Below are positions 1 through 64,000 of a stretch of DNA of 64,000 nucleotides, piece by piece. The stretch comes from an uncultured Hormoscilla sp. (GTDB lineage: Bacteria > Cyanobacteriota > Cyanobacteriia > Cyanobacteriales > Desertifilaceae). The translations under genes were made by a program, and so were the position numbers. The stretch covers positions 2,112,001 through 2,176,000 of the forward strand of contig OZ001293.3 in the NCBI GenBank assembly GCA_963921275.4, given 5' to 3'. Each line of letters opens with the position of its first letter. Position 1 is the first letter of the stretch. The notes under the pieces are model-generated. The model had not been told where the DNA came from and did not search any database. It saw only the letters and a list, made by a program, of their open reading frames with translations.

Positions 1-1
1 C

Positions 2-970
2 GCATTCGGTGCTTTTGTGTCAGTTTTCAGAACCAATATTTCTAGCTTTGTTTTCTATCAGTTTCAATCTGATGTTATCAAGAAGCAGATTAACGAAATT
101 ATGGGCGCAACCATTAATCAGATAACCAACAAAGACATGGCGGCGTTCCAAATACCTCTGCCACCTTTAGAAGAAGAACAACGCGCGATCGCCCAAACCC
201 TATCGGACGTGGATGGCCTGATTACCGCACTGGATCAGGTGATCGCCAAAAAGCGCAACATCAAAACCGCCACCATGCAGGAACTCCTCACCGGCAAGAA
301 ACGTTTGCCGGGGTTTGGTGAGGGGAAAGGTTATAAAAACACTGAGGTTGGGGTGATTCCTGAAGATTGGGATGTTAAACATCTGAAAAATGCCCTAAAA
401 ACGACTCCTCAATATGGAATTAATGCCCCTGCTGTCCCATATCGTGATAACTTGCCGGTTTATATCAGAATTACCGACATATCGGAATCTGGTTACTTTA
501 CACCAGAAAAATTGGTTAGTGTTAACCAAGAAAATTCAGACCAATATTATCTCGAAGAAGGAGATTTGGTTTTTGCCAGAACTGGTAGTGTTGGGGAATC
601 ATATCTTTATAATCCCGATGACGGCGAACTCGTTTTTGCAGGATTTCTAATTCGCATAAGACCTGACGAAAACATACTATTACCCCATTATTTAGCTCAG
701 TATGTAAAAACAAAAATCTACTGGGATTGGGTTAAGTTAATGTCTATGCGTACTGTTCAACCTGGGATTAATGGGAATGAGTATGGTCAACTGCTAGTTC
801 CGTTGCCAGCAATAGAAGAACAACGCGCGATCGCCTCTATTCTCTCAGACATGGATGCGGAAATAGCGGCTTTAGAAAAGCGCCGCGCCAAAACAAAAGC
901 CATCAAGCAAGGTATGATGGAGCAACTCTTAACCGGAAAAACCAGACTCATCGTTCCAAGCAATGCTTAA
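2..970 (+). CDS. hsdS: Type I restriction-modification specificity subunit (5'-partial)
   Basis: Two conserved HsdS spacers (LPPLEEEQRAIAQTLSD...; LPAIEEQRAIASILSD...KQGMMEQLLTGKTRL) around a TRD; frame open from the window start. Confidence 0.92.
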   Translation, partial: AFGAFVSVFRTNISSFVFYQFQSDVIKKQINEIMGATINQITNKDMAAFQIPLPPLEEEQRAIAQTLSDVDGLITALDQVIAKKRNIKTATMQELLTGKKRLPGFGEGKGYKNTEVGVIPEDWDVKHLKNALKTTPQYGINAPAVPYRDNLPVYIRITDISESGYFTPEKLVSVNQENSDQYYLEEGDLVFARTGSVGESYLYNPDDGELVFAGFLIRIRPDENILLPHYLAQYVKTKIYWDWVKLMSMRTVQPGINGNEYGQLLVPLPAIEEQRAIASILSDMDAEIAALEKRRAKTKAIKQGMMEQLLTGKTRLIVPSNA

Positions 971-1073
971 TTGCTTATAAGCAGTGCGCATAGCGCTATG
1001 GCGAATTGCTTATACGCAGTGCGCGTAGCGCTATGGCGAATTGCTTATACGCAGTCCGAGTAGCGCTATGGCG
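969..1073 (+). repeat. 3 x 35-bp tandem repeat AATTGCTTATACGCAGTGCGCGTAGCGCTATGGCG
   Basis: Units at 969, 1004 and 1039, near-identical, no spacers. Confidence 0.9.
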
Positions 1074-1150
1074 ATCGGGCAATCAACGGGTGCATCGGTT
1101 GGGTTTACGCTTCCCGGGCGGGCCAGCGGCCCGCCCTACGCGAATGACAA

Positions 1151-2212
1151 TTAACAATTAACCATTAATAATTCAACAGCGTCGCCCGCATGCCCATGCC
1201 AAGCATAACCGTCGAGAGCCATTTGTTCGATCGAACTCGCCAAGCGCAAAGCTTTAAGGGCCTGTTCGCCGCCGACAGAAGGTTGATTTCCCCCGCACAC
1301 GCAACTGACAAAATGCTCTAACTCAGCGTGCAGCGGTTCAATATTACTGGTGTAGACCTTCTCAATCAAACCATCCTGGCGGTAAAGCACCTGACCGTAT
1401 TCAGTCATGTAATTAGCAGTCGAAAGTCGGTGAATCAAAATCTCATTGTTAAGAAAATCTGCCTCCGTCAAAGAATTCTTACAATGGGCAGCAATGCGGC
1501 GAATCTTGCGATGGGTGACATTGCTGGATATGAGAGTAGCGACAATGCCATTCGCAAAGCCCAAAGTAGCAGTGACATAATCTAAATATCCCGAGTCAGA
1601 GGCCCGACTCCCACTAGCTGTTAATTTGACTACAGGTGCAGCGGCCAACTCTAAAAGCAGATCGATGTCATGGATCATCAGATCCAGAACCACAGACACA
1701 TCGTTGGCCCGATGGGAATAGGGACTCATCCGGTAGGCTTCCAAGGCTAGCAGTTCTTCTGTCTTCAGAACCTGACTGAGTTCTTGAAAAGCTGGGTTAA
1801 AGCGTTCGATGTGACCGACTTGCAAAATGCAGTTGCAATCAGCTGCTGCATTTACCAGAGATTCCGCCTCGGCAATGCTGGCCGCGATCGGCTTTTCGAT
1901 CAATATATGCACCCCAGCTTTCAGACAACTCATGCCCACATCGTAGTGCGATCGCGTAGGAACGGCAATGCAGACCGCGTCCACATGGGGCAGCATCTGG
2001 CGATAATCGGCAAAAAAACGGACTCGATACTTGCTGGCGATGTCTATACCCCGTTCCACATCAATGTCTGAAACACCGATCAGTTCGACATCCTTGAGTA
2101 AACTTAAAACCCGGGTATGGTGCTGTCCCATATTCCCCACTCCAATCACCCCAACTCGGATAGGTTTGGATTGGTGTCGCGGCACCAAAGCGTTCCGATG
2201 TCTCAATGACAT
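1151..2212 (-). CDS. Gfo/Idh/MocA family NAD-dependent oxidoreductase
   Basis: RVGVIGVGNMG Rossmann motif, IEKP, GHIERFNP, DLMIHDID; start placed at internal ATG 2212. Confidence 0.9.
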   Translation of the reverse strand: MSLRHRNALVPRHQSKPIRVGVIGVGNMGQHHTRVLSLLKDVELIGVSDIDVERGIDIASKYRVRFFADYRQMLPHVDAVCIAVPTRSHYDVGMSCLKAGVHILIEKPIAASIAEAESLVNAAADCNCILQVGHIERFNPAFQELSQVLKTEELLALEAYRMSPYSHRANDVSVVLDLMIHDIDLLLELAAAPVVKLTASGSRASDSGYLDYVTATLGFANGIVATLISSNVTHRKIRRIAAHCKNSLTEADFLNNEILIHRLSTANYMTEYGQVLYRQDGLIEKVYTSNIEPLHAELEHFVSCVCGGNQPSVGGEQALKALRLASSIEQMALDGYAWHGHAGDAVELLMVNC

Positions 2213-2649
2213 GATCTGTACCTTCCTGTCTAATTCTCCTCCACCACTCTGGTCCAGGCTGAATCTTTCCGAGATACCTCTGAGGGTACTGCTTTTAGCG
2301 CTCCCGAGAGGCATCGAACCTCAGACTATCCAGATGGTAGCACAGTCCTATTCTTCCGGGCGGGGCGAAAACGGGCTGGCGGGACAAGTCCTACGCAATT
2401 GATGTTGGCAAGCGCTGTGTGCTGGCAATAGGCATGGGGATGATAACCGTGGGTCGTGTCCGTTCGCGTGGCAGCGTGGGCGTGCGCGGCGCTTCGCCTC
2501 CTCTTCCTGTGCCAGTTAAAATAGCGTCAGGTGTCCTCAAAGCAACCCACTCCGATTTTTCTGAGGTTTGTAGTGAGGACTTCCGTCCTCACTACAAACC
2601 TCAGTACAAATCTATGATTGAAGCAAAGGAAAAAAAGGAGAGAGAAAAA

Positions 2650-3582
2650 ATGCTTGCCAAATTTCCCAAGCTTCCGGTCTTAGCGAGTTTATGTTTGTCC
2701 CTGCTACTGATCTCGGCCTGCGATGAGAATAATCCTCCGGCTACATCTAAGATTGTCTTCACTTCCGACCGCGACGGCAACGATGAAATCTATGTGATGA
2801 ACGGCGACGGTTCGGACGTGACCAGACTGACTGATAATCAGGCGATCGATTATGTACCGGTCTGGTCGCCGGACGGAACCAAGATTGCTTTCACCTCCGA
2901 ACGGGATAGCAATAGTGAAATCTACGTAATGAACGCTGATGGTTCCAGTCCTACCAGGCTGACCTACAATCAGGCTAACGATATTTTGCCAGACTGGTCC
3001 CCGGACGGGAGTCAGATAGCCTTCGCCTCTAACCGCCACGGTAACTATGAAATCTACGTGATGAATGCCAATGGTTCCAATCTGATTAGGCTGACCAACA
3101 ATCGGGCCATAGATGGGAGCCCAGCTTGGTCCCCCGACGGGAGACAGATCGCTTTCTATTCTAACCGCGATGGCAACCGGGAAGTCTATGTGATGAATGC
3201 CAACGGTTCCGGTCAGACCAATCTGACTAACAATTCTAAGACCGATGATGGCGTGCCAGCCTGGTTTCCCGATGGGAAGCAGATTGCCTTTATCTCTAGT
3301 AGCAATGGTAACAATGAGATCTACGTGATGAATGCGGATGGGTCCAATCAGATTAATATCACCAAAAATCGCGACCAGGATGGGGTGCCAGCCTGGTCGC
3401 CGGACGGGGGGTGGATTAGCTTCCATTCCGATCGTGATGGTAACTTTGAAATCTATGCCCTCGACGCTGACGGTTCTAGTCTGACCAATCTGACTGACAA
3501 TCCTGCCAAGGATCTCTACCCCGATTGGCAACCCGATCGCTCAATCCCCAGCAGTAAATTGTATCATCAACGAAAGCCATAA
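2650..3582 (+). CDS. TolB-like PD40/WD40-like beta-propeller lipoprotein
   Basis: Lipobox-like LLLISAC; six repeats [30 protein letters not shown]. Confidence 0.88.
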
Positions 3583-3597
3583 AACCAAATACCCAGA

Positions 3598-3626
3598 AAA
3601 CCCGGTTTCTCAAAGAAACCGGGTTT
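3598..3626 (+). terminator. AAACCCGGTTTCT-caa-AGAAACCGGGTTT hairpin (REP-like, possible terminator)
   Basis: Perfect 13-bp inverted repeat followed by CTTTT just after a stop codon; the motif recurs near 27515/27567, 30603/30655 and 43936. Confidence 0.6.
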
Positions 3627-3798
3627 CTTTTGCGATAGCAGCTTGGCGACATTTCACCTACTGCTGACGAATAAGGGGTATAACCCATAGTAGGATCGGC
3701 TGAAAGCATCAAGCGGACAAATTCTCGTTGCCAGAGTTGGGAACGAAAATTTCAGCTATTAGCTCACAATAATGGCAATAACTTTTGGGAGCCAAAAA

Positions 3799-4698
3799 AT
3801 GCGTACCAAGAAATTAAAACCCTTTGTGTTGATGGGCTTATGCGTGCTACTGTCGATCTTGACTTGGAGTAGCTTAGATCCGGGAACTGCTCAAACCCCC
3901 ACCCCCACAGAATCTCTGATTGCCTTCAGAACTTTCCGCGACGGCAATCGAGAAATCTATGTGATGAATGCCGATGGGTCCAATCCAAGAAATGTAACAA
4001 AAAATGCAGCTAATGATAACGACCCAGTATGGTCGCCAGATGGGAGTCGCATTGCCTTCTCCTCCGATCCCGATGGCAACCGGGAAGTCTATATAATGAA
4101 TGCCGATGGTTCCAATCAGGCGAGACTGACTGACTTGCCAGAGGGCGCCCGTTCTCCTGCCTGGTCTCCTGATGGCAGGCGAGTGGCTTTTGTGGAGACG
4201 CGCCAGGGAAACGAACAAGTCTGGGCGATCGACGTTGACGGTTCCAACCTGTCCAATCTAACTGGTAATGATGCGAGGAATTTTTCCCCCTCCTGGTCGC
4301 CTGATGGCAGTATGGTTGCTTTCCACTCTAACCTGAACGGAGCTGACACGGAAGTCTATGTGATTAATGCTGACGGTTCTAATCCGATTAATCTGACCAA
4401 CTCTCCAGGTTTTGATGGGGGTCCTAGCTGGTCTCCTGATGGTAACAAGATTGCCTTCCATTCTACGCGGGATGGAGAACCGGATATCTACGTGATGAAC
4501 GCGGATGGTTCCAATCAAACCAGGTTGACTAGTTCTTTAGGGTTGGATCTTTTCCCTAAATGGTCGCCTGATGGCGGTATGATTGCTTTCCACTCTGACC
4601 GCGATCGCAATTTTGAAATCTACGTGATGAATGCGGACGGGTCAAATCAGACCAATATCACCAACAATATCGCTCTGGATCAGTCTCCTGATTGGTAA
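3799..4698 (+). CDS. Second TolB-like PD40 beta-propeller secreted protein (tandem paralog)
   Basis: Signal peptide followed by WSPDG repeats as in the upstream gene. Confidence 0.88.
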   Translation: MRTKKLKPFVLMGLCVLLSILTWSSLDPGTAQTPTPTESLIAFRTFRDGNREIYVMNADGSNPRNVTKNAANDNDPVWSPDGSRIAFSSDPDGNREVYIMNADGSNQARLTDLPEGARSPAWSPDGRRVAFVETRQGNEQVWAIDVDGSNLSNLTGNDARNFSPSWSPDGSMVAFHSNLNGADTEVYVINADGSNPINLTNSPGFDGGPSWSPDGNKIAFHSTRDGEPDIYVMNADGSNQTRLTSSLGLDLFPKWSPDGGMIAFHSDRDRNFEIYVMNADGSNQTNITNNIALDQSPDW

Positions 4699-4752
4699 AC
4701 GGTGGTTACTTCCGCGCGGTGTAATATTGTGGCGGTAAGGAAAATTGCTCTG

Positions 4753-4980
4753 GTGTCACGAGTGGAAGCAATCTTAGGCTTTTGGTTTGGTCAGCCAGGA
4801 ACCTGTGAGTATGGCAAATCCCGTCAGGTTTGGTTTACAAAAAATGCGATCGTTTGACCGGGAAATTCGCAGCCAGTTTATGTCAGACTACGAATAAGCT
4901 GCGGCTGGGAAGCTGAACCTTTGGCAAGAATCACCTCTCAGTTGTCTGGCGGAGATCGTTATATTGGATCTGTTTTCGGT
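4753..4980 (+). pseudogene. DUF924 family pseudogene (5' half only)
   Basis: VEAILGFWFG...VWFTK/frameshift/FDREIRSQF..YE*AAAGKL..WQESPLSCLAEIVILD; one frameshift, one stop, 3' half missing. Confidence 0.75.
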
Positions 4981-4982
4981 AT

Positions 4983-5163
4983 ACGCGATTCGCCCCGACC
5001 GGGCACATAGGATGTAATCATGAGGGTTTGAGGTTCCGCAGCACCGAGAACCGGTGTTACTCCCGTACTTGGGGAGGGGGAATCCAACCCCATGAATGCC
5101 AGTGTTCCTAATTTCTTAGGCTAGCTTTCCGCGTTTGACTAAGTTATGGAAAACGAATCGCAT
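4983..5163 (-). mobile_element. Group II intron 5'-end fragment (domain I start), bounded by a 10-bp inverted repeat
   Basis: Minus strand ATGCGATTCGTT...CATGGGGTTGGATTCCCCCTCCCCAAGTACGGGAGTAACACCGGT is homologous to the 5' ends of the introns at 22479 and 63625. Confidence 0.8.
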
Positions 5164-5292
5164 GTCACCCCTCAGGTCACACCCAGACCGCACTGGTCCT
5201 GGGGAGGGTACTTTTACCTCGACCGGCACCTACTAGCTGCTAACCGATGCCCCACTGTTGGGGTTTAAAACCTCTCTGTTGGGGTTTAAAAC

Positions 5293-5433
5293 GGGTGTAG
5301 TTTTGCGGCCGTTGGCAACCGTTCGCCGTTCCCTGTGAGCCGTTTGCCGTTCCCTGGGAGGGAATTCTCCGTTTTTGTTCCCCGTTCTCCGTTAATAGTT
5401 CTCCACTAAATACAACTACTTTTGACCACACCC
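5293..5433. mobile_element. Degenerate MITE of the GGGTGTGGTCAAAA TIR family
   Basis: Right end CAACTACTTTTGACCACACCC matches the family; left end GGGTGTAGTTTTGCGGCCGTTGG is degenerate; no TSD. Confidence 0.6.
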
Positions 5434-5864
5434 GTTCTGTCCTAGGGATAATAGAAAGAATACACAGTCAACCTCACAGAAACGCGACGCAGATCAGAAC
5501 GAGAAGTGGCTCAACTGCGAGAGGCGTTAGCTGAGATAGCACGGACTCAAGCACGTGCTTGGGCTAATGTGAATGGTTCTGTAACTCAGATGAGCAGTTA
5601 CGTTGCACATATAAGCAATTCGGTAGCTCATTTAGCAGAGAATAAAAGAGAAACTCGCACGGAGATGTATTATAGGCTAGTAGACGGATTGGACGGCCGT
5701 CAAGCGGAGATGACGGGGTTATCTATGTGCTTGTGGAAAAAACGGCTGGATATCAAGGCTAGCATCTATTGCAGGATTCGTAGCTTGGCTGTCGCCATAC
5801 AGTAAAATGGCATGGCACGGGCTTAAGCAAAAGAATATTGTCAATTTTGAATTTTGAATTGCTT

Positions 5865-7100
5865 ATGACTTCCCCATTACCGAATCTCCTATTCGGCAGA
5901 CACCAATGTCAGTAGCCGGATTAACCTCCTATATCCAGACATTGCTAGAACAAGATGACCAACTCAGACAAATATGTGTAATAGGTGAAGTATCCAGTGC
6001 CAATCGCCACTCTAGCGGGCTATTCTTTACCCTAGGTGCTCCAGGCGCTAAGACAATAGTTAGTTGCGTGATCTGGAATGGCTATCTCCACCAATTCTTT
6101 AATATGCCGGTAAAAGGAGAACTGATAGTTATTTTAGGCCATATGCGCCTTTATCCCTTTAGGGGACAATATCTGCTATTGGTCGCTCAGGCGTTACCCG
6201 CAGGAGAGGGTTTGCAAGCTTTGCGTTACCGCTAACTGCGCGATCGCCTAGCAGCGGAAGGTTTATTCTACCCCCAAAGAAAGCGGACTCTCCCGCCTCA
6301 TCCCCAAACCATCGCAGTAGTCACCTCACCCCAAGCAGCAGCCTGGGGTGATATCCAACGCACCCTCAGACGCTGCTATCCGGGTTTGCAAGTTTTATTC
6401 TCGCTCGCCCTCATCCAGGGAACCCAAGCCGCTGCAGCCATTGTAGCAGCCATTAAGCGAGTAGAATCCGATGGCAGAGCCGAAGTGCTGATTCTCTCCC
6501 GGGGAAGAGGCGCAGTTGAAGATCTCGCCTGCTTTAATGACGAACGAGTCGTGAAGGCGATCGCCCCATTGTCCCATCCCAGTCATTGCTGGCATTGGTC
6601 ATCAGCGAGACGAGACCCTGGCCGACTTAGCAGCGGATGTTTACGTCTCCACTCCCACCGCCGTCGCCATTCAAGCGGTACCAGAACTTGCTACCTTAGA
6701 AATAGAACATCTCGATAGGACTAACGCCTTAAAAAATGCCGTCAAACATCAGCTAGAACAGCGTCAAAGTAAACTGCAACAGTTCCGTTCCCGACTGCGG
6801 CGCCTACAACTCGATCGACTCTTGCAGCAAGAAACTGAAGCCCTGACCTGGAAGCGTCGGCAGCTTGTACAACTAAGTTACCAGAAAATCCAGCAAGAAA
6901 GCCAACACTGCCAGCACCTGGGGCAAAAACTAGCAACCCTCGACCCACACAACGTGCTGCAAAGAGGTTATGCTGTAGTCAGGCAACCCCCAGCCTGCCC
7001 ACTATTATCCGTTCATCCGCCCGCTTAACAGTTGGCGAGGAATTACAGATTCAGTTAGGTCAAGGTCAGGTTAAAGTCAAAATCACCGAAATCCTTAACT
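5865..7100 (+). pseudogene. xseA: Exodeoxyribonuclease VII large subunit, disrupted
   Basis: SVAGLTSYIQ..GEVS, TIAVVTSPQAAAWGDI, IAGIGHQRDETLADLAAD, LDPHNVLQRGYAVV; in-frame TAA at 6233 plus several frameshifts. Confidence 0.9.
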
Positions 7101-7109
7101 CAACTACAG

Positions 7110-7370
7110 ATGTCTAAAGATATTCCCCAGGTTCTATCGTCCCAACCCGATGCAATGCAACTCCCTCCAGAATGGAATTCTGAGGCAACAGTTGCTCAAG
7201 TTGAAACAATTATCTCGCAAATCGAAGTAGGTAAGCTAGAATTAGCAGAAGTCTTCGATCGATTTGCCGATGCCATTGAATATCTGCATCAATGCAAGCA
7301 ATTTCTTGCAGAACGACGGCAGCAAATGGATTTACTCATTGAAACCCTAGCAGATGAACCACAATTTTAA
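7110..7370 (+). CDS. xseB: Exodeoxyribonuclease VII small subunit
   Basis: [23 protein letters not shown]...; directly follows xseA. Confidence 0.85.
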
Positions 7371-7477
7371 TCCTTTGAAAATTGAGAATTGAAAATTGGG
7401 AATTGAAAGTAAAAAACAGACATCTGACGGGCAGGCGAGACTGAGCCCTACGCATCTGACAACTGGGATTAGCAATT

Positions 7478-8662
7478 CTAGGCTATACTACTACGTTTGC
7501 GAGTTTCTTTGTAAGAAGTTCCCACATTTTTTAAGCCGGCTTTAATCATCTCTTGTTCCAGCAGGGCAAAGAAACGAGCCCGATCGCCCCCCCGCACCAC
7601 CGCCTGATTATGCGCTTCCGCCAAAACTACCGGATAACCATAACCCTTTTGCACCTGCGAGATCGTCAGACTCAAAGCGTTATCCAGCAATGTGGAATTT
7701 TCCGCTACCCAAGCCGGAAAATCAATCCTAGCAATTTCATGACCGACATGAAGATAGCAAAAATAAATTTTCTGGGAACCATAATGATCTAAAATCCGGG
7801 CGGAACTTTGCCACAAACAGCTGCGTTGTCCCGGTTGCAGAAACACCCCCCAGAAAGTGGTATCTCGTAGAGGATTAAAAACCTGGCAAGGCGCTTTGTC
7901 AGCATTGTTATTGCAATTTTTTACACAGTTAGGTTCCGGATAAGGACAACTTTGCAAGCGCAGAAAATTCAGCGCTTCACTACTACGAGAGGAACTCAGA
8001 TAGCCGATGATCGGGATCCCCGCCTCTTGTAGCTGACTCCAAGCATTCAGGATCGGCGGTAGCAGGCGATCGCGTGCCGGAGTTGTCAACTGTTCCAGAA
8101 ACCAGTAAATCAGGGAACTATCCACCATCGCCAAATTGGGGATATGCGATGCCGAAGTTGCTAGCATTGAACCTAATTCAGCAAGCATTACCGCCTCAGA
8201 CACTGTGCGAACATAGCCCATCCACTCTTCGGTTCTAATGCCCCACTGACGAGAAATATAAAGCTCTTCCGGGCGGTAGAACACCTCTGGTAAGCTATCT
8301 AAGAGAGGTTGTCGGTTCTGTCCATAGTACAATAGTACCCTACCGACATTAATCAGATAGCAATAGGCAATTTCATGGTGAGAAGGAGCTATCTGGGAGC
8401 CATCCGTAGCCATTACTGTCTGCACTTCTGGCGGGACATTCACTTCGACGCAAGTATCCAAGGGTTCGACTGGTAAGGCCGCGTTAAATTCCAGGGCCTT
8501 GTGCCAATTCTGATGTTGCTGCTCTAACAAGTCCTGTTCAACGGTGGCTTGCTCCCAGAGTTGATGGGCGATATCTAAGCGTTTGCGACTTGCAGCGGCT
8601 TCCTGAGTAAGGTGCTGACTGATGTTTTGCATTTGCTGCGCTAGTTTCGTTAAATCCAGCAT
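7478..8662 (-). CDS. NurA-domain nuclease
   Basis: ATDGSQI, MVDSSL, GYGYPVVLAEAHNQAVV motifs. Confidence 0.85.
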   Translation of the reverse strand: MLDLTKLAQQMQNISQHLTQEAAASRKRLDIAHQLWEQATVEQDLLEQQHQNWHKALEFNAALPVEPLDTCVEVNVPPEVQTVMATDGSQIAPSHHEIAYCYLINVGRVLLYYGQNRQPLLDSLPEVFYRPEELYISRQWGIRTEEWMGYVRTVSEAVMLAELGSMLATSASHIPNLAMVDSSLIYWFLEQLTTPARDRLLPPILNAWSQLQEAGIPIIGYLSSSRSSEALNFLRLQSCPYPEPNCVKNCNNNADKAPCQVFNPLRDTTFWGVFLQPGQRSCLWQSSARILDHYGSQKIYFCYLHVGHEIARIDFPAWVAENSTLLDNALSLTISQVQKGYGYPVVLAEAHNQAVVRGGDRARFFALLEQEMIKAGLKNVGTSYKETRKRSSIA

Positions 8663-8788
8663 ATACTGAGCTCTTGCACTTTTGTCAATGGGCTACGCTT
8701 GTTACCAGGGTCGGCCTGGGAATGAGCGACCCGAGGCAGAGCCTTCTTTTTCTAATACAAACTGGTCTCTGATAATTGATAACTGACT

Positions 8789-9571
8789 CTAGGGCCATGC
8801 TGAGAAATCTTGCACGAACTGTTCTAGTGACAGTAGCTGAATGCGCTCCTGATTGCGGACTGATTCTCGTTCCGAGGAGGTATTATAGCCCCAATTCGCT
8901 AGATACAGCCTCACTGGCTCTAGGTCTGGCTGCTGTTGCACCTGTTGTAAGGTCTTCAGCCGGTCTTCTATAAACCAGATGTTCTGGACCGATCTTCTTA
9001 ATTTCCGCAGAGTTTCGTACTTAGGATTTTTGCGGCCTTTGCCGTAAATCTTCCCTTTGGAAAATTCTATTCCTTGTTGCTGCAATAGCTTTCTGACAAA
9101 GCGTTCTTCTTTGGTGGTGATAATTACTGGTTCTACCGGGCTCTCAAGGAGTGATCGCACTCTTTGGACTACTCCCGGATAGAACCGATGGTACTCCAGC
9201 CAGCTTGCTAGATCTGTAGATATCCATTGGTCGCGCTGTTTGTCCAGTAGCTGTCCCAACTCTGCGGTTTGGAGATTTTCTGTCTTCAACAGTTGCTGGG
9301 CGATCGCCAGCCAGCCGAGCAAAATCTCCTCTTCCGGAACACCTTGGAGAATGGCCCGTAGCAGCAAAGGCATTTCCCATCCCGTTTCGATTACTGGTCG
9401 CATGCGATAAAACACCGGCGCTATCTGCTCGGGAGGATCCTGATTAGCTGGCTGCCATATTTGACAATATGTGCGCCAAGTTGTCAGGAAATATTCTTCC
9501 AGCCCGTCACAGAGGACACCGTCAAAATCAAGGGCGAGGATGGTAGAGGCGGTTTTGGGCATGGTTTTCAC
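8789..9571 (-). CDS. HAD-superfamily hydrolase
   Basis: LALDFDGVLCD, IITTK, FIEDR motifs. Confidence 0.88.
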   Translation of the reverse strand: MKTMPKTASTILALDFDGVLCDGLEEYFLTTWRTYCQIWQPANQDPPEQIAPVFYRMRPVIETGWEMPLLLRAILQGVPEEEILLGWLAIAQQLLKTENLQTAELGQLLDKQRDQWISTDLASWLEYHRFYPGVVQRVRSLLESPVEPVIITTKEERFVRKLLQQQGIEFSKGKIYGKGRKNPKYETLRKLRRSVQNIWFIEDRLKTLQQVQQQPDLEPVRLYLANWGYNTSSERESVRNQERIQLLSLEQFVQDFSAWP

Positions 9572-9611
9572 ATTGCTACTGGATCGTTATGGTATCCGGA
9601 GGACCGTGCCG

Positions 9612-9919
9612 GCCTTTACCTGTTCAACTGGGGTGCTAGGATTCGAACCTAGGAATGGCGGGACCAAATCCCGCTGCCTTACCGCGCCAGCCTTTACCTG
9701 TTCAACTGGGGTGCTAGGATTCGAACCTAGGTATGGCGGGACCAAATCCCGTTGCCTTACCGCGCCAGCCTTTACCTGTTCAACTGGGGTGCTAGGATTC
9801 GAACCTAGGTATGGCGGGACCAAATCCCGTTGCCTTACCGCGCCAGCCTTTACCTGTTCAACTGGGGTGCTAGGATTCGAACCTAGGTATGGCGGGACCA
9901 AAACCCGCTGCCTTACCGC
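9612..9919 (-). repeat. 78-bp tandem array of tRNA-Gln 3' portions
   Basis: Units start at 9612, 9690, 9768 and 9846; each is about 58 nt of tRNA plus a 20-nt linker. Confidence 0.95.
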
Positions 9920-9933
9920 TTGGCTACACCCCA
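9862..9933 (-). tRNA. trnQ: tRNA-Gln(TTG)
   Basis: TGGGGTG/CACCCCA acceptor stem, GCGGG-TTTTGGT-CCCGC anticodon arm, GGTTCGAATCC T-loop; 72 nt, CCA not encoded. Confidence 0.96.
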
Positions 9934-10291
9934 ATTCGCTTCTTTTGATATCATAACCTTAAGAGCCTGGTAATTGTCAAGTCTAATTTCCATTTTTTTT
10001 GAAAAAATTTTTCCGACATCTGCCAAACCCTTACCCTATGGGCGTTATAGAGAATTTGTTTTTTTGTTTACCTCCGGGGCATCTGTCCTTTTCGGCGGTG
10101 GCCTAGATCGACCAGAGCGTTGGTACGGTACTCTTGACTCGCACTTGCGAGCGTTGACTAACCCGGCCTTGAACAAGTATAAACTGTCGAAGCCATTGGT
10201 TATGGGTCAACAGCGCTTACCTGGCTGCCCCATCCTAGCCCGCAAATCTGAGATCCACTTTCCCATTTACACTTGTTCAAAAGGGCCAGCA

Positions 10292-10823
10292 ATGTCCATC
10301 CCAAATCCGATGGAGGAAAAGATATCTTCCAGTTTGACTGATGTACCGACAATCCTGACTGTCGATGACAGCGAGATCGTGCAAAAGTCGATCAAACGCT
10401 ATTTAGGAACTCCGATTAAACAAGATGGAAGCCCTAAAGTCCTGTCAGCTAGGGCGTAAGGAGCGAATTTGTCACGTTATTACATCCTCGTTCCTTAGGC
10501 AGCGACTATCGGGTGCTAGTGGCTAGCCATGCTGTCGATGCTCTGGCCTTAATTTACCATGAATCTATCGACCTTGTCCTGCTAGACGTTTCTATGCCAG
10601 AAATTGATGGGTCTGAACTTTGCGCGGTGGCAGCATCCCGCAGTTTCAGCATCTGGCGATTATAATGGTCACAGCCCGAGATAGCCTCCTTGATAAAGTG
10701 CAAGGGCGTCTTGCTGGTGCCACCGAATATTTAACCAAGCCCTTTGAAGCTGAACAACTGATCGCGGTTGTAGGCAAATTTGCCCCGCCAGATCACACTG
10801 CCACCGAGGGGGTTGATAACTGA
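10292..10823 (+). pseudogene. Response regulator receiver protein, disrupted by a MITE and a frameshift
   Basis: ILTVDDS..KRYLG|SDYRVLVA..LVLLDVSMPEIDG..IIMVTA..GATEYLTKPF. Confidence 0.85.
10406..10494. mobile_element. 89-bp MITE, GGAAC...GTTCC ends, TTA target duplication
   Basis: TTA at 10403-10405 and 10495-10497; removal restores TAT TTA GGC AGC (YLGS). Confidence 0.8.
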
Positions 10824-10843
10824 ATCACCGATTGCATATACTA

Positions 10844-11304
10844 GACCTGTCCAAGAATAAAACCTTTGCCAGATCTGGGTTTCAATCTCCACCTCACTCG
10901 ATGGCATATGTTACTTACACGAATAAATCAGGGTTTGATGTATTTACTGTCAACAAAGCAAAGGTAGTATTGATTAAACTCAATTTTTTAAAAGCAATCG
11001 CCAAATTATAATATATCTGAAACCCAGACACCATACACAATTAGTTCTAGCCAACAACTTAGAGCAATAACTGACTCCAATAGATGTAGTAATTCGAGAA
11101 TAAATGCGCCATAAAAAAGCTGAAACATTTGCGGTGATTACCATTTATTCAGCTTATTTACTCAATTGAGCGTTATTACGAGCTGATAATAAGCATTGAT
11201 TTCGATTATTGGCAATTTTAACTGCAAATATAACTCATATTTATCGACTCATCAATAAAATTTTTACCTCCAATTCTAGCAAAAAATTATATTTTGGACA
11301 TGTC
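10844..11304. mobile_element. AT-rich MITE/IS remnant with GAC(C/A)TGTCCAA TIRs and TA flanks
   Basis: Left TA|GACCTGTCCAAGAATAA, right reverse complement TA|GACATGTCCAAAATATAA. Confidence 0.6.
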
Positions 11305-11430
11305 TACTTCAAATCGGTATCTGTAATCCACCGATCGAGGAGTGGTGAGCAAGTTTACTTTATCTTACCACTCCCCAACTTGGGTGATGCCAATTTGGGC
11401 TGCCAATTTGGGCTGCCAATTTGGGCCGCT

Positions 11431-11952
11431 CTAAGTAGAGGCTGTTTGTGCTGCCAACAGTTCTTTGAGTTTCGCCAGATCCTTTGCCCAGCGAGGATCC
11501 GGCTGAATGTCATTGGCACTAGAAGCAGCAGCAGGGCTTGTGTTAGCTGGGCGACGAGACTTATTTTTGTTTTTACGCCCGCCACCGCTAGGAGCCGGAC
11601 GGCTGCTGGCGGTTGCCGTTCCTACCGTTCCGGAAAAATCGGACGGCTCGCCGCCATCTTTAGCTTCTTTGCCTTCTTTGCCTTCTTTACCTTCTTTACC
11701 TTTTTGACGCGGCAATGCCTTTTCAATCTTCAGGGTGCTGTCTTTGAACACATAGCCGTTGAACTTCTCAATAATTTCGTCAGCCTTTTCGTCGGTTTTG
11801 ACTGTGACAAAACCGAAACCACGACATTTCCCTGTTTTCCGATCGGTGATCACCTTCGTAGTCACAGAGTCACCCTCTTCAGCAAATACCTCTGCGAGCT
11901 GTTTGCGCTCTATTTCCTTGGGCAGATTCCCTACATACAGACGAATGGACAT
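11431..11952 (-). CDS. RRM RNA-binding protein (cyanobacterial Rbp, long C-terminal type)
   Basis: RNP2 LYVGNL, RNP1 RGFGFV, C-terminal PDPRWA. Confidence 0.92.
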   Translation of the reverse strand: MSIRLYVGNLPKEIERKQLAEVFAEEGDSVTTKVITDRKTGKCRGFGFVTVKTDEKADEIIEKFNGYVFKDSTLKIEKALPRQKGKEGKEGKEGKEAKDGGEPSDFSGTVGTATASSRPAPSGGGRKNKNKSRRPANTSPAAASSANDIQPDPRWAKDLAKLKELLAAQTAST

Positions 11953-12127
11953 AATACCTCCAGACTTTGATTTGACATTTTCAAGCTAGGCACTGCTTTG
12001 CTACCCAGTCAAATGGGTAGCAACTTTGACAATGCCTCATATTTCATGAACTCGACAAATAAGACACCTCTATCTTTTTTTACCAAGACAATCCCGCTTT
12101 TGGTTTACGAGGCCCGAACTTCACCCC

Positions 12128-12209
12128 GATGTCTCTGGAGTAGTGCGAGTATGATGTCCCCCGGGTTTTCGCCGTGCGTCCGGGGGACATCATACTCTCC
12201 AGAGACATC
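12128..12209. repeat. Nested palindromic element (intergenic copy)
   Basis: GATGTCTCTGGAG...ATGATGTCCCCCGG-loop-CCGGGGGACATCAT...CTCCAGAGACATC; homologous to 38808-38935. Confidence 0.85.
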
Positions 12210-12632
12210 TAAGTACCGGACTCTGTGCCCGGGGCGATCGCACAACACCTAACTGCCCATTTCTAATACCAACCATGCTTTCAGTTATCATGTTCTACTT
12301 CATTAGCTCGCCGATCCTACCGAATACCTGTCTTTAAACCTTTTTTAACATCTTCTCTACTATTTACAAAAACTCCTGTTCATCTGTTCAATACTTACAG
12401 CTCCACAAAAAAACCGCCGCAGTCAGGGGCTGGTAGCTTTGGGGGTATTGGCAGTCAGAAAACATGAGTTGCACCATCCATCGGGCAGTAAGGGACAGAA
12501 ATGGGAAAAACGAATGTGCTGCGCGCCCAGCGCAGCGCCATCGGCCTGGTCTTCACTGCACAGAGATTATGTAATGAAACTTAACATATTTTTCTCCATT
12601 GAGCAACTTTTCTTTACATTTTTCCTCAGACC

Positions 12633-14947
12633 CTAAGTTTGCCAGATCAGGTAGGCGGACCACACCCCAGCCGCAAAAGCCACAATGGTCAGCCAGATGG
12701 GTAGATAACTGTGACTGGTTCTGTTCGGGCTGGTGCCTAGGGTTTCCAGGTCGAGCCAGACAATGGCCCCCCGGCGCAACCAGCCCGTTGCGATGACTGA
12801 TTGACCGATTAAATCCCGGGGACGGAGTCCACTACCATCCCATAAATCCCCAATGGGACCCAGGGGGGAGATGTAGTGTAACTTCACTAAACCACTGCCC
12901 GTTTGCAGATAAAAATCCTGTCCTAACCCGTTACTGAGGCCGCGACGCCCCAATAGTTTGCCTTGTAAGCAGCAGGTTTTGCTATCTGCCGGTAGGGCTT
13001 GGCTATTGGCGATCGCCTCGGTTAAATTCACTTCGGTTAAAGCGGTGCGTCGTTTGACATTTGGGAAATAGCGATTGAGCAGTATCAAGATGTTGATGTT
13101 GAAACTAATCAGCAGGCAAGCGGCCATCAGGTCGCCTCTTTGATCTTGAGACAGCCACACTAAATTACCAATATACATGAAATAGGCTATTTTTCCAATT
13201 AGCCACAGAAAAATTCTGAATCCTAGACCCAGCACTAAGCTAATTATCAGGGCCGTTTGCAGCAGGGGCAAGCCTTGTAGCTGTTCAATAGTAATGATAC
13301 AGCCATATCAATGGTATCCCTGATGTACGATCGCTTCGTTCGCGTAGCATGCGCGCAGCGCATTCTTTTCCGCTCTGGCGCGATCGCCGGTAAATCCAGT
13401 TCTGTTTCTAGACCCCAGTAGCGGGCGTAGTGAGCGAGTCGTTGCAGTCTTACTCCCATCAGGGGATGTCCGGTACCCCACGTCAACCACCGACTGTAAG
13501 GATTAAGGATATCCCACGACCAATTAGCATAAGCTTGCCAGTTACAGATAGCCTGACTATACCCTACAGGCTTGAGTAAATCAAAACTTTCTGTTAAAAA
13601 GCTGGTTGACTTGGTTTTCTGGATATCATCAGTAATGCCGCGAGCAATTTTCAGCAAGGCGCGGGTAAGAGCATTGGGGTTGCCCGTCGTTGCCACAGAG
13701 CCAGCGTCGCTATAAAGTAGCCGCTGCCGCGACAACCACAGCAGGGGCAAGCGCAGTAGCCAATAGTAGCCGTAACTGAGATTAGCCACCAGTGCCGCTA
13801 CCGTTCGGAATAAAGATTCTAGCAATGGTCTGTCTATTCGGTCTGAGGCATACTCTCCCCATTTTCCCACTTGCCAATAGAGGATGTAAGGAATTTGCAG
13901 TACCAATACCCCTACGGACATGACCATAAAATCCCAGTTGACGATTTGCGCTAACTGTGCTGCATAGATAGTGGCAATTTCGTCATCTCCTAGTTGCTCC
14001 AATAGTCCCTCACTAACTACAATCCGGGCAGTCATCGATAAATTTCCGTATGTAATTGCCACGGGTGTGGATGTGGGTAAAATGCCTAACTGGGGCACTC
14101 TCATTCGTCGCTGACGGCAAAATCTTTGCATCACTTTGGCTGCATCTGGACTGCGATCGCGCAGCTGGGCGTGAGTCATTGGTTTGAGACCATGAAAGAA
14201 TCTCAGCAGCCCATCCATTAACCAAGGAGACAAGACTAGCATGATTGCCAAGGTGAGAAAGACCAACTGGGTGGGATCGCGATCGAACGAGTCAATGGGT
14301 CGCAACAACGGCAGTAAGGCTAAGATTTTGTTAATTGTAACCTCAGCGAATCTGAGTATAGCACGACTCCACCAAAAGAAGGCGATCGCAGTTACCCCCT
14401 GTAGCACCCACAGCAACCTGATATCAGAGACCAAACCTGGCCCGACAGGCAATGGTCCCCACTGCTTTGCCCTTGGTGCCTGACGCCACTCACGATCTTC
14501 TACTATCTTCCTAGTTGGTTCTGCAGTTGGAGCCTGGGTTAAGGCTGCTGGCTTAGGAGCCAAGGGCGCAAAACCGGTGGGATCTCCGGATAAAGGAACG
14601 AAACCTGTGGGGTCTGTTACTGGGGTTGATGGTAACGCAGTGGGATGCTGACGTGCGCGTAGCGTGCGCGCAGCGCATTCGCTCAAATCCGCTAGAGTTT
14701 TTACAGCCCAGTTTTTCACTTTCCGATTACTGCTTTGGCGGAGGAGCTGACAGAGGGCGATCGCCTTTTCGGGCTGACCTGTGTCACGATAAGCCAATAC
14801 CAGACCTGTCTGGGCTTTGGTGAGGGTTTTATCGTCCAGTTCCAACTCGCTGACAGCTGCTAGGTGGGCGATCGCGTTTTGATAATCTGATTGCTTGAGG
14901 GCGGCTAAACCCGCCTCTAGAGATGGGTTGTCCGGGATAGATGTCAT
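12633..14947 (-). pseudogene. TPR plus M48/HtpX-like membrane peptidase, frameshifted near 13270
   Basis: ARIVVSEGLLEQLGDDEIATIY, GNPNALTRALLKI, GHPLMGVRL; ORFs 13247-14947 and 12633-13271 join by a 1-nt indel; the HExxH position reads AQLAQ. Confidence 0.75.
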
Positions 14948-15618
14948 AAGTTTCTTAACCCGCGCTTTCTTCCAAGATAGCTTATAAACACTCTCTCTGC
15001 TACCGCGATATCTTGGTCGCCTTGGTATATCAGTAATAACTACTATGTTTAGACGTAATTTTCTTTAGGATTTTCTCCTCTTTGTCCCTGGCTGTAATTC
15101 AGCCACAAATAATCGTCATAGCAGTTCTGACAACTCTCCCCTCAAGGATAAACCGAAACTGCGATTTTCCGTGAGCGATGTTCAATGTATGGCATATTTG
15201 CAGCGGTATTATAGCGCATTAAAACTGCTTTTTCCGAAGTGTTAGAGGCATAAATTTAGTTTTTTCCCGTTGATTACTTTGTGGAAGCGGCTGCCGCATT
15301 ACAGCTAAATATGGTAGATATAGTTATGGCAGGTTTCGCAGAATATGTGCTCCTTAGAGTAAGGAAGAATGCTGTGCAGATTATAGCCCTAACACAACTA
15401 CCGTGCCGCCATTGCTGTCCGTTCAGACAGCAATATCAAGTCATTAGCTGACTTGAAAGGTAAAACAATTTCGGGAGGTGTATAAAGCAATGAAACAAGA
15501 GAATTTTATTAAGTAATGCAGACCTGTTTGTAGTAAGCTGGAAGCGTGCTTTCAGAGGGCAAAGACTAAAGTTTTTACTACGAACGGCAAGGACTAAAGT
15601 CCTTACTACGAACGGCAT

Positions 15619-17427
15619 TTAATTGAACACCTGGGACAATGGCACTCCTAACCACCCAGCAAAGTTTTGTGCCTGAATATGAGTTGGACGATCTACTGGC
15701 ACCACCTGATAACAGTTGGGTTGTGGTTCTCCCAGGGTCACTAACTCCGTGCGCAATTGCTCTTCATGGAAAACGCTCAACTTAATGGTATCCCCAGGAC
15801 TGTAGTCTTTCAAACGCTCATTCAACTCTTCTGCCTTTACCCGAATGCCATCAATAGCTAACAGTTCGTCACCATTATCAATCCCCGCCTGATGTGCTGG
15901 CGAACCAGAGGCGACAAATTTGATTAACTCCCGTCCATTTTCGCCTTTTGCTCTTACACCTAAGTAGGGAAATGACTCGCCAACTTTATCTACACAATCG
16001 CTTTTTAGCTGCAAACCAAAAGGTGACAAGTATTCGTCAAAAGGCAATTCCTCTGTACCGTCAATGTAGCGCGCCCAGAAATCTCCGAGTTCTACACCCG
16101 CAACGGACTCGATCACCTGCTGCAACTGGGCCTCTGTAAAGCCAATTTCTTTTTTGCCGAATTGCTGCCACATTTGACCCATGACATCATCGAGCGATCG
16201 CCCATTTTCATGCCGGGCCCGAATCAGCAAATCCAGCAGCAGGGACACCAATTCTCCTTTTAAGTAATAAGAAATCTGAGAATTGTCACTATTAGCATGG
16301 CGTCGATACAACTTAATCCAGGCATCCCAGCTCGACTCGCTCGCCGGTTGTACCAGACGGCCCGGAGTCGTCTGGAGGCGGGTAATTTCCTTACCCAGTT
16401 CCTGCAAAAAAGTCCGAACGTCATAAATTCCCGCCCGCATGGGAATCACCAGATCGTAGTAGCTAGTCGTTCCTTCACAAAACCACAAACAAGGGGTGTA
16501 ATTTTCCCGATCGTAGTCAAATACCTGCAACCCTTGGGGACGGAGACGCTTCACATTCCAGAGGTGAAAGAACTCGTGGGCCACCAACTGCATAAACTCC
16601 TGATACTTTGAGCGATCGCGGAACCCAAAGCGATTGTAAATCAACGAGCAGCCATGCTTATGTTCCAGTCCTCCCCTACCCTGGGATACCAGATGTAGCA
16701 GAAACACATAGCGATCGTATGGCAATTCCCCAAATAGCTGAGCCTCCACCTGAATAATTTTCTCGATATCAAGAATCATCTGCTCTGGTTTAGCATTTCC
16801 CTCTCCCCAGATAGCCAGTTCGTGGGGTTTGGCCAGGACCTCAAAGTGATAGAGGCGGTGGGTGCCAATTTCAAACGGACTATCTACCACAGTATCAAAA
16901 TCCTCTGCCCAGAAAGTATCAGCTTTGCCCGACACAGCAGGCAACATTGTTGTTACTTTCCATTCTGATTTGGGAGTCAAAATTTTCACCTGTATAGGGA
17001 TCTGCTCCCATCCGACTACCCTCAAGAATAAAGCCGCCCCGTTGAAATAGCCGTGACTAGCATCCAAGTGATTTGTCCGCACCGTCAATTCCGCAGCAAA
17101 TATCCGGTAGTGAACCACAATCTCTGAAATTTCCGACGTCTCAATTTGCCAGTGATTTTTGCTTAACTTGCGCCAACCTAAGGCACTCTCATCACCAGCA
17201 GCAGCGGCAAACTCCTGTAAATGTCTGACATATTCCCGCACCAGGTAAGAACCTGGAGTCCAGACTGGCATTTTCAGATCTAGTACAGGCTCTGACCAAC
17301 CAGATAGCAGCAGAGTCACCTCAAACAGATGAGAACTCGGCTGAGGCATTGCTACCTGGTAGTTAATTCCTGGAGCATTTTGCGAACCGCTGGTAGGTTT
17401 AGTCTCAGTCAGAATTGCTTCAGTCAT
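15619..17427 (-). CDS. M61 family metallopeptidase with PDZ domain
   Basis: PVWTPGSY, GGLEH, AHEFFHLWN, WFCEGTTSYY, C-terminal PDZ. Confidence 0.93.
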   Translation of the reverse strand: MTEAILTETKPTSGSQNAPGINYQVAMPQPSSHLFEVTLLLSGWSEPVLDLKMPVWTPGSYLVREYVRHLQEFAAAAGDESALGWRKLSKNHWQIETSEISEIVVHYRIFAAELTVRTNHLDASHGYFNGAALFLRVVGWEQIPIQVKILTPKSEWKVTTMLPAVSGKADTFWAEDFDTVVDSPFEIGTHRLYHFEVLAKPHELAIWGEGNAKPEQMILDIEKIIQVEAQLFGELPYDRYVFLLHLVSQGRGGLEHKHGCSLIYNRFGFRDRSKYQEFMQLVAHEFFHLWNVKRLRPQGLQVFDYDRENYTPCLWFCEGTTSYYDLVIPMRAGIYDVRTFLQELGKEITRLQTTPGRLVQPASESSWDAWIKLYRRHANSDNSQISYYLKGELVSLLLDLLIRARHENGRSLDDVMGQMWQQFGKKEIGFTEAQLQQVIESVAGVELGDFWARYIDGTEELPFDEYLSPFGLQLKSDCVDKVGESFPYLGVRAKGENGRELIKFVASGSPAHQAGIDNGDELLAIDGIRVKAEELNERLKDYSPGDTIKLSVFHEEQLRTELVTLGEPQPNCYQVVPVDRPTHIQAQNFAGWLGVPLSQVFN

Positions 17428-17474
17428 TTTGCTCCCAGTTTGACACTTCTCAATTAATTCGTCTCAATTCTCAA

Positions 17475-18158
17475 TTAAACCTTTCCTGCTAGATGAGTCA
17501 GCTGTTTCAAGTTGATCAGATAGATTACCTGCTTGGCTGGAACAATTTTAATCCAACCCTTTTCATTCAGCTTTTCCATTATTTTCTTAGTTTCTTGCTC
17601 GCCGATATCCGCCACATTTGCCAGGTCTTTGAAAGGAATGTTATAGATTTCCGTGCCATTTTCGGTCGCCCGACCGTAATTTTCTCCCAAGCTAACTAAG
17701 GTATTAGCTAGTTTCACCGCTGGGGGCTGGTTGCGCAGTTGAAAGCGGTAATTAATCAGGCGCAGGCGTCGTACCATCAGTTGTAGCATCCGGTGGTGCA
17801 ACTGGGAATCTTTGAATAGGGTTTGGATAAATCGCTGAGCTGAGACGCTGAGCAAATCCACCGACGAGAGCGCAATCACATCGGTGGAACGGGGAGATTC
17901 ATCCAAAATCGCCATTTCACCAAAAAAGTCACCCTTGCCCAGGATAGCGAGGGTAACGCCATCTTCTCCAGAGAGGCGTCGGACTTTCACCCAGCCCGAA
18001 ACAATGAAGAACACGGCGTTGCCCCAAGCATCTTCCATCAAAACTGCTCTGGAAGGTGGATACTCATGCTCTTGGGCAATAGACAACAGCCATTCCAAGG
18101 TTTCTGGGCTGGCGGCATTAAACAGGGGAAAAAGCTCACTAAACTCTTCGGTCTGCAT
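17475..18158 (-). CDS. Crp/Fnr family transcriptional regulator
   Basis: cNMP domain GDFFGEMAILDESPRS plus C-terminal HTH; start at ATG 18158. Confidence 0.9.
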   Translation of the reverse strand: MQTEEFSELFPLFNAASPETLEWLLSIAQEHEYPPSRAVLMEDAWGNAVFFIVSGWVKVRRLSGEDGVTLAILGKGDFFGEMAILDESPRSTDVIALSSVDLLSVSAQRFIQTLFKDSQLHHRMLQLMVRRLRLINYRFQLRNQPPAVKLANTLVSLGENYGRATENGTEIYNIPFKDLANVADIGEQETKKIMEKLNEKGWIKIVPAKQVIYLINLKQLTHLAGKV

Positions 18159-18689
18159 GAGGTGGTTTTGGCAATAGGGAGATTGATAGCACTTTCGGAT
18201 CTCTGCTTGCGGGCATCTCGGGGATCCCCAACAAGCATCTATCCCTATATGATGACAGGGACAGTAGATTGCGTTCGGTCTCATATCTATTAATTTTGGA
18301 CTCTAGACCGGACGGAATGGGGATAGGGGGCGGATATCCGGTCATCGCCGGCGGTAGATTAAAAAATCGTAACATTCTGCGCCCGAGGGGTTGGTGGGAG
18401 CAAAATCCCGCTCTGCTGGGGGTTTGAGCTTAATCCCATGTAGGGAAAACCGATTGGGACCCCATCGCTCGGTCGAATTATTGTATAGTAATGTTGAGAG
18501 ATGAAAATTTGCGCTAAGATGATGATTGATGTCGCCGCTAGGTTGCCAGTGGTCGCAATCAGTGGAGTAAAAGCCACAGGTGCGGTAAAACTATTAGTTG
18601 TGACGTCAAGTATGCTCTTCGGCGCGATCGTCCGATAGCCTCCCGGCCCCAGGCTGGGAAAAACACGCCGTCCACCGATAGATTACCAC

Positions 18690-20031
18690 ATGGGCAAAAA
18701 GCCAACAATTGCGCTCTATCACTTGGGATGCGAAAAAAATCGCATAGATACCGAACATATGCTAGGCCTATTGGCACAAGCAGGATATCAGGTAGACTCG
18801 AATGCAGAGTTAGCAGATTATGTTATAGTCAATACCTGTAGCTTTATCGAAGCAGCACGGGCAGAATCAGTACGGACCCTGGTAGAACTGGCAGAAGCAA
18901 ACAAAAAAATAGTGGTGACGGGCTGCATGGCCCAACACTTCCAAGCCGAGTTGCTAGCAGAACTGCCAGAGGCAGTAGCTGTAGTCGGGACGGGAAGTTA
19001 TAACAAAATTGTAGACGTGATTCAACGGGTAGAAACTGGAGAGCGCGTACAGGAAATATCCGCCGAACCGACTTATATTGCTGATGAAACAACGCCCCGC
19101 TACCGGACAACGACGGAGGCGGTAGCCTACCTGCGCATAGCAGAAGGCTGTGACTATCGCTGTGCTTTCTGCATTATTCCTCATTTACGCGGTCAGATGC
19201 GATCGCGCCCCATAGAATCGATTGTGGCAGAGGCGCAGCAGTTGGCAGCGGAAGGGGTCGAGGAAATAATTTTGATCTCGCAGATAACAACGGCTTACGG
19301 CATAGATATTTACGGCGAACCAAAATTAGCAGAACTGCTGCGGGCCTTGGGAAAAGTGGAGATCCCCTGGATAAGAATTCACTATGCTTATCCGACAGGT
19401 CAGACGGCCCCAGTGCTAGCGGCAATGAAAGAAACGGCCAATGTGCTGCCCTACCTGGATTTACCTTTACAACATTCCCATCCGGAAATCCTCCGGGCGA
19501 TGAACCGCCCCCTGGCAAGGGCGGGTGAATGACGAGATTATTGACAAGCTCAAGGCAGCAATGCCTGCTGCGGTGTTGCGAACGACTTTGATCGTTGGGT
19601 TTCCCGGGGAGACGGAGTCCCATTTTGCCCATCTTTATGAGTTTGTGCAGCGTCATGAATTCGATCATGTCGGAGTGTTTACCTTTTCTCCAGAAGAGGG
19701 AACTCCTGCCTATAATTTGCCCAATCAACTGCCAGAAGCGGTGAAGGAAGATCGACGTTCTAGGTTGATGGCTTTGCAACAACCAATATCCCTGAAAAAA
19801 AATCAAGGGGAACTGGGCAAGGTAGTTGATGTGCTCCTAGAACAAGAAAACCCTGCCACAGGGGAGTATATCGGTCGATCAGGCCGATTATCGCCAGAGG
19901 TGGATGGGTTGGTTTACGTCCAGGGAAAGGCGAGGTTGTCGGGAATAGTGCCTGTGAAAATCACGGCGGCAGATGTTTATGACCTTTACGGTCAAGTTGT
20001 TGGTCATTCTTCATCAGGTCAGGATTATTGA
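18690..20031 (+). pseudogene. rimO: Ribosomal protein S12 methylthiotransferase RimO with one +1 frameshift (C5 run at 19508-19512); real lesion or sequencing error
   Basis: [46 protein letters not shown] domain; removing one C gives MNRPWQGRV. Confidence 0.88.
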
Positions 20032-20075
20032 CAAGTGAGGAAAATGACAATTGCATTATGTTTGAAGGAGAATTA

Positions 20076-21470
20076 ATGACTCTATCATTCCAAAGTTTAG
20101 GAATTTCAGAAGCTCGGACTCGACATCTAGAAAAAGAAGGTTTTACAGAGCCGACAGAAATTCAAGCTCAAGCAATACCGCACCTGCTGTCAGGTCGGGA
20201 TGTAGTAGGTCAAGCCCAAACGGGAACTGGGAAAACGGCAGCTTTTGCCCTACCGATTATAGAAGGGATCGATATAAAAACAGCAGCACCTCAAGCTCTG
20301 ATTTTGACTCCTACTCGCGAATTGGCTATACAGGTTTGCCAAGCCATTAGAAATATCACCGGTGATAGGCGGGTGCGAGTGCTGGCAATCTACGGCGGTC
20401 AAGCGATCGATCGCCAGATCGATCGTTTGGAAAGGGGGGTCCAGATTGTGGTGGGAACCCCCGGACGAGTGATAGATTTGCTCGATCGGGGCTTCCTGAG
20501 GCTGGAGTCCGTCAACTGGGTGGTGTTGGATGAAGCAGATGAAATGCTGAATATGGGCTTTATCCAGGATGTGGAAACAATCCTGAAACAGGCCCCAGTA
20601 GAGCGGCAAACCGCTTGTTTCTCGGCGACGATGCCCTATTCAATTCGGGAGTTGGTGACTAAGTTTTTGCGATCGCCGGTGACGGTGACGATCAAGCAAC
20701 CGAAAGCCGCACCCAACCGGATCAATCAAGTGGCCTATATGGTGCCGCGCGGGTGGACAAAGGCCAGGGCGTTGCAGCCGATCTTGGAAGTAGAAGAACC
20801 AGAATCAGCTCTCATATTTGTCCGTACCCGTCATCAAGCGGCAGAACTGACGAGCCAACTGCAAGCTGCTGGTCATAATGTGGATGAGTACCACGGAGAC
20901 CTGAGCCAATCTCAACGGGAACGGCTGATGCTGCGGTTTCGCCATCGGCAGGTGCGGATGGTGGTGGCTACGGATATCGCGGCCCGGGGATTACATGTGG
21001 ATGACCTGACTCACGTGATCAACTACGACCTGCCCGATAGCGTCGAAAGCTATGTCCACCGTATTGGTCGTACCGGTCGGGCGGGCAAAGAAGGTACCGC
21101 GATTTCTTTGATTCAACCATTTGACCGGCGGAAACTGTATCAAATTGAACGGCACGTGCGCCAAAGGCTAGAAATAACGAAGGTGCCGACCCGTTCTCAA
21201 ATCGAGGCCCGGCATCTGGAAAAACTGCAAAAGGAAGTGCTCGAAGCTCTCACGGGCGAGCGGATGGCTTCTTTCTTGCCGATTGTGGCGAAAATGTCTG
21301 AGGAAGAATACGACCCTCATGCGATCGCGGCTGCTACTCTGCAAATGGCCTACGACAAAACCCGTCCGGCCTGGATGCAATCGGATTATAACGATGATGA
21401 GATCCCACCAGCGACTCCCAAGCCGAAGCTGGTGAAGCGTCAGAAGACACAGGCGCCGTCCCGAAGTTAG
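20076..21470 (+). CDS. crhR: DEAD-box RNA helicase CrhR-like
   Basis: AQTGTGKT, PTRELA, DEAD, SAT, HRIGRTGRAG; AAGGAG RBS; rimO-crhR synteny. Confidence 0.92.
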   Translation: MTLSFQSLGISEARTRHLEKEGFTEPTEIQAQAIPHLLSGRDVVGQAQTGTGKTAAFALPIIEGIDIKTAAPQALILTPTRELAIQVCQAIRNITGDRRVRVLAIYGGQAIDRQIDRLERGVQIVVGTPGRVIDLLDRGFLRLESVNWVVLDEADEMLNMGFIQDVETILKQAPVERQTACFSATMPYSIRELVTKFLRSPVTVTIKQPKAAPNRINQVAYMVPRGWTKARALQPILEVEEPESALIFVRTRHQAAELTSQLQAAGHNVDEYHGDLSQSQRERLMLRFRHRQVRMVVATDIAARGLHVDDLTHVINYDLPDSVESYVHRIGRTGRAGKEGTAISLIQPFDRRKLYQIERHVRQRLEITKVPTRSQIEARHLEKLQKEVLEALTGERMASFLPIVAKMSEEEYDPHAIAAATLQMAYDKTRPAWMQSDYNDDEIPPATPKPKLVKRQKTQAPSRS

Positions 21471-21565
21471 GGTGGGGCGACAATATCTGCCCGGGACGTA
21501 GGGCGGGCGTCTCGCCTGCCCGGGTTTCGTGCCTCAACCCAACCTACAAAGGGAAGGCGATCGGC

Positions 21566-21597
21566 AATTCAAAATTCAAAATTCAAAATTCAAAATT
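21566..21597 (+). repeat. Heptamer tandem repeat (AATTCAA)n, STRR type
   Basis: About 4.5 copies; other heptamer arrays near 37811 (TGACTGG) and 43003 (TGACAAC). Confidence 0.8.
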
Positions 21598-21707
21598 GGG
21601 AAAGTCCGTGAGAACAAGGATCTCGGCGGATCGGCCGTAGCAATGTAAATGCACGACAGCTTATGGGGAATTGCAACAATTGACAATGGGCAATTCCGGA
21701 GTGGAAA

Positions 21708-22154
21708 GTGAAAAAACTTCCTTGGCCCTCTCTTGCCATCCTCCTAGTTACATATACGACTTTTGGCTGTACTTTGCCATCTGTAAAACTCTCGGAGATG
21801 GTTGAGTACCCTGGTAATTTCTCTCAGCTAGCGTGGGCGTTGGCAGCAGTATTAGCTTTGCTGCTGTCGGCGGCGCTGACGGTACCGTTGCGCAAGACTA
21901 AGCGATGGCTGATCCGTTGGTTGAAAACGGATGTGGGTATGTTTACTGGCGTGGTTACGATCGCCTTTTTCGCGGCTTTGATGCTGTCAAGAATACACCT
22001 GTTTGGCAGTCCGATGGTACTGCTTTTAGCTGGCTCATTAGCAAGATTGGACATTCAGACGGCTGGTTTTAGCGAACGACAAGCTTTTTGGATTTTGACA
22101 GTCGCTTCTTTGGCTGGTTTGGTGCAGGGTTGGATAGTAAATCATTTAATGTAG
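21708..22154 (+). CDS. Hypothetical multi-pass membrane protein
   Basis: 148-aa ORF with about 5 hydrophobic segments. Confidence 0.7.
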   Translation: MKKLPWPSLAILLVTYTTFGCTLPSVKLSEMVEYPGNFSQLAWALAAVLALLLSAALTVPLRKTKRWLIRWLKTDVGMFTGVVTIAFFAALMLSRIHLFGSPMVLLLAGSLARLDIQTAGFSERQAFWILTVASLAGLVQGWIVNHLM

Positions 22155-22239
22155 AACAATAGGATATTGTCAGCCCGGTTTTCAGTAAAAGCCGGGTTTA
22201 TTATTGCATGATTAACGGATGTTGTGTATTCTAGGATTT

Positions 22240-24713
22240 ATGTCTACGGAACTGGAAACGGAATTACAAACAGAAGTCGATCGCAGGCGCAATTTTGCGA
22301 TAATTTCTCACCCGGACGCGGGGAAGACCACCCTGACAGAAAAGCTGCTACTTTATGGAGGTGCGATCCACGAGGCGGGGGCGGTGAAGGCGAGGGCCCA
22401 ACAGCGCCGCGCTACTTCTGACTGGATGGCGATGGAACAACAACGGGGTATTTCGATCACTTCGACGGTGTTGCAGTTGTGCGATTCGTTCTAGTCTAAC
22501 GTAGTCAAATACGGAACACTAGGCCAGGTCCAAACTGGTAACTCTGGTATTCATGGGGGTTAAATTCCCTCTCCCCAGGTACGGGGGTAACACCGGTCCT
22601 TAGTGCTATAGAGTCACATCGCTGTGGTGCGAAGCAAGGACTTAAATGTAGGATAGCTGGCAGCCTAAGCCAGTGACGCCGCTAGGAAAGATGCTCAAGG
22701 TTAGAGCAGGCAAACCTGTGTAAACTTCGTTACACCGAACCAGCGGAATAAGGCTTATACGCTGGCCCAAAAGGGAAATGGTAGTTAGTGCTGGTAGTAT
22801 CTGCTTGCCAGCATCGTGCTCAAAGAACTCCCGGAGGAAAGCAGGAACCTAAAAGCATCGCGAAATGATACCAGGGAACGAAGTAACCTCTCGTGTGCTG
22901 TCCTCATTTGGACTAGTTAGATGTAAAGCGTAAGCCACGGGGGGAGAGATAGCCCGAGAAGCTAATGCCTAGGGTAATGCCTATGGATACGTTGAGGAAT
23001 AGGTAAGGATGCCTCAACATGCAGACGCGGGTTGGTGAAAGTAGGAAATCTTGGGCAAAAGTATCTCTAACAAGCCCCAATACCTCGCGTAGCTGAGGTG
23101 GGATGACTGGTAAAACAGACTTGAAAATGGTAATACTAAAGGTTATCTGGCAGCGCCACTTACCAACCAGGAAAGGGGAGAAATCACACGAGATGAGGGA
23201 CAACGGGAGTAATCCCCAGTAATCCTAGCAATGACAAGGCCCTACTTCCCAGTAGCCGGATGCGGTGAAAGTCGCATGTCCGGTTCCGAATGGGAGGGTT
23301 GGGGGGTGACCCCCAGTTCGACCCCTAATTGCTTATCTTAACTGTCAGATTAATCTCCTGGATACTCCCGGTCACCAGGATTTTAGTGAAGATACTTATC
23401 GAACTCTGGCGGCGGCGGATAATGCGGTGATGCTGGAGGATGCTGCTAAGGGTTTGGAACCTCAGACTCGCAAGCTGTTTGAAGTTTGCCGCATGCGCAA
23501 AATCCAGATTTTTACTTTCTTTAATAAGCTCGATCGCCCTACCCGCGAACCCCTGGAACTCCTGGATGAAATCGAGCAGGAACTGGGTCTGCAAACTTAC
23601 CCGACTAATTGGCCGATCGGGACGGGCGATCGCTTTAAGGGGGTGTTCGATCGCCGTCGGAGGCAAATCCACTTATTTGAGCGCAACCCCCACGGTAGGC
23701 GGGAAGCTAAAGATACGGTAGTGGATTTGGGGGATCCCCGCGTGGAGGATTTGTTAGAGCAAGACCTCTATTACCAACTGAAAGAGGATTTAGAACTCTT
23801 GGAAGGGTTGGGGGCAGAATTTGACTTGGAGGCCATCCATGCAGGTCAAATGACTCCCGTTTTCTGGGGTAGCGCTATGACTAATTTCGGGGTCCGGCTT
23901 TTCCTGGATGCTTTCCTGGAATATGCTCTCAAACCCGGCGATCGCAAGAGTAGCGCGGGGATGATGCCACCCAGTTATCCTGAGTTTACGGGTTTTGTGT
24001 TTAAGCTGCAAGCGAATATGGACCCGAAACATCGCGATCGGGTAGCGTTTGTGCGGGTTTGTACGGGCAAGTTTGAGAAGGACATGACGGTCAATCATGC
24101 CCGCACTGGCAAGACGGTGCGTCTCTCCCGACCGCAGAAATTGTTTGCCCAGGACCGGGAATCTGTAGAGGTAGCTTATCCCGGGGATGTGATCGGTTTG
24201 AATAATCCGGGGGTGTTTGCCATTGGGGACAGTATCTACACCGGGAAGAGGATAGAGTACGAAGGGATTCCCTGTTTTTCTCCGGAACTGTTTGCTTACT
24301 TGAAAAATCCCAATCCTTCTAAGTTCAAGCGATTTCACAAAGGGATTTCCGAATTGCGAGAGGAAGGGGCCGTACAAATTATGTATTCGGCGGATGAATC
24401 TAAGCGCGACCCCATTCTGGCGGCGGTGGGACAATTGCAATTTGAAGTGGTGCAGTTCCGGATGCGGAGCGAGTATGGGGTGGAAACTTTGCTGGATATG
24501 TTACCCTATTCTGTTGCTCGTTGGGTTGTTGGTGGTTGGGATGCTTTAGAAAAGGTCGGGCGTTTGTTTAATACCGTTACGGTAAAAGATAACTGGGAAC
24601 GTCCGGTATTGTTGTTTAAGAATCAGTGGAATTTGGACCAGATCCAATCAGAATATAAGGATTTGCTTCTGAATGCGATCGCCCCTGTGGTGTCGGGTCA
24701 GGAACCTACATAG
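22240..24713 (+). CDS. prfC: Peptide chain release factor 3, two exons (22240-22478 + 23330-24713), 540 aa after splicing
   Basis: [57 protein letters not shown]; the F codon is split TT|T. Confidence 0.95.
22479..23329 (+). mobile_element. ORF-less group II intron (851 nt), sense orientation in prfC
   Basis: 5' GTGCGATTCG; domain V AGCCGGATGCGGTGAAAGTCGCATGTCCGGTTC at ~23254-23286; DVI hairpin ending CGACCCCTAAT; EBS2 ACACCG complements exon CGGTGT. Confidence 0.95.
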
Positions 24714-24859
24714 CGACCAGGCCCGAACCCGTTCCCAGGCGGGGGCCAGGGAACGGGGGGTCCGGCTATAAGAACAAAGCCCGCTTGCGCGGGCTGAATT
24801 GCATTCTTGATATACACCCGCAACAACGAAACAAAGAACAAACCAAAGAATTGTGAAAT

Positions 24860-25150
24860 ATGATGTCTACACAAACTCAAACTAAGTCACCTAGCATTAC
24901 TCTAACGCTGAGTCAGGAACACAAACAAAAGCTAGAGAAAGCTGCTGCCATGCGGTGTTTGACTCTAAGTGAGTACTTACTTCAGCTTGCCTTGGATGCT
25001 GCAACAGAGGAAATCCCCGAACCAGAACCAATAGTTTTGAGCGATCGGGGCTGGGAAATATTTGAGTCAGCACTTTTAAGTCCGCCTGCTGCTAACGAAG
25101 CCTTGAAAGCGGCGATTAAAGAGCATCAGGAAGAATATGGGAAGTGGTAA
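24860..25150 (+). CDS. DUF1778 (TacA-like RHH) antitoxin
   Basis: KQKLEKAAAM..TLSEY..AATEE..IVLSDRGWEIFESALLSPPAANEAL; immediately upstream of a GNAT gene. Confidence 0.88.
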   Translation: MMSTQTQTKSPSITLTLSQEHKQKLEKAAAMRCLTLSEYLLQLALDAATEEIPEPEPIVLSDRGWEIFESALLSPPAANEALKAAIKEHQEEYGKW

Positions 25151-25153
25151 ACT

Positions 25154-25657
25154 ATGAAATGGATTTTTATTCCTATAGATGGCGGTATCAACAGGGATAA
25201 TTTTGACTGCGGTGTTTCCGAACTGAATGAATATCTGAAAATCTACGCTAAACAGAACTATAGGAAAGGAATAGCTACGACTTTTGTGGCTATTCCAGAA
25301 ACTGGAAACTGCGAGGTCGGAGGTTATTATTCTGTCAGTATGTCTGAATTTCAACGCGAACAATTACCCCAAGTTTACCGCTGAGGATTGCCCCGCTATC
25401 CTGTTCCAGCTATGCGTATAGGTAAATTGGCTGTAGATAGAGCGATGCAGGGTGAAGGATTGGGCAAAATATTATTGATGGAGTGCTTTCGCAAAGCTGT
25501 TCGTCTTTCCTCAGAGGTGGGGATATTTGCAATTGCAGTTGATGCTTTGAATGAAGAGGTAAAGGCATTTTATTTGAAATATGGCTTCACTCCCTTAGAA
25601 GATAATCAACTCTCTCTTTTTATTCCCGTGAGAACGGTATTAGCAGTTGTTGAATAG
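25154..25657 (+). pseudogene. GNAT acetyltransferase toxin (TacT/AtaT-like) with in-frame TGA at 25382
   Basis: RDNFDCGVSELNEYL, GYYS, R*GLPRYPVPAMRIGKLAVD..QGEGLG, FYLKYGF. Confidence 0.88.
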
Positions 25658-25836
25658 ATGAGCGTTCCTGCTTCCGGCAAAGTAAATAAATGTAGGGCAG
25701 GCGATCGGCACTGTATATACGTTATAATAATTAACAAGCGTTAGTTATACTGAAGGAAAAATTTGGCAAAAAATATGCTCGGCAGAATGCTAGATTAGAT
25801 AATATTATCTGGTAAAGTAAGAAGGGGAGGTAGCAA

Positions 25837-26165
25837 TTGTATATACCTGGTAAAGATATCATAATTCCGAAACTAGAGGTAGATGGAAACGCGATCGCGG
25901 ATTTCTGCTGCAAGTGGAAAGTCACCGAATTCGCCCTATTTGGATCTATTCTCCGGGATGATTTTCGCCCAGACAGTGACGTAGACGTGCTAGTGAGTTT
26001 TTCCCAGGATGCAAAATGGAGTCTCTTTGATATAGTTAGGATGCAACGAGAACTCAAAACTTTATTTGGTCGCGAGGTAGATTTGGTCCAAAAGTCTGGT
26101 TTAAGCAATCCTTCCGACGTTATGAAATCCTCAGAACTAAAAAGGCGATATATACCACTCAGTAA
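25837..26165 (+). pseudogene. Minimal nucleotidyltransferase (MNT) antitoxin, C-terminal frameshift, no adjacent HEPN gene
   Basis: LFGSILRDDFRPDSDVDVLV..FGREVDLV..NP/frameshift/RRYEIL. Confidence 0.8.
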
Positions 26166-26166
26166 C

Positions 26167-26498
26167 GGGTGTGGTCAAAAGTGGTTGATAGAACGGATTT
26201 TGCGATCCTATTGTAGGGGCGAAGCATTGCGGCAATAAAATTTGATCCCCACCCACAATTAATGTTCCGCAATGCTTCGCCCGGTCCCCACCCGAGATCA
26301 TAACGAACAGTCCCCACCAGATCGCCCTTAATTTGTGTCATAGCATTGTACGGTGGGCTTGTCGCACTCGGTATCGCCGTGTGCATTTTCCGAATATAAA
26401 TTATCGGTTTGTTGACTCTTGTATCGCTCCTTAGCTTCGCCCCTACAGGTGGGTAATCTGTATGCAAATTCATTTCCCAACGGGTTTTGACCACACCC
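26167..26498. mobile_element. 332-bp MITE, GGGTGTGGTCAAAA TIRs, 9-bp TSD CTCAGTAAC
   Basis: TSD at 26158-26166 and 26499-26507; perfect 14-bp TIR. Confidence 0.92.
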
Positions 26499-26605
26499 CT
26501 CAGTAACCGATAAGATAAAAATGAGATCGCCCTTTCATGAATATGCTTGACAAAATTGAGTCATATGTGTAGATTAGTAATTGGCAGCTATGCAAAAGGT
26601 AAAGC

Positions 26606-26847
26606 ATGAACAAAGTTGTGACCCTAGAGGAAGTTATGGAAGTGGCGCAGCAGCTTTCCCTGGTGGACAAGGTGCGCTTGATTGAGAAAATTGCTCCTCA
26701 GATAGAACGGGAGTTGCAGGTAGTAGGTACTGAGTCTCAACCGCGTAAATCTCTGCGTGGTTATGGCGAGGACTTGATATAACCGAGGAAGATATTGCTG
26801 AGGCGCGACAGCAAATGTGGGGAAATTTCTCAAGAGAGGATATCTGA
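26606..26847 (+). pseudogene. Putative antitoxin for the downstream PIN toxin, 1-nt deletion near 26760
   Basis: TLEEVMEVAQQLSLVDKVRLIE..RKSLRG/frameshift/WRGLDITEEDIAEARQQMWGNF; corrected stop overlaps the toxin start (TGATG). Confidence 0.7.
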
Positions 26848-27248
26848 TGCTAGATGCTGTAACTGATACTCATGCTTTAATTTGGTATTTGGAAGATAGT
26901 TCACGCCTTGGTGATGTAGCGAATCAGACTTTTGCCGCTTGCGATCGAGGAGAGATTGTCATTTACGTTCCTACAATATGCCTGGAGGAAATAGTATATT
27001 TACAAGAGAAAAATCGCATCCCGGCTGATTTTAAGGATCACCTAGATGCTGAGTTGCAGAGTGGAACTAGCGGTTTAGTTATAGCCAATCTAACGGCTGA
27101 AATAGTTGAGGTGATGGCGACAATTCCACGTTCCATTGTTCCTGATATGCCTGACCGAATTATTGCTGCCACTGCCACTCATCTTGGTTTGCCACTCATC
27201 AGCAGGGATGGCAGAATTCAATTGTCTGCTGTGAATACTATCTGGTAA
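26847..27248 (+). CDS. PIN-domain (VapC-like) toxin
   Basis: VTDTHALIW, ICLEE, DMPDRIIAATA, LISRD acidic residues intact. Confidence 0.88.
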   Translation: MLDAVTDTHALIWYLEDSSRLGDVANQTFAACDRGEIVIYVPTICLEEIVYLQEKNRIPADFKDHLDAELQSGTSGLVIANLTAEIVEVMATIPRSIVPDMPDRIIAATATHLGLPLISRDGRIQLSAVNTIW

Positions 27249-27680
27249 GGTCCGGTGGGAAAAGCCCGATCGCCCCTGTGCTTTCAGGTCAAGAACCGAC
27301 ATACTGATTTTAGATGGATTTTCATAGAGTAGTATTTTGGACCTCGATTCCCTAGCTGCGCGATCGCTATTATCAGTGTAGCAGATTTAGGGAAGATGCA
27401 GAGGGTTTCCGTGTATCGTCAAATCCCGGGGTGGAGAGAAGGCGATCGCCTATCCCGTGCGATCGATTGGAACCGAAATGTTACTCGCCGCCCTAGGACA
27501 TCAAGTATAAGCTAGAAACCGGGTTTCCTGTGCTGCTATCAATGATATCTCTATGCTCTGAGCAGAGAAACCCGGTTTCTTCACCGACTCTCTCGCCCTC
27601 GCCTCTGGGCAGTTATTGGGCAGATGGGGGCGCTTCAGAAGAGCGATCAGCACTTCTATAGTGACCCCAGTGCTGTTACT

Positions 27681-30463
27681 CTAATTGTCAGCCTCACTCT
27701 TTGCGCTAATTCCCTGATCGAAAATTGTCAAATCAATATTTTCTACATTAACCCAATGACAGCCATCAATCTTCGCACCTTTAAGTTTGGCATTATTAAA
27801 ATTTACATCGTTAATTGTTGTATATTCAAAAACCGCTTCTTGAAGATTAGCCTTCTCGAAATTGGCGTGTTGAATTATGGCATAGTCAAAACTTGCATCT
27901 TGAAGATTAGCCTTCTCGAAATTGGCGTGTTGAATTATGGCATAGTCAAAACTTGCATCTTGAAGATTAGCCCCCTCGAAATTGGCGTGTTGAATCAAGA
28001 CATAGTCAAAACTTGCTCCTTGAAGACTTGCGCCGTCAAAATTTGTGCTCTTAAGAATCCCATTATCTAGAATCGCACCCTCAATATTTACCATTGCCAA
28101 ATCTGCTCCATAAAAATCGCTGTGTTCGAGGATGCATTCTTGTAGGTCTAAAAAACTAAGGCACTTTAGGAAAAACGGCTTTAAAAAGCTGTGTTTTCCC
28201 CTTGGAGCCTTGCCATCCAAGCTCCAAACGCAGCACTATCGGGCCATTGAATCTGAGAAATTGTTTCAGCCACCTGGGCACAGGCATTGAGTACCGCCAA
28301 TAAAGCTTCCTCGGCATTGCGAGCTTGGCGGCTTTCTTCCCGGTAAGCTGGTCTGGGGTCTAAGCGTTCCGTCGGCATCCCATGATGCAACATAAATCCC
28401 GTCAACTGACTGAGATCCTGCTGCCATTTGCTCACCTCCGAGATATCCTGCAACCGGATTTCATCGACAATAAAGGCAAACAAGTATTCGTCCATAATTG
28501 AGGGACCGCACAAGGTTGCCCAGCGCGTTAAGGCTTGTCGCTCGTCCCAGCCATCGTCGGGCTCCTGCTGCCGACGGTCTAGCTGCCTATGGATGCGCCG
28601 AACTGCCCGCTCTATCCGTTTGGCGGTCAGATATTCGCCGAAACTCTTGTGGGTAAATTCAAAAGTTTTCTCCCCTTCCGTAGAAGCTCCGCTCTCTCGA
28701 AAATAAAAAACGATTAACAGGCGCGTGACTCCGACCTTCGCTTCCTCTTGAACTTTTTTTAAAGGGTCTTTCAGACCACTGCGATCGCAATGGGTTTCAA
28801 TTTCTTTAACCGTCGTAGTGCGTCCGTCCCCATGCCAGGATGCCAGACCGATTTCTTCGAGAATGCGGACAAAGTCATTTTCTTCCACCCCCTTCAGGGC
28901 CGGATGTTGATCGCTAGCCCAGCCCCGTTCGTACACTGCTTTCAGCAAGTCTTCATAAATGCTGTTAAGATTGCTCTCATCGGAGAACTGTATTTTTTCG
29001 CGCACAAAACTCAGAGCTACCAAGTAATTCAACAGCGGTTGCTTCGTAATTTCTACCAGATTTTCCCGGTCTAAATCTGGAGGCATTCCATCATATCCCC
29101 GACCGCTGGCTTCGCTGTAGTTTGCCCACCAATGCTGGCGATCGTCCCGCTCCAATAACTTCTCGGGGTCGAGATAATCTTTCTGTTCTTGCTTGGGTAT
29201 AAAATAGGGCAGGACATGCAATATTTGCTCGGTCTTGCGCAAGTTGCTAGTATTAGCCTGAATCGCTAGCTCCCGACCGGAGATTAAGACTTGCAGGCAA
29301 GTTTCGCGCCCATTAAAGCGATCCACTTTTTTCTGGACTTCCGACACAAAGTCGCGAGCAACTTCAGCGGCAATCTTGCCGGACATGGCTAATTCATCTA
29401 AACCGTCAAAGATAATCAGCAAGCGGGACTCGCCCTTTTCCCAGTCCAGAGGGTTCTGGGGCAGAAATCGGTCCTCACGGACAAATTTACCGATCGCATC
29501 TACCAAATCATCGGAGGGATCGAACAGGTGCAAGGGGACAAACAAGACCGGAATCGCACCAGTTTCGGCATGTTTGGCGGCCAACATTTTGGCAAAGGAA
29601 GATTTACCCGAGCCCGGTCCGCCACTAATAATGCGGATGGCATCCTTGCGATCCTTTTTCTCTAACCAAGCGTCGATTTCTTGGTGCAAGTCAACCACCA
29701 CCAGCTCGTATTTTTTGTCTGGGGCCAGTCCGGATTCAAAATCGTCCTCTTTTTGATTCTCGGGCTTGCGCTTGTAGTAGGCTCGCAGGGGCACGTACAC
29801 CTGCTTGAGGCTGAAGGCTTCGGCAAACATCGGTTCGTCCACCTGTTGTTGCAGCCAGGCTCCATAGCGCCGCCATCCCCGTTCCCGATCGCTCGCTTCA
29901 GTAAAAGGAGTCTGGAGGGCTTGTTGGAGGGAAGCGTAATCCTTAGATCCCCATTCCTCGTGGAGCGCAAAGACAAAATAACTCGGCAGGCGATCTGCGA
30001 TCGATCTAGCTTGGGCTTGGTTGAGACCAAAACCTTGCAACCACTGGGCCAAAGGTGTTTTAATGGGTTCCAGAATCGGTAAATCTTTCGGTCGCTGAAA
30101 GAACTCTGAGGTCAGGGTTAGCTCCATATCTTCCCAAGACAGGTTTAGGTCATTGCACAACTCCTTAAGTGCCCGATCGTCCAGTTTCTTTACCAGCAAA
30201 TCTTCATTAGACTGCACCAAAGCAAATATCGCCCGCTTCAGAGAGCTATAGATAAGCAGCCATGCAACTTGTCCCGGTTCGTTCTGCAACCCTAATGCCT
30301 TTAAGGCATCCATCAGACTTGTTTCAGCTACTAGCAAATTTCCCGAAAAGCCACCGAGTGCCCCCTTGCCTAGGGACCAAAACAAATCCTTGAAATTAAC
30401 CTGGATATTTTTATTCCAGACCTTCACCGGTTTGCTAACGGACAATTCTCCTTGATTGTTCAT
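27681..30463 (-). pseudogene. NACHT-type NTPase with C-terminal pentapeptide repeats, frameshifted near 28190
   Basis: Walker A GGPGSGKS, Walker B LLIIFDGLDE, PLL, FEFTHKSFGEYL; ANFEKANLQ repeats lie in a second frame. Confidence 0.85.
27841..28020. repeat. 3 x 60-bp tandem repeat in the pentapeptide region
   Basis: 27841-27900 identical to 27901-27960; third copy near-identical. Confidence 0.95.
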
Positions 30464-30852
30464 CTTTCTCTAGCATTCCTCAATCAGTTGTCAAATCCTG
30501 TCAGAGTTCCCCAGCAAAAGCCCCGTGGGGTTAGCTCCCGGGTAGCCCTTACAGCTTGTATAAATTTTATCATAATCTAGAGCATCGGTCCAGTAGAAGC
30601 TAGAAACCGGGTAATGAGTGCCGCTATCAACTCCAGATCAATGGGTATGACTTCAGAAACCCGGTTTCTTGACCGACTAAAAGCCAGTTGCAGCGGAACA
30701 ATTGCGATCGGATATGCAGCTATCGTCCGAGAAATTACTCCAACTTCTGGAATCTCTGGTGAGGCGATCGCTCATTAACATCATTAAGCCAGCAAGCGAA
30801 ACCCTCTGTACCATTCCACCTGTGGTCAGGAAATATCTTAGAGAAGACGCCA

Positions 30853-31283
30853 CTAACTACTAGGCGAAATCAAAGCCATTGCTTGACTCATCACAACTTC
30901 AGGGTTGACCATCTGTGCCAATTCCTCGGCATCGTAGCGACCTGACGCCACCTCCAAAGAAGCTTTATCAAGGGCATCTTGGTAAACTTCTTCTAGAGTT
31001 AGGCGCAACTCTTCTGGTTTCAAGTAATAACCGCCTGTTTGGCGACGCTTATTCTTTCTCTGAATAGCCCTCGCTGAGTTTCTGATGGACAAATCCCAAG
31101 AACGAGTTGTACGATTTTCAGCTTGCTGCTTAATTAAATATAATAGCATAATGATGGCATAATCGCCAATAGCAGTAATTTTATCGTCGCGACTCATCTC
31201 TTCTAGTTCTGATGCGATCGCCAGGGCCCCTCTTTTATATCTCATTGTATCAGTAGGTCTTTGAGTTCCAGTAACTCTTCCAT
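30853..31283 (-). pseudogene. DUF29-like protein with 5' nonsense and frameshift
   Basis: MEELLELKDLLIQ*..ALAIASELEEMSRDDK..LIKQQAENRTTRSWDLSI. Confidence 0.75.
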
Positions 31284-31390
31284 AGTCAGTGCCAAATCTG
31301 GGTTCACTTATATTGTACCCTTCGTAGTAAGCGCTTTAGCGCTTGCCTGGGGATGCTCAAAATATAATTATCACAAAAAGCGATCGCGCC

Positions 31391-31741
31391 TCACTCTTCT
31401 CCTTCCCGTTCCAGCAAATCCTGTAATTATGGCAATAGCAGAGGAATATCATTTTGGATAGTTTCCCACACTCTATCCAATTTTACTTGAAAATATTCGT
31501 GAGCTATCACATTCCGCATATCCCCCATTAAACGCCAAGGAATATTGGGATAGCGTGATTTAATCTCATGAGGAACGTTTAGGGCAGCTTCACCGATAAT
31601 CATCAAGTCGTACAGAACAGATTTCGCTATTGTATCATCTGCTTGGAATTCCTCAAATGTCATGTCAATTGTACTGCGCTGAATTCCGGACACAGATTGG
31701 ATAATATCTTGAATGCGTTGCTTCCAGTCTCTAGATGGCAT
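31391..31741 (-). pseudogene. HEPN (DUF86/HepT-like) toxin with premature TAA 12 codons before its end
   Basis: IIGEAA, IPW, MRNVIAHEY (RxxxxH) motif; LLP*LQDLLEREGEE*. Confidence 0.8.
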
Positions 31742-32165
31742 GAATTACGTCCTCCAAAACCGGTTCTCGCAAATGTTCCTTCAAAGCCTTCTTCGTTCCT
31801 AAATCCACAGGACAATCTAGGATATCCTCTAAATAATATTGTATCTCCAATAATCTCAAATATCCAACTGAGTCATCGAACTCCGCTAAAAAGTCTATAT
31901 CGCTATCGGGAGTCGCTTCATTCCGCGCCACTGAACCAAACAAGTCTAAAGATTTTACTCCCATTGCTTGCAACTTTTCCCGATGGGCTGCTATAATAGC
32001 TAGTACCTCCTCTCGCCTAGGGATTTTTTTCTCTACAGGCGGCAAGGAAGAGGCGATCGCCTCTTCTGCCACCTTTTCAATTGATTTCTCCGTCAACTTC
32101 GCCTGGGCTGATAATCGCCGAAATACCGATACAGGTATATCTATTGTTAGTCGGCGTGTAGACAT
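31731..32165 (-). CDS. MNT (MntA-like) antitoxin with N-terminal RHH-like extension
   Basis: LFGSVARNEATPDSDIDFL, VDLGT; overlaps the HEPN gene start. Confidence 0.85.
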   Translation of the reverse strand: MSTRRLTIDIPVSVFRRLSAQAKLTEKSIEKVAEEAIASSLPPVEKKIPRREEVLAIIAAHREKLQAMGVKSLDLFGSVARNEATPDSDIDFLAEFDDSVGYLRLLEIQYYLEDILDCPVDLGTKKALKEHLREPVLEDVIHAI

Positions 32166-32337
32166 CTTTCACCCCTTTGTATAGCTAAAATGATAATGTT
32201 TTTAGTCGGTTAAAACAGATTTTAGCTATTAGCCGGGGGTTTTAACGGTCAGCTAACACTTTAGCTATTAGCCGTTCGCGCCAGCGCGGCGCCAGCCGTG
32301 GGTTTTAACGGCCGGCTAACACCTACCTCCAAGGTTC

Positions 32338-32874
32338 TTATACTGAAGGAATATAATCCATATCTTGCAGCTTCTGCAACACTTTTGCCACACTTGCTGA
32401 CAACTCTTCTTTGTCAGTCCGGCATTCAATCTCCGGGTTTACAGGCGGTTCATAAGGGTCAGAGATTCCCGTAAACGCTTTAATTTCTCCGGCCCGGGCC
32501 CGCTTGTAAAGTCCTTTCACATCCCTTTCTTCACACACCGCCAAGGGCGCATTAACATAAACTTCCACAAAATCCTTAACCTTTTCCCGTACTTCTTGGC
32601 GGATCTGCCGATAAGGTGAAATCGCTGACACCAAGACTATCACCCCATTGCGAGTCAACAGGTGGGAGACAAAACCAATCCGACGGATGTTCTCATCCCG
32701 GTCTTCCTTACTAAACCCCAACCCTTTGGTCAGGTTCTGACGTACAATATCACCATCCAATATTTCCAAAGGATATCCCTTCGATCGCAGTGCTTCTGCT
32801 ACTGCCCGACTGATTGTGGTTTTCCCGGCACCACTCAGACCCGTAAACCATAGGGTGACGCCACGTTGCTGCAT
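32338..32874 (-). CDS. cysC: Adenylyl-sulfate kinase
   Basis: WFTGLSGAGKTT, LDGDIVR, RDVKGLYKRARAGEI, FTGISDPYEPP. Confidence 0.96.
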   Translation of the reverse strand: MQQRGVTLWFTGLSGAGKTTISRAVAEALRSKGYPLEILDGDIVRQNLTKGLGFSKEDRDENIRRIGFVSHLLTRNGVIVLVSAISPYRQIRQEVREKVKDFVEVYVNAPLAVCEERDVKGLYKRARAGEIKAFTGISDPYEPPVNPEIECRTDKEELSASVAKVLQKLQDMDYIPSV

Positions 32875-32885
32875 ACTATTGTTCC

Positions 32886-33320
32886 TTATTCTTCCTCAAT
32901 ATACTCTACTATTTCTGGCAAATTGTCAAGCCTTGGGGTCAGGGAGTTTAAGTTTTGTCCTGCAATCACGATCTTTACCGGGTCAAGATTCGCGATCCGC
33001 AGGATATAATCGAACAATGACGGTTCTTCTACCACCCCTTCAATCCTGAGATCGATGCCCTCTGCTTTTTGTTGCACCCGCTTGAGTACGTCATCGGCCA
33101 GCCCCCGGTAACCTGCTAACATGGAATTTTGTAAATTCCGCAGGGAACTATGACCGATAAAGCCCACCTCTGCTAGGTCATGTATCATAGTACCCATTGC
33201 CTGGGTGCTAATAAAGTACACTACAACTAGCTGAGTTTGCCGCTGCTGCGCCTCTGATATCGCTCGCCACATCGCCTTGTCATAAGCATAGGGATTGGCG
33301 ATCGCCAGCCAAACATTCAT
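32886..33320 (-). CDS. Universal stress protein-like
   Basis: USP-like N-terminus (VWLAI..AMWRAISEAQQRQTQLVVVYFI); translationally coupled to the transporter. Confidence 0.6.
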   Translation of the reverse strand: MNVWLAIANPYAYDKAMWRAISEAQQRQTQLVVVYFISTQAMGTMIHDLAEVGFIGHSSLRNLQNSMLAGYRGLADDVLKRVQQKAEGIDLRIEGVVEEPSLFDYILRIANLDPVKIVIAGQNLNSLTPRLDNLPEIVEYIEEE

Positions 33321-34741
33321 GTTACACCCCCCAATCCTACTATTGGCCAATAGAACTTAGCCATTGCTAAAAATATCAAAAATCCGATCAATTTCAGCCA
33401 CAAGCCACGATGAAAGGCTTGAAAGGGAGATACGTAGCCACTACCAATCACGATCGCCATCACTGGCGTACTCACGGGTAACAGAAATGCTATCCCCGAG
33501 GGCAGGGTAACCCCCAAAGTCATCACCCTGGGGTCGAGGCCATACTTGGCTGCTAGGGCTAGCCCGATCGGCATCAGCACTGCCACTGCTGCGGCATTAC
33601 TCATGCCTTCGGTCAAAACCAGAATCACGGCGACGATCGCCACAAAAATAACAGTACCAGAATCAATCCAGCCCAACAAATTTTGCGCCAATGCTGCTGC
33701 TGCCCCCGTATCGCCCAACATGGCCGAAAGGGCGATCGCGCTACCATACATGAGGAAAATGCCCCAGTTAACATCTTCTTCTACCTCTTGCCAATCTACC
33801 AAGCCGAAGACGAAGCTCAATAGCACCCCAAAAAAGGCGACAGTATCTAAACCCCAAGCTTCTCCTTGAAATATCCACAGGCCGATGGTCAGCAGGGTCA
33901 CCGCCGCCGTGCCCAGTTCCCGCCTCGAAATTGGTCCCAGGTCCTTCGATCGCCTCAAAAGGAACTTGTGAGCCGTAGATAGAGAAACAACCGTACCTTG
34001 TCCAATTTGCAGCAGTAAACCATAGGCAACCAGTAACAATGCTAACACTAAAGGGATAGACCAGATAAACCACTGCACAAAACTGATAGATTCACCTGTG
34101 GTACTGCGGAGAACCCCCAAGGCTAAGGGAGCTCTAGCGCCCCCCAGCAGGGTAGCCATGCCACCGATGCCCGACCCCCAACCCAAAGCTAAGAATGCCG
34201 CCAGTCCAAAGCGTCCACCTGGCTTTGCCCCTGCTGCTTGTACCACTTCCAAAACTACAGGAAACAGCATGGCCGTGACTGCATAGGAACTGATTACAAA
34301 AGACATCAACGCAGACAGCAGTAAGATAGAAGTGATCAGAACATTCTGTGCATAACCAAACCGGGACACCACAGCTACTGCCAGGCGCGTACTCAGTCCA
34401 GATCGCATGACTGGACTGGCCAGGATAAAGGCCCCCAAGACAAAAAACACCGCCCGGTTGCCAAAATAGGCATAGGTAGCTTCCGAGGACAGAACGCTGC
34501 TGACAGGAATCAGAAATAGCACCACCAGTCCTGTCACCGCTACGGGTAGGGTGTTAGTTCCCCAGAGGAAAGCCGTCACCGCAAATACAGCCAAAGCTCG
34601 TTTCGCTTCCATCTCTAATCCCGGGAAAGGAACAATGAGGACCGCCCCATAAATAGCGGCGGCGGCTAAACACCAAAGCCAACGGTTTTGGGGCTTGCAG
34701 GATAAACGCAACCAACTGCGTAGCTGTGTCAGGATCTGCAT
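33317..34741 (-). CDS. SLC13/DASS family anion transporter
   Basis: GIGGMATLLG, TEGMSNAAA, AFLLPVSTP; many TM segments. Confidence 0.88.
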   Translation of the reverse strand: MQILTQLRSWLRLSCKPQNRWLWCLAAAAIYGAVLIVPFPGLEMEAKRALAVFAVTAFLWGTNTLPVAVTGLVVLFLIPVSSVLSSEATYAYFGNRAVFFVLGAFILASPVMRSGLSTRLAVAVVSRFGYAQNVLITSILLLSALMSFVISSYAVTAMLFPVVLEVVQAAGAKPGGRFGLAAFLALGWGSGIGGMATLLGGARAPLALGVLRSTTGESISFVQWFIWSIPLVLALLLVAYGLLLQIGQGTVVSLSTAHKFLLRRSKDLGPISRRELGTAAVTLLTIGLWIFQGEAWGLDTVAFFGVLLSFVFGLVDWQEVEEDVNWGIFLMYGSAIALSAMLGDTGAAAALAQNLLGWIDSGTVIFVAIVAVILVLTEGMSNAAAVAVLMPIGLALAAKYGLDPRVMTLGVTLPSGIAFLLPVSTPVMAIVIGSGYVSPFQAFHRGLWLKLIGFLIFLAMAKFYWPIVGLGGVT

Positions 34742-34802
34742 CAAAACTAAATCTGTAATATTGGTTCTCGTAGGGTGGGCAGTGCCCAACTTACTATAGC
34801 AA

Positions 34803-36266
34803 TTAAAGGCTAAAGATTTCTTTCAGCCGCGATCGCACCCAATCTACTGGATTCTTGTGGGATTCCGTTTCCGATAATAACCCCATTGCTTGCAGTTCCT
34901 GTCGCCGCTGGGATAATTCCTCTTGATGCTTCGCGATCTCTTGGGCGATCAACTCTGACAATTCTGGATGTTCGTGTAATAGTTTTTCCAAGCCATCCTG
35001 GTCCAGGGCGAACAGAATTGTTTCTTCTAAGGCCCGAGCAGATGCCGTGCGGGGAATTCCCAACATTAAAGACAATTCGCCAAAAAATCGTCCCGAACTC
35101 AGGGTTGTCAGATGCTTATCCAGCTTCTCTAAGAAGATTTCTATCGACCCAGAAAGAACCATATAAAATGCATCTCCTGGATCCCCTTCCCGAAAGAGTA
35201 TCTCTGATGCTTGCAGGCGGCGTCGATACCCCAGTTCGATCAATTCCCTCAAGTGTAAATCGTTAAAGGTTTCAAAGTAACACAGTCCCCGCAGTAACGA
35301 GCTCAGAGATAATGTATGTTGTGCGGGTAACTGTTTTTGTAGTAATTTGTCAAGATTGGAGACATCCGACTCTAGTTTCTGGTATACTTGCGATTGCCCG
35401 GTCAAATCTTCGGGATTCCGCAGCCACAAATCCATTTGCGGGAATGCTATAGTGATATTATGTTGGCGGAAATTATAGTCAATGATAAAATGCAAGGAAC
35501 TTTTAATGGCAAGTATGCCATAGATTTTTTTGACGTACACCCAGAGTTGAAAATCTAAAGAACTATTGCCGAAGCCGATAAAAATCACTCGGGGACGAGG
35601 ATTGTCTAATACTGCCGGTTCCCTATAGGCACTATCTAACAGAGTTTCCGTGACTAATACGGTATCGCTACCATAGGCCACTCCCACCGAAATTTTAATC
35701 GGACCGTGGTAGCGTTCGGCACTCATATTAGTCACCTTGTTGTCAACCAGTTTACTGTTAGGAACAACTAGGTCAAACCTATCCCAAGTCTGAATGACCG
35801 TAGAGCGAAGATAGATTTCTTTTATATATCCGATCAACCCATCAAATTCAATATAATCTCCAGACTTGAGTTTACCTTCCACCAGTAAAATCATACCACT
35901 GACAAAGTTTTTCGTAACGTCTTGCAGTCCGAAGCCAATCCCTACTCCTAAGCCACGGGCTATGACCGCAAAAGAAGCGAGATTGAAGCCAATAGTTTGC
36001 AGGACGAGTAAAAAGGTGAAGCTGCCAATGCCATAGCTGATAATTATAGATATCACTTCTCGGTTAGCCTCGTCAATTCCCAGTCTGACAAGCAGCCTCC
36101 TCTTGAGGAAAGTCTTCAAAGCGCGAGTCAGTCCGATGACAACGAGTAACCACCCGATCTTGATTAAGATATCCAGGAAGGAAAGAGACTTATCCCCAAT
36201 GTTAAATATGGGTTCTGTCAACCAGTGGTATGTTATAATTGATAATATCTGTTGCTTGACGTTCAT
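34803..36266 (-). CDS. MscS mechanosensitive channel with C-terminal cNMP-binding domain
   Basis: GLGVGIGFGLQD..NFVSG, VPNS, VGVAYGSD, AFPQ; FFGELSLMLGIPRTA. Confidence 0.9.
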   Translation of the reverse strand: MNVKQQILSIITYHWLTEPIFNIGDKSLSFLDILIKIGWLLVVIGLTRALKTFLKRRLLVRLGIDEANREVISIIISYGIGSFTFLLVLQTIGFNLASFAVIARGLGVGIGFGLQDVTKNFVSGMILLVEGKLKSGDYIEFDGLIGYIKEIYLRSTVIQTWDRFDLVVPNSKLVDNKVTNMSAERYHGPIKISVGVAYGSDTVLVTETLLDSAYREPAVLDNPRPRVIFIGFGNSSLDFQLWVYVKKIYGILAIKSSLHFIIDYNFRQHNITIAFPQMDLWLRNPEDLTGQSQVYQKLESDVSNLDKLLQKQLPAQHTLSLSSLLRGLCYFETFNDLHLRELIELGYRRRLQASEILFREGDPGDAFYMVLSGSIEIFLEKLDKHLTTLSSGRFFGELSLMLGIPRTASARALEETILFALDQDGLEKLLHEHPELSELIAQEIAKHQEELSQRRQELQAMGLLSETESHKNPVDWVRSRLKEIFSL

Positions 36267-36527
36267 TGCTGTACCTGATGGGAGTAGAATAATGCTATAC
36301 TAACCCTAATTATAATTGGGAATTGTAAATTGTCAATGGAGCTCCTGGAGTTGGGGTGATAAGTAAAGCTGATAATCACGCAAACTCAATGGTTTCAGCC
36401 TTGACGATCTCTAAAAATTGTATAGAACCATTACATTCTGGCGTCCGTCAGTATATCTGCTGGCGGCCAACAGAAAACTGTACTGATATAAAAATACAAA
36501 AGTGACATACTATCTTCCGTTTTCCTT

Positions 36528-36771
36528 GGGTGTGGTCAAAACCAGTTGGTTGTTGTTGGCCACACCCGCGAATGGTGGGTCGATATCTCAGTACGGGACA
36601 AAAATTATATCTGGAGTCTAAAAAAATGCCTCAAACCCTTGTGGGACAAGCATTTTATCTAAAAATGCTATAACCTGCTCTGTATATGGGTTTCAGGATT
36701 TTTGTCCTGTACTTAGGATCGATATATCGAAGGTGCCCACCCTACTAATGCAACTACTTTTGACCGCACCC
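36528..36771. mobile_element. 244-bp MITE, GGGTGTGGTCAAAA TIR family, 9-bp TSD GTTTTCCTT
   Basis: TSD at 36519-36527 and 36772-36780. Confidence 0.9.
36587..36716. mobile_element. 130-bp MITE nested inside the previous MITE
   Basis: TIR CT(C/A)AGTAC(G/A)GGACAAAAAT (17/19); TSD GGTCGATAT/GATCGATAT. Confidence 0.8.
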
Positions 36772-36936
36772 GTTTTCCTTCGATCGGATAAGTAGCCATC
36801 TCCTCGAATGACTAAGGGACTGCCCTTAGTTCGGTCCTATTCCGTCGCGCTTCAGCTAGTGTTCGGTGTTATCGGAGCTGTTGGCATGATTGGGAGTATA
36901 TGATACTTGAGACGGGAGCACCAGGGAGTCTATATT

Positions 36937-37401
36937 ATGATTGCGGTTGATTTGACGAAAAAGGTTCGCTGTGTAGCACAGCAGTTTAGTGACAGGTTAC
37001 AGCCTAGCACAGAGAAAGCCGAACAGGTGGCTCTCAATACTTTTGCTGTTTATGCCGTGCATTTCTACTTAAAGAGTTTGCAGGTGGAAACTGATTTGCA
37101 AAAGAGTGATAGCTGGAACCCGGAGATCCATGCAATACTGGATGTGGCTGATTTGGTGGTGAAAGGTCGGGGTAAGTTAGAATGCCGTCCAGTTTTGCCA
37201 GGTGCGACAGTTTGTTAGGTGCCTCTGGAAGCTAGAGGCGATCGCATTGGTTATGTAGTGGTACAGGTTGATAAAAGGGCAAGGGAAGCAACTCTCTTGG
37301 GGTATGCTCAAACGGCAGCAGATGGGGCGATCGACCTTGGCAAGTTGCGCCTGATCGCATCTTTAATCCCTTACCTTTTTTGTAACTACCATTACAGTTG
37401 A
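36937..37401 (+). pseudogene. DUF1822 family protein with in-frame TAG at 37216
   Basis: KAEQVALNTFAV, SDSWNP, DVADL, LECRPV, C*VPLEARGDRIGYVVVQ. Confidence 0.8.
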
Positions 37402-37610
37402 AAGGCATCATTACTCGATATTTATAACACGATTAAACGGATAATGAAAGAACGATCGCAGTTTTTGAGGGTGAATCGCCCTCTGGCTAGAACCGGTGAA
37501 AGTCTGGCCCAGCAAGCTTGCCGGTTAAAACCGGAGCAGTCAGCTGTAGGACTTGTTATAGAGGGCGATCGGGTGTAAGATAAGAGATACTGTCGAATGA
37601 TAACCGATCC

Positions 37611-37808
37611 ATGCCCAAACTAAAAACCCGGAGAGCAGCTGCCAAGCGTTTCAAAGCCACCGGCAGCGGCAAGATTTTCCGCCGCAAGGCCAATAGAAAT
37701 CACCTGCTAGAGCACAAGGATGCCCAAAGGAAGCGCCGTCTGTTTAAGAAGACTCTGGTGCATGAAAGCGATGAAGAAAACGTGCGCTTGATGGTGCCTT
37801 ATTTGTAA
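37611..37808 (+). CDS. rpmI: 50S ribosomal protein L35
   Basis: [21 protein letters not shown]. Confidence 0.97.
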
Positions 37809-37916
37809 ATTGACTGGTGACTGGTGACTGGTGATAACCGGAGATCCCCCCAACCCCCCTTAAAAAGGGGGGCTTTTCCAGTTCCCCTCCTTAGCAAGGG
37901 GGGGCTAGGGGGCTTA

Positions 37917-38055
37917 CAGGGGTATGTTTTTAAGGCACCTACGAAAGAATGAGAGTTTCAGCGCTCTCAAGGAAGCACCTCCACAACGTAAAATTCAGGG
38001 TTTCAGCCTGCGCGAGTAGTTGTGAAGGTTGCCAAATCTAAAAAACATACCCTTG
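37917..38055. mobile_element. 139-bp MITE with CA(G/A)GGGTATGTTTTT TIRs between rpmI and rplT
   Basis: Left CAGGGGTATGTTTTT, right AAAAACATACCCTTG; sits inside a CCCCCC/GGGGGG hairpin repeat; no clear TSD. Confidence 0.7.
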
Positions 38056-38137
38056 AAAGGGGCTAGGGGGGGATCCTAGGGAAACATGATGACCCAAACG
38101 GACAAGACAACTGATAACTGACTAAGGACAACTAGCT

Positions 38138-38497
38138 ATGTCAAGAGTAAAACGGGGCAATGTAGCACGCAAGCGCCGCAAAAAAATTCTCAAACTGGCA
38201 AAAGGATTTCGTGGATCTCACTCAAAACTTTTCCGCACCGCAAATCAAAGGGTGATGAAAGCCTTGCGCAATGCTTATCGCGATCGCCGGAAGCGGAAGC
38301 GTGATTTCCGTCGCCTGTGGATCGTGCGGGTAAACGCAGCAGCGCGGAACCATGGCATGAGTTACAGCCAGATGATGGGTAACCTGAAGAAAGCGGATAT
38401 CCAGCTGAACCGCAAGATGCTAGCTCAAATGGCGATTCTGGATCCAGCTAGCTTTGCTAAAGTGGTGGAAGTAGCAGCCCAAGCAAAAGCATCCTAA
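38138..38497 (+). CDS. rplT: 50S ribosomal protein L20
   Basis: [39 protein letters not shown]. Confidence 0.97.
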
Positions 38498-38560
38498 ATG
38501 GTTAACTGGGGTGGTTCGACTGGCGGAGGCGAAGTAAGAGAGGGACAATATCGAGGCTTT

Positions 38561-38615
38561 CGGCGTCTTCCGCGTGCTCTTGTCCTGAAGGACGCGGCAC
38601 ACTCCAGACACCGCC
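38561..38615 (-). repeat. 55-bp palindromic repeat (intergenic copy of the element inside dnaX)
   Basis: Reverse complement GGCGGTGTCTGGAGTGTGCCGCGTCCTTCAGGACAAGAGCACGCGGAAGACGCCG matches 60096-60174 minus a 24-bp insert. Confidence 0.85.
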
Positions 38616-38701
38616 CCGTGATTATTGTATCCCTCATGCTTTGTCCTGCCTCACAGTTGTAGGATCTGAGGCATTGGAAATCAGGAGTTAAAGTGTAAAT
38701 T

Positions 38702-39664
38702 GTGGCTCCAAAATCGCAGATCTCCGATCGGATTACTGGCTTTCTGTGGGCGATAGCCCTGATCCTCTGTCCGGTAGCCATTACAGAGAGGCAGAATATA
38801 GCCATTCCGATGTCTCGGGGTGAGGTGTCTCCTGGGAGCTTGATGTCAAAAGGACGCACGGCGAAACCCGAGGGACATCATATTCGCACTACCCAGGAGA
38901 CACCTCGCACTACTCGTACTACCCTCGAGACATCGTCCGCAGAACTAGAAGCGATCGCCCAGCGGGGATATTTAATAGTAGGGGTAAAGGACAACCTGCG
39001 TCCTCTAGGGTTTCGGGATGCTAGCGGTAATTTACAAGGACTGGAAATTGACATCGCCCGGCGTCTAGCAGCGGAACTGCTAGGGAGTCCTGATGCCGTC
39101 AAATTGCAGCCCCTAGCAAATCAAGACCGGTTAGATGCAGTGCAGTCGGGTACAGTAGATCTGGCGATCGCCCAGGTAACCTCAACAGAACCGCGTTTGC
39201 GGGTAGTCAGCTTCAGCAGGCCCTACTATATAGATGGTACGGCCTTTGTCACCAAGTTAGGGTTCGTCCGACAGCTAGAAGACCTGGCCGGACAGCGGAT
39301 AGTACTGTTGAATGGTGCTAGCACGATCGCCTCCGTGCGGTATTTTCTGCCCAAGGCCCAGCTAGTGGGAGTAGACTCTTATCAAGAAGCCCTGGCACTG
39401 TTAGAATCTGGTGCCGCAGATGTCTTTGCTGCCGATGCTAGCGTGTTAGCAGGATGGGTGCAGGAGTATCCCCAGTACTGGCTGCTACCCTATCTGATTT
39501 CCGCAGAAGCCTTGTCTGTAGTCATGCCCAAAGGATTGCAGTATGATGACTTACGGCGACAGGTAAATCAGGCGATCGCCCGTTGGAAAGAGTCAGGTTG
39601 GCTTGATGATCGGGCCAAACATTGGGGTTTGCCCGTACCCGAGTTGAATGGAAAATCTTATTGA
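38702..39664 (+). CDS. Amino-acid ABC transporter substrate-binding protein with an in-frame palindromic insertion
   Basis: AIAQRGYLIVGVKDNLRPLGF, GLEIDIARRLA, FSRPYY. Confidence 0.88.
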   Translation: MAPKSQISDRITGFLWAIALILCPVAITERQNIAIPMSRGEVSPGSLMSKGRTAKPEGHHIRTTQETPRTTRTTLETSSAELEAIAQRGYLIVGVKDNLRPLGFRDASGNLQGLEIDIARRLAAELLGSPDAVKLQPLANQDRLDAVQSGTVDLAIAQVTSTEPRLRVVSFSRPYYIDGTAFVTKLGFVRQLEDLAGQRIVLLNGASTIASVRYFLPKAQLVGVDSYQEALALLESGAADVFAADASVLAGWVQEYPQYWLLPYLISAEALSVVMPKGLQYDDLRRQVNQAIARWKESGWLDDRAKHWGLPVPELNGKSY

Positions 39665-39677
39665 ATTATTGCCGCCC

Positions 39678-40205
39678 ATGGATAGTCCATTACCAATTAT
39701 CTATCTCTCCCTATTTCTCAGTTTACTGGGTGTAGCCGCTTGGTTTGTGTTACGGCAGATATTCAAAACTCGCAAAACGGAAAGTTCTCTAGGCAAGCTG
39801 CAAAAGAAGCTGAAAAGCGAGAAAGGCAGTTCAGAAGAATATTATCAACTAGGGTGCATCTATTCAGAGAAGAAAATGTACGCACAGTCTATCAAGCTGT
39901 TTCAACAATCCCTGAAAGTTGAAAAATTGCCCTCCCAAGAGAGCGCTCTCGTATATAATGCCCTCGGATTTGCCTACACGGCTCAAGAACAGTACGATCT
40001 GGCAATTCGCCACTATAAAGAAGCTATTAAGGCAGTGCCAGACTATGTGACGGCGTTAAATAACCTGGGGTATACTTATGAGAAAAAGAAGTTAATCGCT
40101 CAGGCTAGAGAACAGTATGAAGAAGCTTTGAAGATCGAGCCCAATAATGCCACAGCTAAAAAACGGGCAGAATCACTACGCAAACGCTTAGCCCCTTCCA
40201 AGTGA
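39678..40205 (+). CDS. TPR membrane protein, Ycf37-like
   Basis: N-terminal TM followed by RQIFKTRKTE and three TPRs. Confidence 0.8.
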   Translation: MDSPLPIIYLSLFLSLLGVAAWFVLRQIFKTRKTESSLGKLQKKLKSEKGSSEEYYQLGCIYSEKKMYAQSIKLFQQSLKVEKLPSQESALVYNALGFAYTAQEQYDLAIRHYKEAIKAVPDYVTALNNLGYTYEKKKLIAQAREQYEEALKIEPNNATAKKRAESLRKRLAPSK

Positions 40206-40828
40206 TTAGTTACTTATTTGGCGCAGTAGCCCAAGTCCAGAAAACAACCCCTAATCGTGTTATGCTAATTCTGGAAGTTAACCAGATAGGTTATGAAGTC
40301 CAGATTGGCCAGCGTCTAGCAGCTTCATTGTCAGAGCGATCGGACGCACGGGTGCAAATCTTTACTCATCTGCAAGTGCGATCGGAACAACCAGTGCTGT
40401 ATGGTTTCGCCTCAGGGGCAGAACGGGATCTCTTTCGCCAGTTGGTGAGCGTGAGTGGGATCGGGGCCCAACTGGCGATCGCCCTATTAGACACCCTGGG
40501 ACTGGCAGATTTACTGCAGGCCATTGTCACGGGCAATGTCAAGCAGCTGGCCAAAACCCCAGGGGTCGGTAGCAAAATCGCCGAACGCATTTCCCTCGAA
40601 CTTAGGAATAAGCTGGCAGAGTGGCGTCAGCAGGAGTCGATCCCCATTCCCAGTAGTGCTGCACTGGCACCGGAACTGCAAGAAGATGTGGAAATCACTC
40701 TTCTGGCTTTAGGGTATACTATAGAAGAAGTGGGGCAAGCCTTGCAAGCCCTCAGCCAAGAGCCCCGGTTGCAGAAAAGTCAGGATGCTGAAACTTGGAT
40801 CAAAGAGGCGATCGCCTGGTTGACATAG
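40202..40828 (+). CDS. ruvA: Holliday junction branch migration protein RuvA
   Basis: LYGF, LVSVSGIGAQLA, PGVGSKIAERISLEL, LALGY. Confidence 0.95.
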   Translation: MISYLFGAVAQVQKTTPNRVMLILEVNQIGYEVQIGQRLAASLSERSDARVQIFTHLQVRSEQPVLYGFASGAERDLFRQLVSVSGIGAQLAIALLDTLGLADLLQAIVTGNVKQLAKTPGVGSKIAERISLELRNKLAEWRQQESIPIPSSAALAPELQEDVEITLLALGYTIEEVGQALQALSQEPRLQKSQDAETWIKEAIAWLT

Positions 40829-40871
40829 TACCGAAGTTGGGGATCTTAGAAGTTAAGGGATGAATACAGTC

Positions 40872-42803
40872 ATGAAACTACCTACCTTTCTGATTATCGG
40901 CGTAGAGAAAGCCGGAACTACTTCTGTAAACAATTACCTGAAACAGCATCCTCAAGTTTACATGAGTCCGGTCAAGGAAACCAATTTTTTATAACGAGAT
41001 TGAGAATATGCTGACCTGAGTCAAATTAAACCCAAAGCCAACCGCATCGATACATTTGAAAAATACTGTAATCTATTTCAGGATGTCACAGATTAAAAGG
41101 CGATCGGGGAAGTTTCTCCTAACTATCTTTTTCATTATCAAGAATCAGCTAAACGCATACTCCGTTACGTACCTGAGGCCCAACTGATTGCCATCCTGCG
41201 TAACCCCGCAGAAAGAGCATATTCAGATTACCTGATGCATATCCGGGACGCGATCGGTAATCCCACTAGCTTATCAGAACAGCTCGAATATAAAGCAGAT
41301 AAATCTTACACGCTGCTCAAAGGATTATATTATCAACAATTGCAACATTTTTACGCTCAATTTAATCGGGAGCGAATCAAAATATGTTTGTATGAAGACC
41401 TCTGCGACAAACCTGTAGAATTTATGCAGGCGATGTATAGATTTATCGGGGTAGAGCAAAGCTTTAGCCCGGATATGTCGAAAAAAGATCAAGTAGCGCA
41501 AGTGCCAAAAAATCAATTAGTGAATAAAGTCTTGCGGCAAAAAAATCCGGTCAAAACCTTGGTCGCTACGGGACTGAGAACTATATTACCAGAGTCGGCG
41601 CGGCAGAAATTGCGCTCGACACTAATTAATCTTACAGCTTGTTCAGGAAACAAGTAGAACATTTTTGTGCTAAACTAGAGCTATACTCAATGCAGACCAA
41701 ATTCAGCTATGGGACGTTACTCTCTGGACCTTAGACAAAAAGTAGTCACTGCTTATCAATTGGGCAAAGGCTCGATTCGGCAACTCGCCGAGCAGTTTAT
41801 GCTCAGTCCTGCTACTGTTCATAGTTATATAAAACAAGATCGAGAAACGCAAGATATAACCCCTAAAAAACCCGGTCCCAAACGTCAGGGCAAGCTAGAA
41901 GCCGATCGAGACTTGATCGTGAAGATGGTAAAAGATTACCCAGATTGTCCGGTGAGGCAGTATCGGGAACATCTCCGGCGGGAGCAGGATGTTTATGTCA
42001 GTGTAGGGGGGATGTGTGAGTTCCTAAAAAAAGAAGGCTTAACCCTTAAAAAAAAACTTACCGGGCAGAAAAAGTAGCAACGGAAGCAGGTCAACAGCAG
42101 TGAGTTGATTACCGAGAGCGGGTTCGAGATGTCCCACAGGGAAAATTGATATTTATTGATGAGGCAGCTTTCTGGATAGGGATGAGTCGCGATCTGGCCA
42201 GGAGTGAAAAAGGTAAAAAGGCATTCTATTTAAGACCATTTTATCAGGGGAGTAAAATGACCTTAATCGGAGCAATAAGTCTTGAAGGAGTTGTGGCTAA
42301 AAAAGCAATTAAAGGCTCTATGAAAGGTAAGGATTTTAAGGATTTTATTGAAGATGACCTGGTTCCGAAGCTGAATCCAGGGGATGTGATAGTTATGGAT
42401 AACCTTAATATCCATAAAATGGAAGGGATCGAAGAACTGATAGTCGCTACGGGAGCAAGAGTAGAATATTTACCACCCTACTCACCAGACTTCAACCCTA
42501 TTGAGATGTTGTGGTCAACGGTTAAGTCACTGGTCAGAATGTTCCCAACACGAGCAATGGAGGCGCTAGAACAGTTAATTGAACTTGCTCTGATGCTGAT
42601 TGGAACAAATACGTTTAAGAACTGGTTTACTAAATGCTGTTATTGTACTAATTAAATAGCGAACCTGCTGTAACTCATCAGACAAGAGCCAAACGCCGCT
42701 GTCGCCAGCAGCACGAAAACAACTGGTGGAGTATTATCGTGAAGATATCCTGAAGCTGCAAGATTTGATCGACAGGGATCTGTCATCCTGGCTGATATAT
42801 TAA
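40872..42803 (+). pseudogene. Sulfotransferase with three in-frame stops, interrupted by IS630
   Basis: FLIIGVEKAGTTS..LKQHPQV, ILRNPAERAYS; C-terminus (YYREDILKLQDLIDRDLSSW) resumes in frame at 42673. Confidence 0.88.
41635..42670 (+). mobile_element. IS630-family insertion sequence (1036 bp), inactive
   Basis: TA duplication; CAGC..GTTC termini; orfA YSLDLRQKV; A-run frameshift site at ~42048; DDE motifs FIDE, MDN, LPPYSPDFNPIE; in-frame TGA at 42101. Confidence 0.92.
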
Positions 42804-43108
42804 GCGAGGGGCGCGATCTCAATTTGAGAATTGTTGATTCCCCTCGTTCCCACTGGCGATCCCTGGGAAGATGCAAGAGCCAGCGGTAAGGATAGATAAT
42901 ACAATCTTAAATCACTTGTGTCAAGTGAACTCGGGAGCAGATAGACTTTGTAAATAAGTATTTTGGCTCCTCAACAGAATTGCATCTGAACGGGGACGGT
43001 GTTGACAACTGACAACCAACAACTGACAACTGACAACTGGCATCCCCAGGCAAAAGTGTGATACGATGAGAAATTGCTGAATATGATAAGTAGCCCAAGA
43101 GAGAATCC

Positions 43109-43378
43109 ATGAGTCTACCGCAAGAACAGAAACACCAAATAATGGCTGACTACCAGCTGCATGAAACGGACACGGGTTCGGCAGATCTGCAAGTAGCCGT
43201 ATTGACGGAAAAGATCAACAGGCTGAGTAAACATCTGCAAGCCAACAAAAAAGACCACTCTTCCCGCCGGGGACTGTTGCGGATGATTAGTAACCGCAAG
43301 CGCCTGTTGAGCTACATTAAAAAGCAGGATGCAAACCGCTATCAGGCTTTGATCGGTCGGTTGAAAATTCGCGGCTAA
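43109..43378 (+). CDS. rpsO: 30S ribosomal protein S15
   Basis: DTGSADLQVAVLT, KDHSSRRGLL. Confidence 0.97.
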   Translation: MSLPQEQKHQIMADYQLHETDTGSADLQVAVLTEKINRLSKHLQANKKDHSSRRGLLRMISNRKRLLSYIKKQDANRYQALIGRLKIRG

Positions 43379-43383
43379 AACCC

Positions 43384-43839
43384 ATGTCCTCAGAAAAAGA
43401 GCGAGATCGGCTGCCATTTGAACCCACGAGTAAGCGCCAAAAAACTCGCCCAGCAGCAGGCCCAGCAGCAAGATCGACAGTAAAAAAGGAGCCGAAAAAA
43501 ACGCCGATATCTAAGGAAGACAGGGCCATCCCAGAAGCTGTCAGCAAGCGGATGGTGCGGCGGATGGCTCTATTGTGCGGCATACCGACCGCATTGGGCA
43601 TGTTGACTTTTGGAGTCAGTTATGGTATATATGTCTACACTGAGTTCAAGCTGCCCAATGTGGCGGTGCTTCTGACCAGTATAGGTTGTTTTGGGTTGGG
43701 CATCTTGGGATTGAGCTACGGCGTCCTCTCAGCCTCTTGGGAGGAAAAAGTCTCGGGAAGTCTGCTAGGTTGGGCAGAATTCACTACCAATTTCTCCCGC
43801 ATGACCGCTGCATGGCGGTCTGTCAAAGAAAAAGAATAA
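43384..43839 (+). CDS. PAM68 family photosystem II assembly protein
   Basis: IPEAVSKRMVRRM, GLSYGVLSASWE, GSLLGW; rpsO synteny. Confidence 0.9.
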   Translation: MSSEKERDRLPFEPTSKRQKTRPAAGPAARSTVKKEPKKTPISKEDRAIPEAVSKRMVRRMALLCGIPTALGMLTFGVSYGIYVYTEFKLPNVAVLLTSIGCFGLGILGLSYGVLSASWEEKVSGSLLGWAEFTTNFSRMTAAWRSVKEKE

Positions 43840-44098
43840 TCCCACCAGTGGGGCGGTCTCTGGTGAAGGGTGTATCTCACTTTTGCTATGCGCTGCGCGC
43901 ACGCTGCGCGATGCGGGCATATTCACCGGTAACCCAGAAACCTGGTTTTTCCAAAAAACCAGGTTTCTTAATTCAAAATAGAGACCACCTAAACTCTGGT
44001 GAAGGCCAAATGGGAAATCGGAAATAATGATTAAACCCATTGGCGCTTTTAGAGTTTAGGTGGTCTCTTAGAACTAGAAACAACAGCAGGAACTGGAC

Positions 44099-45163
44099 AT
44101 GATTGTAGTAATGAAGAGCGGCACCCCAGATATGGAAATTGGCCGCGTGAGTGAAGAACTGAGTAGCTGGGGACTGTCTCCAGAGAAAATTGTCGGCAAG
44201 CATAAGGTGGTCATCGGTCTAGTTGGGGAGACAGCTCAGCTGAATATCGAGCAGATCCAAGAAATTAGCCCCTGGATCGAGTTAGTGTTACGGGTGGAGC
44301 AGCCCTTTAAGCGGGCGAGTCGGGAGTTTCGCCACGGCGATCCTTCTGAGGTTGTGGTGCAGACCCCTGATGGCCCAGTTACTTTTGGGGAAGAGCAGCC
44401 CGTGGTGGTGGTAGCAGGACCCTGTTCTGTGGAAAATGAGGAGATGATTATCGAGACGGCCCAGTGCGTCAAGGCTGCTGGTGCTAAGTTCCTGCGCGGC
44501 GGTGCCTACAAGCCTCGGACTTCGCCCTATTCTTTCCAAGGTCATGGGGAGAGTGCTTTGGGACTGCTAGCAAAGGCACGGGAAGCTAGCGGTCTGGGCA
44601 TAATCACAGAAGTGATGGATACCGCTGATATCCCTGTTGTGGGAGAAGTGGCAGACGTGCTGCAAGTGGGGGCGAGAAATATGCATAATTTCTCCCTGCT
44701 GAAGAAGGTGGGAGCCCAGGATAAGCCAGTGCTGCTGAAGCGGGGCATGTCTGCGACGATCGAGGAATGGTTGATGGCAGCTGAGTATATCTTGGCAGCT
44801 GGCAATCAGAATGTGATTCTCTGCGAGCGGGGAATTCGCACGTTCGATCGCCAGTATGCTCGGAATACCTTGGACCTGTCAGTGGTGCCAGTGCTGCGCG
44901 GACTCACCCACCTGCCGATCATGATCGACCCCAGTCACGGGACGGGTCGTTCTGAGTATGTACCGGCAATGACTAAGGCGGCGATCGCGGCTGGTACGGA
45001 CTCCCTGATGATTGAAGTCCACCCCAACCCAGCGAAAGCTTTGTCTGACGGACCCCAGTCTCTGACACCAGAAGGGTTCGATCGGCTGATGCAAGAATTG
45101 GCAGTGATTGGCAAAGCTGTAGAACGCTGGCCCGAACCCCAACCCGCTGCTGTGCTGGTTTAA
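44099..45163 (+). CDS. aroF: DAHP synthase (class I-beta)
   Basis: AGPCSVE, RGGAYKPRTSPYSFQG, QVGARNM, LCERGIRTF, DPSHGTG. Confidence 0.93.
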   Translation: MIVVMKSGTPDMEIGRVSEELSSWGLSPEKIVGKHKVVIGLVGETAQLNIEQIQEISPWIELVLRVEQPFKRASREFRHGDPSEVVVQTPDGPVTFGEEQPVVVVAGPCSVENEEMIIETAQCVKAAGAKFLRGGAYKPRTSPYSFQGHGESALGLLAKAREASGLGIITEVMDTADIPVVGEVADVLQVGARNMHNFSLLKKVGAQDKPVLLKRGMSATIEEWLMAAEYILAAGNQNVILCERGIRTFDRQYARNTLDLSVVPVLRGLTHLPIMIDPSHGTGRSEYVPAMTKAAIAAGTDSLMIEVHPNPAKALSDGPQSLTPEGFDRLMQELAVIGKAVERWPEPQPAAVLV

Positions 45164-45357
45164 CTCGCCGTTCGCAATAAACCGTTCGTAGTCAGCACTT
45201 TAGTGCTTCCCGGCCGCGCAGGGTAAGGACTTTAGTCCTTACTACGAACCTGAAAATATTTTCAAGTTGTAGGGTGGGTGTTCCCCACCCTACAGTTTTT
45301 GATGAAATCTACTATTATTAATTAATATTCCTTTACATTCGGTGGTAACTGCTAACT

Positions 45358-46332
45358 GTGTTTACAACGGCACTCGTTCAACCAGATGCTATTCAGACAC
45401 CAGCAATTCCTTACGACCTGTTTGAGGCGATCGCCGCCCTGAAACAGGAGTTAAACGCCGTGATTCTGGCCCACTACTACCAAGAACCGGACATTCAGGA
45501 CATTGCTGACTACATCGGAGACTCCCTGGGACTGTCGCGGCAAGCTGCCAGCACCGACGCCGATGCGATCGTGTTTGCGGGGGTCCATTTTATGGCAGAA
45601 ACGGCAAAAATCCTCAACCCAGACAAGCTGGTGCTATTGCCAGACTTAAACGCGGGTTGTTCTCTGGCGGATAGTTGTCCGCCAGACGCCTTTGCTGCTT
45701 TCAAAGCTGCTCATCCCCAGCATGTTGTGGTTTCTTACATCAACTGCTCTGCGGCAATTAAGGCGATGAGCGACATTGTCTGCACCAGTTCCAACGCTGT
45801 GAAGATAGTCAGTCAAATTCGGGAAGATAGACCGATAATTTTTGCGCCCGATCGCAACTTGGGGCGATATGTGATGGAGCAAACGGGACGAGAGATGGTA
45901 TTGTGGGAAGGAAGCTGTATGGTGCATGAAACCTTCTCGGAAAAGAAGATAGTTCAGCTAAAAGTTGAACATCCAGAAGCGGAGATCATTGCTCATCCAG
46001 AGTGCGAACCCCCAGTCCTGCGCCACGCTAGCTATGTCGGCTCGACAACGGCCCTGTTGAAGTACGCTCAAAGGAGTGCTAGCGAAGCATTTATTGTGGC
46101 AACGGAGCCAGGAATCATTCACCAGATGGAAAAACAGACCCCTGGTAAGCAGTTTATTCCCGCACCGCCAACGAACAACTGTGCTTGTAACGAATGTCCT
46201 CACATGCGGTTGAATACTTTGGAGAAGTTGTATTTGGCGATCAAGCATCGCACTCCAGAGATTACCATGGCAGAGGACATTCGGGTAGCCGCTTTGCGAC
46301 CGATTCAGCGGATGTTAGAGATGAGCGCTTAG
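45358..46332 (+). CDS. nadA: Quinolinate synthase
   Basis: [42 protein letters not shown]. Confidence 0.96.
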
Positions 46333-46528
46333 AATTATTCTGGAGACGATCTAGCGGATGAACGGAAAACTATAAACTCATCGTTCATCCTTCATCATTA
46401 ATCTCGATGTTAAGTTTCCCAAAAATAATTATCCGATGGCGCTGCACGCGCTACGCGAATGCGCTGCGCGCACGCTACGCGAATGCAATTTGAGGTAAAC
46501 TCTAGTAAATCCGCGTCCAGTAGCTACT

Positions 46529-47454
46529 ATGGAACCAGAAACAATCAAACACGATCGCCTCTTCAAAGAACTCATCAAAGCATTTTTCGTGGAGTTTTTG
46601 AAGTTATTCTTTCCCTCACTCCTCGCGGAAATAGATACAAGATTACTGGAGTTCTTAGACAAAGAAATATTCACGGAACTGACATCAGGAGATGAATATA
46701 GGGCGGATATCGTGGCCAAAACCAGATTTAAGAATGGTCAGGAAACCTTCTTGCTCATTCATGTGGAAAACCAGGCACAGTATGAAACTTTATTTGAAAA
46801 GCGGATGTTTCGGTACTTTGCCTTAAGTTCACACAATCATGGTTTGCCAGTGTATCCCATAGCACTGCTGTCCTTTGACTCTCCGCGCACTGAACAACCA
46901 CACCGTTATGAAGTCGTTATTGCCAACAAAGTCATCTTGCAGTTCGAGTATGAGGTAATCCAGCTAAATCGGCTGAATTGGCGAGATTTTCTGCGTCATG
47001 AAAATCCAGTGGCCACGGCATCCATGCCTGCCCCAAAATTAGGATCGACAAAAAGGATCGCCCGCGAGTAAAATTAGAATGTCTGCGCTTGCTGACAACA
47101 TTGAAGTTAGATCCAGCGAGGACCAGACTGATTTCGGGCTTTATTGACACCTATCTGAGGTTGAGTACCGAGGAGGAAACCCAGTTCAAATCAGAGATTG
47201 CTATACTGACATCAGAACAGGAACAGGAGGAAATCATGGAAATAGTCACCAGTTGGATGCTCGAAGGAAAAGAACAAGAAGGATTGAAGATTATTCTGCG
47301 CCAACTCACCCGGCGTATTGGTGAAATTGCGGCTGAGTTACAGGACCAGATTCGCCAGTTGTCACTCATCCAGTTAGAAGATTTGGCAAATGCGCTGCTG
47401 GATTTTGAGGCCCAGACAGATTTAGTGACTTGGTTGCAGCGCAGCGTGTGTTGA
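46529..47454 (+). pseudogene. Rpn/PD-(D/E)XK nuclease-like protein with C-terminal DUF4351, frameshifted near 47025
   Basis: HDRLFKELI, ADIV, LIHVENQ, RLNWRDFLRHENPVA; LRQLTRRIG..LEDLANALLDF. Confidence 0.82.
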
Positions 47455-47648
47455 AGAATGCGCTGCGCGCACGCTACGCGATCGAGAATAATTGAATTTT
47501 AAATTCCTTAACCGGTTCGGTCATTAAGGTGTTGCGATCGCCTGAGGATCCTGGCGATCGTAACTGTCATAATAGACCACAGCTGATTTGGATTTCCGCT
47601 TTTCCCAGTTGGCAATTTACAATTGGGGCCGAATGCGCTGCGCGCACG

Positions 47649-48213
<565 letters not shown>

Positions 48214-48332
48214 ATCACTCCCATGACTTGGTTATGGTATTTGATTTATCCTATCATTCAATCAGCCTCATGTCAAGCCTCTGGGATCTAATCACTTCAG
48301 GCAGCAGAAATGGCGATCGCCCAAGCATGGCT

Positions 48333-50723
48333 CTATACTTTAGATAGAACAACTGCCGCCTGGGGAAACTTTTGCTTCAAAGCTGGCCAAACAGGACAAG
48401 GTATTTTATCCTCCAGGTTACCCGAGCGCAATGAATTAAAATTATTCCAGCTAAATGGCGCTTTCCCACAACTGGACATCCATAGCAGGCGCTTCGCCCT
48501 GGTCATGGCCACGTACAGCAAACGAAATTCTTCTGCGATCTTCAAATATTCCGCCTGTTCCCATGCTTCTCCAATCAAGGGTAGCGGTTGTTGATGCAGG
48601 TAGGCGCGAATTTGGGCCCTGGCCACTTCCGATAAGGTAAAGTCTCCCAAAAACTGCCCTTGCGGTAGCACCCACAAACTCCCGGGAATGGTACTGTCGT
48701 GCAAAAAGGGCAGGAACACATAATCCCAATCTAATCCTTTGGCTTTGTGCATGGTAATGATGGTCAACTGATTTGGCCTGCTGTAGGGAGAATCATCTTC
48801 GGACACTTCCACTGGTTCAAAGCTTTCGGAATTGACTATTTCATTCAGGACGTTTAGCATCCCTGACATCACAGATATGGCACTATTCCCCATTGTCTGC
48901 TGGGCGACTCGTTCTGCTAATTTGTCAGCGGTGGCCAGTTCGCTTTGGTTATAATTTAAGGTCAAGGCGAGGAAAGAAATTAGCTGATAGGGCGGCAGTT
49001 CCAGTCGCGCCCGCAGTAAACTCCGACAGTAGCGGCGAATCTGTTTTACGGGTTCTTTGGGTAGCGGATCCAGGGGACCGGGGTAGAGAAATTCCTCTGG
49101 CAAACTGGCCAGGGCGTTAAAGTCTTGGGAGGTAATCAGTTGTCGTTTGAGTAGCACTTGTAGCGCTGCTTTTAAGGAGTCGGGGGAATGGGGACGCTGC
49201 ATGAATTGTAGCAGGTAAAGCATTTCTCTGGGAACCTGTGATTGCCGATCCTGTTCTGCTACTTCATCTATATTTATCTCTTTGCCATACAAATTTTTCA
49301 GTTCGCTGGCCACAAATCTTCCTTGGTCATTTGTCCGCACTAAGACTGCTGCATTCCGTTCCGGGTGACTGGCGAATAAATCCTTTATCCGCTGACCGAT
49401 CGCTGCGACTGTCTGGTAAATATCCTTGGGCGTCTGTAACTCTAATCCTTCTCCTTCTGGCGGCGGATTGGCATCTGGTTGGGGGTCTCCTGGTGCAACT
49501 AAACGAATCTCTTGTTCGCTAAAGGGCAATTCTGATTCTGGTTTATGGGGATAGTTCTTACTGAGGTATTTATTTACCCATTTGAGCATGTAGTTAGCCG
49601 CATCAATGATGATTTTGGCACTGCGACCTGCTCGATTCATTGTTGCTAGTTGGCCCTGCTGTTGGCAAGCTTCGCAAAATTCCCGAAAATAAATGGGGTC
49701 GGCGGGTGTAAAGGTAGAATTAATTGCTTGATTGGGGTCCCCTACCCGGATCAAATTCAGGGGTTTTTCTTCGTTAGCGTCGGCGGCGAGGATCTCCAAT
49801 AATCTCGTCTGCAAGGGGGTGGAATCTTGTGCTTCGTCTTCAAAGACGGCAAAGACTTGCTTTTGCCAGAGACGCCGCGCCCCGATGTCTTTTAATACTC
49901 TGATTGCTCCCAAGATCATGTCATCGTAGTCGATCAGAAAACGCGATCGTAACAGAGTTTGATAGTTCTTGTACAACCCTGCTGCTACTGCTAATATCTG
50001 ATATTCATCGGGTATATTTTGAGTGGCGACAATTTCTGCTAAATCCTGAGGCAAAAGTCCGGAACTTTTCGCTTCGTGAACTACTGTATAGGCTAAAGCT
50101 GGCAAGACTTCCGTGCGTAAAACTGACTGGCGGCGCAGGCGTTCTGTTTCTTCCCCATCAAATTGATTTCCCTCTAGTAATCGCTGATAATGGAGGGGAT
50201 GGGCTGCTATCCATTGTTCTACACTAGTACGCAGTAATTGGTGCGATCGGTTAGGAGATATGATTGTCGATGTTTCCAGACTTAAAGTGGAAAGTTCCGG
50301 ATGGCGCATGGCTATATTCAGGGCTAAACCATGCAGGGTATAAACGACAACTCCATTTTGTGGTCTGGATAATGCCTTGAGATGTTCGCGAATTTTCGCT
50401 TTGATACTAGCAGCGGCGGAACGGGTAAAGGTAACTACAACCAGTTGGTGGCGGGAGTGCAATTGGTGCCGGGCAACGGCGATCGCGGCGGCCCCGGCCA
50501 TCCCGGTAGATTTTCCCGATCCGGGAACCGCTGAAATTGCTAGCGGTCCTCCTTGCCATAACGCCATGCTTCGCTGTCCCGATCGCAGGCCCTTCGCGAT
50601 CGCTTCTATTGCCCGATCCTGAAGGGACTGCGCAGCAGTATCGCGCAAAGTTGCCGCCAGGGAAGGGTCTGGCGCCGACTGGGAAGTTGTCGGGGTAAGG
50701 TGTGAATCAAAATCGTCTGGCAT
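48333..50723 (-). CDS. UvrD/REP-family ATP-dependent helicase
   Basis: AVPGSGKS, EDEAQD, VGDPNQAI, TMHKAKGLDWD, LLYVAMTRAK. Confidence 0.92.
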   Translation of the reverse strand: MPDDFDSHLTPTTSQSAPDPSLAATLRDTAAQSLQDRAIEAIAKGLRSGQRSMALWQGGPLAISAVPGSGKSTGMAGAAAIAVARHQLHSRHQLVVVTFTRSAAASIKAKIREHLKALSRPQNGVVVYTLHGLALNIAMRHPELSTLSLETSTIISPNRSHQLLRTSVEQWIAAHPLHYQRLLEGNQFDGEETERLRRQSVLRTEVLPALAYTVVHEAKSSGLLPQDLAEIVATQNIPDEYQILAVAAGLYKNYQTLLRSRFLIDYDDMILGAIRVLKDIGARRLWQKQVFAVFEDEAQDSTPLQTRLLEILAADANEEKPLNLIRVGDPNQAINSTFTPADPIYFREFCEACQQQGQLATMNRAGRSAKIIIDAANYMLKWVNKYLSKNYPHKPESELPFSEQEIRLVAPGDPQPDANPPPEGEGLELQTPKDIYQTVAAIGQRIKDLFASHPERNAAVLVRTNDQGRFVASELKNLYGKEINIDEVAEQDRQSQVPREMLYLLQFMQRPHSPDSLKAALQVLLKRQLITSQDFNALASLPEEFLYPGPLDPLPKEPVKQIRRYCRSLLRARLELPPYQLISFLALTLNYNQSELATADKLAERVAQQTMGNSAISVMSGMLNVLNEIVNSESFEPVEVSEDDSPYSRPNQLTIITMHKAKGLDWDYVFLPFLHDSTIPGSLWVLPQGQFLGDFTLSEVARAQIRAYLHQQPLPLIGEAWEQAEYLKIAEEFRLLYVAMTRAKRLLWMSSCGKAPFSWNNFNSLRSGNLEDKIPCPVWPALKQKFPQAAVVLSKV

Positions 50724-50840
50724 GATTAATATTTTACCCGGTGACCCCGGGCAAATGTAAAAATTTTCTTAAGGATTTTTCTAATTATACCAAGCTCGGT
50801 CAAGATTAGTAAGGAATAATTAGCAATTACTAAGAAAGCA

Positions 50841-52010
50841 ATGCTGAAAAAAAGTCTAATCTGGCTCAGCATGATGTTGAGCGTTACCATGGCCTTGTTA
50901 CTGGTAGTCCCGGCGCGGACGCAAAATCCGCCGCAAGTGCGCGAATACTGGATCGCCGCAGAGGAAATTCTCTGGGATTACGCGCCGTCATTTCCGATCG
51001 ATCGGATGACAGGGAAACCCTTTAATGAAGACCAACTGGTGTTCGTAGGGGATGGGCCCGACCGGATCGGACGGATTTACAGAAAAGCCGTTTTTAGATC
51101 TTACACGCCTAATTTTGGCCAAGTGATTGACGGACCGAATGAGGTGCTCGATCCTCGGACAGGAAAAATGAGAATAATTCGCAAGCCTGGGACGAAACAT
51201 CTGGGCATACTCGGTCCGATTATTCGCGCTGAAGTCGGGGATACGGTCTTAATCCATTTTCGGAATCAGACGCGGTTTAACCTCAGCCTGCACCCCCACG
51301 GGTTTTTCTACAGTAAGGATAACGAAGGGACGCCCTATGAGGACGGAACTACCCTGAAGGATAAGAGGGATGACGCCGTGCCTCCAGGCGAGAGCTATAC
51401 TTATACCTGGCTAGTGCCCGATCGGGCAGGTCCGGGTCCTGAAGATCCCAATTCGATCGTCTGGCCCTACCACTCCCATGTTAACGAGGTTGCAGACACG
51501 AATGCAGGTTTGGTGGGGGCGATCGTGGTTCACAAGCGGGGAACACTCGAAAGGAATTCAGGTTTGCCCCTCGGGATTGACCGGGAATTTGTCAATCTGT
51601 TCACGGTATTTGACGAAAATAGCAGTCTATATATCGATGAAAATATCCAGGAGTTTGTCGAGGAGTCGGTAGACCCCTCGGACGAAGATTTCGTCGAGAG
51701 TAATCTGATGCATGGGATCAATGGTTTACTCTATGCTAACTTAAAGGGAATGACGATCGCAGAAGGCGAGCAAGTACGCTGGTATCTGCTGGCGATGGGA
51801 ACTGAGGTAGATATCCACACTCCTCATTGGCACGGCGAGACTCTCTTGTACGCAGGACACCGGACGGACATTACAGAGATATTTCCAGCGAGTGCTAAAA
51901 CACTGGACATGATAGCAGACGATCCGGGGACTTGGATGTACCACTGTCACGTCAACGATCACCTGAATGCCGGGATGATGACGCTGTTCACAGTTGAACC
52001 TATTTACTAG
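50841..52010 (+). CDS. Secreted two-domain multicopper oxidase, ceruloplasmin-like
   Basis: Signal peptide; HPHG, YHSH, HTPHWHG, HCHVNDHLNAGM. Confidence 0.9.
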   Translation: MLKKSLIWLSMMLSVTMALLLVVPARTQNPPQVREYWIAAEEILWDYAPSFPIDRMTGKPFNEDQLVFVGDGPDRIGRIYRKAVFRSYTPNFGQVIDGPNEVLDPRTGKMRIIRKPGTKHLGILGPIIRAEVGDTVLIHFRNQTRFNLSLHPHGFFYSKDNEGTPYEDGTTLKDKRDDAVPPGESYTYTWLVPDRAGPGPEDPNSIVWPYHSHVNEVADTNAGLVGAIVVHKRGTLERNSGLPLGIDREFVNLFTVFDENSSLYIDENIQEFVEESVDPSDEDFVESNLMHGINGLLYANLKGMTIAEGEQVRWYLLAMGTEVDIHTPHWHGETLLYAGHRTDITEIFPASAKTLDMIADDPGTWMYHCHVNDHLNAGMMTLFTVEPIY

Positions 52011-52110
52011 TCGGAAGTTTTCAGAAGTTTTCCCTTGTCGGGGAACTTCTTCAGGCTAAACTTGAACTTATAATAGGAAAAAATGTGGTCAACTACTCTC
52101 TGGAGAACCG

Positions 52111-53088
52111 ATGCAAGATAACTTCTCTGAATTACCATACCGTTTTCAACTAACCGATCGCCAAAAAAATGGCTCTGTTAAAGGCTTTGTCCTGCCTGGC
52201 TTCTGGGCCCTGTTAGGGGCGATCGCCTTAACCAGTTGCAGTGCTGCTTATAAATCAGATGTGAGTAGCAGCGCACCAGAGGTAGCAAGAAAGCTTGAGA
52301 GTATGCCAGCACCAGCAGCCCCATATCCAGCCGATCGAGCTGTTGTCGCTGCGGAAGTGCCCAAGGCCGCCCCTCAACTGATAAAAAGGGCCGAACTCAA
52401 CCTGGTAGTCCTATCCATTGAGGAAACTATTGAAACAGTTTCTGGTTTAATTCAACAACAGCAAGGGGATGTATTGGGACTGCAAGAATATCAACCTGCT
52501 AACAAAAATGTCCGTCACCGCGCCTCTATGCAGTTGCGCGTTCCCCAAGCACGACTAGAAACTACTCTAGATGCCCTGACTGAGTTGGGTACGATGCAAA
52601 ATAGAACGATAACTGCTGAGGATGTTTCTAATCAATTGGTGGATTTATCGGCCCGGTTGCGAAATCTGCGCAAGTCTGAAGAAATGGTCTTGAAAATTAT
52701 GGACCGATCGGGTACTGTGGGAGAGGTGCTGAATGCGGCGCGAGAACTGAGCAACATTCGGGAATCAATTGAGCGCCTTGACGCCCAGTTCAAAAATTTG
52801 CGGGATCGAGTAGCTTATTCTACCATCGATCTAAATTTAGAAGCAGCAGTTTCTTCGGAAGCAACGCCCCAGTTGTCTTTAGGTTTGCGGGTACGAGAAA
52901 CCTGGGGACAGGCAACTCAAGCGGTGAATCAATTTACCTTTGGTTTAATTCAACTGGGTTTGTGGTTGCTAGCATTCAGTCCTTATTTGTTGCTCATCTT
53001 TGCTGGTGGGGCCTTGGGCTATATGCGCTTGCAGAAACAAAAATCCCTGCCGCCACAGCAACCGCCACATCCACCTGTATCTAATTAG
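52111..53088 (+). CDS. DUF4349 domain lipoprotein
   Basis: Lipobox ALTSC, LRVP, AEDVSNQLVDLSARL, VAYSTIDL, C-terminal TM. Confidence 0.85.
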   Translation: MQDNFSELPYRFQLTDRQKNGSVKGFVLPGFWALLGAIALTSCSAAYKSDVSSSAPEVARKLESMPAPAAPYPADRAVVAAEVPKAAPQLIKRAELNLVVLSIEETIETVSGLIQQQQGDVLGLQEYQPANKNVRHRASMQLRVPQARLETTLDALTELGTMQNRTITAEDVSNQLVDLSARLRNLRKSEEMVLKIMDRSGTVGEVLNAARELSNIRESIERLDAQFKNLRDRVAYSTIDLNLEAAVSSEATPQLSLGLRVRETWGQATQAVNQFTFGLIQLGLWLLAFSPYLLLIFAGGALGYMRLQKQKSLPPQQPPHPPVSN

Positions 53089-53488
53089 AAATCGTGTCCG
53101 ACGGGCATCCCGCCTATCGGGAGGTTTTATTTACCAACCTGCCGTTGCTCGATTAACCATTGCTCAATTTTCTATAAGCTGTCTAGTCCCCGTCCCACAA
53201 GTAGGGACCGCATTTTCCCGTTTGGGTTCAGAGGGTAAGACTTGGCCAGGACTATCTGTTTCACACAATTTTATATTATTTTTAACCCTCGGCGGGATGA
53301 CTTAAGCATGATGATGACCCGAACCAAATCAATGTACCTGAATTGCCTCGGCATCACCCTGCATTGCTTCTTTTAAAACGAGTTCTGAGATGTAAAGCCT
53401 GAAAGAGCTGCATCGAAGGGGGGTAGCTGGGAGATATCAGAAAAAGACCTTTTATTTACCAACGGGTTTTGACTACACCCAAACCTGG

Positions 53489-53636
53489 CCATATCTAGCC
53501 AAATACTTGACCATGTCTAGCCAAATACTCGACATATATGGCAATTCTCGACAATATATGGCAATCCTCGACCATGTCTAGCCAATCCTCGACCATGTCT
53601 AGCCAATCCTGGGCCATGTCTAGCCAATCCTGGGCC
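53489..53636. repeat. ~21-bp degenerate tandem repeat (CCATGTCTAGCCAATCCTCGA), about 7 copies
   Basis: Read directly; lies next to a solo MITE end at 53459-53480. Confidence 0.85.
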
Positions 53637-54053
53637 CGGTATTGCCGATCCTGACTCGCGTCAGTTCTACAAGCCAAAAGGTCTGATAGCCTTGCCAGCA
53701 TTGGTTTATAGCATCCGGCGAGCTTCCAGATTTTCTTAATAAGCAATTGTAGTTGATAATCACCATCGATTTTCTCAATTAGAGGTGAATGAGCGCTAAA
53801 ATCAAGAAGAACTCGCGTTGAATCGGGTGCAGAAGCTAGAAATCGGGAATAAGAGCGCAGCTATACTTGGAAAGGGAACGGCTGTGCTCCCGCAAGGGAT
53901 ACGACTTGCGCCCAAATGTTGCTGTTGGTGTCATGGCGAGGGGGGGCTCCCAAAGCAGTAACTGTGGTATGCTTCAACTTATGACCGCCCTAGGAAGAGT
54001 ATCTTTGCGTGCAAGAAACTCTCTATTGGCCCCCTCCACACCCGACTGGCCAT

Positions 54054-54269
54054 CTAGAAACCGGTATGCTTATCTATCTCTTGTGGGGTGCTGTCAGTAT
54101 CGAACTTAGCCAGATCGAGAATCCAGATATCAGCAGGTTAGACGCGCTTTGACGAAATTCGTTCTCCCCGCCGCCTTGCATTCGTAGGTGCAATTCCCAG
54201 AATTTGTGTTAACTTCTCTTGGGGAGGAATTCTTCCTCTCAGTCGTAAAGACATTTGAATAGTACTCAC
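54054..54269 (-). pseudogene. DUF4279-like fragment with in-frame stop
   Basis: MSLRLRGRIPPQEKLTQILGIAPT..RGE..V*PADIWILDL resembles the DUF4279 N-terminus (recalled, not searched). Confidence 0.5.
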
Positions 54270-54740
54270 CTATCAGCCTCTGTAACTTCTGTTACAACTA
54301 ATTAATTAAATCCATTATAAACTGAGGAACTCATCAGCTAAATCAAGCAGTTCGCTGTAGGTAAAGTTAACGTCACCACCTCGGTTCTCACTGCGCTTGA
54401 TTTGATCGACCATTTTCCGGTCTCTCCTATTTGCGCCCCTGCCTTGTCACCCTCTTCTGGTGTCGTTCTCGTCGTCTTTCTTCTAGTTGTTCGGACCACT
54501 CTGCTAATTCGTCTTCATCGATCGGTTCAGAATGAAAAACCACCTGAACGAGTGCTTTGATCTTTCTCTGACACCACTTAAGTAAATTTCTGCTGATTTT
54601 ATAGAAAATTTCCTGACTGTAGATAACTACACCTCCTCAAGATGATTATGGTATATTATAGCTAAATTTACCATAGGTGGCAAGAATGATAAATTTCGAT
54701 TATCATTAGATAATAAGCTAAAATCATATTAGCCAACGGA

Positions 54741-54964
54741 CAATACTTCTCGGTTAACAACCTGTCATTAGGAGGGGGGCAACACAAACCAACATTTTAG
54801 GGAGCACCAAGCACCACCAGGATCCCCCCCGAAGCAATCTCATACGACGCGGGGATTGCTTCGGGGGGGGTTAACTCAAGTTCCCATAAGTTAATCGCTA
54901 CGTACTGTGTTCCCCCTCGCAATGACATCCTAATCCTTACTATATCCTTAACCGAGAAGTATTG
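54741..54964. mobile_element. 224-bp MITE, perfect 17-bp TIR CAATACTTCTCGGTTAA, 10-bp TSD AGCCAACGGA
   Basis: TSD at 54731-54740 and 54965-54974; internal GAAGCAATC/GATTGCTTC palindrome. Confidence 0.93.
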
Positions 54965-55159
54965 AGCCAACGGATTAATTGGGATTAATCATCTTAAATA
55001 GCGCAGATATGCCACCAACTCTTGCGGTGGGTGCCGCGAAATGGAGGAGATCGACCTGTCTGTTGCGCTTTGGTGGGCGGTGCCCACCCTTGTTCGCCTT
55101 CCTTAATTGCTTTAGTTGAGGTACGATCGTTTTAACCCAACTTTTTTTCTAAGCGATCG

Positions 55160-55609
55160 TTATAGAGATTCAAGAAACGATCTCTCAGGGTGGTATCGAT
55201 CGAATCTGTATGATTTAATTTTATCGGATAGCAAGGGAAACACTGTCCAACCCAGGCCAGACTGAAAATCAGATTTATTTTCGATCGCCAGCTCCACGAT
55301 CGTAGTTAAAATGTAGCGATCGCCTTCTCCTGTTACTGCTTGCTTTATATAGTTAAGCCCCCGCATTTTATCAATTCCAAACAGAGTCTCGATCGCCGCC
55401 GCTTGGAGATAGCGATCGCCCCTTAAGAGGGACAAAATATCCGCCGCCACAGCAGCTGCCAGAGAGCTATTTATAGTTGCCAATTGGGCCAAAGCCGAAG
55501 TGGCGATAAATAACTCTTCTCCCAATGCTAATTACTTGAGAGTATCTTCCGATAAACTGCTATAATCTATCAGATCGTCTGTGAGAATAGAGAATTCATC
55601 AATTTCCAT
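55160..55609 (-). pseudogene. Hypothetical helical protein with in-frame TAA near codon 26
   Basis: GGAGG RBS, MEIDEFSILTDD..TLK*LALGEELF continues into ORF 55160-55525. Confidence 0.6.
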
Positions 55610-55662
55610 TGCTTACCCTCCTACGTTCCCTGAAAACCAGTTGACTGATTAATCAATACCAG

Positions 55663-55938
55663 TCACCTTAAATAGCGCAGATATGTTACCAACAAACCCA
55701 CCATCGAGACCACACAGGCAGCATTCCAGAGAAACAGCCACTAGGGACGCCACCAACCACCCGTGAACACTTCCACAATGTCCGATAGCCCGAAGAAAAA
55801 GAAAGTTAATGCAGCGACAATAGACCAGGTCCGACCAAGACCAGATTGTTTTATAGATCTCACAGCGAATACTGCCGCAAAGATACTCCAGATCGCCGCT
55901 TCAATATAATTACCATGTTCGTAGATTGCCTGCAACAT
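55663..55938 (-). pseudogene. Small membrane protein with internal TAG
   Basis: NYIEAAIW..FGLSDIVEVFTGGWWRP*WLFLWNAACV..YLRYLR*. Confidence 0.7.
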
Positions 55939-56191
55939 ATTTGCCAGATCGGCTGCTTGTTATGGGGACTCCGAATGAGCAAAGGTCCACCAGGACCAGA
56001 TCCCTTCACAGGTAAGGAGAAAGAAAAGCACAGTTAGTCTGATCCAAGCAGCGGGCGTCATCGCCCAAACTCGTCTTTTGTTCCCAGGTTCCATTTCTGC
56101 TCAATTCCCTTGGCCTACTTTCAGATATAATATATCTTAACATCCATTATTCTACCTGCTCCCAGGCAAGACAAGTCCTGCAAACTGACAA

Positions 56192-56905
56192 ATGAACAAC
56201 ATGCTACAAATTTCTGGGTTAAATGTATACTATGGTGAGAGCCACATTCTCCGAGAAGTGGATTTGCACCTCCCTGCTGGACAAATGGTTTGCCTAATTG
56301 GACGTAATGGTGTGGGCAAAACTACTCTCCTGAAGACAATTATGGGATTGCTCAAACCCCGCACGGGTACAATAACATTAACGGGAGAGTCGATCGCCTC
56401 TTTATCACCCGATCGACGGGCGCGTCGGGGGATAGGTTACGTTCCCCAAGGACGGGAAATAATCCCTCGGTTAACAGTGAAGGAAAACTTGTTGCTGGGT
56501 TTAGAGGCCCGTCCAGGTGGGATAAAAAAGGCCGATCAGGCAATTCCCCAGGAGATATTGGAGTTATTTCCAGTCTTAGAAACAATGCTGTCGCGCCTGG
56601 GGGGGGATCTGAGTGGCGGACAACAGCAACAATTGGCGATCGCCCGGGCCTTAATGGGGCGTCCGCAGCTACTCTTATTAGACGAACCCACAGAAGGCAT
56701 ACAACCTTCAATCATATTAGAAATAGAGGCAGCAGTGAGCCGCATCATTGCTGCCACAGGCATTTCCGTCTTATTAGTAGAACAACACCTGCACTTTGTC
56801 CGGCAAGCAGATTGGTACTATGCTATGCAAAAGGGAGGTATTGTCGCTTCTGGCTCGACCGATGAACTCAGCAACAATGTGATTCAAAGATTTCTCGCAG
56901 TGTAA
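56192..56905 (+). CDS. urtE: Urea ABC transporter ATP-binding subunit UrtE
   Basis: YYGESHILR, GRNGVGKTT, YVPQGREI, LSGGQQQQLAIARAL, DEPTEGIQPSII. Confidence 0.88.
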   Translation: MNNMLQISGLNVYYGESHILREVDLHLPAGQMVCLIGRNGVGKTTLLKTIMGLLKPRTGTITLTGESIASLSPDRRARRGIGYVPQGREIIPRLTVKENLLLGLEARPGGIKKADQAIPQEILELFPVLETMLSRLGGDLSGGQQQQLAIARALMGRPQLLLLDEPTEGIQPSIILEIEAAVSRIIAATGISVLLVEQHLHFVRQADWYYAMQKGGIVASGSTDELSNNVIQRFLAV

Positions 56906-56990
56906 TAGAAAATTGTGAATGGAAAATTGTGAATCGAGAATTGTGAATAGCAAATTGAGCAACTGTAGGTTGGGTTTCGTGCCTCAACCA

Positions 56991-57251
56991 AACAGCAACC
57001 ACCGATGAATAACGGCACAAAACCTAACAGCAACCATAGTAGGGTGGGCAGTGCCCACTTTACGTTTGATTGAGCAATTAGCAATGAACCATTAGCAATG
57101 AACTATTAGTTGAGGCACGAAACCCAACAGCAACTACCGATGAATAACGGCACAAAACCTAACAGCAACCACAGTAGGGTGGGCAGTGCCCACTTTACGT
57201 TTGATTGAGCAATTAGCAATTAGCAATGAACCATTAGCAATGAACTATTAG
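56991..57251. repeat. Two ~120-bp direct repeats containing GTAG-type REP hairpins
   Basis: AACAGCAAC..CCGATGAATAACGGCAC..GTAGGGTGGGCAGTGCCCAC..GAACTATTAG at 56991-57108 and 57125-57251. Confidence 0.85.
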
Positions 57252-57907
57252 CTACGATCGGCTTCGGCGCTCAACTTCACCAGGGATTTATTTCGGTGAA
57301 ACAGGGCCTCTCGATCGTCTGGTTGGAGTTTGAGGGCTTCGTCGCAGGAGGCGATCGCCTCTTGATAGCGACCGAGGTGAAAGAGGGCGATGGCCTGCTG
57401 AGTCCAGGCGCTAGGCAGGTTAGGTTGGAGTTTCAACACCTGATGCCAATTGCCGATCGCATCATTGTAGCGCTCCGTTACCATCAGCATATTGCCCCTC
57501 CATAACCAAGCTTCATGTCGAAGGGGTTCAATTGCCACAGCCTTTTCATAGCTGGCGATCGCCTCATCATAGCGCTTTAAAGCACCCAGCAGAGTGCCCC
57601 GGTTTAACCAGGGGTCATAGGAATGTGGTTGAATCTCTAAAGCCCGATCGTAGCAAGCGAGGGCTTCTTCATAGGGATTTAAGTTCTTCAAGGCCACGCC
57701 CCGATTACTCCAAGCAATGTCGTATTCTGGTTGAATCTCTAAAGCCCGATCGTAGCTAGCAACGGCCTCTTCATAGCGGCCCAAGTTACTCAGGGCCAAA
57801 GCGCGATTCGCCCAAGCTTCATAGAGGTCGGGTTTGAGGCTCAGGGCCTGGTCCCAACAGCCGATCACCCCTTGATAATTCTGCGCGTCAAATTGCTCAT
57901 TACCCTG
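57248..57907 (-). pseudogene. TPR-repeat protein interrupted at its 5' end by an IS605 derivative
   Basis: Repeated AWxNRGxALxxLGRYEEAxASYDRALEIQP; QGNEQF abuts the IS right end. Confidence 0.8.
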
Positions 57908-58427
57908 TTGACACTCCCTGCGTTCTTTACGACGGGGATTCTCTGTTCAGCGAGTCTCCGTTAGCCAGCAGGGCGGACCCAACCAGCCAAGAGGGAGTCT
58001 CTTCGGGAGCGTATATTTTCGTGTGCCCCACGATATTTAGGGTACGAATGGCCTCGTCAATGGCTTCGTACTGATGGGGTTTAGCTTTAATCTTGAACTC
58101 TTGTACTATCATGACCTTATACTAGCACGCTTGGCATAAGACAGGGACTAAAGTCCCCCTCACAGGGGTAGGTTTTTACCATTAGGTTTGTTTGAGGGGG
58201 TAAAAGGGTGAAGGAGTGAGGGGGTGAAGAGGATATTTTCTTAAATATACTTAAATATATATAGACGATTGTGAGATGAGACAGCTTCGGAGTCCCCCAC
58301 TCTCCCACTCTCCCCCTCACAAGGATCTCTCAAAATGAAAAACCTGCCCTTGTAAGCTAAAGTCCCCTGGGTCGCTTTTCATCCCTGCTCTAAAGAGACA
58401 GGGCTTTCAAGCGACCACCAAACTTTC
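57908..58427 (-). mobile_element. Internally deleted IS200/IS605 (tnpB) non-autonomous element
   Basis: TnpB-like N-terminus (MIVQEFKIKAKPHQYEAIDEAIRT) fused to its C-terminus (VGHTKIYA..NRESP); right end GGGAGTGTCAA; hairpin left end directly after TTTAC. Confidence 0.85.
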
Positions 58428-58467
58428 GTAAAGCGAGTAAAAAATATTTCGTCAGGCCAGCATCGAC

Positions 58468-60426
58468 ATGAATTACGAACCCCTGCACCAGAAGTATCGC
58501 CCCCAGACTTTCGCCCAACTGGTGGGACAAGAGGCGATCGCCACCACCTTAAGCAACGCCCTGCGCACCAACCGGATCGCCCCCGCCTACCTATTTGCCG
58601 GTCCCCGAGGCACTGGCAAAACCTCCAGCGCCCGCATTCTCGCGAAATCTCTCAACTGTTTGAGCAGCAATGGACCTACCGATACCCCTTGCGGCGAATG
58701 TCAGATGTGCCAATCAATTATCAAAGGCACATCTCTAGACGTAATCGAAATTGACGCCGCTAGCAACACTGGGGTTGATAATATCCGAGAACTGATCGAA
58801 AAAGCACAATTCGCCCCAGTCCAAGGTCGCTACAAAGTATACACAATAGACGAAACCCATATGCTTAGCGTATCCGCATTCAACGCGATGCTCAAGACAT
58901 TAGAAGAACCCCCAGAACGAGTAGTCTTTGTGCTAGCAACAACTGACCCTCAAAGAGTTTTGCCTACCATCATCTCTCGCTGTCAGCGATTTTATTTTCG
59001 TCGCATTCCTTTAGCAGCAATGGTAAAGCATTTGAGGCACATTGCCGAGGGAGAAAACATCGCCATTACTGATGAAGCTATTACCCTAGCTGCCCAAATT
59101 TCCCAAGGGGGACTGCGGGATGCCGAAAGTTTACTCGATCAACTCAGCTTACAGCCCGGTGAGGTGAGGCCAGAACATGTCTGGGATTTGGTGGGTTCGG
59201 TGCCAGAACGGGATTTGCTTGCCCTGATAAGCGCGATCGCATCTGACGATAACCTGAGTTTACTCGCACAATGCCGATCGATCGTCGAGCGCGGCAAGGA
59301 ACCGGCGATCGTCCTGCAAAACATCGCCAGTTTCTACCGAGATTTACTAATTGCCAAAACTGCACCCCAGCGGAGTGATTTAGTGGCGATGACTCCCCCC
59401 ACTTGGGAGGCATTATGTAAGTTAGCTGACAAGTTTTCCCCATCAATTATTTTAGCAGGACAAAAGCACCTCAAAGATAGTGAATATCAAATCAAACACA
59501 CTACCCAACCCAGTTTATGGTTAGAAGTGACCCTGTTGGGTTTGTTGCCATCAGCCCTCACTCAACAGCCTGATCGCAATAGCAAAAAGGTTTCTCAGGC
59601 TGCAAATAAAACTATAACATCTTCACAGCCAGAAAAAACAGATCGCAGTTCTCCACCCGTAGGAAAACCTCCCCAAAGTGTGATCGCCTCTGCAGCTTCT
59701 GAGAACAAATCTCCTGCTGCACCAACAGCAAATCCGGTGGCGGAACCTAGGGCTAAAGTTGAACCGATGGAGATGCCTGAGTCAGTTGAATACGAGCAAA
59801 TTTGGCAACAGGCAATTAAGGAGATCGAAGTGAACAGCACTCGCACGATGCTAATTCAACACGGACAGCTACTGGCAATTGAGAGTTCTACTGTTATAGT
59901 TAGCATCAGATCAAAGCCCTTGCTGGATATGGTTAAGAATTCTTTACCCAAAGTGGAAACTGCCTTTTCCACAGTTCTCCAGCGCCCCGTCAAGGTAAAT
60001 TTAGTAGTAGCATCAGCCCAGCAGTCTCAACCTGCTGCTGTTAAACAGCCGCCATCCCCCACAAACACCCGTCCGACAACAGAAACAAACCAGCCGGCGG
60101 TGTCCGGAGCGTGCCGATCGCGTAGCGTGCGCGCAGCGCATGTCCTTCAGGACAAGAGCACGCTCCAGACGCCGGACGCAGCCAACTCGGAAAAGGCGAT
60201 CATTACCAAAGAATCTGCCAGGATGCAAGCCCTCCGCCAGGAGAAAAAGGCTGTGACGGAAGCTGCTGAAAGCTTGGCTACATCTTTCGGCGGAGAGTTG
60301 ATATCCTTGTCCTCAGAGTTCCTCAACCAAACCCCCGTCGAGAGAACCCATCCCAAAGCTACCGACCAGCAGCAACCCGATCGGGTTGCAGAAGAGGATG
60401 ATGAAGAAGATGAGATCCCCTTCTAA
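58468..60426 (+). CDS. dnaX: DNA polymerase III subunit gamma/tau
   Basis: KYRPQTF, GPRGTGKTS, EIDAASN, LKTLEEPP, SRCQ, C-terminal EIPF. Confidence 0.96.
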   Translation: MNYEPLHQKYRPQTFAQLVGQEAIATTLSNALRTNRIAPAYLFAGPRGTGKTSSARILAKSLNCLSSNGPTDTPCGECQMCQSIIKGTSLDVIEIDAASNTGVDNIRELIEKAQFAPVQGRYKVYTIDETHMLSVSAFNAMLKTLEEPPERVVFVLATTDPQRVLPTIISRCQRFYFRRIPLAAMVKHLRHIAEGENIAITDEAITLAAQISQGGLRDAESLLDQLSLQPGEVRPEHVWDLVGSVPERDLLALISAIASDDNLSLLAQCRSIVERGKEPAIVLQNIASFYRDLLIAKTAPQRSDLVAMTPPTWEALCKLADKFSPSIILAGQKHLKDSEYQIKHTTQPSLWLEVTLLGLLPSALTQQPDRNSKKVSQAANKTITSSQPEKTDRSSPPVGKPPQSVIASAASENKSPAAPTANPVAEPRAKVEPMEMPESVEYEQIWQQAIKEIEVNSTRTMLIQHGQLLAIESSTVIVSIRSKPLLDMVKNSLPKVETAFSTVLQRPVKVNLVVASAQQSQPAAVKQPPSPTNTRPTTETNQPAVSGACRSRSVRAAHVLQDKSTLQTPDAANSEKAIITKESARMQALRQEKKAVTEAAESLATSFGGELISLSSEFLNQTPVERTHPKATDQQQPDRVAEEDDEEDEIPF

Positions 60427-60487
60427 TGGAAAATTGTGAATTTGGGCAGGCATGGAGCATTAACCATTTTCCGTTAAGTATTCGCAA

Positions 60488-61030
60488 TCATTCATAAAGA
60501 TAGCGTACCCCCAAATGATGAGCTATCTTATCTAGAAGCAGCTCTTCTGGGAAAGGCTTACTGATAAAATTATCCCAAGTATTGGGAAAGGCAATTACCT
60601 GGTCTGACTCCCAAGCATTAGCAGTCATAGCAACGATAGCTGTTGCCTGACCTTTGAGCTTAGATATAATATGGTTAGTAGCCTCATAGCCATCCATCAC
60701 GGGCATCCGCAGATCCATCAAGATTAGGTAGGATGACCTAGTTGACCAGACATTAATTGCTTCTTCACCATTGGCCGCTTCTAGCACTTCAAAGCCTAGG
60801 GATGTCAGCAGCTTTACTAGCCTTTTGCGGTCGGACCAGCAGTGGGAAGCTACGAGCAGGCGATATCTAGGTTGTTCCGTTCAAGAGCGATCGCCCGCCT
60901 TTTTGGCATTTGCATCTGCACCTCAGGCGCAGATGCCAGATCGACTTGGATATCAAAAGTAAAAGTACTGCCCATACCACCTCTACTGTTAACAGTAATA
61001 TCTCCGCATCTAGGCTGCACCACCACAACA
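60488..61030 (-). pseudogene. C-terminal remnant of a hybrid histidine kinase (HATPase end plus receiver)
   Basis: GDITVNSRGGMGSTFTFDI; EAANGEEAI..ILMDLRMPVMDGYEAT..SKPF. Confidence 0.75.
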
Positions 61031-61222
61031 GGCCCAAGGCCAAAAAGTAAAAAACTGCCAGTCCGATAGAGTTAACCCCTTTTCTTCCTATTCTCAACCC
61101 CGATCGCGTAGCGTGCGCGCAGCGCATTCGATGGAAATTACCTGAATTTTTGGTTGTTGCTTTTTAACAACTCACCCGCTCTAGGCGATCCGGGAGGCGC
61201 GCTCTTCGCTGTTAATGCTGCT

Positions 61223-61660
61223 TTAACCTGGGCAAACACACTCAGCCAGTCTCCCAGTTTTGTTTGACGATCGGGGCCGCATTGTCGGATACCAAGGGCT
61301 ATTTGATCGATCTAGGAACCAGCGCCAGTCAGGAGAAAAAGGTAGCAGCACCCAGACAGGTTTTCCTAAAGCACCTGCTAGATGGGCAACTGCTGTATCT
61401 ACAGAAATTACTAAGTCTAATTGTGAGATAACAGCAGCAGTATCAGCGAAGTCATTCAACAGCTCTCTTAAATCCTGTATAGGTGCCCCATCCAGGATAT
61501 CTGTATATTCCTTTTGCAAACTATAAAGAGAAATCCCTGGTATCTGCGACAGTTCCAGAAACAGGGAAACCGGACAAGACCGCTTGCTAGCTGTAAGACT
61601 TTTAGCATTAACAGCCCACACAATGCCGACTTTTACCTCTCCTTCCCTTCGTAGTAAGAT
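61223..61660 (-). pseudogene. C-terminal glycosyltransferase (GT9-like) fragment of a TPR-GT protein
   Basis: KVGIVWA, YSLQK, DFADTAAVISQLDLVISVDTAVAHLAGALGKPVW, DWRW, SPWYPTMR. Confidence 0.8.
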
Positions 61661-61685
61661 ACACTTTATGGCGTCCTTCTCTTCA

Positions 61686-61970
61686 GCGTACAAATTGCTG
61701 GGAATTATTGCTTATCGGACGAGGGAATACGATCGGGCGATCAACTATTTCCAACAGGTGATGTCTATAAAGCCAAATTGGCATGAGACTTATAATAATC
61801 TGGGGGCTTGCTTCTGGGAACAGGGAAAAATAGAACAGGCGATCGCTGCCTACAAACAGGCGATCGCAGTGAAGCCTGATTATCTTGATGCTTATGATAA
61901 CCTGGCTTTTGCCCTGGAAAAACAGGGCAAAAGATTAGATATGCGCGAGACGCACCCCAAAATGGCCTAG
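61686..61970 (+). pseudogene. TPR fragment
   Basis: AYKLLGIIAY, TYNNLG, AIAAYKQAIAVKPDY; no convincing start. Confidence 0.7.
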
Positions 61971-62109
61971 TTTAGCCCTCCCATGGCCCAGGAACAGCCC
62001 GGCCTGCTTTAGTCAAAAATGAGCCTAAGCTAGCCAGGTTAAGACAGAACCAGAAAAAGATATATTACCATGACCGGGTGCTACCTCAGAATACGTCCAG
62101 CTAACAATT

Positions 62110-62300
62110 TCAGGAAACAGTAACATTATTAGTAGTAACGACCAACACCGGCTGTTCTTTGTCAGAAGCAGTACCGTCAATTTCGATAACCTGACCTTTA
62201 GCAACGGGGGCCCAGGGAGACAATAGCGGCGGGGCGGCAGGCATAAGCGGTGCCCTGTTTGTCTTTAAAGGGACCGTCAGAATGACCAACTCTCAGTATA
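62110..62300 (+). pseudogene. Fragment of a Gly-rich beta-helix surface protein
   Basis: QHRLFFVRSSTVNFDNLTFSNG..GGAAGISGALFVFKGTVRMTN spread over broken frames. Confidence 0.5.
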
Positions 62301-62518
62301 GCATAAAAAAGTAATTTTATGTATCAGAGACGAAAAAAACCTAAATATCCGTAAAGTCTAAGTAAGTAGGTAATTTATATTTGTTAAGATTTGTTAAATA
62401 GGTCGCAACTTGAGTTATGATAGACTTCGGTGCGACTCGTTCCGGCGTAAGTCAGAAATATGACGATAGTCGGGCTAGTATTACACCAGCACCTCAAAAT
62501 CAATTCAGCAACCAAAAA

Positions 62519-64000
62519 ATGAAGCATAAATCTTTTACCAACACCATCGTAGTAGTGGATGCCTCCCTAGAAAACTACCAGCAGCTTATAGACGGCATCC
62601 GGCCTGGGGCCAAATCTTTCCTCTTAGATCTTCGGTCCGATGGCATCAAACAGATCGGCGAACTTCTCCGACAGCATAAAGAAACAGAGGTTCTGCACCT
62701 ACTTTCCCACGGCAGCCCTGGCTGTCTGTATCTGGGAAACTCCCAACTGAGTTTGGATGGGGTCGAGCCGGGAATCGCTTCCCGACCCTCCCTTGAGGAA
62801 CCGGACTTGCGATTTTCACCGCATCCGGCTACTGGGTACTAGGCCCTTTTCATAGGTAGACTTAATAGGAATTACTTCCGTTAGCCCTTGCCGCCTGTCT
62901 TTTCTTCCCTTTCCTGGTTTAGCGAGTGGTTGTTCTGATAACCGTTAGTATCACCATTTTCAAGTCAGTTTTACCAGTTATCCATACCTTATCCTCCACT
63001 TGCGTTTCGGATTAGTTCCGTGGCTTTTTAGGATTACTCATTCCAGCAGCTTCCTAGTATCACCGACCCACGTCAGCGCTGGCTACCCAGCATCATCTAC
63101 ATTACTGTAGATGTTATCCCAGGAATTACCCCGGGCATTCGCTTCTTGGGCCATCCCTCCCCCCGTGGCTTGCGCTTAACATCTAACTTGTCCTGATGGA
63201 CAGCACACGAGAGGTTACTTCGTTCCCTAACAACATTTCGCGATACCTTTAGGTCCACACTATACCCCGGGAGCTATTTGAGTACTATATTAGCCAGAGT
63301 CTAAAACTAATACTAGCTACCATTTCCTTTTTAGGCCAGCGCATATAGCCTTATTTCGCTGGTTCCTTATAACGAGGCTTGCACATGTTTGCCTGCTCTA
63401 ACCTTGGATATCTTTCCTAGCGGCGTCACCGGCTTAGGCTGCCAGTTATCCTACATTTGAGTCCTCGCTTAGCACCACGATGATGTCGCTTCGTAGCACC
63501 GAGGACCGGTGTCACCCCCGTACCTGGGGGGAGGGGAATTTAACCCCCATGCGGTCAGAGTTCCCGGCTAATGAAACCGGGCTAGCGTTCCGTGTTTGAC
63601 CACGTTAGGCTAGAACGAATCGCACAGATCCTCTAGGAGATTACGCCTCTACCCTGCAGAAGTGGAAGGTAAAACAACTCCTACTCTACGGCTGTAACGT
63701 CGCCGCCGGAGATGCAGGAGAGGAGTTGATGACTAAGCTACAGGCCCTGACCGGGGCATCCCTCGCCGCCTCTACTACCCGGACAGGGGCAGCAGCCCGG
63801 GGCGGAAATTGGAAGTTGGAGTGGCGAACTCCGGGGATGAAAACTCCCTTAGCATTGTCCGCAGAAGCTCAGATGGCCTATGGGGGCATATTGATCTCCC
63901 AGCAGGAGTATCAGGCCTTAAGGGCTCTCTATCAAAGCACCAATGGGGCTTCTTGGATTAACAATACAGGCTGGCGGGACTGGAATTTCAACAGCCTAAC
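62519..64000 (+). pseudogene. DUF4347-domain surface protein with probable LRR N-cap, interrupted by an antisense group II intron; runs off the window
   Basis: IVVVDASL..DGIKQI..LHLLSHGSPGCLYLG..QLSL|DPL..LLYGCNVAAG..GGNWKLE..ALRALYQSTNGASWINNTGW. Confidence 0.85.
62755..63625 (-). mobile_element. ORF-less group II intron (871 nt), antisense to its host gene
   Basis: Minus-strand 5' GTGCGATTCGTTCTAG; domain V AGCCGGATGCGGTGAAAATCGCAAGTCCGGTTC; collinear with the prfC intron; removal restores AGT TT|A GAT CCT. Confidence 0.93.

Follow-up and report, generated by a model that had tools for sequence, protein, structure and literature searches.

In Trichodesmium, 10 of the 17 introns that are spliced in vivo are ORF-less, and trans assistance has been demonstrated by heterologous expression (accessible part of PMC4649490). 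Chloroplast-like introns occur in cyanobacterial housekeeping genes, and C.te.I1 of Clostridium tetani, also ORF-less, is mentioned as self-splicing (accessible part of PMC4424553). IIB introns use three exon-binding sites, EBS1, EBS2, and EBS3 (accessible part of PMC2882425). ORF-less introns undergoing splicing or mobilization in trans have cyanobacterial precedent in the same portions of these sources (PMC4649490, PMC2882425, PMC4424553). A preliminary description of the locus reported here had called ORF-less introns in housekeeping genes unusual, a view that is tempered by the Trichodesmium count (PMC4649490) and the chloroplast-like cases (PMC4424553). No paper was found that contains both "Hormoscilla" and "intron", and no relevant paper was found on "group II intron" with "prfC".

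An ORF-less group II intron interrupts prfC, the RF3 gene, of a Hormoscilla-like cyanobacterium. It was found in a 64-kb stretch of DNA, which is referred to as the window; the features are listed in Table 1. The insert lies on the sense strand, begins with GTGCGATTCG at position 22479, and ends with GACCCCTAAT at position 23329. The last codons of exon 1 read GTG TTG CAG TT, and exon 2 opens with T GCT TAT, which places the insertion within codon 80 (Phe, split TT/T), a little upstream of DTPGH, a motif in the GTPase domain. The predicted spliced junction is TTGCAGTT joined to TGCTTATC. The preliminary description had placed the break mid-codon, with domain V and a domain VI hairpin ahead of the point where the gene resumes, and these boundaries are exact. 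It had also claimed that removal of the 851 nucleotides yields an unbroken RF3 of 540 amino acids; a scripted exon join bore this out, giving 1,620 coding nucleotides (540 codons) with the terminal stop as the sole stop. The joined protein is collinear with uninterrupted RF3 proteins and aligns to them without indels across the restored junction. In the output of a gene caller, this prfC would appear as fragments or as a pseudogene.

Table 1. Positions of the prfC exons, the intron and its elements, and further copies of the intron family in the window.
Feature	Position	Strand	Description
Degenerate 5' fragment, same intron family	5037..5163	-	starts ATGCG, about 130 nt; blastn 75-77% to intron nt 2-134
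prfC exon 1	22240..22478	+	codons 1-79 and TT of codon 80; ATG at 22240; Pfam GTP_EFTU 2-62; clean joined translation
IBS2 CGGTGT	22466..22471	+	exon positions -13 to -8; 6/6 Watson-Crick with EBS2
IBS1 GCAGTT	22473..22478	+	exon positions -6 to -1; 5/6 with EBS1
ORF-less group II intron	22479..23329	+	851 nt, 5' GTGCG, 3' AAT
Candidate EBS3, A	22589	+	intron nt 111, in GGGGGU-A-ACACC; IBS3 would be T23330
EBS2 ACACCG	22732..22737	+	multibranch or internal loop, domain I; aligned position is EBS2 of seven related copies
EBS1 ATCTGC	22799..22804	+	9-nt loop of 8-bp stem 22790-22797 / 22807-22814
Domain V	23254..23285	+	AGC triad 23254-23256, GAAA loop; RF00029 44.5 bits
Domain VI	23292..23325	+	GUGA loop; Rfam alignment and 3'-end comparison
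prfC exon 2	23330..24713	+	last base of codon 80 to stop; Pfam GTP_EFTU 68-186, EF-G_D2, RF3_C
Second full ORF-less copy, 869 nt	62757..63625	-	antisense inside (+) DUF4347 gene

Group II introns carry the consensus termini 5' GUGYG and 3' AY, the latter also visible in the Rfam model. The termini of the prfC intron, GUGCG at 22479-22483 and AU at 23328-23329, fit this consensus. A scan with Rfam RF00029 (Intron_gpII, domains V and VI), which the preliminary description had proposed as a check, matched positions 23251-23329 (+) over the full model (1-77) with 44.5 bits, above the gathering score of 40 (E = 1.8e-5 over the whole window). The Rfam families for group II domains I-IV gave zero matches at E ≤ 10. 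Domain V resembles the plastid D5 families at sub-threshold scores, with 34 bits for RF04356 and 28.5 bits for RF04336 (gathering scores 61 and 65.5, respectively). The candidate branch point, A23321, is unpaired in the RF00029 alignment. It is the ninth nucleotide from the 3' end, and the branch A of seven related copies is the seventh or eighth, a difference counted against splicing. Counted for splicing is the 3' tail TAAT, which resembles the TTTAAT and TTTAAC of RT-bearing relatives.

RNAalifold on three full copies gives a consensus of 247 pairs, and compensatory changes are seen in 41. In domains I and II, which are well supported, the prfC intron keeps 140 of 144 consensus pairs, while 14 are lost in its closest relative, a truncated fragment at locus L018. 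In the 3' half, 23 of 133 sister-lineage consensus pairs are unformed in the prfC intron, mostly at different or shorter hairpins; this count is biased, as three of the four rows come from the other sub-lineage and the prfC sub-lineage is represented by this copy only, and it is not taken as decay. The prfC copy departs from the sister lineage in domains III and IV. Divergence from the second full copy in the window (copy 2) clusters in the EBS1 hairpin and in peripheral hairpins; the 5' end, the core of domain I, J1/2 together with the foot of domain II, a block in domain IV, and domain V are 87-97% identical. A domain IV block at intron nucleotides 616-660 shows 80-93% identity between lineages whose overall identity is 75%. 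The whole-intron MFE z-score is -1.18 for the prfC intron and -2.67 for copy 2, values that are too weak either way at 20 shuffles each.

The exon-binding sites proposed in the preliminary description, an EBS2 with six of six pairs and an EBS1 in a stem loop with five of six, were both confirmed, and their positions were validated on eight copies, namely the prfC intron and seven relatives of which three encode an RT. The single exception among the 12 pairs is a U-U mismatch between EBS1 and IBS1 at exon position -2, counted against splicing; the other 11 are Watson-Crick. The EBS1 stem covaries between copies (GCUGG/CCAGC versus UAUUAG/CUAAUA). At the same aligned positions in the eight copies, cognate pairing amounts to 9-12 of 12 with a mean of 10.75, and non-cognate combinations of EBS and IBS (n = 54) have a mean of 5.3 and a maximum of 9. 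The pairing is therefore above chance. The EBS1/EBS2 sets of the prfC intron, copy 2, and the copies at loci L027 and L018 all differ, and each of the four forms 9-11 of 12 pairs with its own exons.

For EBS3, the base aligned with A22589 is G, with C in the 3' exon, in copy 2 and at loci L027, L015, L030, L031, and L038, and it is A with T in prfC. With locus L028 left out for its uncertain alignment, this amounts to one covariation event and is suggestive only of A22589 being EBS3. The idea that prfC is a long-standing home site of the family, drawn from the near-perfect EBS match, was dropped. The match is uninformative on this point because, in about 7 Mb of genome, several sites should by chance fit a 13-nucleotide guide when one mismatch is allowed.

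On the sense strand, reading frames within the prfC intron reach 44 codons at most. With four related intron RTs as queries, tblastn gave no match in the window and none at the four Hormoscilla loci listed, and remnants of an IEP reading frame were not detected by tblastn in domain IV of the intron. Pfam likewise found no RT or maturase in the window; it covered three custom references and, among the 72 ORFs with a length of 110 amino acids or more, 53. The earlier claim that the intron has no RT or maturase ORF stands on the 44-codon maximum and the tblastn result. Related loci were collected by a scan with the 16-nucleotide 5' end of the intron, which returned at least 44 loci, including many chance matches outside cyanobacteria. 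RT-encoding relatives of about 2.4 kb share this 16-mer and the EBS layout with the prfC intron. Three of them among the matches listed (L028, L030, and L031) encode RVT_N, RVT_1, GIIM, and HNH, and blastn aligns them with the prfC intron only over the shared seed. A genome search for a related RT-encoding intron had also been suggested in the preliminary description; for this genome, the search covered the 64-kb window, which contains none. Surveys that find introns through their RT genes would miss this ORF-less family.

The fact that no RT was found nearby, the compact length of 851 nucleotides, the canonical domains V and VI, and the good exon pairing are all consistent with protein-independent self-splicing in the manner of C.te.I1, for which a trans maturase would be unneeded. 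Such self-splicing is improbable here. Among ORF-less introns of bacteria, C.te.I1 is the only exception known according to the accessible part of PMC4424553. Several diverged ORF-less copies with cognate EBS/IBS pairing imply mobilization by an RT, and a mobilizing RT normally doubles as a maturase (accessible part of PMC2882425). The domain IV block at intron nucleotides 616-660 would, in addition, fit a protein-binding site.

Copy 2 matches the Rfam domain V/VI model at 62757-62833 (-) with 44.4 bits, and its host gene matches the DUF4347 Pfam model at 1-73 upstream and 72-164 downstream of it. It is 92% identical to the copy at Hormoscilla locus L027, which is apparently antisense in a GT2 gene. 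The prfC intron shares 75% identity with copy 2 and 79% with the 5' fragment at L018. Antisense copies cannot be spliced from the mRNA of the gene that contains them, so the intron family also simply breaks genes. A tblastn search with RF3 gave no match in the at least 44 loci listed, and no prfC locus is among them.

These antisense copies and the dead intron fragment near the start of the window also favor a different account, namely that prfC is being lost. As pseudogenes build up in the genome, the gene would have been hit recently by a proliferating retroelement whose splicing is poor or absent, for example where no compatible maturase is expressed. RF3 would no longer be made, and clean exons would reflect recency only. 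RF3 is dispensable in E. coli. The same account is favored by the intron-free state of the two closest relatives, by the RT that was not found in the window or the four Hormoscilla loci listed, and by other broken genes in the window, which include a split methylthiotransferase (18690-19532 / 19525-20031) and an exonuclease VII fragment (6386-6718). Against it stand the sense orientation of the prfC insertion and the intact ribozyme core, domain I/II pairing, and EBS elements.

The preliminary description had also suggested that prfC be compared with relatives. The nearest RF3 proteins, both from Hormoscilla MAGs, are 97% and 93% identical, and both are 540 amino acids long and uninterrupted. 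The insertion is therefore young, and for this reason the clean exons say little about function. The earlier claim that both exons are free of lesions holds as an observation, and the 1,620 nucleotides without stop or frameshift do speak against loss of prfC. As an argument for splicing, it is weak because the nearest relatives lack the intron, antisense copies exist, invariant residues have been replaced, and no RT or maturase was seen.

The replacements in RF3 point in both directions. Lineage-specific changes number 12 in the window protein and 3 in the intron-less sister (binomial p = 0.035). Two of them, P139Q and Q414R, change residues shared by all 117 homologues, and H522Y falls at a position conserved in 115 of 117. 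P139Q sits five residues before the NKLD motif. This excess favors loss of the gene. However, only six of the 12 changes lie in columns that are at least 90% conserved, compared with 84% expected at random (p = 0.006), so the changes still avoid conserved columns. The excess is also unclear against controls. A helicase from the same pair has 18 versus 16 changes, and 15 versus 5 against a closer sister. A DEAD-box protein has 7 versus 4, although it is a poor control with one close relative only. Set against the helicase, RF3 yields p = 0.11 in Fisher's test, and the RF3 excess appears not clearly gene-specific. Taken with the evidence above, the loss of prfC is a serious but somewhat doubtful account.

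The preferred reading, with a probability of about 0.55, is that a non-autonomous IIB chloroplast-like intron entered prfC recently and is still excised with the help of a trans maturase, and that RF3 output would hang on this splicing. The ORF-less family would be proliferating in Hormoscilla-like genomes. One copy would have reverse-spliced into the DNA of prfC, with the pairing of EBS1, EBS2, and probably also EBS3 as its guide, and a trans-acting protein would then have carried out the reverse transcription. The intron would leave the prfC pre-mRNA as a lariat, aided by the maturase of an RT-bearing relative elsewhere in the genome. Its RNA retains GUGCG, domains I and II in largely intact form, domain V in canonical form, the bulged A of domain VI, and cognate pairing with the exons. 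All elements for the reverse reaction are thus retained, and the intron is most likely still excised. On these sequence features, present-day splicing appears plausible, with the odds slightly in its favor.

More tentatively, and a little short of an even chance, the locus may represent an early organelle-like colonization by introns in a cyanobacterium of the sponge-symbiont type, with insertions in both orientations and with the prfC copy kept expressible by a shared trans maturase. If so, a translation factor would have become newly dependent on a common splicing apparatus, and strains with and without the intron would form a natural before-and-after pair. If the prfC intron is spliced, another bacterial housekeeping gene relies on an intron that is unable to encode its own maturase. 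If it is unspliced, prfC is a young pseudogene, and intact exons around a mobile element are no proof of function. The 97%-identical intron-free relatives make the cost, regulation, and fate of a fresh intron directly studiable.

Among known systems, Trichodesmium resembles the present case in being a filamentous cyanobacterium with many pseudogenes and with sense-strand ORF-less introns in conserved protein genes. Splicing there is thought to depend on trans-encoded maturases, as is proposed here. It differs in host gene and genus. Splicing in Trichodesmium was also shown experimentally, whereas that of the prfC intron is predicted.

TeI3 of Thermosynechococcus elongatus (CL/IIB1) is an ORF-less IIB family whose sub-lineages have different EBS1, EBS2, and EBS3, and the present family gives the same picture, with subgroup IIB and EBS3 as candidate assignments. 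TeI3 is mobilized by the IEPs of TeI4 introns, which are known drivers, whereas no IEP was seen here. The TeI3 introns keep IEP remnants, in contrast to domain IV of the prfC intron, in which none was detected. Most copies in T. elongatus are intergenic or lie in mobile elements, while the present family has a sense copy in a translation-factor gene and at least one antisense copy in a gene.

The ORF-less introns of chloroplasts (for example, petD, ndhA, and ndhB) also occupy housekeeping genes, and the domain V of the prfC intron resembles plastid D5, although below threshold. Plastid introns are old, pass down by vertical inheritance, and rely on host factors for splicing, while the prfC intron is missing in relatives with 97% identity. 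Trichodesmium already provides documented cases of ORF-less introns that leave cyanobacterial transcripts by splicing (accessible part of PMC4649490), and the prfC intron adds a member to this kind, with splicing as a plausible prediction.

The prfC gene, encoding RF3, is interrupted by an 851-nucleotide insert. Once the two exons are joined by script, the reading frame runs for 540 codons without an internal stop, and the joined protein aligns to uninterrupted RF3 proteins without an indel across the junction. Exon 1 encodes the first 62 positions of the Pfam GTP_EFTU model; the remainder of the model maps to exon 2, as do EF-G_D2 and RF3_C. The longest sense-strand frame within the insert is 44 codons. 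Rfam model Intron_gpII (domains V and VI) matches the 3' end of the insert at 44.5 bits, above the gathering score of 40. In a permissive Rfam scan of the region, domain V also matches two plastid D5 families, both sub-threshold, and no group II domain I-IV family was matched. The preliminary description had reported a prfC split by an ORF-less group II intron whose removal restores the reading frame, and had named an Intron_gpII scan as a check; that observation is confirmed in all details.

Features of the window, with strand and remarks
Feature	Position	Strand	Remarks
Degenerate intron piece	5037-5163	-	about 130 nt; intron nt 2-134 at 75-77% identity; starts ATGCG in place of GTGCG; ends within domain I
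110-aa ORF	6386-6718	+	exonuclease VII large-subunit model positions 43-105 of 315 alone
Methylthiotransferase, two overlapping ORFs	18690-19532, 19525-20031	+	UPF0004 and radical SAM, then TRAM
Heptamer run AATTCAA/AAATTCA	21565-21597	+	head-to-tail; between DEAD-box helicase gene and small ORF upstream of prfC
prfC exon 1	22240-22478	+	3' end ...GTG TTG CAG TT
prfC insert	22479-23329	+	from GTGCGATTCG to GACCCCTAAT
EBS2	22732-22737	+	ACACCG
EBS1	22799-22804	+	ATCTGC
Domain V/VI match in prfC intron	23251-23329	+	Intron_gpII
prfC exon 2	23330 to stop at 24711-24713	+	first bases T GCT TAT
RF3 residue 139	23490-23530	+	CAG (Gln), Pro in all 117 compared; 5 residues before NKLD GTPase motif
IS630-type transposase, split into two ORFs	41709-42655	+	HTH_Tnp_IS630; DDE_3
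Split DUF4347 gene	62417-63998	+	interrupted by copy 2
Copy 2 of intron, full	62757-63625	-	869 nt; 75% identical to prfC intron; contains second Rfam domain V/VI match, 62757-62833

The window holds a second full, ORF-less copy of the intron (copy 2), and the degenerate piece is a dead remnant of the family's 5' end. A search of genome contigs with the common 16-nucleotide intron 5' end gave at least 44 loci. Extended blastn similarity to the intron is present in four of the loci listed (L015, L018, L027, and L035), all from Hormoscilla MAGs, and a fifth, L041, has 51 nucleotides in common with it. L027 is a full ORF-less copy, 92% identical to copy 2, and L018 is a truncated 5' half, 79% identical to the prfC intron. 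In L015, the EBS1 hairpin of one ORF-less copy is interrupted by a second copy in reverse orientation, and further fragments are present; this nest (L015:3336-5298) lies downstream of recO and has an extra 3' fragment upstream of the nested pair.

Rfam was run on 20 of the loci listed, selected as cyanobacterial, and domain V/VI matches were found in six. At four of these six (L028, L030, L031, and L038) the distance from the 16-mer to the domain V/VI match downstream is approximately 2.4-2.5 kb. The first three of the four, which were scanned with Pfam, encode proteins that combine RVT_N, RVT_1, GIIM, and HNH domains; the L038 ORF is 99.8% identical to that of L030 and loses its frame near its end. 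On four Prochloron MAG contigs (L014, L016, L019, and L033) the 16-nucleotide sequence lies near the contig end, no more than approximately 50 nucleotides from it in three and approximately 400 in the fourth, which suggests that this assembly is broken by a multi-copy intron.

In an alignment of the 5' part of the intron, EBS1 and EBS2 fall in the two patches of greatest difference between otherwise similar copies, and the EBS1 stem covaries between copies. For eight copies, the 6-mers at the aligned positions were scored for pairing with the exon, EBS2 against positions -13 to -8 and EBS1 against positions -6 to -1. Cognate pairing ranges from 9 to 12 of 12; across the 54 non-cognate combinations the mean is 5.3 and the highest score 9. 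Pairing is 12/12 in L031, an RT-encoding intron, and in L014, a copy truncated by the contig end, a result that validates the register. The prfC intron forms 11 pairs, all Watson-Crick, with a U-U mismatch at -2 in IBS1. Both exon-binding sites proposed from the sequence alone are supported. The base N of GGGGGU-N-AC is A in prfC, where the 3' exon starts with T, and G in copy 2, L027, L015, L030, L031, and L038, where it starts with C. This base behaves like EBS3, although it is a candidate only, because the covariation amounts to one event.

RNAalifold on three full copies gave 247 pairs, 41 with compensatory changes. In a domain I/II alignment of the prfC intron, copy 2, L027, and L018 with 144 consensus pairs, 4, 1, 0, and 14 pairs, respectively, are not formed, the last value being for a truncated fragment; two of the four in prfC belong to a doubtful helix at the point where the alignment was cut. 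In the 3' half, 23 of 133 consensus pairs are unformed in prfC, in a consensus drawn mainly from the other sub-lineage, with prfC the sole representative of its own. Most of these are located where prfC hairpins differ or are shorter. The prfC intron and copy 2 are 87-97% identical at the 5' end, in the core segments of domain I, at the junction leading into domain II, in a domain IV block (intron nt 616-660), and in domain V; they diverge chiefly in the EBS1 hairpin, in peripheral hairpins, and in some parts of domain IV. Counted from the 3' end, the candidate branch A is nucleotide 9 in prfC and nucleotide 7 or 8 in seven other copies. Folding z-scores of the whole molecule carry little information. 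The core of the prfC intron and its exon pairing are intact.

The family also disrupts genes. Copy 2 lies antisense within the DUF4347 gene, with Pfam model positions 1-73 and 72-164 on its flanks, and because of this orientation it cannot be removed from the DUF4347 mRNA. In L027, likewise, a GT2 glycosyltransferase ORF on the opposite strand extends into the intron. Cutting copy 2 at its Rfam-predicted 3' end leaves the DUF4347 halves one base out of frame, and moving the boundary one base (end ...CCCCA) brings them into frame; the copy 2 tail is 2 nucleotides shorter than that of prfC. Either the gene carries an extra lesion or copy 2 has an atypical 3' end.

The split prfC may itself be a young pseudogene, a serious rival that we consider somewhat less probable than splicing. 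A comparison with relatives, called for in the preliminary description, was made at the protein level. The best two RF3 matches are uninterrupted 540-aa proteins, one 97% identical (Hormoscilla sp. GM7CHS1pb) and the other 93% identical (Hormoscilla sp.); the insertion therefore postdates a very recent divergence, and the lesion-free exons earlier put forward as an argument for splicing lose weight. A three-way comparison assigns 12 unique replacements to the window RF3 and 3 to its sister. Two of the 12, P139Q and Q414R, are at sites that do not vary across the 117 full-length homologues (of 120 listed), and a third, H522Y, is at a site that is His in 115 of the 117. This excess is inconclusive because of the controls, in which the window helicase has 18 versus 16 for the same lineage pair and 15 versus 5 against a closer sister, and the DEAD-box helicase has 7 versus 4; Fisher's test of RF3 against helicase counts gives p = 0.11. 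The RF3 changes still avoid conserved columns, with 6 of 12 there versus 84% expected at random (p = 0.006).

Judged from these sequence comparisons, the best reading, with a probability of about 0.55, is that the prfC intron is probably still spliced with a maturase acting in trans. It would be a non-autonomous IIB intron, inserted by reverse splicing guided by EBS pairing, with reverse transcriptase supplied in trans. No RT or maturase domain was found by Pfam in 53 of the 72 window ORFs of at least 110 aa and three custom references; the other 19 ORFs overlap others in the list, most lying inside scanned ORFs and one being replaced by the exon-2 reference. Similarly, four RT ORFs used as tblastn queries had no match in the window or in the four Hormoscilla loci. 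A protein-independent variant, in which the prfC intron self-splices, is improbable.

Elsewhere in the window, the methylthiotransferase split looks like a frameshift, and the 110-aa exonuclease VII ORF is probably a gene fragment. Short tandem repeats are common in filamentous cyanobacteria, and the heptamer run is similar.

Excerpts of a review (PMC4424553) describe bacterial ORF-less introns as rare and nearly always found alongside related IEP-encoding introns, note that trans splicing by an IEP has been demonstrated in a cyanobacterium, and place some CL-lineage introns in cyanobacterial housekeeping genes. Excerpts of PMC4649490 report that, of the 17 Trichodesmium introns known to splice in vivo, 10 have no ORF, and that in a pseudogene-rich genome function and remnant are distinguishable by experiment alone. 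The literature search found no paper pairing 'Hormoscilla' with 'intron' and no relevant paper joining 'group II intron' and 'prfC'. The ORF-less intron type is already known; as far as the searches reach, the host gene prfC and the host genus are new.

Follow-up and report, generated by a model that had tools for sequence, protein, structure and literature searches.

Small dispersed repeats SDR1-8 are said to have been described from Nostoc punctiforme and its relatives by Elhai, Kato, Cousins, Lindblad and Costa in 2008 (Genome Res 18:1484); reportedly they sit in heptamer tandem repeats, and SDR4, SDR5 and SDR6 share a predicted secondary structure backed by compensatory changes. The Rickettsia palindromic elements (RPEs) attributed to Ogata et al. 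2000 are reportedly selfish palindromes of ~100-150 nt that lie in-frame within protein-coding genes, essential ones included, and add peptide segments. We know of no RPE with nested 24-nt cassettes or with a HIP1-type target. Insertion of the IS200/IS605 type takes place 3' of a short target, without duplication. In excerpts of published work, SDR5 inserts between the third and fourth base of the HIP1 octamer GCGATCGC (PMC4390886) and is 21 nt long (PMC13756078), no SDR-like repeats are found outside the Nostocaceae (PMC5861425), REP and REPIN elements are mobilised by RAYT (Y1) transposases (Bertels and Rainey 2011, PMC3116915), and MITEs such as Nezha are named (PMC3733652).

The locus described here lies in an uncultured Hormoscilla sp. 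(GCA_963921275.4, contig OZ001293.3, positions 2,112,001 to 2,176,000, forward strand), within a stretch of 64,000 nucleotides that we call the window; the contig carrying it measures 6.88 Mb, in a genome of 7.03 Mb. Inside dnaX, a 24-nt string is embedded in a 54-nt hairpin repeat, with the following parts.

58468..60426, plus strand: dnaX (DNA polymerase III tau/gamma), intact ORF of 652 aa
dnaX Pfam domains: DNA_pol3_delta2, aa 21-179; ATPase lid, aa 186-225; gamma3 domain III, aa 235-373; DnaA_N-like_STI, aa 438-512
60093..60170, plus strand: composite insertion, 54-nt hairpin repeat plus 24-mer, 78 nt or 26 codons (X5 contig)
60096..60117, plus strand: left arm of the hairpin repeat, GGCGGTGTCCGGAGCGTGCCGA, predicted to pair with 60156-60175
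60118..60141, plus strand: the 24-mer, TCGCGTAGCGTGCGCGCAGCGCAT, dnaX codons 551-558, peptide SRSVRAAH
60142..60175, plus strand: mini-hairpin GTCCTTCAGGAC and right arm of the hairpin repeat

A preliminary description of this DNA had held that both layers keep the reading frame and add peptide to the tau linker, and both statements are borne out: dnaX is open throughout its 652 aa, and Pfam matches and ortholog alignment place the composite in the C-terminal linker, past the last Pfam domain and ahead of the conserved C-terminal part. The window DnaX terminates in an acidic tail that matches its orthologs in the alignment; the distant homologs L005 and L006, which belong to other genera, could be aligned only across residues 1-364 and 1-403, short of the linker. 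The insertion is clean, as had been expected, and its size is 26 aa (78 nt) rather than ~27 aa. The proposed lack of a target duplication holds for the 24-mer; the boundaries of the composite can be moved rightward by up to 5 nt, with GCCGG fitting either side of the joint. The hairpin has inverted arms.

An empty counterpart of the repeat is found elsewhere in the window.

38561..38615, minus strand: empty paralog of the hairpin repeat, between rplT (Ribosomal_L20, ends at 38497) and a solute-binding protein gene

Pairwise alignment of the dnaX copy (60094-60175) with this paralog opens one clean gap of exactly 24 columns, in agreement with the 24-bp difference first proposed from the two copies. 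Outside the gap, three mismatches occur in the 44 quoted hairpin bases, one of them at the junction itself, where dnaX has A and the intergenic copy C; in most other empty hairpin copies genome-wide the junction reads GCCGA/GTCC (here and below, a slash marks the junction).

The 54-nt hairpin repeat is present in 110, 52, 44 and 65 copies in four of the five genomes of the genus, and was found neither in the fifth (G001) nor in 26 other genomes. Among 111 right arms in which the loop site was inspected, 47 are empty, and the others include 24-nt inserts of three kinds (10 arms), 27-nt (7), 30-nt (2) and 48-nt inserts (2), as well as nested hairpin halves (10). The dnaX site itself takes four in-frame states in the genus: empty, hairpin only, hairpin with a different 24-mer, and hairpin with TCGCGTAGCGTGCGCGCAGCGCAT. 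The empty allele is seen in a metagenome contig of run X5, which links 60092 to 60171 and skips exactly 78 nt. Two orthologs from relatives lack exactly the 24 nt and one carries the different 24-mer at the same junction; no listed piece of runs X1, X3 and X6 spans the site. A peptide shared with unrelated genera had been named beforehand as evidence against insertion, and the peptide in fact varies even within the genus.

These alleles leave traces of a more complicated past. Compared with all three hairpin-bearing orthologs, the window dnaX has TCC for GGA in the right arm, a 3-base block, and C for T in the left arm; moreover, 6 of the 12 bases immediately left of the junction differ in the hairpin-only orthologs, and an exact precursor of the window allele is not seen. 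Because of the arm block and the junction-adjacent differences, we read the history of dnaX as one that includes hairpin replacement or conversion, not one simple 24-base insertion. It is possible, though on balance unlikely, that dnaX was never filled in situ, and that an already filled hairpin replaced the resident one through gene conversion or re-insertion at the same place. This fits the window-specific arm changes, the altered bases by the junction and the existence of three other genomic hairpins that hold TCGCGTAGCGTGCGCGCAGCGCAT, one of them also with the TCC arm. Yet the four filled hairpins are of different stem variants, each with empty copies of the same variant, so that the 24-mer has entered the loop site several times, and the dnaX allele with the different 24-mer keeps ordinary arms. 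Replacement would also alter the history of one locus and not the nature of the element. If replacement did occur, the dnaX locus alone would be no witness of a 24-mer insertion event.

The stem of the hairpin varies in a paired manner: positions 14-40 are AT in 19 copies and GC in 16, and positions 16-38 are GC in 27 and AT in 8. Across 37 distinct empty hairpin copies, G:T cells number 46 against 5 A:C cells. The compensatory changes and the strand-asymmetric G:T pairing show selection on a single-stranded fold. For the copy at 38561-38615, which lies directly 3' of the rpmI-rplT genes, the predicted fold is -30.7 kcal/mol on the minus strand and -21.9 kcal/mol on the opposite strand.

Such selection, together with the place of the intergenic copy, could be taken to mean that hairpin and cassette are not selfish but retained for their own usefulness, be it an RNA hairpin acting in regulation or termination or a peptide that benefits tau. 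We consider this improbable, since the dnaX insertion is missing or different in close relatives with an intact dnaX, copies occur in all six frames and both orientations, and a transcript running downstream of rplT would have the weaker-folding strand. An Rfam scan of the whole window returned no family at the dnaX or the intergenic site, its only matches being a tRNA and two domains of group II introns, and a fold required for spreading would be under selection just as well.

Turning to the 24-mer, we count 51 exact copies of it in the 7.03-Mb genome. Allowing as many as 4 mismatches gives 228; at 3 mismatches or fewer there are 220 copies that do not overlap, and these fall into 153 contexts. 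The numbers are far above chance, a reversed-pattern control giving 0 copies. Assembling 16-mers without bias recovers precisely these 24 bases, at 180x, and the assembly stops there. Further copies in the window, and one empty site, are as follows.

13340..13363, plus strand: 24-mer, 1 mismatch
14655..14678, plus strand: 24-mer, 1 mismatch
43888..43911, minus strand: 24-mer, 1 mismatch; other, longer inserts at the same site in relatives
46459..46482, minus strand: 24-mer, exact copy; no spanning ortholog found
47458..47481, minus strand: 24-mer, exact copy; no spanning ortholog found
47633..47656, minus strand: 24-mer, exact copy; no spanning ortholog found
56530..56549, minus strand: empty site ..CTGA/TCGG.., with the 24-mer present there in relative G001
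61104..61127, plus strand: 24-mer, exact copy; orthologous site empty in relatives, CGATCG

The expansion is specific to this lineage, with 215 copies in the window genome against 5, 66, 76 and 75 in its four congeners and 0-1 copies in each of 9 other genomes of the family. In other cyanobacterial families the same 24-mer is embedded in heptamer tandem repeats. A PLSDB plasmid search with a 34-nt junction gave weak, mostly non-cyanobacterial matches (best E = 0.02) and no convincing cyanobacterial one, hence no tie to named Nostoc plasmids in that collection. On its own the 24-mer has a predicted fold of -8.9 kcal/mol, no better than shuffles (z = 0.42), and it has neither terminal inverted repeats nor a target-site duplication. 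No replication-strand bias was seen (73 vs 80), a comparison with little power here as GC skew is weak. Open frames of at least 150 aa contain 78 of the 153 contexts, compared with 60% of 2000 random windows. Within open frames, antisense copies are in excess (51 vs 27), as predicted from the one frame of the unit that contains a stop, TAG (p = 0.36 against 0.6); a true orientation bias was discarded on this account.

Filled and empty sites were then compared between genomes. We surveyed 31 copies of the 24-mer in five 20-kb regions, 16 of which have a spanning ortholog. At 12 of these 16 alignable sites one or more relatives lack exactly 24 nt, and at one further site a relative is 25 nt shorter, giving 13 of 16 in total; there is also a single reciprocal case (n = 1), in which G001 is filled and the window empty. 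Within the genome, an empty paralog exists for 70 of the 228 copies. The orthologous pairs, the paralogous pairs and the dnaX alleles that lack the 24-mer, carry another one at its junction or lack both layers are three independent lines upholding the earlier proposal of the 24-mer as a unit inserted discretely, and the genome-wide collection of pairs that had been called for places its boundaries exactly 24 nt apart, as set by the empty sites GCGA/ACC and CACCAA/AACC.

The target is short. CGATC is the sequence at 8 of the 12 exact-24 empty sites, two of which are paralogs of each other, and CGA that at 3 more; a few empty sites are the full HIP1 octamer, which is dispensable. The unit enters at CG/A or CGA/, with an ambiguity of 1-5 nt. 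Over the 153 contexts, the upstream flank has C at -3 (93%), G at -2 (88%) and A (50%) or T (46%) at -1, and the downstream flank T at +1 (75%), C at +2 (82%) and G at +3 (52%). Where the unit starts with C, T precedes it in 32 of the 33 contexts having A/T at -1 (Fisher p = 1.4e-11), and in one further C-first context the preceding base is C. All four A/T combinations occur at the bases flanking the 23-nt core, and several orthologous pairs have T in the filled state where the empty site has A. Since the junctions are not uniform in these respects, they do not obey one exact cut-and-insert rule. In the group II intron context the net gain is 26, CGT having arrived with the unit.

The same sites bear on the direction of change. 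If the 24 bases were ancestral, the empty sites would have arisen by precise deletion, for instance when short repeats at HIP1-like sites recombined, and a direct repeat of 3-5 nt (TCG or ATCG) does bound the unit at CGATCG targets and could support slippage. We regard this as very improbable. At 6 of the 12 exact-24 sites all alignable relatives are 24 shorter, and the filled state is common to three relatives at one site only, so that many independent precise deletions would be needed; copy number climbs from 5 through 66-76 to 215 across the genus, and repeat-free targets (GCGA/ACC, CACCAA/AACC, GCCGA/GTCC) are filled equally precisely. Deletion had been raised at the outset as the reading that would overturn insertion, and polarity favours gain. 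That the repeat was collapsed or chimerically placed in dnaX during assembly is hardly credible: X1 and X3 short-read contigs do break at 60130-60141 and no listed piece spans the whole stretch, but the window lies on a 6.88-Mb contig, four other assemblies have the hairpin at the same codon position and the reading frame is exactly kept.

Both the 24-mer and the 54-base hairpin are real, recently spreading mini-elements. With a probability of roughly 80%, we interpret the 24-mer as a fixed-unit mini-repeat of the SDR kind, gained by copy-and-paste without target duplication and nested, at dnaX, in a dispersed hairpin. The discreteness of the unit, its target, the polarity of gain, the nesting, the preservation of frame and the lineage-specific expansion are shown by these data. 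On this interpretation, the 24-mer is added as a fixed unit, with a net +24 bases, right after CG(A/T) and mostly inside CGATCG, the HIP1 core, and the loop of the clade-specific hairpin, itself dispersed and self-nesting, offers the same CGA/ junction. At dnaX, the 54-nt hairpin may have landed in-frame in the unstructured C-terminal linker of tau, after which its loop site would have received different 24-base cassettes in different lineages. Three features probably let DnaX tolerate both layers: their lengths are multiples of three, neither has a stop in this frame, and they lie between domains.

As for mechanism, templated copying from a donor copy, with a short-homology anchor (CGW ... 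TCG), seems preferable to cut-and-paste transposition because the base before the unit is co-inherited with its first base and because one non-HIP1 target gained CGT with the unit. Such copying could be gene-conversion-like or could proceed via RNA and a reverse transcriptase. A bolder and rather doubtful idea is that the genus has active machinery aimed at the HIP1 core, pasting or swapping 24- to 30-base donor cassettes at CGA/TC sites; different cassettes at one site in sister genomes (dnaX, window 43888), the preceding base that travels with the unit and insert lengths that are all multiples of three point this way. If so, HIP1 would at least partly serve as the landing pad for templated micro-insertions, proteins would be rewritten eight residues at a time, and the gradient from 5 through about 70 to 215 copies would let comparative genomics locate the responsible gene.

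Elements of 24 nt are too small to encode anything, and dnaX, a single essential gene, provides a clean natural series in which the empty site, the hairpin by itself and the hairpin filled with one or the other of two cassettes are all represented. The genus spans a 40-fold range in copy number, and about half of the insertions are in reading frames, implying 8-residue segments added to many proteins. In practice, such insertions inflate linkers, fragment short-read assemblies and may lead ortholog alignments astray.

Against the described systems, the 24-mer resembles MITEs in being a small non-autonomous repeat, and IS200/IS605-type elements in landing just 3' of a short fixed word (CGA/CGT, where the slash separates two words) without duplication. 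It differs in having no terminal inverted repeats, no target duplication and no room for transposase-binding end hairpins; the replication strands were used about equally, within the little power of that comparison. REP and REPIN elements, as far as the excerpt of the cited work describes them, share with the repeats here a short, dispersed, hairpin-forming character with compensatory stem changes, and Y1 genes are present in the window genome; however, copies are not extragenic, with about half of the contexts of the 24-mer falling within open frames, and the 24-mer is no palindrome. Mobilisation by a RAYT was rejected. All five genomes of the genus have Y1 transposase genes, even G001, which has no 54-nt hairpin; the 3 kb around either Y1 match contain no 24-mer and no 54-nt hairpin, and the intact Y1 gene (G000:C1:241795) is flanked by a different hairpin repeat. 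Like the RPEs, the dnaX repeat is palindromic and in-frame in an essential gene to which it adds peptide; RPEs are longer (~100-150 nt) and belong to an unrelated lineage.

The 24-mer matches the little-studied SDR kind, especially SDR5 in HIP1, a likeness drawn from the excerpted descriptions and not from consensus sequences. A unit of 24 nt falls within the SDR range of 21-27 nt, with hundreds of dispersed copies, and mobility is likewise evident from precise filled/empty pairs, orthologous, paralogous and reciprocal. Further likenesses are the nesting in other small repeats, here a hairpin loop with 24-, 27-, 30- and 48-nt inserts and hairpin copies, and the heptamer repeat contexts of the 24-mer in other genomes. 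Compared with SDR4/5/6, the 24-mer alone has no fold above chance, whereas its host hairpin does have compensatory changes. SDR5, as excerpted, differs in being 21 nt long and in its octamer target, of which the CGA(TC) core alone is needed here; precise insertion inside HIP1 is common to both. The host, a non-heterocystous, Hormoscilla-type cyanobacterium, stands outside the Nostocaceae, so SDR-type repeats now extend beyond that family, again tied to the HIP1 core.

The dnaX gene of the window carries a 54-nt hairpin repeat that holds a 24-nt unit (the 24-mer) in its loop, and the strings quoted for the dnaX and intergenic copies in the preliminary description agree with the window sequence. 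The features concerned are listed here.

58468-60426: dnaX open reading frame, open for 652 aa, with the clamp-loader domains of DnaX; its final Pfam domain extends to residue 512
60094-60175 (+): quoted stretch with the hairpin and nested 24-mer, in frame inside dnaX as had been described
60118-60141 (+): 24-mer, codons 551-558 of dnaX, peptide SRSVRAAH
38561-38615 (-): empty hairpin copy, with rplT and a solute-binding protein gene as neighbours
43888-43911 (-): another 24-mer copy
56530-56549: empty site, filled in a relative
23251-23329 (+): Rfam group II intron domain
62757-62833 (-): Rfam group II intron domain

The intergenic copy had been read as the same repeat lacking exactly 24 bp; pairwise alignment indeed opens a single 24-column gap, but 3 of the 44 quoted hairpin bases differ, the junction base among them. 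A clean insertion of about 27 aa relative to DnaX homologues had also been expected. A 3352-nt contig from sequencing run X5 (label: sponge metagenome) shows the site cleanly devoid of the composite, 26 codons shorter rather than about 27: it joins 60092 to 60171, skipping exactly 78 nt, with five letters at the joint (GCCGG) matching either side, and it differs from the window by 42 letters across the 392 nt upstream of the insertion. Searching with DnaX returned four Hormoscilla sp. records (best-segment identity 78-89%) and two distant matches that align solely over the N-terminal part. Protein and DNA alignments of the relatives' loci distinguish four dnaX states across the genus.

Table. 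States of dnaX across the genus.
State 1: element absent; one genome
State 2: hairpin only, its left arm a variant form, with 8 codons fewer than in the window; two genomes
State 3: hairpin filled at the identical junction by another 24-mer, which reads SRQRGASR; one genome
State 4: hairpin with the 24-mer of 60118-60141; the window

Since the window's dnaX hairpin departs from its orthologues by a 3-base block change (right arm) and a single base (left arm), replacement or conversion has acted here too. The dnaX feature is real, and its reading as a discrete unit nested in a palindrome is right, with copies, empty orthologues and empty paralogues in agreement. A separate, intein-like insertion (about 170-200 aa, C...HNC) follows the Walker B DE motif in three DnaX homologues (loci L003, L005 and L006), and neither the dnaX of the window nor three close relatives contain it.

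To compare orthologous sites, five 20-kb regions of the window's genome were aligned to four congeners and all 31 copies of the 24-mer therein were checked; a spanning orthologue at ≥75% identity was present for 16 and absent for 15. At 12 of the 16 sites (two of these being mutual paralogues) one or more relatives are shorter by exactly 24 nt, and at one more site by 25 nt; a single site is identically filled in three of the relatives, and another shows a 39-nt difference. Every alignable relative is 24 nt shorter at half of the exact-24 sites (6/12), a pattern that fits a gain of the 24-mer in the window's lineage, judging from these alignments; the reciprocal case is found in the congener G001, filled where the window is empty. 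The empty sites read CGATC at 8 of the 12, with the full octamer of the cyanobacterial HIP1 motif, GCGATCGC, at a few, and CGA followed by other bases at three more; the 25-nt site reads CGC. Within the genome itself, an empty paralogue exists for 70 of 228 copies. In the contexts GCGA|ACC and CACCAA|AACC a single boundary placement is possible, giving the 24 nt as stated and no duplication, and in a group II intron context 26 nt were gained, CGT arriving alongside the 24-mer and one A being lost. At 43888-43911, where the window has the 24-mer, nested inserts of other kinds and greater length are present in three relatives, a second case, besides dnaX, of different cassettes at one place.

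The junctions bear on how the unit moves. Over 153 flank contexts, the left flank is C at -3 (93%), G at -2 (88%) and A or T at -1 (50% and 46%), and the right flank is T at +1 (75%), C at +2 (82%) and G at +3 (52%); all four A/T combinations bracket the 23-nt core. When the unit starts with C, the preceding base is T in 32 of the 33 contexts having A or T at -1 (Fisher p = 1.4e-11), one additional such context having C at -1; orthologous pairs of this subfamily show T in place of the A found in the empty CGATC site. This linkage and replacement indicate that copying extends past the net 24 nt to overlap with the target, and because of that overlap we favour templated copying over a cut-and-paste rule. 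The 24-mer would then spread from a donor copy, anchored on short homology. The CGA/CGT left flank is common to sister units of 23, 24 and 27 nt in the same genome. Tandem arrays would be expected if the left junction restores a CGA|TCG target; head-to-tail arrays of period 24, with three and four units, occur at G000:C1:6191353-6191424 (the window's genome) and G004:C7:90018-90112 (a congener).

In the 7.03-Mb genome, of which the window is the segment G000:C1:2112001-2176000, the 24-mer is present in 51 exact copies and 228 at ≤4 mismatches; at ≤3 mismatches, 220 non-overlapping copies fall into the 153 distinct contexts, larger repeats carrying some along in groups of 19, 14 and 11. Greedy assembly of the commonest 16-mers, blind to the finding, produced exactly TCGCGTAGCGTGCGCGCAGCGCAT at 180x and then ended. 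A 23-base pattern (≤2 mismatches) matches 215 times here, 5, 66, 76 and 75 times in four congeners, and once or never in each of the family's 9 remaining genomes; the reversed-pattern control gave 0 in every genome searched. An even sample of the phylum contained a 24-mer match (≤3 mismatches) in 23 of 401 genomes, all in the same order, with at most 22 copies per genome outside the genus; in five of the 23, the same or a near-identical 24-mer follows CGT, often within heptamer tandem repeats. These counts across family and phylum point to an old sequence family, spread widely in low copy number, with a burst in the Hormoscilla-type genus.

Open frames of ≥150 aa contain 78 of the 153 contexts, compared with 60% for a random set of 2000 stretches of 24 nt. 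Copies occur in every one of the six frames, and the antisense excess (51 vs 27) is as predicted from the loss of one TAG-containing frame. By these counts, dnaX is one of many in-frame insertions.

The frequent-16-mer list also holds several more families of short units (19-27 nt, 80-180 copies each), among them TCGCGCAGCGTGGCGCAGCCATG (131-135 copies genome-wide), and a long element of ~270 copies that includes the intron-like context carrying some of the 24-mers. One contig of the assembly, C3 (31,420 nt), has a G+C content of 17.6%, against 42-49% in the other six, and may be foreign or organellar DNA.

The hairpin is itself a dispersed repeat. Its right arm (GTCCTTCAGGACAAGAG...) has 131 matches at ≤5 mismatches, and a degenerate hairpin pattern (≤2 mismatches) was found 110 times in the window's genome, 52, 44 and 65 times in three congeners, and neither in G001 nor in any of 26 genomes from other genera. 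Compensatory changes are seen in the stem across 37 distinct empty copies, at pairs 14-40 (AT 19, GC 16), 16-38 (GC 27, AT 8) and 15-39 (TA 32, CG 4), and there are 46 G:T cells against 5 A:C cells, arguing that the fold is selected on one strand; for the intergenic copy the folding energy is -30.7 kcal/mol on the G:T-favoured strand and -21.9 on the opposite one.

Table. Occupancy of the loop site between GCCG(A) and GTCC at 111 right arms (≤3 mismatches).
Empty: 47
1 nt: 2
24 nt: 10 (4 with the TCGCGTAGCGTGCGCGCAGCGCAT-type 24-mer, 4 with TCGCGGCAGCGCGGCGCCAGCCGT, 2 with a third kind)
27 nt: 7
30 nt: 2
48 nt: 2 (two tandem units)
Nested hairpin halves: 10
Canonical left arm absent within 70 nt: 31 (including fully palindromic variants, which enter the count from both strands)

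The four hairpins holding the 24-mer have differing stem variants, each seen empty elsewhere, which argues for repeated entry into the loop. The loop inserts of 24, 27, 30 and 48 nt are all multiples of three, as are the 54 nt of the hairpin. At L037:3405 the window's genome has the 24-mer in a GCGATCGC site, and in the orthologue of the congener G003 (locus L043) a whole hairpin is inserted at the same HIP1 site, suggesting that the hairpin also targets HIP1.

A REP/RAYT system was rejected, as the repeat flanking a Y1 gene is a different one and G001 has Y1 genes but lacks the hairpin. That Y1 (IS200/RAYT-type) transposase gene, at G000:C1:241396-242139, has two copies of a hairpin repeat with a AGCCCGCCTGCGCGGGCT core upstream (87 copies at ≤3 mismatches), an arrangement that is REP/RAYT-like. 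The 24-mer also lacks the features of a MITE.

The closest match is to the small dispersed repeats (SDRs) of Nostoc-type cyanobacteria. In published accounts, SDR5 is a small repeat entering HIP1 between the third and fourth base (PMC4390886), its association with HIP1 is reported in a few heterocystous cyanobacteria (PMC13756078), and SDR-like repeats were not found outside Nostocaceae (PMC5861425). The 24-mer resembles SDRs in size, dispersal, precise filled and empty pairs, HIP1 target and nesting, a match in behaviour; relative to these accounts, its host lineage is new. By behaviour, the 24-mer joins this already known, poorly understood kind of repeat.

Follow-up and report, generated by a model that had tools for sequence, protein, structure and literature searches.

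At the end of the 64,000-nt stretch of DNA analyzed here (the window, from an uncultured Hormoscilla sp.), an adhesin-like gene with a DUF4347 domain is interrupted by an intron that lies on the opposite strand and encodes no protein. Spliceosomal introns and non-LTR retroelements are presumed to descend from group II introns, of which bacteria usually carry only a handful. The locus raises the question of what this element is, how it came to lie in a gene from whose mRNA it cannot be spliced, and which machinery moves it. A first-pass annotation, made from the sequence alone, had seen in it an ectopically inserted second member of a family of ORF-less introns that are mobilized in trans and have acquired new target specificities. 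Our analysis makes it very probable that the element at 62755-63625 is a non-autonomous, ORF-less group IIB intron that behaves as a retroelement, with reverse splicing driven by a reverse transcriptase (RT) included.

Results

Boundaries and ribozyme features

The intron occupies positions 62755 to 63625 of the minus strand and comprises 871 nt. Read from 63625 downwards, it starts with GUGCGAUUCG, in which the 5′ splice-site consensus GUGCG (63621-63625) can be read directly, and it terminates at 62755 with ...GGCUCGACCCCAUCC. Its completeness is documented by eight empty paralogous sites and by 137 to 141 copies of the same family, designated family B in the following; an exact 13-mer of the 5′ end is found 338 times genome-wide.

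Elsewhere in the genome, the 30 nt upstream and the 34 nt downstream of the intron abut at eight places, and these empty paralogous sites read GAGGATCT|AAACTC or GAGTATCT|AAACTC across the insertion point; the junction is ...CCTAGAGGATCT|AAACTCAG... at two of the places and ...CCTAGAGTATCT|AAACTCAG... at the other six. The upstream flank ends in T and the intron in C, and the intron begins with G and the downstream flank with A; the insertion therefore measures exactly 871 nt, and its boundaries are unambiguous. Comparison with the eight empty sites revealed no target-site duplication. The first-pass annotation had suggested looking for empty-site alleles in reads or relatives; the empty sites found here are paralogs in the same genome, with an exact 871-nt difference. 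Two other potential sources of empty sites were discarded. Among four contig runs examined, two contigs (X1) skip exactly from 62754 to 63626; with a likeness of only 90%, they were rejected as an independent empty allele and may be the genome's own empty paralogs. In a comparison of a 1.2-kb empty paralog with four congeners (G001-G004), only two weak matches span the DUF4347 site without interruption (G003:C36 at 70% and G001:C149 at 67%), and both are too diverged to be taken for orthologous sites.

The consensus 3′ terminus of group II introns is AY. Here, the intron ends with ...CCCCAUCC, and the resulting non-canonical terminus AUCC (62755-62758, minus strand), with CC in place of AY, is the same in all 137 family-B copies for which both ends were delineated. 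The ATCC end read at first pass is therefore real; it is fixed by these copies and the eight empty sites, and covariation of EBS3 and gamma (see below) agrees with it. Rfam model RF00029 (domains V and VI) matches 62757-62833 on the minus strand with 44.4 bits (gathering score, 40) and with all of its positions 1-77, the alignment stopping 2 nt short of the true 3′ end and placing the AY of the model 2 nt early. Domain V, including the AGC triad, extends from 62799 to 62830 (minus strand) in this alignment, and a domain-5 model matches the same positions. Domain VI (62760-62792, minus strand) was located with the Rfam alignment and with RNAalifold, which was run on 21 cluster representatives (see below) and used only for domain VI and the EBS1 hairpin; its global fold mispredicts domain V. 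Domain VI contains a candidate bulged A at 62763 as a putative branch point; it precedes the 3′ end by 8 nt, within the 7-8 nt usual for group II introns, and the spacing is identical in 21/21 representatives. The curated D1-D4 model RF01999 gave a weak match (22 bits, below the gathering score of 36; E = 0.05). Within the 871 nt, no reading frame exceeds 57 aa other than the host frame that enters from the 5′ side, and there is no RT ORF, so that the intron is indeed ORF-less.

The interrupted host gene

An ATG at 62519 opens a plus-strand frame that contains the first half of the DUF4347 domain: residues 10-78 match positions 1-69 of PF14252 (E = 3.1e-20), and this 5′ fragment of the gene extends from 62519 to 62754. 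The 3′ part (63626-64000, plus strand), in which the frame resumes at 63627, carries the second half of the domain (PF14252 positions 73-164; E = 8.6e-24) and continues beyond the window end with LRR, He_PIG, many cadherin repeats, and an RTX repeat (Cadherin, LRR, and HemolysinCabind matches). Hence, the DUF4347 profile is split by the intron at 69/73. In the unspliced DNA, the host frame (ORF 62417-62842) runs into the intron and reaches a stop at 62842, whereas in silico excision of the 871 nt rejoins ...S L | D P L... and makes the DUF4347 domain whole again. Both the restored frame (SL|DPL) and the antisense placement of the intron within a surface-protein gene had been described correctly at first pass; the intron is on the minus strand and the DUF4347-LRR-cadherin-RTX gene on the plus strand. 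A second frame break interrupts the host gene about 2.7 kb downstream, outside the window, where two long cadherin-repeat ORFs lie in different frames; the gene may have been a pseudogene already before the insertion, or this may be later decay.

The orientation is no exception. After in silico excision, 67 of the 137 family-B copies were found to lie within ORFs of at least 100 aa, 30 in sense and 37 in antisense direction; another 55 have no frame of that length and 15 are ambiguous. These counts are based on crude stop-to-stop frames of at least 100 aa, not on gene prediction. With 37/137 copies antisense in open frames, antisense, gene-breaking insertion is common in family B.

A large and recently expanded family

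The window contains a second intron of this kind, located in prfC (22479-23329, plus strand; 851 nt), with an RF00029 match of 44.5 bits at 23251-23329 (plus strand). The prfC product has its nearest named relative in Roseofilum, at 84% amino acid identity. The two introns align from end to end (62725-63655 of the minus strand) with 76% BLASTN identity over 873 nt, i.e., they are collinear over their whole length and clearly diverged, as had been stated at first pass.

A BLASTN search with both introns against the 7.03-Mb assembly yielded 1,253 HSPs, all of them chromosomal, which span 4.64% of the chromosome. At 141 loci, a number far beyond chance, the match to the window intron is 98% or better over at least 780 nt. 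The genome-wide search proposed at first pass thus places the intron in a multicopy family, as assumed, and at the same time removes the notion of a lone or rare second member, given the ~140 copies of family B. Merging of HSPs and clustering at ~94% identity gave 246 full-length ORF-less copies in 23 clusters, of which family B, with the window intron, is the largest (140 copies), followed by a sister family of 73; the cluster of the prfC intron has 2 members and the others have 1-4 each. Profile searches with nhmmer detected 407 DV-DVI ends and 395 5′ ends of the intron lineage in this genome. The copies of family B are distributed over the two strands at 76:64, and those of the 73-copy family at 51:22; the cumulative GC skew is weak.

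Within family B, 61 of the 137 copies delineated at both ends are identical to the window copy, which is the commonest sequence of the family, and 27 and 20 others differ from it by 1 and 2 nt, respectively. Sixty-one identical copies and 27 one-base variants indicate very recent copying. Among 41 related genomes (this one included), matches beyond DV-sized pieces were present only in the four congeners, and one of these four has full-length copies, at 91-92% identity.

Targeting loops covary with their target sites

EBS2 (AUAAGG) is at intron positions 256-261 (63365-63370, minus strand), in a loop that varies between clusters, and its complement is seen in the family-B target logo as CCTTA at -13 to -9. 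EBS1 (AGACUC) is at intron positions 324-329 (63297-63302, minus strand), in the loop of a hairpin supported by RNAalifold on the 21 representatives, the stem of which has compensatory changes compared to the prfC intron. The logo of family-B insertion sites at -6 to -1, G(117) A/G(76/44) G(103) T(114) C(106) T(116), i.e., G(A/G)GTCT, is the complement of EBS1. The aligned loops of the prfC intron read AUCUGC (EBS1) and ACACCG (EBS2), in agreement with what had been read at first pass for both introns.

At the window site, IBS1 (GGAUCU; 63626-63631, minus strand) pairs with EBS1 at 5/6 positions, with four Watson-Crick pairs, one G-U pair, and one A-C mismatch; IBS2 (UCCUAG; 63633-63638, minus strand) pairs with EBS2 at 4/6. 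The first-pass readings of a 5/6 pairing with one G-U and of a poor EBS2 pairing hold. Neither value is unusual: among 139 family-B copies, IBS1 pairing is 6/6 in 42, 5/6 in 81, 4/6 in 11, and 3/6 or less in 5, and the mode of IBS2 pairing, which is weak throughout the family, is 4/6 (60/139 copies). Since both values are the family modes, the window site is typical and not aberrant.

Between subfamilies, the loops and their targets change together. The 73-copy family has UGCACU as EBS1 and AGTG(C/T)A| as its upstream logo. Over 22 clusters (242 of the 246 copies; 4 were dropped because they lacked a recognizable 5′ anchor or a 6-nt loop), EBS1/IBS1 pairing is 5.46/6 for cognate and 2.78/6 (standard deviation, 1.10) for non-cognate combinations, and EBS2/IBS2 pairing is 4.37/6 versus 2.57/6. 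Even a congeneric copy of 92% identity has different loops, UCUAGA (EBS1) and AAGUAA (EBS2), and both fit its own flank.

Two candidate single-base contacts follow the same rule. One column of domain I could form a Watson-Crick pair with the +1 nucleotide in 19/21 clusters (the next best column reaches 12), which is the behavior expected of EBS3/IBS3 in a IIB intron; in the window intron, the candidate EBS3 is U at intron position 364 (63262, minus strand), the partner of which would be the first 3′-exon nucleotide, A at 62754 (IBS3). The +1 nucleotide is A in 95/137 family-B copies. Furthermore, a column in J2/3 tracks the terminal base of the intron, as expected of gamma-gamma′: among the 21 representatives, G is present in the three clusters with a terminal C, and only in these, and A in 16 of the 18 clusters with a terminal U. 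The candidate gamma of the window intron is G at intron position 470 (63156, minus strand), which would pair with the last intron nucleotide, C871. Hence, EBS1/IBS1, EBS2/IBS2, EBS3/IBS3, and gamma-gamma′ covary between subfamilies, the targeting loops have really been reprogrammed, and the diversified target specificity postulated at first pass, along with the EBS/IBS covariation proposed there as a check, is found in the family.

In light of these data, we also considered that the element could be an inactive fossil, a degenerate intron whose defective CC end allows neither splicing nor movement. Such a relic would fit the non-canonical 3′ end, an RF00029 score only 4.4 bits above the threshold, and a D1-D4 match below its cut-off. 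However, very recent copying is evident from the identical and one-base-variant copies, a G at the gamma position of J2/3 compensates for the terminal C, and the congeneric relative of 92% identity also ends in CC (AGCC). Both the 61 identical copies and the gamma compensation led us to reject the fossil, for which we see hardly any chance.

Six occupied and eight empty DUF4347 paralogs

The genome has 33 DUF4347 matches, six of which are split pairs, and at one and the same DUF4347 site the intron is present in six paralogs and absent in eight; insertion of the intron explains why six DUF4347 genes appear "split" in the annotation. The occupied and the empty paralogs differ in their IBS1, which is GGATCT in 6/6 occupied and GTATCT in 6/8 empty ones. 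In other words, the base at -5 is G, which forms a G-U pair, at all six occupied sites and U, which gives a U-U mismatch, at six of the eight empty ones. A hypergeometric probability calculated by hand for this contrast is ~0.009, with the 14 paralogs being related and not independent samples. The choice of the DUF4347 site would therefore seem to follow IBS1 pairing.

Did the intron enter these genes six times? The introns of the six occupied paralogs are 99.5-100% identical, whereas their flanks (450 nt on each side) are 88-97% identical, which favors independent recent insertions over the duplication of an interrupted gene. Some of the occupied paralogs are closest to empty ones, with up to 98.2% flank identity. 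Segmental duplication of one gene that was already interrupted could account for the similarity of the six loci over ~2 kb at 94-95%. It would leave intron and flanks equally diverged, though, which is not observed, and one occupied copy has its 98.2% identical flank counterpart in an empty copy; the difference between intron and flank identity led us to reject this explanation as extremely improbable.

Alternatively, the intron could have entered a single DUF4347 paralog, from which gene conversion or ectopic recombination would have carried it to the other five. With its many members, 82-98% similar near the site, the family would permit recombination; moreover, the six occupied paralogs do not differ in the 30 nt on each side of the intron. 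The latter is uninformative, however, since empty paralogs have identical 30-nt flanks as well. Farther out, the flanks of the occupied copies have diverged by 3-12%, compared to 0-0.5% for the introns. Occupied and empty paralogs are intermingled by similarity, conversion would not predict that occupancy tracks the -5 base of IBS1, and the same intron is found at more than 100 unrelated sites. We regard such spreading as improbable. The data point to independent recent insertions in the six paralogs, at a site which is typical for this family. Of the "ectopic insertion" proposed at first pass, the insertion stands; an aberrant site does not, as the 5/6 IBS1 pairing is modal (81/139) and the site is occupied in six paralogs.

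A candidate helper RT and the origin of the ORF-less form

An intron without an ORF would depend on proteins encoded elsewhere; the genome has 75 matches to the maturase domain GIIM, 17 of which are in frames of full length. Full length was defined by coverage of a 592-aa reference protein from the N terminus to beyond the HNH domain; this protein has RVT_N, RVT_1, GIIM, and HNH domains, and among solved structures it is closest to PDB 6me0 chain C (E = 3.9e-114), 6me0 being the intron RNP of T. elongatus. Of the 17 full-length RTs, only two are enclosed by a 5′ end and a DV-DVI end of the RNA lineage studied here, i.e., in the ORF-bearing introns C1:1143255-1147413 and C1:6622111-6625993, each of which has the 592-aa type of RT inside. 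A third copy of the 592-aa ORF is 99.3% identical and has no detectable intron ends. The likeliest candidate for the helper is the 592-aa RT/maturase/HNH protein of these two or three ORF-bearing introns. Because the identity between ORF-bearing introns and ORF-less clusters nowhere exceeds ~83%, the assignment of the driver has the rank of a candidate. The search for a helper RT that had been proposed at first pass was successful in that intact, related RTs were found, whereas it names the driver itself only as a candidate.

The ORF-less clusters are 71-83% identical to the 5′ part (DI-DIV) of the ORF-bearing intron; for family B, the comparison is limited to DI-DIII, where the identity to the closest ORF-bearing intron is 78%. 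In at least eight clusters, including that of the prfC intron, the alignment jumps from a common point upstream of the ORF to the base after the stop codon, and these clusters thus correspond to the ORF-bearing intron less one segment. Positions 690-751 of family B are not alignable to the ORF-bearing intron, and its deletion breakpoints are unreadable. Independent loss of the ORF by each copy after insertion, the finding that the first-pass annotation had named as speaking against mobilization in trans, is contradicted by the breakpoints common to at least eight clusters (the junction of family B being too diverged for this comparison). For those clusters, the data point to one ancestral ORF deletion that was followed by diversification, and we infer mobilization in trans for the ORF-less introns.

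Discussion

Our data are consistent with the following model. The intron RNA would fold as a ribozyme and be bound and spliced by an RT/maturase/HNH endonuclease encoded elsewhere in the genome. The excised RNA would then reverse-splice into DNA at sites picked by three pairings, EBS2 AUAAGG with IBS2 CCUUAU, EBS1 AGACUC with IBS1 GAGUCU, and EBS3 U with IBS3 A, and would subsequently be copied into DNA by target-primed reverse transcription. For the window copy, the RNP would have struck the tolerably matching UCCUAG-A-GGAUCU|A on the antisense strand of the DUF4347 adhesin-like gene, and five other DUF4347 paralogs would have been struck independently at the same site. Because the intron is antisense, the host mRNA would carry its reverse complement, which would not fold into a ribozyme and could not be spliced, and the host protein would stop 29 codons into the insert. 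Loss of host-gene function through the antisense insertion is thus to be expected. Mobility at the RNA level, and the role of the RT as its driver, are what we infer from comparison of sequences.

What does this organization mean? It is a tentative idea, to which we give somewhat less than an even chance, that this is the heaviest group II intron load yet seen in a bacterium, organized like a LINE/SINE system in which two or three autonomous introns encode one 592-aa RT and ~390 protein-less relatives of their RNA lineage take up ~4.6% of the chromosome. It would have been built up by very recent bursts of two master sequences (~140 and 73 copies), with targeting so relaxed that copies enter genes in both orientations. 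If so, the genome would serve as a present-day bacterial model for the "intron invasion" that has been proposed for early eukaryotes, and the CC end with its compensating gamma would be a case of a ribozyme core that evolves while still mobile. In any case, the copies provide a natural data set for target-specificity drift and for the mismatch that is tolerated in reverse splicing (GGATCT occupied, with GTATCT at 6/8 empty sites), for the smallest number of RT genes that suffices to mobilize hundreds of dependent introns, and for the cost of gene-disrupting insertions in a probably polyploid filamentous cyanobacterium.

The proposed mechanism matches a precedent in Thermosynechococcus, and its scale appears to be unreported; in the openly available full-text literature, we found no published report of such an intron load in this genus. 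For Thermosynechococcus elongatus, the best-studied case of group II intron proliferation, the published work describes 28 introns, 17 of them ORF-less, and the experimental demonstration that ORF-less TeI3 group IIB introns are mobilized by driver TeI4 RTs (PMC2882425; Mohr, Ghanem & Lambowitz 2010). The likeness is close: the TeI3 introns are ORF-less derivatives of an ORF-containing IIB intron and share one deletion, as at least eight clusters share breakpoints here; the families are diversified in EBS1, EBS2, and EBS3; twintrons occur in both systems; and RTs of related introns act as the mobilizers, as is proposed here (PMC2882425). The two systems differ in scale, with 246 full-length ORF-less copies and ~400 intron ends in the genome studied here, and in their sites, which are mostly well paired and seldom within genes in T. 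elongatus (PMC2882425), whereas the modal copy here has one IBS1 mismatch and about half of the delineated family-B copies (67/137) are within ORFs of at least 100 aa, in either orientation. Furthermore, the 3′ end is CC and not AY, and no ORF-bearing intron comes closer to an ORF-less cluster than ~83% identity.

A wider frame is given by a survey of 1,790 representative genomes, which puts the maximum at 101 group II introns per genome and describes some genomes as enriched in ORF-less introns (PMC8919778; Miura et al. 2022). Like Arthrospira platensis and other filamentous cyanobacteria in that survey, the genome studied here has many group II introns and RTs with an HNH domain (PMC8919778); compared to the maximum given there, one single lineage accounts for 407 DV-DVI matches here, counted by a different method.

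Insertions into intron sequence

Genome-wide, 5 of the 140 copies of family B, the 871-nt ORF-less group IIB introns, share the insertion point CCTATTAAGTCT|ACC, and this target matches the sequence that family B itself carries immediately 5' of domain V (DV). Judged by the target stretch, the arrangement is putatively one of introns within introns. Three family-B copies form tandems, each located directly 3' of the end of another family-B copy. Examples of the putatively nested and the tandem copies are found at C1:1326652, 5180973, and 6411229 and at C1:826673. The strand split in the genome is 64:76 in family B, and the sister family of 73 ORF-less copies is biased (51:22); because the GC skew is weak, we do not interpret the strand split of either family.

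A family-B intron is also part of a composite of about 4 kb that is present at G000:C1:1056900-1061000 (locus L009) and in at least five other places, hence at least six in all, with identities of 99.6 to 99.9%. In this composite, an intron of the 73-copy family is followed by a reverse transcriptase (RT) ORF of 484 amino acids that lacks the HNH domain and whose 3' end is interrupted by the family-B intron in the opposite orientation. In one copy of the composite without the family-B insert, the RT frame comprises 600 amino acids.

The ORF for the 592-amino-acid RT, the candidate helper protein, contains within its 3' end a second DV-like stretch (L099:4196-4261, corresponding to G000:C1:1147195-1147260) with 77 to 89% identity to the DV region of the ORF-less introns. 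RF00029, the Rfam intron model, also matches there (C1:1147221-1147297), and the real DV lies some 80 to 110 nt downstream, the distance depending on the cluster aligned.

Other features of the window and the genome

The adhesin-like host gene continues past the end of the window as two long cadherin-repeat ORFs of 854 and 1,378 amino acids in different frames. The break, at G000:C1 ~2178290 (L098:3991-4003), must stem from a frameshift, from another lesion of the gene, or from misassembly of the repeats. The window also has an ordinary tRNA gene (9862-9933, minus strand; RF00005, 63.9 bits). Contig C3 (31,420 bases) has a G+C content of 17.6%, compared to 42 to 49% in the other six contigs; it is possibly a replicon of foreign origin or a contaminant.

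The prfC intron (window 22479-23329, plus strand) is inserted in sense to prfC, and a stretch of 14 residues of the protein is restored across its exon junction. Its EBS2 (ACACCG) pairs with IBS2 (CGGTGT) at 6/6 positions and its EBS1 (AUCUGC) with IBS1 (GCAGTT) at 5/6. The cluster has only two members, the second being located at C1:1188828-1189678. A fragment of 128 nt (window 5040-5162, minus strand) shares 76.6% identity with the initial ~130 nt of this intron; none of the matches in the window places a DV/DVI near the fragment, which probably represents the 5' end of a truncated intron.
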